DNA from: Sphingomonadaceae bacterium
GTDB lineage: Bacteria; Chloroflexota; UBA6077
Reading direction: 5' to 3'
NCBI GenBank assembly: GCA_050261575.1
Contig: JBLNDL010000058.1
Coordinates: 47,784-67,783, forward strand
Length of the DNA stretch: 20,000 nucleotides
Part shown: in pieces, positions 1 to 20,000 of the stretch
Numbering within the stretch: the first letter of the stretch is position 1
Layout: each line of letters begins with the position of its first letter
Made by a program: the position numbers and the translations under genes
Notes under the pieces: model-generated
What the model saw: only the letters and a program-made list of their open reading frames with translations
The model's database searches: none
Told to the model about the DNA's origin: nothing

Positions 1-1137
1 GAGCTTCGCCGGGAACGGCTGGTGGGTAACTGGGGAGGCGCGAGCGAGCAGATAGGCCGCAGGTGGGAGGAGCTGGGAGTGGAGGCGCTACGCGCCCGAA
101 TCTCCTCGACCGCCCCCTGGCCAGGGAACGGATACCGCCCGACGGACATCGTGGAGCTGGCTGGCGACAACTCGCTCCAGCTTGCCCTATCTCGCTCGGG
201 CCTTCCCAGCCCGGACGTGATCGTGATCCTGCAGGACGAGAAGAGGGGGAGGGCCCTCCAGGCCCTGGACTTCAAGTGGAACCTGGAGTTCGCCTCCTAC
301 GTCCAGATCAGGGCCGAGGCGGTCCGCGCGCTGCTCGAGCGAGAGGTCGCGCCCCTGCGGGCCCTGCTGGACCGGCATCTGGCGGACGAGGATCCCCGCG
401 ACCTCCCCATCGAGGACGGCCTGCTCTACGCGCCCAGGCTGCCCGTCAACTCCTGGTTCCTCCAGTCGGACCAGAACTACCACCAGGAGTACCCCATCGA
501 AGCGGACCAGGTGCTGTTCGAGAACGTGGATCCACTCCTGTTCTTTGGCCAGCTTTCGGGATGGGAACTGGCAGTCCTACTGGCCCGGGCGGACCGATCC
601 CCGCAGAGGCTTCGCAACCTGGAAGGTGCGGAGCACTACTACCGCATCGGCGCCGGACTCCAGAGCGCCGTGGCACAGTTCCAGGTGTCCATCTTCTGCC
701 GCCGTCCCCCGACGGTCACGGCCGACGCCGCCTTCGACTGGCTCAAGACCCACGTGAGGCCGGCCTCCTCCGCGGGATTCCTTCAGTTCGCCGAGAGGCT
801 CATGGCCGCCAGGAGCCAGCTCACGACCCGACTGCGCGGCCTCCTGAGGTCCCCCTATCGGTTCTCCGATCTGGTGGAGTCGTTGAAGGTCCGGAATCTG
901 CATCTGCCGGAAAAGGAGGATGGCCTTCCTGCGGCGGAGCGGCAGAGATGGGGAGACATCCTGCGGAAGGTTGCCGCGGAGCACAAGGAGCTGGTCTATC
1001 GCACCGGCCTCAGGCTGGTCGAAGTCGGGCTCTCAGATGCCGAGGCGCTGGCGAGACTCGAAGGTGACTCCCGCCGGTTCGCGTCTCAGGCTCGAGCGCG
1101 CGCGGAGAAGCTGATTGCGGCAGCGCTCCAGCCCTAG
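1..1137 (+). CDS. Hypothetical protein, probably 5'-truncated by the window edge, with a PD-(D/E)xK nuclease-like motif
   Basis: Frame is open from base 1 (ELRRERLVGNWGG...) to TAG at 1135-1137, with host-like codon usage. Motif order G-x-x-W-E ... PDVIVI ... ALDFKW ... YVQ resembles the PD-(D/E)xK core. Confidence 0.7.
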   Translation, partial: ELRRERLVGNWGGASEQIGRRWEELGVEALRARISSTAPWPGNGYRPTDIVELAGDNSLQLALSRSGLPSPDVIVILQDEKRGRALQALDFKWNLEFASYVQIRAEAVRALLEREVAPLRALLDRHLADEDPRDLPIEDGLLYAPRLPVNSWFLQSDQNYHQEYPIEADQVLFENVDPLLFFGQLSGWELAVLLARADRSPQRLRNLEGAEHYYRIGAGLQSAVAQFQVSIFCRRPPTVTADAAFDWLKTHVRPASSAGFLQFAERLMAARSQLTTRLRGLLRSPYRFSDLVESLKVRNLHLPEKEDGLPAAERQRWGDILRKVAAEHKELVYRTGLRLVEVGLSDAEALARLEGDSRRFASQARARAEKLIAAALQP

Positions 1138-1249
1138 TGGTCCGCCAACCCGGTTCGATAAGTATGGACGAGGCTCGCGGCGCGCAGGCGGGCGCAGCGT
1201 CACGCGGTTCCGACTCGGCGGCGAGTCTCTCTTGCTTGAGGGCTGGACA

Positions 1250-2494
1250 ATGGCGATAGCACGTAGACGACGAGGTTCTGCGATAGCCGACGATGGCCCG
1301 GCGCCGAAGATCGCTCTGCTGCGAGGAGGAGGTCTCGGCGACTTCCTGTCGACGACGGCGGCCCTGAAGGCCCTCCGCGCCTCGCTTCCCCTCGCCTCGA
1401 TCACCCTCCTGACGAATCCGTCCCTCGCGGCCTTTGCCCAACGCTACGGCGAGATCGATCGCATCGTGGTCTCCCCGCCCTTCCCCGGGGTCATCGATGG
1501 CACTCCGGACGAGGCAGCGCTGGCCGACTTCTTCCGCGCCATGAGATTGGAGCGCTTCGACCTAGCCATGCAGTGGCACGGTGGAGGCACGCAGTCCAAC
1601 GACTTCTTGAGGCGACTGGGGGCACGCCTCACGATCGGATTCAAGGGCGAAGACGCTCAGCCCCTGGATCGATGGATCCCCTACGACCTCCGCCAGCACG
1701 AGAGCCTCAGGTACCTCGACCTGCTCCGGTTGGTGGGCATCCATGCCAGTGACTTCTCCACCTACCTGCCCTTGCTGCCCTCCGACTTCGAGGAGCTCGC
1801 CGCCGTGGGTGACCGGCTCGACCTCCAGGCGTTGCAGCGCGGCAGATGCATGGGCATCCACGCCAGCGCCGGAGGCATGAGCCGCAGGTGGAAGCCGCAA
1901 CACTTCGCCCATGTGGCCGACAGACTCCTGGCAGAGTTCGACCTGGAGTACGTCGTCGTTACGGCCGGCGCTGGCCAGGAACCGGACTCGGCCGCCGTGA
2001 TACAGTCCATGCAGGCCAGGGACAGGGCGGTCGACCTGGGTGGACGAATCTCGTTGGGGGCGCTCGTGGCCCTGATCAGCCAGTTGAGGTTCTTCCTGAG
2101 CAACGACAGTGGCCCCGCCCACATGGCCGTAGCCCTGGATACCCCCAGCGTAGTGGTGTTCGGCTCCGCCCATCCCTCGAACTGGGCGCCCCTGGATCGC
2201 ACCTGGCATCGGGTCGTGGCCAATTGGTCGACCCCCTGCCGCTGGATGGAAAACGACGGGTGCCCGGACACCCCTGAGGTGCCCTGCCTGATGGGCCTTG
2301 ATCCAGAAGAGGTCCTCCGGGAATCGCGCCAGTTGCTGAGCCTGCTGGAGCAGCTTCGGTGGCCTGCGCATCGCGGGATTGGCCTGGAAGCTGCAGTGAA
2401 GGCCGGAGGCGAAGAGACGGCCCCAGCCGCGGCACCTTCACTACCGCCCCCTGGCCTCCATCACGGCAGGGGCCGACACAACCGGGAGCTATGA
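1250..2494 (+). CDS. Glycosyltransferase family 9 (ADP-heptose:LPS heptosyltransferase-like)
   Basis: KIALLRGGGLGDFL N-terminal motif, FDLAMQWHG, GIHASA...RRW, SNDSGPAHMAVALDTPSVVVFG and a C-terminal Cys cluster. Start placed at ATG 1250 (uncertain). Confidence 0.88.
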   Translation: MAIARRRRGSAIADDGPAPKIALLRGGGLGDFLSTTAALKALRASLPLASITLLTNPSLAAFAQRYGEIDRIVVSPPFPGVIDGTPDEAALADFFRAMRLERFDLAMQWHGGGTQSNDFLRRLGARLTIGFKGEDAQPLDRWIPYDLRQHESLRYLDLLRLVGIHASDFSTYLPLLPSDFEELAAVGDRLDLQALQRGRCMGIHASAGGMSRRWKPQHFAHVADRLLAEFDLEYVVVTAGAGQEPDSAAVIQSMQARDRAVDLGGRISLGALVALISQLRFFLSNDSGPAHMAVALDTPSVVVFGSAHPSNWAPLDRTWHRVVANWSTPCRWMENDGCPDTPEVPCLMGLDPEEVLRESRQLLSLLEQLRWPAHRGIGLEAAVKAGGEETAPAAAPSLPPPGLHHGRGRHNREL

Positions 2495-5217
2495 AAGTGA
2501 GCGAGACGGCCAGGCGCACTATCCTCGGCAACGGGCTGACGGTCATCACCAAGGAGATCCGGCAGATCCCCATAACCAGCTTCTGGGTATGGTATCGCGT
2601 GGGCAGCCGCAACGAGGTTGCGGGCACCACGGGCATCTCCCACTGGGTGGAGCACATGATGTTCCAAGGCACGCCCACCATCGGCAAGGGCGACATCTTC
2701 CGAATGGTCTCGGCCAACGGCGGCGTGCTCAACGGCTTCACCTGGCTGGACTACACGGCATACTTCGAGACCCTGCCCAGCCACCGCGTGGAGTTGGCCA
2801 TCAGCATCGAGTCCGACCGCATGATCAACTCGCTGTTCCTCCCTGAGGAGGTGGAGCGCGAGCGAACGGTGATCATCTCCGAGCGAGAGGGGTCTGAGAA
2901 CTCACCGACCTACCTTCTTGGGGAGGAGATGAGCGCCACCGCCTTCATGGCCCACCCCTACGGCCACAGCGTCATAGGCTGGAAGTCCGACCTGCAATCC
3001 ATGACCCGCGACGACCTGTACCGCCACTACCGCACCTATTACGTGCCCAACAACGCCATCGTCGTCGCTGTGGGGGACTTCGACACCGACCGGCTGCTGG
3101 ATCAGATCAGAGAGGGGTTCGAGCCCATCCCTCAGGGCGATCCCGTCCCAGCCGTGCGCACCACGGAGCCGCCCCAGCGGAGCGAGCGCCGGGTCACCAT
3201 GCGCTACCCGGCCGGAGCCCCCCAGTTCGAGGTCGCCTTTCACTCCCCGCCCGTGTCCAGCCCCGATGCCTTCCCCATGCTGGTGCTGGACGCCGTCCTC
3301 TCGGGCGGCAAGCCGATGGGGCTGTTCGGCGCCAGGGGGGCCCGCATGGGCCGCAGCTCCCGGCTCTACCGGGCGCTGGTCGACGCGGGGCTCGCCAGCG
3401 GCGCTGGCTCCTCCTTTGCCCTGACCAGAGACCCCTACCTCTTCGGCATCGACGCCACCCCGCGGCCCGGCATCTCCCTGGAGGAGATCGAGAGGGCAGT
3501 GTTCCAGGAGGTGGAGAAGCTCCAGCGCCTCGGCGTCGGCCAGGATGAGTTCGACCGCGCGCTCAAGCAGGTGAAGGCCCAGCTCGTCTATGGCTCCGAG
3601 TCGGTAACCGACCAGGGCTACTGGTTGGGCGCCATGGAGGCCATCGACAGCTACGAGACCTACGGCCAGTTGCTGGAGAGAGTCACCAGGGTGACACCCG
3701 ACGACGTGAAGCGAGTGGCGGAGCAGTACCTCACGGAGACCAACCGCACCGTGGGATGGCTGATCCCGACCGCCCCGGGCGGAGCGGCACCCTCCGAGCA
3801 GCAGGCACAGACCGCGGGAAGGGCTTTCTTCTACGACCAGTCATGGCTCGTGAGCCCTGATGAATCCCGGGTTCTGGGCGACGACTGCTCAGGGCCCAGG
3901 AGCGATGGCTCAGGACCCATCTCTCAGCACCGCGCAGGTGCCGCTCCCGGTGGGGTGGCACTGCAAATCGCCCGCGAGCAACTGGACAACGGCATCGTGG
4001 TGTTGGCCAGCCACAACCCCAGCATTCCCCAGGTGATCGTGCGGGCGAGCCTGCTGGCCGGCAGCGTCTTCGACACCCCGGACAAGGCCGGCATCGCCCG
4101 ATTCACCGCTCCCATGCTGGTGCGAGGCACCGAGACCCGCTCCTTCCAGCAGCTCAGCGAGGAGACCGACGGCCTAGGCATGGCGCTCAACGTGGAGGCC
4201 GGTAGGATAACCGCCCAACTGAGCCTCCGCTGCCTGAAGGAGGACTTCCAGCGCGGACTGGAGCTGCTGGCCGATGCGCTGCGTCGGCCTACCTTCTCCG
4301 AGGACGAGGTGGAGAAGCTGCGCTCGCAAATCATCACCGCCCTCCGCGAGCAGGAGGTCAGCGCCAGGGTGGCGGCCGAGCGCCACTTCCTGGAGGAGCT
4401 GTACCCCGAGGGCCATCCCTACCGCCTCTGGCCTTCGGGCAGCCAGGACACGGTGGGCTCCATTCGCCGCGAGGATCTGCTGAACCACTATCGCCGCTAC
4501 TACCGGCCGGACACCCTCACCATCGCGGTGGTCGGCGACGTCGCCCCATCGGAGGCCACGGAGCAGATCCGGCGCGTGCTGGGCGACTGGCGAGCCCAGG
4601 GGGAGCGCCCACGGGTGGAGGTGCCTCCGGTGGAGCCCCCATCCCGAAGAATCAGAGAGGAAGTGGTCCCAGGCAAGTTCCAGTCGGAGCTGGTGATGGG
4701 ATTGCCGTCCATCTCCCGCCAGGATCCGGACTACTACGCCCTCCGCCTGGGCAACCTGATACTGGGCGAGTTGGGCCTCTCGGGGCGGCTGGGGGCGGTC
4801 ATCCGCGACAAGTACGGGCTGGCCTACCACGTCTCCAGCGACCTCCAGGCCGGCGTCGGCCCATCCCCTTGGGCCGTTCGAGCGGGGGTCAACCCTGCCA
4901 ACGTTGGCAGGGCGATCGACGCGGCGATCCAGCAGATCGAGCGCTGGCGAACCGAACTGGTGACGGAGGCGGAGATCACCGACGGGAAGAGCTTCCTGAT
5001 CGGCAGCCTCCCGATCGCCCTGGAGACCGGCGACGGCGTCGCCCGGACGCTACTGGACATCGAGTTCTACCAGTTGGGGCTGGACTACCTGCAACGCTAT
5101 CCTCGACTGATCGACGGGGTGACGCGAGAGGCCATCCGCGACGCCGTCCGCCGCTGGATACACCCGGAGCATCTCGTCACGGTCGTGGCGGGGCCGGCGC
5201 GAGATCGCACCCCGTAG
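2491..5217 (+). CDS. M16 family (pitrilysin/insulinase-like) zinc peptidase, two fused M16 modules
   Basis: ATG 2491 overlaps the GT9 stop (ATGA). Contains LGNGLTVI, VGSRNE..G.TGISHWVEHMMFQGT (HxxEH) and NGFTWLDYTAY. The second module (LDNGIVVL...GIARFTAPMLVRGT) lacks HxxEH. Confidence 0.93.
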   Translation: MKVSETARRTILGNGLTVITKEIRQIPITSFWVWYRVGSRNEVAGTTGISHWVEHMMFQGTPTIGKGDIFRMVSANGGVLNGFTWLDYTAYFETLPSHRVELAISIESDRMINSLFLPEEVERERTVIISEREGSENSPTYLLGEEMSATAFMAHPYGHSVIGWKSDLQSMTRDDLYRHYRTYYVPNNAIVVAVGDFDTDRLLDQIREGFEPIPQGDPVPAVRTTEPPQRSERRVTMRYPAGAPQFEVAFHSPPVSSPDAFPMLVLDAVLSGGKPMGLFGARGARMGRSSRLYRALVDAGLASGAGSSFALTRDPYLFGIDATPRPGISLEEIERAVFQEVEKLQRLGVGQDEFDRALKQVKAQLVYGSESVTDQGYWLGAMEAIDSYETYGQLLERVTRVTPDDVKRVAEQYLTETNRTVGWLIPTAPGGAAPSEQQAQTAGRAFFYDQSWLVSPDESRVLGDDCSGPRSDGSGPISQHRAGAAPGGVALQIAREQLDNGIVVLASHNPSIPQVIVRASLLAGSVFDTPDKAGIARFTAPMLVRGTETRSFQQLSEETDGLGMALNVEAGRITAQLSLRCLKEDFQRGLELLADALRRPTFSEDEVEKLRSQIITALREQEVSARVAAERHFLEELYPEGHPYRLWPSGSQDTVGSIRREDLLNHYRRYYRPDTLTIAVVGDVAPSEATEQIRRVLGDWRAQGERPRVEVPPVEPPSRRIREEVVPGKFQSELVMGLPSISRQDPDYYALRLGNLILGELGLSGRLGAVIRDKYGLAYHVSSDLQAGVGPSPWAVRAGVNPANVGRAIDAAIQQIERWRTELVTEAEITDGKSFLIGSLPIALETGDGVARTLLDIEFYQLGLDYLQRYPRLIDGVTREAIRDAVRRWIHPEHLVTVVAGPARDRTP

Positions 5218-5229
5218 CACTGAGACGGC

Positions 5230-5285
5230 GTAGGGCGGGGGCGAGCCCCCCCGCCCGGGCAGGCCGGCAGACCACTTGCCCATAC
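5230..5285. repeat. REP-like palindromic doublet / possible terminator after the peptidase
   Basis: GTAG overlapping the hairpin GGGCGGGGGC-GA-GCCCCCCCGCCC, then a second hairpin GGGCAGG...CTTGCCC ending in ATAC (degenerate inverted GTAG). Confidence 0.5.
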
Positions 5286-5408
5286 GTCGGGACCCAGGGC
5301 GGGCCTCCGGAGCCCCGCGCCGCCCCCACTCCCCGATTGCAGCAGAGCACCCCCCCTATCGGTTATAATTGTGCCCGCAGCGCCCCCCCAGCGGGGCACC
5401 ATGCGGAA

Positions 5409-5578
5409 TTAACCTTTCATTAACACAATTCCTATACCCATGTGATATAGTTCCAACGCGATTCTGATGGGATTCCGATAGAAACTACTGCAGCCAAGTA
5501 CTAGTCTGCGGCTTCAGCCTTTCTTACACAGCTTTTCTTAGCAGCTCTAGGCGCCTTCGTCGCGGCGCCAGGCATAAT
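5409..5578 (+). promoter_or_regulatory. AT-rich promoter region of the ABC operon with several direct-repeat boxes
   Basis: TTAAC at 5409 and 5420 (11-bp period); extended -10-like TGaTATAGT 5443-5451; GATTCTGATGG/GATTCCGATAG 5460-5481; CAGCCTTTCTTA 5515-5526 and CAGCTTTTCTTA 5529-5540; CATAAT 5573-5578. Confidence 0.5.
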
Positions 5579-5621
5579 AGGGGTCCGATTCTCCCGGATG
5601 CACAACATGGAGGTGATTGTA

Positions 5622-6803
5622 GTGAAGAGGATCGTGTCCAAGCTGTTGCTTGCGCCGTTGGCCGCCATGGTGGCGCTCTCCGTGAGCGCGGCGGGTCCAG
5701 CGGCGGTTGCGACGGCGCAGGTGCCCGAGGTCTACCTGTCGACCCCCGTTCCCGGTGTCGTCGTGGACCGGGGCAAGCAGGTGACCTTCAGCATCGACGT
5801 CAACAACAAGAGCAGCGTGGGCAGGACCGTCGACCTCGCGCTGACCAAGGCCCCCGATGGCTGGGACCCCATCCTCAAGGGTAGGGGCTTCGTGGCGCGC
5901 TCCGTCTGGGTAGACGCGGGCAAGACCGAGACGGTGGACCTGCAGGTCAAAGCCCCCGCTGATGCCAAGGCACAGGACTACGAGTTCGTGCTCAGGGCCA
6001 CCGGTGGCGGAGTCGACAGCACCCTCAGGCTGCTCGTAGGCGTCAAGGACAAGCCCACCCAGGGAACCTCCCTGGTCGTCCAATACCCCACCCTCAAGGG
6101 CAAGTCCGGAGCCAAGTTCGGGTTCAAGGCCGACCTCCGCAACGACTCCGAGGAGGAGCGCAGCTACGGCCTCAGCTTCAACGCCCCAGAGGGCTGGGAC
6201 GTCAGCTTCAAGCCCTCCTACGAGGATAAGCAGATCTCCAGCGTGCGACTGAAGTCCGGTAGCAGCCAAGGCCTCGACATCGAGGTCACGCCCCCCGCGC
6301 TGGTCCAGGCGGGCGAGTACCCCATCACCATCACCGCTTCCTCCTCGGCCGATCGCGCAAGCGCGGAGTTGAAGGTCGGGGTCACCGGCAGCTACGAGAT
6401 GGCGATGACTACCCGCGGCGACCTCTTCAACACCCAGGCCACGGCGGGCCAGGAGAGCCCCTTCTACGTGACCATCACCAACGTGGGCTCCGCCCCGCTG
6501 CAGAACGTGAGCCTCTCCTCCAGCAAGCCGGAGGGGTGGACCGTCACCTTCAAGCCCGACAAGATCGATCAGCTCGATCCCGGCGCGCAGCGCGAGGTCA
6601 CCATGCTGATCAAACCCTCCGCCAAGGCGATCGCCGGTGACTACATGCTGAACGTCTCGGCCACCCATCCGCAGGTCAACCAGAAAAAGGACGTGCGAGT
6701 CACGGTCGAGACCCCCACCCTTTGGGGATGGATGGGTATCGGCATCCTGCTGGTGGTGGTCGGCGGGTTGATGGGCCTGTTCATGAAGCTGGGCCGGAGA
6801 TAG
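5622..6803 (+). CDS. Secreted/membrane-anchored NEW3-domain (COG1470-like) protein associated with an ABC transporter
   Basis: GGAGGT RBS at 5609-5614 before GTG 5622. Signal peptide (KRIVSKLLLAPLAAMVALSVSAAG), three Ig-like repeats (APDGWD, APEGWD, KPEGWT; AGEY/AGDY) and a C-terminal TM helix followed by GRR. Confidence 0.82.
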   Translation: MKRIVSKLLLAPLAAMVALSVSAAGPAAVATAQVPEVYLSTPVPGVVVDRGKQVTFSIDVNNKSSVGRTVDLALTKAPDGWDPILKGRGFVARSVWVDAGKTETVDLQVKAPADAKAQDYEFVLRATGGGVDSTLRLLVGVKDKPTQGTSLVVQYPTLKGKSGAKFGFKADLRNDSEEERSYGLSFNAPEGWDVSFKPSYEDKQISSVRLKSGSSQGLDIEVTPPALVQAGEYPITITASSSADRASAELKVGVTGSYEMAMTTRGDLFNTQATAGQESPFYVTITNVGSAPLQNVSLSSSKPEGWTVTFKPDKIDQLDPGAQREVTMLIKPSAKAIAGDYMLNVSATHPQVNQKKDVRVTVETPTLWGWMGIGILLVVVGGLMGLFMKLGRR

Positions 6804-6807
6804 CCCC

Positions 6808-7755
6808 ATGGACGAGCGGGCACAGACTGCTATAGAGACAGTCGACCTGACCAAACGGTATGGAGATCTGACTGCCGTCAACAAGCTCAACCTCTCCATC
6901 CAGGAGGGGGAGATCTTCGGCCTGCTCGGCCCCAACGGCGCTGGGAAGACCACCACCATCCTGATGTTGCTGGGGCTGACGGAGCCCACCTCGGGCAAGG
7001 CTCGCGTCTACGGCCACGACTCCACCAGGGAACCGCTGGCGGTCAAACGGCTGGTGGGGTACCTGCCGGACAACGTGGGCTTCTACGAGGATCTCACGGC
7101 CACGGAGAACCTCCTCTACACCGCCGACCTGAACGGCATCCCGAAGAAGGAGGCCCTCCACCGCATCGACGAGTTGCTCAGGCGCGTTGGGCTGCACGAC
7201 GTCGCGGACAAGGAGGTCGGCAAGTTCTCCCGAGGCATGCGCCAGCGGCTCGGTATCGCCGACGTCCTGGTCAAGCGCCCCAAGGTGGTGATCCTGGACG
7301 AGCCTACCCTCGGCATCGACCCCGACGGGGTCAAGCAGATGCTCGACCTGATCGTCCAGATGAGCCGCCACGACAAGATCACCGTGCTGCTTTCGTCCCA
7401 CCTGCTGCATCAGGTGCAGCAGATCTGCAACCGCGTCGGGATCTTCGTCAAGGGACGCATGGTGGCCGAGGGCTCCATCGAGATGCTGGGGCTCCAGATC
7501 ATGGGGGGCGAGCCGATCATCGTGGAGGTCGAGGCCTCACCTGTGGACGACAGACTGATGGGCGGGCTTCAGAAGGTGCCCGGGGTGGCCTCGGTGGAGA
7601 GGGTAAACGGGACTCTGCTCCTGCACTGCTTCAAGGACGTGCGAGGCGACATTGCCCGCGGCGTCGTGAGCGCCGGAGCCTCGCTCACCCAGATGCGCCT
7701 GAGAGGGCACGTCCTGGAGGAGATCTACCTCAGGTACTTCCGGGAGGGTCAATAA
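6808..7755 (+). CDS. ABC transporter ATP-binding protein (ABC-2/DRI type)
   Basis: Walker A GPNGAGKTT, signature FSRGMRQR, Walker B VVILDEPT, H-loop LSSHLL. Confidence 0.96.
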   Translation: MDERAQTAIETVDLTKRYGDLTAVNKLNLSIQEGEIFGLLGPNGAGKTTTILMLLGLTEPTSGKARVYGHDSTREPLAVKRLVGYLPDNVGFYEDLTATENLLYTADLNGIPKKEALHRIDELLRRVGLHDVADKEVGKFSRGMRQRLGIADVLVKRPKVVILDEPTLGIDPDGVKQMLDLIVQMSRHDKITVLLSSHLLHQVQQICNRVGIFVKGRMVAEGSIEMLGLQIMGGEPIIVEVEASPVDDRLMGGLQKVPGVASVERVNGTLLLHCFKDVRGDIARGVVSAGASLTQMRLRGHVLEEIYLRYFREGQ

Positions 7756-7756
7756 C

Positions 7757-8698
7757 ATGCCGGGACTTCTAGCGGTTTTCCGCAAGGAGATGGCCGACAA
7801 CTTCGCCAGCAGGCGCTTCCTCATCATGTTCGCGCTCATCCTGCTGGCTGGCATGTCCGCCACCTACACAGCGGCTCAGGCCATCCGCTCCGACGTGGCC
7901 AGCGGGGAGGGCTCCTCGGCCTTCGTCTTTCTGCGGCTCTTCACCGTCTCGTCGGGCACCCTCCCGTCCTTCGTCGCCTTCGTCGGATTCCTCGGCCCCC
8001 TCGTGGGGCTCGCGATGGGCTTCGACGCAATCAACGGAGAGTACGCCAGGGGAACACTTAGCCGCGTGCTCTCAAACCCCATCTTCCGGGACTCCGTCAT
8101 CAACGGGAAGTTCCTGGCGGGCGTAAGCACCATCGCCGTCATGCTGGTCAGCATCGCCCTGGTGCTGGCCGGGCTGGGGCTGCGCATGATCGGCATCCCG
8201 CCCACCCTGGACGAGGTGCTCAGGCTGTTCTTCTACCTCGTCGTCGCCATCTTCTACGTCGCCTTCTGGATGAGCCTAGCGATACTCTTCTCCATCCTCT
8301 TCCGGCAGACGGCCACCTCGGCGCTGGCGGGGATCGCCCTCTGGATCCTCTTCACCTTCTTCATATCCATGATCGCCGCCACCGCAGCCCAGGCGATGTT
8401 CCCCATCAACGAGCAGGAGCCCCAAACCCTGCTGAACCACGAATACTTCAGGATGGGCCTGTCGCGGATCTCCCCGACGACCCTCTACCAGGAGACGACC
8501 ATGACCATCCTGACCCCGAGCATTCGCTCCCTTGGGCCAGTCATGCTGGCGGACGTCATCGGGATGGTGCCGGGGCCGCTGCCGCTGGTGCAGAGCCTGC
8601 TGGTGGTGTGGCCGCAGTTGATCGGCCTTATATCCATGACCCTGGCCTGCTTCGGCTTCTCCTACTACCGCTTCATGCGCCAGGAGATCAGGGCATAG
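7757..8698 (+). CDS. ABC-2 type transporter permease
   Basis: VFRKEMAD N-terminus, GFDAINGEYARGTLSRVLSNP...VINGKF motif, about six TM segments, ends RFMRQEIRA. Confidence 0.92.
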   Translation: MPGLLAVFRKEMADNFASRRFLIMFALILLAGMSATYTAAQAIRSDVASGEGSSAFVFLRLFTVSSGTLPSFVAFVGFLGPLVGLAMGFDAINGEYARGTLSRVLSNPIFRDSVINGKFLAGVSTIAVMLVSIALVLAGLGLRMIGIPPTLDEVLRLFFYLVVAIFYVAFWMSLAILFSILFRQTATSALAGIALWILFTFFISMIAATAAQAMFPINEQEPQTLLNHEYFRMGLSRISPTTLYQETTMTILTPSIRSLGPVMLADVIGMVPGPLPLVQSLLVVWPQLIGLISMTLACFGFSYYRFMRQEIRA

Positions 8699-8724
8699 CC
8701 AGGACCGAGGACTGACGACTCGGT

Positions 8725-8807
8725 GTAGGGCGGCGGCTCGTAACGCTGCGCTCGCTCGCGTTGCGAGCCGCCGCCCGGCCCCAACAGGGGGCTGGCCCCT
8801 GCTCTAC
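8725..8807. repeat. REP-like inverted doublet / bidirectional terminator between convergent genes
   Basis: GTAG at 8725, a 19-bp stem (8728-8746 / 8758-8776, one G-U pair), then the hairpin AGGGGGC-TG-GCCCCT followed by GCT and CTAC at 8804-8807. Confidence 0.6.
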
Positions 8808-8849
8808 ATCGTGGCCACCCTCGCTTCTCGGTCCTTCAACCCCAGGCCC

Positions 8850-9134
8850 TCACTTCAGTCCCGCGATGAACTCGTCTATCGGTATCGCCGCCATCGTCAA
8901 CGCTCGGATGGTCCCCCGGGAGATCAACTCCGCCGCCACCCGCGCGATCGTCTCGTTGTCCGGCGCCTCGATGACGTTCACGAAGTCGTAGGGGCCGAGC
9001 ACCGCCCACTGGTTCACCACCCTCGCCCCCATCCGCTCGACCTCCTGGTTGACCTCCTTGATCCGCTCCGGCTTCAGCTTGATGGTCTTGGCCCCCTCGT
9101 CTGTAAGGGTGCTCAGCATCACGAAAACGGCCAC
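8850..9134 (-). CDS. GYD domain-containing protein (94 aa)
   Basis: GTG start after an AGGGAGGAG RBS. Sequence FVMLSTLTDEGAKTIK..PERI...W.VLGPYDFVNVIEAPD...G.IR..TM.A matches the GYD family pattern. Confidence 0.88.
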   Translation of the reverse strand: MAVFVMLSTLTDEGAKTIKLKPERIKEVNQEVERMGARVVNQWAVLGPYDFVNVIEAPDNETIARVAAELISRGTIRALTMAAIPIDEFIAGLK

Positions 9135-9318
9135 GGCCCTCTCCTCCCTGCTGGACTGCTCGCGCCGACGGCGCGGGGGACTGGGCGGCGCGCAACTGCG
9201 GCCGCTCCTATGCAGATGTCTCCAGTTCGTGTCATCGTCTCTAGCGGGAAACACGCACTCGATCCAGAGACACCTGCTTAGTGGTGGTTGCCGCACGTTG
9301 CGTGCCGCACTGCCCCCT

Positions 9319-9361
9319 AACCAGCTAGCAATCTACGGCGCCCAAATGCTACTATCTGGTT
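9319..9361 (+). promoter_or_regulatory. Putative cas operon promoter with overlapping imperfect palindrome
   Basis: TAGCAA 9326-9331 and extended -10-like TGcTACTAT 9347-9355, 18 bp apart. Inverted arms AACCAG-c-TAGCA / TGCTA-ctat-CTGGTT. Confidence 0.4.
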
Positions 9362-9415
9362 GTAGTCACCGCCCGTCCTCGCTCGGTTCCCACACACTAT
9401 GCCAGAGAGGCCGGA

Positions 9416-11590
9416 ATGCACTACGCACACTCCCGCAACGATCGAGGCGAAAGGCAGGACCTCCTCACCCACCTGCGCAACGTCGCCCAGATGGCGTCCT
9501 CCTTTGCCGCTGGCTTCGGCGCCTCAGAAGCCGGCTACTACCTCGGACTATGGCACGACGCCGGCAAGTTCTCCCCCGCGTTTCAGCGCTACCTCCTCGA
9601 CACCGAGACGCCCGCCGCGCGCCGGCCACGCGGCCCGGACCACAAGGCCGCCGGCTCCGAGATCGCGACCCGCTACCTCTGGCTCCTGGCCATGGCCATC
9701 CAGGCCCACCACGGCGGCCTCAGATCCCCGGAGGAGTTCCGTACCTGGCTATCGGAGCGGAAGGCCAAGGGCAGCCATGCCGAGGCTCTCGACATCGCCC
9801 GACACGCGATGCCGGACCTCCTTCCCTCGGCCCCCCTTCCGGTTCCGACGCACGCCGTCCGGGATCCCATCGCGACCGAGTTCCTGCTGCGGATGCTCTT
9901 CTCCGCCCTGGTCGACGCCGACTTCGTCGACACCGAACGACACATGCGTCCGGACCGGGCAGGGTTGCGTGGCCCCTCAGCCACCATGGCGGAGCTGTGG
10001 GAGCGGTTTCGCCGATTCCACGAGACGCTCCACACCGGTGACGACGGCCCCGTCGCTCGAGTCCGCCGCATCGTCTACGAGGCATGCCTCGCCGCCGCCG
10101 ACCGTCCGCCAGGGCTCTTCCGGCTCACGGTCCCGACCGGAGGGGGAAAGACCCTGTCCGGGATGGCGTTCGCCCTCCGCCACGCGCTGCGGCACGGCCA
10201 CCGTCGGGTGATCGTGGCAGTCCCCTTCATCAGCATCACCGAGCAGACTGCCGACGTCTACCGCGAGGTCTTCGAGTCCGCCCCAACCGTCGGCCCAGTC
10301 GTCCTCGAACACCACAGCGGCGCCTCCAACCTCGCTCCAGATAGCGAGGACTTCGATCCCGCCTACCTGTGGCGTCGCCTGGCCGCCGAGAACTGGGACG
10401 CCCCCATCGTCGTCACCACCACGGTCCAGTTGTTCGAGAGCCTGTTCGCCTCCAGCCCTTCCGGCTGCCGCAAGCTGCACCGGCTGGCCGGCAGCGTCCT
10501 GATCCTCGACGAAGCCCAGGTGCTCCCGCCCCACCTCCTGACGCCGATCCTGGACGCGCTGCGCCAGTTGTGCAGCCACTACGGAACGACAGTGGTGCTC
10601 TCCACCGCCACCCAGCCCGCCTTCGAGTCGATCCAGCCATTCCGTGACCTGGACGCCACCGAGATCGTGCCGGACCCGGCCAGGCTCTTCCGCGAACTCA
10701 GCCGTGTGACCTACGAGTGGAGGACAGACCCGCCCTTGGCTTGGGAGGAGGTCGCCTCCCTGATGCGCGATCAGGCCCACGCCCTCGCCGTGGTCAACAC
10801 CAGGGGCAACGCCATGGATCTCCTGGACTCCCTGGGAGACCCGGAGGCGCTACACCTATCCACACAGTTGTGCGGCGCGCACCGCAGACTGGTGATCGCG
10901 GAGGTCCGACGCCGACTGCGCGAGGGCGAGCCATGCAGGTTGGTCTCAACTCAGGTGGTGGAGGCCGGGGTGGACCTGGACTTCCCACTGGTGCTGCGAG
11001 CCCTGGGCCCGCTGGACGGCATCATTCAGGCCGCCGGCCGATGTAATCGAGAGGGACGGCTCCACAGGGGCCGGGTCGTAGTCTTCGAGCCGAGGGACGG
11101 TTCTGCCCCGAAAGGCAGCTACCTCACCGGCATCGGCGTCACCCGCGCCCTCCTGGGGGCCGGCCGCGTCGATCCAGACGACCCCGACACGGCGCGCCGC
11201 TACTTTGGCCGCCTGTTCGAGCTCCAGGAGACCGACAGAGAGGGCATCCAGCGGCTCAGGTCCAGCCTCAACTACCCCGAGGTCTCGCGCCGCTTTCGGA
11301 TGATCGACGAGCCCACGGAGAGCGTGGTCGTGCCCTTCGGGCCGGAGGAGGATCAGAGGAAGGTCGCACAGATGCTCGACGGGCTGAGAGAGGGCAACGC
11401 CGATGCTCGCGATCTGATACGGCGATTCCAGCCCTACCTGGTGTCCATCCGAACGCGGGAGGCCGACACGTACCGGCGCCGCGGGCTTATCGACCCCGTG
11501 CTGCCCGGCCTCGGCCGATGGCTGGGAGCCTACGACCCGGTCAGAGGGCTGGTCGGCGAGGGGCTCGATCCCGGCAGCTTCGTGATCTAA
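9416..11590 (+). CDS. cas3: CRISPR-associated HD nuclease/helicase Cas3 (type I-C)
   Basis: HD domain: YAHS, HL..VA, GLWHDAGK, AHHGGL, SALVDAD..DTE. SF2 helicase: VPTGGGKT, VLEHHS, ENWDAPIVVTTTVQ, DEAQ, STATQP, QAAGRCNREG. Confidence 0.97.
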   Translation: MHYAHSRNDRGERQDLLTHLRNVAQMASSFAAGFGASEAGYYLGLWHDAGKFSPAFQRYLLDTETPAARRPRGPDHKAAGSEIATRYLWLLAMAIQAHHGGLRSPEEFRTWLSERKAKGSHAEALDIARHAMPDLLPSAPLPVPTHAVRDPIATEFLLRMLFSALVDADFVDTERHMRPDRAGLRGPSATMAELWERFRRFHETLHTGDDGPVARVRRIVYEACLAAADRPPGLFRLTVPTGGGKTLSGMAFALRHALRHGHRRVIVAVPFISITEQTADVYREVFESAPTVGPVVLEHHSGASNLAPDSEDFDPAYLWRRLAAENWDAPIVVTTTVQLFESLFASSPSGCRKLHRLAGSVLILDEAQVLPPHLLTPILDALRQLCSHYGTTVVLSTATQPAFESIQPFRDLDATEIVPDPARLFRELSRVTYEWRTDPPLAWEEVASLMRDQAHALAVVNTRGNAMDLLDSLGDPEALHLSTQLCGAHRRLVIAEVRRRLREGEPCRLVSTQVVEAGVDLDFPLVLRALGPLDGIIQAAGRCNREGRLHRGRVVVFEPRDGSAPKGSYLTGIGVTRALLGAGRVDPDDPDTARRYFGRLFELQETDREGIQRLRSSLNYPEVSRRFRMIDEPTESVVVPFGPEEDQRKVAQMLDGLREGNADARDLIRRFQPYLVSIRTREADTYRRRGLIDPVLPGLGRWLGAYDPVRGLVGEGLDPGSFVI

Positions 11591-11619
11591 TCCCCCGAGG
11601 GAACTGGAAAGGAGGAGCC

Positions 11620-12264
11620 ATGAACGCGCGACACCCACCGGTCACCGTCCGAGTGTGGGGAGACTTCGCCTGCTTTACACGGCCGGAGATGAAGGTCGAG
11701 CGGGTAACCTACCCCACCATGACCCCATCCGCGGCACGAGGGATCCTGGAAGCGATCTTCTGGAAGCCGGAGTTCACCTGGAGGGTGGAGGAGATCTGGG
11801 TCCTCAAACCGATCCGCTACTTCTCCATCCTGCGGAACGAGGTGAACGGCCGCGCGAGCGAGCGCGCGGCCGCCTCGTGGGCCAAGGTGGGCGGTGGCTA
11901 CGTGGCCGAAGAGGACCGCGCCCAGCGCCACACCCTCGCTCTTCGGGACGTGGACTATCTCATATCGGCTCAACTCGAGGTGAAGCCCCACGTAGGGGAG
12001 GACCCCGCGAAGTTTCGCGACCAGTTCCGGAGGAGGGTTCGGAGCGGCCGCTGCTTCACCACCCCCTACCTGGGGTGCAGGGAGTTCTCGGCGAGCTTCG
12101 GCGAGCCGGCCGGATACGAGCAACCGATCGACCTCACCGAGGAGTTGGGGCCGATGCTGCTGGACCTGGACTACGACCCCGATGGCTCGGGTCGCGGCGC
12201 TCCGCGTTTCTTCGACGCCCGGTTGGAACACGGAGTCCTGCGGGTCCCGGCGCGGGCGGATTAG
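11620..12264 (+). CDS. cas5c: Type I-C Cas5c (Cas5d), crRNA-processing Cascade subunit
   Basis: AGGAGG RBS; VWGDFACFTRPEMKVERVTY..MTPSAARGILEAIFWKP, ILRNEV, PYLGCREF. Confidence 0.97.
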   Translation: MNARHPPVTVRVWGDFACFTRPEMKVERVTYPTMTPSAARGILEAIFWKPEFTWRVEEIWVLKPIRYFSILRNEVNGRASERAAASWAKVGGGYVAEEDRAQRHTLALRDVDYLISAQLEVKPHVGEDPAKFRDQFRRRVRSGRCFTTPYLGCREFSASFGEPAGYEQPIDLTEELGPMLLDLDYDPDGSGRGAPRFFDARLEHGVLRVPARAD

Positions 12265-12273
12265 GAGGAACCC

Positions 12274-14040
12274 ATGCTGCTTCAACGGCTGGCCGAGTAC
12301 GCTGGCCGGCTGGACCTACCGCCAACTCTCTACAGCGAGACCGCGGTCCGTTACATCCTCGAGTTAGATGGCTCGGGCCGGCTGCTCTCCCCCGAGCCCG
12401 TGGACACGGCCGACCCATCCAACCCCAGGACCCGTCGCGGCTTGCGCCGGCCAATGCCCCAGGTGCAGCGCTCGTCAGGCATCAAGCCGCTGCTTCTGGC
12501 CGACAACGCCGAGTATACCCTGGGCCTTCCCAAGCAGGACTCGAAGCCGGACCGCGTCGCCGCCTGCCACCAAGCCTACCTGGATCTGCTACGCAGGTGC
12601 GCCCAAGCCACCCGGGAGCCCGCCGTCGAGGCGGTGCTGCACTTCCTGGAGGGCGAGCCCCTCCCCCAATTGAGGCTCCCCCTCGATTTCGATTCCGGGG
12701 CCATACTCACCTTCCGGGTAGACGGCACGCTGCCCGTGGATTTGCCTGCGGTCCAGGCCTTTTGGGCCGCGGTAAACGACCCCGAGTCCGATCAGAGCCG
12801 GCCTGCGCGGGTGATGCAATGCATCGTCTGCGGAAAGGATCGCCCGGTTCTGGAACGGCTCCAGGGGAAGATCAAAGGCGTGCCGGGCGGGCAAACCGCT
12901 GGCACATCCCTCATCTCCGCCAACGCCGAGGCCTTCGAGTCGTACGGGCTCACGGCGTCTCTCGTGGCCCCCACCTGCGCCGAGTGCGGCGAACGCTTCA
13001 CCAAGGCGGCCAACGCGCTGCTGGCCGATCGTTCGAGCCGCTTCGACCTCGGCGGCGTGGCCTTCATCTACTGGACGAGGAACCGGGTCGACTTCTCTCT
13101 GTGGGACTACTTGACCGACCCCAAACCGGAGCAGGTCGGGCAGTTGCTCGGCTCAGTGCTGTCCGGACACCGCGGCACGGAGCTGGAAGCGACCGCCTTC
13201 TACGCCACAGCCCTCTCGGGCAGCGGCGGCAGGGCGGTGGTCCGCGACTGGATCGACACCACCGTGGGGGAGGTGCAGCGCCACCTGGCCACGTGGTTCC
13301 ACCGCCAGGCCATCGTGGGGGCCTACGGCGAGGATCCCCGCCCCTTCGGGCTCTGCCCACTCGCCCTGGCAACCGTACGGGACTCGAAGGACCTGGTACC
13401 GCGAACTCCACGCGCCCTGCTGCGCTCCGCCCTCACAGGCGCCCCGCTGCCTATCGACCTCCTCTTCGAAGCGGTGAGGCGAAACCGAGCCGAGCAGGAG
13501 GTCACTCGACCCCGCGCCGCCCTGATAAAGCTGGTGCTATCGAGCCGGCACCAGGCCAACGAGGAGGATGCCATGGTTCAACTCGATGCCCAAAACCCCA
13601 GTCCGGCCTATCGATGTGGACGGCTACTCGCAGTGCTGGAGGAGGTCCAGCGGCTCGCGGTCCCAGGCGCCAAGGCCACGATCGTCGACCGCTTCTTCGG
13701 GACCGCGTCGACGGCTCCGTCCTCGGTCTTCGGGCGCCTCCTGCGCGGCGCTCAGCCCCACCTAGCGAAGTTGGAGCGGGACCGCCCAGGCGCCTACCGC
13801 GTTCTCCAGACCCGGCTGGAGGAGATCCAGGCCGGACTCGCAGGCTTCCCCAAGACACTCACGTTGGAGGAGCAGGGCCTCTTCGCGCTGGGCTACTACC
13901 ATCAGCGCGCTTGGGACCGCAAGATCGCCATGGAGAGGGCCGAGCAGCGCCGGGCCGGCCGGCCCCACTCCGGCGACACCCTTGCGGAGACGCTTCTGAA
14001 CGAGCAGCTCTCGGACAACACAGTTGTGGAGGAGGACTGA
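12274..14040 (+). CDS. cas8c: Type I-C Cas8c (Csd1) large subunit
   Basis: MLLQRL.EY start, RSSGIKP.LL.DNAEY.LG, CIVCG...IKGV...LISAN.EAFESYG...CAEC, AYRCGRLLAVLE, FALGYYHQ; lies between cas5 and cas7. Confidence 0.96.
   Translation: MLLQRLAEYAGRLDLPPTLYSETAVRYILELDGSGRLLSPEPVDTADPSNPRTRRGLRRPMPQVQRSSGIKPLLLADNAEYTLGLPKQDSKPDRVAACHQAYLDLLRRCAQATREPAVEAVLHFLEGEPLPQLRLPLDFDSGAILTFRVDGTLPVDLPAVQAFWAAVNDPESDQSRPARVMQCIVCGKDRPVLERLQGKIKGVPGGQTAGTSLISANAEAFESYGLTASLVAPTCAECGERFTKAANALLADRSSRFDLGGVAFIYWTRNRVDFSLWDYLTDPKPEQVGQLLGSVLSGHRGTELEATAFYATALSGSGGRAVVRDWIDTTVGEVQRHLATWFHRQAIVGAYGEDPRPFGLCPLALATVRDSKDLVPRTPRALLRSALTGAPLPIDLLFEAVRRNRAEQEVTRPRAALIKLVLSSRHQANEEDAMVQLDAQNPSPAYRCGRLLAVLEEVQRLAVPGAKATIVDRFFGTASTAPSSVFGRLLRGAQPHLAKLERDRPGAYRVLQTRLEEIQAGLAGFPKTLTLEEQGLFALGYYHQRAWDRKIAMERAEQRRAGRPHSGDTLAETLLNEQLSDNTVVEED
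13573..14040 (+). CDS. cas11c: Cas11c small subunit by internal in-frame translation within cas8c (155 aa)
   Basis: GAGGAGG at 13561-13567 precedes the in-frame ATG 13573 (MVQLDAQNPSPAYRCGRLLAVLE), at the start of the C-terminal helical domain. Confidence 0.8.
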   Translation: MVQLDAQNPSPAYRCGRLLAVLEEVQRLAVPGAKATIVDRFFGTASTAPSSVFGRLLRGAQPHLAKLERDRPGAYRVLQTRLEEIQAGLAGFPKTLTLEEQGLFALGYYHQRAWDRKIAMERAEQRRAGRPHSGDTLAETLLNEQLSDNTVVEED

Positions 14041-14041
14041 G

Positions 14042-14956
14042 ATGGCCAGCACCCCTTACATCGACGTGACTCGGCGCCAGGACTTCGTGCTGCTATTCGA
14101 CGTGGCCGATGGCAACCCCAACGGCGACCCCGACGCGGGCAACCTTCCACGGGTCGATCCCGAGACCATGCAGGGACTGGTCACCGACGTGGCCATCAAG
14201 CGGAAGGTGCGGGACTGGGTGGACCTCGCCAGAGGGCAGGAGAGCCGGTACAAGATCTACGTTCAGAGCGGGTCGGCCCTGATCACCAAGCACAAGCGAG
14301 CCTACGAGGAGTTGGGCATCACCTCTACCGGAGCCAAGCAGGCCCGGGACGACGTGAACAGAGCCAGGGGCTGGATGTGCGCCAACTTCTACGACATTCG
14401 GATGTTCGGCGCCGTGATGGGCGTCAGCGTCAACTGCGGCCAGGTGCGGGGTCCCGTGCAAATGACCTTCGCCCGATCGTTGGATCCCATCGTTCCCCTG
14501 GACCTCTCCATCACCAGGGTGGCCGTGACTCGGGAGGAGGACACGGCGATCGCGGTGGCCGAGGACGGCGGATCCGCGGGCGGGGGCAAGCAGACGGAGA
14601 TGGGACGCAAGGCCCTGGTGCCCTACGGACTCTACCGGGCCCACGGTTTCTTCAACCCACACCTCGCCAGACAGACGGGCGCCACGGACGAGGACCTGGA
14701 GCTGTTCTGGGAGGCCCTGCAGAGGATGTGGGAGGTGGACCGGTCCTCCTCCAGAGGGATGATGGCGTGCCGCGGGCTGTACGTCTTCACCCACGACAGC
14801 CCCCTGGGGAACGCTCCCGCACACCGGCTCTTCGAGCGCATCCGCGTCTTCCGGAGACCGGAGGTCTCTGCACCACGCTCCTTCCAGGACTACGAGGTTG
14901 AGATCCGCGACTCCGACCTGCCGGAGGGGATCACCCTCGCGAGGCTGGAGGGGTAG
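14042..14956 (+). CDS. cas7c: Type I-C Cas7c (Csd2) backbone subunit
   Basis: DFVLLFDV..GNPNGDPDAGNLPR.D, TDVAIKRKVR, FYDIRMFGAV, QVRGPVQ, MGRK..VPYGLY; GGAGGA RBS. Confidence 0.97.
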   Translation: MASTPYIDVTRRQDFVLLFDVADGNPNGDPDAGNLPRVDPETMQGLVTDVAIKRKVRDWVDLARGQESRYKIYVQSGSALITKHKRAYEELGITSTGAKQARDDVNRARGWMCANFYDIRMFGAVMGVSVNCGQVRGPVQMTFARSLDPIVPLDLSITRVAVTREEDTAIAVAEDGGSAGGGKQTEMGRKALVPYGLYRAHGFFNPHLARQTGATDEDLELFWEALQRMWEVDRSSSRGMMACRGLYVFTHDSPLGNAPAHRLFERIRVFRRPEVSAPRSFQDYEVEIRDSDLPEGITLARLEG

Positions 14957-14958
14957 CC

Positions 14959-15615
14959 GTGGAAGCGCCGGAGGATCCCCTGCTGGAGGGCGAGGACGAG
15001 ATCCTCATCTCGGCCATCGAGCACTACGCCTACTGCCCACGGCAGTGCGGGCTGATCCACCTGGAGGAGATCTTCGAGGAGAACGTCTTCACCGTACGAG
15101 GCCGCATCACCCACGAGCGGGTGGACGAGGGCATCGACACGACCCGACCCGGGCTGCGGGTGGCGCGTTCAATCCCCCTCTGGTCCGAACGGCTGGGGCT
15201 GTACGGCAAGGCGGACCTGGTGGAGTTCCGGCAGGAGGGACCGTACCCGGTGGAGTACAAGCCGGGACGCCGGCATAGGGATGCTCCGGACCTACAACTG
15301 TGCGCCCAGGCGTTGTGCCTCGAAGAGATGCTCGGGGTACCGGTACCCCGAGGAGCCATCTATTACGCGGGTCTCCACCGTCGGTACGAGGTGGAGTTCA
15401 CGCCTGAGCTGCGCGCGAGAACCCAGGAGGCCGTGGCGGGGGTGCGGCGGATGCTTCGCACGCCGCGCCTCCCCGACCCGGCCAACGACGAGCGCTGTCC
15501 CAACTGCTCGCTCGCCGATCCGTGCCTCCCGAGCGTGGTGGCGGACCGCTCCCGACTGCGTGGCCTGCAGGGAGCGCTGTTCCGCCCGCTCGATCTGGGA
15601 GAGTCCGATGCATGA
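14959..15615 (+). CDS. cas4: CRISPR-associated Cas4 nuclease
   Basis: ISAIEHYAYCPRQ, GKADLVE...PVEYK, QLCAQALCLEEM, CPNCSL...C (four Fe-S cysteines). Confidence 0.96.
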   Translation: MEAPEDPLLEGEDEILISAIEHYAYCPRQCGLIHLEEIFEENVFTVRGRITHERVDEGIDTTRPGLRVARSIPLWSERLGLYGKADLVEFRQEGPYPVEYKPGRRHRDAPDLQLCAQALCLEEMLGVPVPRGAIYYAGLHRRYEVEFTPELRARTQEAVAGVRRMLRTPRLPDPANDERCPNCSLADPCLPSVVADRSRLRGLQGALFRPLDLGESDA

Positions 15616-16639
15616 GCTACTGAACGTGCTGTACGTCCAGACCCAGGGAGCAGTCCTGCACCTGGACAACGACACCGTGCGCATCGAGATGGAGGGCGAG
15701 CCGGCACGCCGCCTCCCGCTCCTGCGGCTCAGCGCGATCGTGCTGTTCGGGCGGGTCACCGTCACCCCCTTCCTGATCCAGCGCTGCGCGGAGGACGGCC
15801 GCACCGTGGTGTGGCTCGACCACAGAGGCCGCTTCAAGGGCCGGCTGGAGGGCCAGACACGCGGCAACGTCCTGCTCCGCCGGGCCCAGCATCTGGCGCT
15901 GTCGGACGCCGGCCACACCCTCCGGATCTCCCGCCAAATCGTGGCGGCGAAGATCCAGAACAGCCGCCAGGTGCTGCTCAGGGCCGCGCGGGAATGCGCG
16001 GGGTATCCCGACGCGAACCCCCTGCGGCAGACGGCCGAGCAGATGGCGTCCATCCTGGAGCGCCTGCGGCAAGGCCGGGACCTTGACGCGGTGCGGGGGG
16101 ACGAAGGCGAGGCCGCGCGTGCCTACTTCGGGGTGTTCGGCTACATGGTACGGAGCGACCGGGAGGTGTTCGAGCCCGCGGGTCGAACCCGGAGGCCGCC
16201 TCGGGACCGAATGAACGCGCTGCTCTCCTTTCTCTACACCCTTCTCAGGCACGAGTGCGTCTCCGCTTTGGAGGGCGTGGGGCTGGACCCCCAGGTGGGA
16301 TACCTCCACGCCCTCCGGCCGGGCAGGCCGGCGTTGGCGCTGGATCTGATGGAGGAACTGCGTCCGGTGGTGGCCGACAGGCTGGCGCTGACCCTGGTGA
16401 ACCGCAGGCAACTGAAGCCGGAGCACTTCGAGGAAAAGCCCGGGGGCGCGGTGCTCCTGAACGAGGAGGGACGGCGGAACCTGATAGTGGCGTACGAGCA
16501 GAGGAAGGCGACGGAGATCCAGCATCGTGTCCTGGATCGGCGGATCCCCTTGGGGCTGGTGCCGCACCTTCAGGCCCGGCTGCTGGCGCGGCACCTGAGG
16601 GGAGACCTGAAGGAGTACCCACCGTTCCTTTACCGGTGA
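15608..16639 (+). CDS. cas1: Type I-C Cas1 integrase
   Basis: LLNVLYVQTQG, GNVLLRRAQ, RGDEGEAARAYF, RRPPRD.MNALLSFLY, GLDPQVGYLH, LALDLMEELR, YPPF. Confidence 0.97.
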   Translation: MHELLNVLYVQTQGAVLHLDNDTVRIEMEGEPARRLPLLRLSAIVLFGRVTVTPFLIQRCAEDGRTVVWLDHRGRFKGRLEGQTRGNVLLRRAQHLALSDAGHTLRISRQIVAAKIQNSRQVLLRAARECAGYPDANPLRQTAEQMASILERLRQGRDLDAVRGDEGEAARAYFGVFGYMVRSDREVFEPAGRTRRPPRDRMNALLSFLYTLLRHECVSALEGVGLDPQVGYLHALRPGRPALALDLMEELRPVVADRLALTLVNRRQLKPEHFEEKPGGAVLLNEEGRRNLIVAYEQRKATEIQHRVLDRRIPLGLVPHLQARLLARHLRGDLKEYPPFLYR

Positions 16640-16692
16640 TCCAGCACGGGCGGGATGTCCGCCGTCCGGACTGGGAGCAGAGGAGGTGAGCC

Positions 16693-16983
16693 ATCGAGGT
16701 ACTGATCAGCTACGACGTGGCCACCGACACGGCCGAGGGCCGGAAGCGGCTTCGGCGCGTGGCGAAGCTGTGCGAGGCCCACGGGCAGCGGGTGCAGAAG
16801 TCGGTCTTCGAGTGCATCTTGACCGCGGCGCAACTGGAGGAGTTGAAGCACAGGCTGAGGAAAGCGATCGAAGAGAAGGAGGACAGCCTCCGGATCTACC
16901 GCCTACTGGAGCCCAGGGAGCGGCACCTGCACGCCATGGGTCGCAGCGTTCCGCTGGATCTACACGATCCGCTGGTGGTATGA
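16693..16983 (+). CDS. cas2: Cas2 (96 codons if initiated at ATC 16693)
   Basis: EVLISYDVATDT.EG.KRLRRVAK.C...GQRVQKSVFEC...DSLRIY.L. AGGAGG at 16681-16686 and an in-frame TGA at 16687-16689 leave ATC 16693 as the only plausible full-length start. Confidence 0.93.
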   Translation: MEVLISYDVATDTAEGRKRLRRVAKLCEAHGQRVQKSVFECILTAAQLEELKHRLRKAIEEKEDSLRIYRLLEPRERHLHAMGRSVPLDLHDPLVV

Positions 16984-17190
16984 CCGCTGCGCGGACCTCC
17001 GGCTGACACGAGGTGAGCGTGAGGTCCGCGCAGATCGCGGCCGCTTTCGGGAGACAGAGCGGCCCCCGGGAGGGCAGTCAACGCGCCTCTGGCGATGGAA
17101 TCTGGGCGAATCGGGGCGAGAAGACGTTCCAGGCCGCTCTCCCGAGGCGATTCGGGCGTGGAATGTGCCCTTTTGGCGCCTTCGGGTGCC
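16984..17190 (+). promoter_or_regulatory. CRISPR leader (207 bp)
   Basis: Non-coding region between cas2 and repeat 1. Perfect 13-bp inverted repeat CTGCGCGGACCTC (16987-16999) / GAGGTCCGCGCAG (17021-17033). Confidence 0.85.
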
Positions 17191-20000
17191 GTCGCACCCT
17201 GTCGTCGCACAGGGTGAGGATTGAAACAGCCACGGCCCGCACCGACTCCGGCGCCAGCTCGACGGTCGCACCCTGTCGTCGCACAGGGTGAGGATTGAAA
17301 CTCGATCCCCACAGCAGACAGGATATTGGAGGACGCGTCGCACCCTGTCGTCGCACAGGGTGAGGATTGAAACATAATAGAAACGAGGTATTGACGAGGT
17401 CTCGTTCATGTCGCACCCTGTCGTCGCACAGGGTGAGGATTGAAACATCGAGATGCCCGACGAGGGCATCGTAATAATAGCGGTCGCACCCTGTCGTCGC
17501 ACAGGGTGAGGATTGAAACGGCGCAGCAGAGTGGCCGCGGAGTGCCGCAGGTCGTGGTCGCACCCTGTCGTCGCACAGGGTGAGGATTGAAACATTAGAC
17601 CGTTCAGGCCCAACTATGGTGACGGGAGCGGTCGCACCCTGTCGTCGCACAGGGTGAGGATTGAAACCGGTAGCGCCCGCCGCAGACATGGCACAGCAGG
17701 GCGTCGCACCCTGTCGTCGCACAGGGTGAGGATTGAAACCCGGCATCCCATGTTGCTCTGACGGCATAATAGCTCGTCGCACCCTGTCGTCGCACAGGGT
17801 GAGGATTGAAACCTCTTAGGAACATCGGGCAAAGCGCCACACTCGCTGCGTCGCACCCTGTCGTCGCACAGGGTGAGGATTGAAACGGGTCCAGTGGTGG
17901 CAGCCAGTCAATGCCACCGGCAAGTCGCACCCTGTCGTCGCACAGGGTGAGGATTGAAACCTGTTGTTGCATCGAAGAAACTGCCGAGAGTGTTGGGTCG
18001 CACCCTGTCGTCGCACAGGGTGAGGATTGAAACCTCCACCCTCCCGCCCTGGTGGTCGTCACTGCCGGGCGTCGCACCCTGTCGTCGCACAGGGTGAGGA
18101 TTGAAACATGTCCCCCCCCCGTGGCCTTATTGATGATGCGAGTGTCGCACCCTGTCGTCGCACAGGGTGAGGATTGAAACTTCGAGGCCGCGGCCTGGCG
18201 CGAACGGCGTGAGCGAGGTCGCACCCTGTCGTCGCACAGGGTGAGGATTGAAACCGCGAGTCGATCGGGCAGGCGATGGGCCCGGCGATGGTCGCACCCT
18301 GTCGTCGCACAGGGTGAGGATTGAAACTCGACGGTCGGCGGCGCGGTGGGCCACATGATGCCGGGTCGCACCCTGTCGTCGCACAGGGTGAGGATTGAAA
18401 CGAGGGGGAGCCCGTCGTTGGCCTGCCGCCTCGCAATGTCGCACCCTGTCGTCGCACAGGGTGAGGATTGAAACCTCTCCTCTCCTGAGGGTCCGTCCCG
18501 ACGATGGGGAGGTCGCACCCTGTCGTCGCACAGGGTGAGGATTGAAACCCGAAACAGCCATGCGGCTTGGCCCGACATGGGGCCGTCGCACCCTGTCGTC
18601 GCACAGGGTGAGGATTGAAACGCTCGATGGCCAGCAGGCAGCTATCGCCGGTCGCTGTCGCACCCTGTCGTCGCACAGGGTGAGGATTGAAACATCCGGC
18701 AGACATAGCCACTGCCGTAGACGGCCCCGTCGCACCCTGTCGTCGCACAGGGTGAGGATTGAAACGCGTCCTGGCAGTGGAGCAGGGGGTCCGGGTGGGC
18801 GAGTCGCACCCTGTCGTCGCACAGGGTGAGGATTGAAACCGCCGAGAGCGCAACATCCTGCGCTCCCTTGAGGGGGTCGCACCCTGTCGTCGCACAGGGT
18901 GAGGATTGAAACCACCCGGTGTCTCGCCCGTCTGCTATACAGATGGCGGTCGTCGCACCCTGTCGTCGCACAGGGTGAGGATTGAAACTCGGTGAAATCG
19001 GCCTTGATCTCGGTGGCCGCGATCCGTCGCACCCTGTCGTCGCACAGGGTGAGGATTGAAACACAGCTGAATAGGGCGGGATAGTTGGCAGGCGACCCGT
19101 CGCACCCTGTCGTCGCACAGGGTGAGGATTGAAACGGGCTAAACGACTCATGGGAGACGTACTACCAGTGCGTCGCACCCTGTCGTCGCACAGGGTGAGG
19201 ATTGAAACTTGATACCTGCCTGGGCCATGAGAGCAAGAGCTGTGTCGCACCCTGTCGTCGCACAGGGTGAGGATTGAAACCCTTGCCCATCCTGCTAGCC
19301 GCCTGTCGTAAAGGTCAGTCGCACCCTGTCGTCGCACAGGGTGAGGATTGAAACATCACAAGCCGCCAGGCCGTCGAGGTGTCTACACCCAGTCGCACCC
19401 TGTCGTCGCACAGGGTGAGGATTGAAACCTCGGGCATGGGGCTCCTCATGGCCTGGAACGGGCGGGGGTCGCACCCTGTCGTCGCACAGGGTGAGGATTG
19501 AAACTTCGGCCTGGCCACCATGCCGCCGCTCAACACGAGGTCGCACCCTGTCGTCGCACAGGGTGAGGATTGAAACCAGCAGGCCGTCTCGGGCGTGCGC
19601 TACGCGCTGGTCGCACCCTGTCGTCGCACAGGGTGAGGATTGAAACTGGTGCCGCCGACCATGCCGGTACAGGGCGGCGAGTCGCACCCTGTCGTCGCAC
19701 AGGGTGAGGATTGAAACCAGTGCTGCAAGCCGCTCCCGCACCAGCATGGAACGTCGCACCCTGTCGTCGCACAGGGTGAGGATTGAAACGTGGGCGCGGC
19801 CAAAATCATCGAGATGCCCGACGAGGGTCGCACCCTGTCGTCGCACAGGGTGAGGATTGAAACACCAATACGCTCTCGATGTCCGTCATGTTGCCATCAG
19901 TCGCACCCTGTCGTCGCACAGGGTGAGGATTGAAACAGAAGCCGGGGGAGAATGTCGTACCCATCAATCCCGTGTCGCACCCTGTCGTCGCACAGGGTGA
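17191..20000 (+). CRISPR. Type I-C CRISPR array; repeat GTCGCACCCTGTCGTCGCACAGGGTGAGGATTGAAAC (37 bp); 38 full repeats + 1 truncated, 38 spacers of 33-39 bp; continues beyond the window
   Basis: Repeats read directly from 17191 to 19974 with no variants noticed. 8-bp stem CACCCTGT/ACAGGGTG. The 3' ATTGAAAC handle and leader position give + orientation. Confidence 0.99.

Follow-up and report, generated by a model that had tools for sequence, protein, structure and literature searches.

A type I-C CRISPR-Cas locus in which the adaptation gene cas2 has ATC in the place where related genes have ATG, GTG or TTG raises the question of where translation of cas2 begins and how much Cas2 is made. We addressed this question in a stretch of 20,000 nucleotides (referred to from here on as the window), which is the final 20 kb of contig C58 in a metagenome-assembled genome of 3.7 Mb (65.4% G+C, 103 contigs). 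The window contains a complete type I-C operon, in the order cas3-cas5-cas8c-cas7-cas4-cas1-cas2-array (Table 1). The six other cas genes have canonical start codons (ATG or GTG) behind GGAGG-type sites, and all of them are intact.

Table 1. Features of the type I-C operon and of the cas2 start region (positions in the window)
Feature	Position	Strand	Description
cas3 (HD nuclease + helicase)	9416..11590	+	ATG start; NCBIfam cas3_HD and cas3_core matches
cas5c	11620..12264	+	ATG start after AAGGAGG; TIGR01876, E 4.7e-45
cas8c/csd1	12274..14040	+	ATG start after AGGAGG; TIGR01863, E 1.1e-110
cas7c/csd2	14042..14956	+	ATG start after GGAGGAGG; TIGR02589, E 1.4e-101
cas4	14959..15615	+	GTG start; TIGR00372, E 8.2e-36
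cas1c	15608..16639	+	ATG start; C-terminus YPPFLYR, then TGA; TIGR03640, E 9.9e-148, 491.8 bits
Intergenic stem-loop, cas1 to cas2 ribosome-binding site	16640..16675	+	z -1.06 (16640-16700), not statistically distinctive
Shine-Dalgarno AGGAGGTGA	16681..16689	+	Final three bases are the in-frame TGA
ATC, proposed near-cognate cas2 start codon	16693..16695	+	6 nt after AGGAGG; aligned with the ATG/GTG/TTG of homologues
cas2, 96 codons + stop	16693..16983	+	TIGR01573, 68.1 bits; close homologues nearly all 96 aa
Second ATC	16705..16707	+	Start of the 92-aa NCBI-source protein P0122 (MSYDV...); 18 nt from the Shine-Dalgarno
GTG, first canonical start	16717..16719	+	Start of the 88-aa gene call P0002
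Strong hairpin directly after the cas2 stop	16984..17040	+	-38.7 kcal/mol, z -5.5
CRISPR array	17191..20000	+	37-nt repeat GTCGCACCCTGTCGTCGCACAGGGTGAGGATTGAAAC, 38-39 copies; reaches the window end, which is the contig end

The repeats of the array are identical to each other and end in ATTGAAAC; such a long uniform array says nothing decisive about current spacer acquisition. The hairpin that follows the cas2 stop codon has no clear U-tract, and the metagenome locus L078, described below, has an 11-bp stem of different sequence in the same place; the hairpin may serve as a signal for the end of the operon or for processing, placed ahead of the leader. A contig of 238 nt from a soil metatranscriptome (X7) matches positions 16857-17094 with no differences, a stretch that takes in the 3' part of cas2, the hairpin and some of the leader. 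It is compatible with transcription through the end of cas2 but is no proof of it or of initiation, and DNA carry-over could even be its source.

The cas2 frame has a Shine-Dalgarno sequence 6 nt ahead of ATC and no earlier start

Read in one frame, the start region consists of AGGAGG (16681-16686), TGA (16687-16689), GCC, ATC (16693-16695), GAG GTA CTG ATC AGC TAC GAC and GTG (16717). Between the TGA and this GTG, there is no ATG, GTG or TTG in frame, and the GTG, 8 codons downstream of the ATC, is the first of these codons to occur. The first-pass annotation, made from the window alone, had described a Shine-Dalgarno sequence 6 nt ahead of the ATC and an in-frame TGA that blocks any earlier start, and we confirmed this layout exactly. 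The in-frame TGA, formed by the last three bases of AGGAGGTGA, rules out any start further upstream, and because it is two codons upstream of the ATC, only GCC or ATC could be the first codon if the conserved EVLISYD is translated. The 9-mer occurs once in the 20-kb window, at cas2, against 0.23 occurrences expected by chance window-wide.

The 96 residues encoded from the ATC onward match the Cas2 family TIGR01573 well above its cut-off (68.1 bits compared with 24.5; E 6.2e-19), and PF09827 was found on all listed Cas2 homologues. The N-terminal Tyr-Asp strand of Cas2 is strand beta-1, which carries the metal-binding Asp. In the window, this strand is present only if the start is at 16693, in which case IEVLISYDV aligns with the MEVLVxYDV of homologues, and codons 2-8 keep the family consensus. 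The first-pass annotation had held that a start at GTG 16717 would remove strand beta-1 and the YD motif, and this is supported: the conserved N-terminal IEVLISYD would be lost.

Public gene calls for this cas2 disagree: an NCBI-source call gives 92 aa from ATC 16705 and a Prodigal-type call, seen on 4 Logan contigs, gives 88 aa from GTG 16717, and neither of the two retains the complete first strand. If translation began at another in-frame codon (CTG 16702, ATC 16705 or GTG 16717), the product would be a Cas2 with a shortened first strand, and P0122 and the Logan-called P0002 do begin at the latter two. However, these three codons lie 15, 18 and 30 nt, respectively, from the only Shine-Dalgarno sequence, compared with a range of 4-9 nt that predominates in this genome; the consensus kept at codons 2-8 would be unexpected of untranslated DNA; and the alignment with solved Cas2 chains starts at query residue 3. 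We consider a start at any of these codons quite unlikely.

Three other features of the region were considered and rejected. Neither the intergenic stem-loop at 16640-16675 (z -1.06) nor a pairing of the Shine-Dalgarno sequence with codons 9-11 (z -2.3, not conserved in L078) was retained as a regulatory structure. Further, an insertion between cas1 and cas2 was rejected as the cause of the odd start: the gap between the two genes ranges from 2 to 210 nt among 41 loci, and the 53-nt gap of the window is matched by loci that have ATG.

Contigs from two studies carry the ATC

As the window comes from a metagenome-assembled genome and the difference from a canonical start is a single base, the true base at 16695 might be G. 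The first-pass annotation had allowed for such a sequencing error and had called for a check of this base. Two Logan contigs from two different studies cover it. The first (X1 record 7, depth 13.8), which may come from near the source sample, spans 16573-17185, reads ATC and differs from the window only by a C>T change at 16660. The second (X6 record 20, depth 2) spans 16639-16789 and reads ATC with zero differences. The base is therefore C in both of these studies, at the level of contigs, not raw reads, in which minor variants are invisible. A further study (P2, X5) has no contig across 16660-16729 and says nothing either way. The 88-aa call on 4 Logan contigs, and the Ile found at the start position in L078 and throughout its protein cluster (7 members, three sources), also speak against an error of sequencing or assembly. 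We regard such an error as very unlikely, indeed as close to refuted.

The ATC sits at the homologous start codon, which is canonical in other genomes

To read start codons in homologues, we used genome contigs with related cas2 loci, of which 63 out of 65 were examined (L073 and L077, which matched only partially, were dropped). Nine of the 63 encode distant Cas2 proteins with other N-terminal lengths, whose start a fixed offset misses. At the position aligned with the ATC, all of the remaining 54 alignable loci have a canonical start (ATG in 45, GTG in 8 and TTG in 1), and none has ATH. The picture was similar across 401 genomes sampled evenly from the phylum, where the 14 genomes with this Cas2 (threshold E <= 1e-25) start the gene with ATG (8), GTG (3), TTG (2) and, in the window, ATC (1). 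In about 110 of the 120 listed cluster representatives, YDV is preceded by exactly six residues (M-E-x-L-x-x), and nearly all have a length of 96 aa.

Solved type I-C Cas2 proteins (4es1, BH0342; the Cas1-Cas2 complexes of the 8d3l type; and 4qr0) are homologous to the window protein (E 3.6e-25 to 3.6e-24) and come from systems with the same operon order. The chains of 4qr0, 8d3l and 4es1 align from query residue 3 onward, and the N-termini are hence colinear. These solved proteins were compared as protein, and unlike the window, the Cas2 relatives with DNA in the genome sets read ATG, GTG or TTG at the start.

These counts agree with a start-loss lesion, in which ATG changed to ATC and left cas2 dead or with a crippled 88-aa product, so that the locus interferes with invaders but no longer acquires spacers: ATC is found in 0 of the 54 alignable loci and is the sole non-canonical codon among the 14 genomes of the phylum sample. 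Decay of adaptation genes does occur elsewhere. In L102 (G143:C1:102395-105420), the cas2 family sequence is lost after about residue 63 (EEEDQPADLPANG), an apparent frameshift and a probable example of a decaying cas2. We return to this explanation below, where the evidence against it is given.

Near-cognate starts in the genome of the window

The organism makes wide use of Shine-Dalgarno-led initiation: of some 2,740 crudely called genes, about half have GGAGG or AGGAGG near the chosen start, with a spacing peak at 5-8 nt. When 2,752 crude coding ORFs were screened for a Shine-Dalgarno sequence followed by ATC, a screen for which the cas2 frame itself is too short, there were 8 cases in frame compared with 40 in the two off frames. 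This indicates that ATC starts are no general habit of the genome, which fits a lesion in cas2. A search of the assembly for the 3' end of its own 16S rRNA, and with it the anti-Shine-Dalgarno sequence, found none.

Two other genes of this genome bear on near-cognate initiation. An AUH start on infC is the classic IF3-controlled design. In the infC gene here (G000:C78, about 190-210; L106:190-215), an in-frame TGA is followed by no ATG, GTG or TTG, and the most likely start is an ATA preceded by GAGGTG, which gives M-TKDLRVNEKIRVREVRLIG; AUH initiation would then operate in the organism of the window. Separately, a 115-codon gene (G000:C101:5041-5388, + strand), the N-terminus of which we take to resemble that of the ribosome silencing factor RsfS, lacks a canonical start ahead of its conserved residues; its apparent start is CTG, 9 nt downstream of GAGGAGG.

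In E. coli, according to the accessible text of the preprint by Hecht et al. (bioRxiv 10.1101/063800), initiation at AUC reaches ~1-2% of that at AUG (0.02-3% in other reporters), the AUC-initiated protein carries an N-terminal Met, and infC and pcnB are the only confirmed near-cognate cases. Near-cognate starts as weak as these would also agree with a start-loss lesion.

A sister locus shares the ATC design

The metagenome locus L078 reads GGAGG TGTAGC ATC GAA GTA CTC GTG GCA TAC GAC at the beginning of cas2; its cas1 and its 96-codon cas2 are intact, and its only Shine-Dalgarno sequence is the one 6 nt before the ATC. The corresponding protein cluster (P0037) draws its 7 members from three sources, and Ile occupies the start position in all of them. 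In a tree of the last 230 residues of Cas1, the window and L078 are sisters (UFBoot 98/SH-aLRT 94). This tree consists of 37 loci with DNA, and ATG-bearing loci could therefore still nest between the two; L014, L022, L033, L036, L087, L089 and L102 were excluded, as their frames were wrong or their pieces very long or very short. In the tree from the short Cas2 alignment, P0037 falls outside the clade of the window, in a position that has no support either way. The first-pass annotation had asked whether ATC, ATT or ATA is conserved at the cas2 5' ends of related loci, and the answer is divided: the sister locus has ATC, but the 54 alignable genome loci are canonical throughout.

The cas2 genes of the window and L078 are identical at 66 of 96 amino acids and 203 of 288 nucleotides, with dN 0.216 and dS 1.31 (NG86), which give an omega of ~0.16 at a dS near saturation. 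Within codons 2-8, the two differ by two synonymous changes, an I/V replacement and an S/A replacement. These values suggest purifying selection on cas2, and L078 keeps the design of a Shine-Dalgarno sequence, six nucleotides and ATC. We note that the cas2 frame of L078 continues open ahead of the ATC and contains a TTG 19 codons and an ATG 45 codons upstream of it, so L078 could in principle use another start. A 405-aa protein of the L078 lineage (P0127) is a Cas1-Cas2 read-through with an out-of-frame stretch in place of the Cas1 C-terminus; because cas1 is intact in L078 itself, P0127 reflects a frameshift or assembly error in that contig.

L078 also bears on how ribosomes would reach the ATC. 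An open frame at 16255-16689 of the window is in the same frame as cas2 and ends at the TGA 3 nt before the ATC, and this stop codon overlaps the Shine-Dalgarno sequence, an arrangement that would suit ribosomes arriving from upstream, by termination and reinitiation at the TGA or by a frameshift out of cas1, in place of free 30S binding. However, the frame overlaps cas1 out of phase and has no sign of translation, L078 has no such stop, and the cas1-cas2 gap, 53 nt in the window, varies from 2 to 210 nt among homologues. Delivery of upstream ribosomes to the ATC is thus decidedly improbable.

ATC or Ile is found at the old start position in other loci

Two further metagenome loci, L082 and L088, have ATC at the old start and, six codons upstream of it, a new ATG in the same frame that follows GAGGA (L082:1482-1502 and the same place in L088). 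The cas2 start therefore appears to have migrated in these loci, where the upstream ATG probably took over and added MPPPGR to Cas2. They form a separate lineage, and 0 of 200 bootstrap trees of Cas1 unite all four ATC loci. Two proteins, P0104 and P0147, also have Ile at the start position and carry spurious upstream extensions. Because a peptide containing IEVLVAYD served as the seed of the metagenome scan, the ATC loci that the scan returned (L078, L082 and L088) give no frequency.

PHLQARLLA occurs in the Cas1 C-terminus of all three ATC-bearing lineages (the window, L078, L082 and L088). Most of the other Cas1 loci compared have PHVQ, and five have PHIQ, PYVQ, PYIQ or PFIQ.

Short-called Cas2 proteins form a clade that includes the window

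The nearest relative of the window Cas2 is P0012. The nine best matches to P0012 (76-100% identity, including P0012 itself and P0002 of the window) are all gene calls of 88-93 aa, and the matches at 75% identity or less are all at least 96 aa long, except P0148 (a 71-aa fragment) and P0151 (92 aa). We built a Cas2 tree from 87 core columns and 48 rows, namely nine short calls, three forms with Ile at the start and 36 others chosen from the top matches of both searches. In this tree, the nine short-called rows, which are seven distinct sequences with 68-100% mutual identity, form one clade (support 96/84) with no 96-aa row inside it, and the window is sister to P0012 within the clade (97/86). 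A first Cas2 tree of 146 rows gave no resolution of relationships.

The clade is known from protein calls, and codon 1 was read in DNA for the window only. P0151, which corresponds to L016, is called at 92 aa although its codon 1 is GTG; a short call is thus an imperfect proxy for a non-canonical start. In P0013/P0021 and P0085, (V)TYDV is still encoded ahead of the shared Val, which indicates that coding of the first strand persists in the clade. Besides the window, no member of the clade was found by a protein search with P0012 of all 66 genomes of the class or by searches with P0134 of the 401-genome phylum sample and of viral contigs.

These observations and those on L078 count against the start-loss lesion set out above. 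The open reading frame, the N-terminal codons and the strong Shine-Dalgarno sequence of the window cas2 are all intact; the sister locus shares the design at an omega of ~0.16; the supported short-called clade, whose members are 68-100% identical to each other, points to long retention; and the other cas genes are intact next to 38-39 identical repeats. The simple recent ATG>ATC lesion that the first-pass annotation had offered as one option is disfavored by the same design under purifying selection in L078 together with the short-called clade, and we consider a lesion unlikely.

Discussion

Overall, we favor as the probable explanation that translation of cas2 is initiated at AUC 16693 under the direction of its Shine-Dalgarno sequence, that this start has been kept by selection and that little Cas2 is made. 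In the mechanism that we propose, the 9-nt Shine-Dalgarno sequence AGGAGGUGA, which ends 3 nt before the AUC and has its AGGAGG core 6 nt upstream, would place ribosomes at the AUC; the initiator tRNA would read this codon poorly, and the output of the 96-aa Cas2 would hence be a small fraction of that from AUG. In spite of its ATC, the cas2 gene of the window thus probably yields full-length Cas2, at a low rate. The weak-start state would be inherited and selected for in a lineage of type I-C loci and would not be a fresh mutation. We infer that initiation takes place at the AUC, with a low, IF3-sensitive output that would keep the Cas1-Cas2 integrase scarce. As the first-pass annotation had proposed, low Cas2 might in turn limit spacer acquisition or self-targeting.

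Near-cognate starts are already a known kind. In E. coli, infC (which encodes IF3) and pcnB have AUU where a canonical start is expected, and the likeness to the window cas2 lies in a near-cognate AUH codon led by a Shine-Dalgarno sequence. Initiation at these two starts is low and IF3-sensitive, properties that cas2 of the window is predicted to share. In contrast to the E. coli cases, the codon here is AUC where theirs is AUU, and the gene belongs to CRISPR adaptation; no feedback loop is known or implied for cas2, and the case is known from sequence alone. A second parallel is ebpA of Enterococcus faecalis, where, according to the accessible text of the report (PMC4447247), a rare ATT start attenuates pilus expression, so that a rare AUH codon throttles the amount of a non-housekeeping protein. 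The codon, the gene and the organism differ between the two, and the ebpA case is experimental. We found no report of a near-cognate start on cas2 in the full-text literature searched, which is limited in coverage.

More tentatively, the codon might act as a regulatory valve. In this type I-C lineage of uncultured soil bacteria, an AUC fixed on cas2 alone would be an IF3-sensitive valve: the integrase would stay scarce during normal growth, Cas2 and acquisition would rise when the proofreading of starts relaxes (e.g. in stress or infection), and the lineages of L082 and L088 would have escaped it by means of a new upstream ATG. We consider this extension possible but doubtful.

The findings have a consequence for surveys of CRISPR-Cas loci. 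Because gene finders cut the window Cas2 to 88 or 92 residues, surveys that score such a cas2 as truncated or degenerate misjudge loci of this kind, and the misjudgment extends to the short-called P0012, P0132-P0135, P0013/P0021 and P0085. Spacer acquisition is costly through self-targeting, and most of its known controls act on transcription. The gene that carries the odd codon in the window is the one adaptation gene that encodes a structural subunit of the integrase, and the codon appears to have been retained there by the lineage. If it is conserved, a weak cas2 start would be a simple translational control of adaptation.
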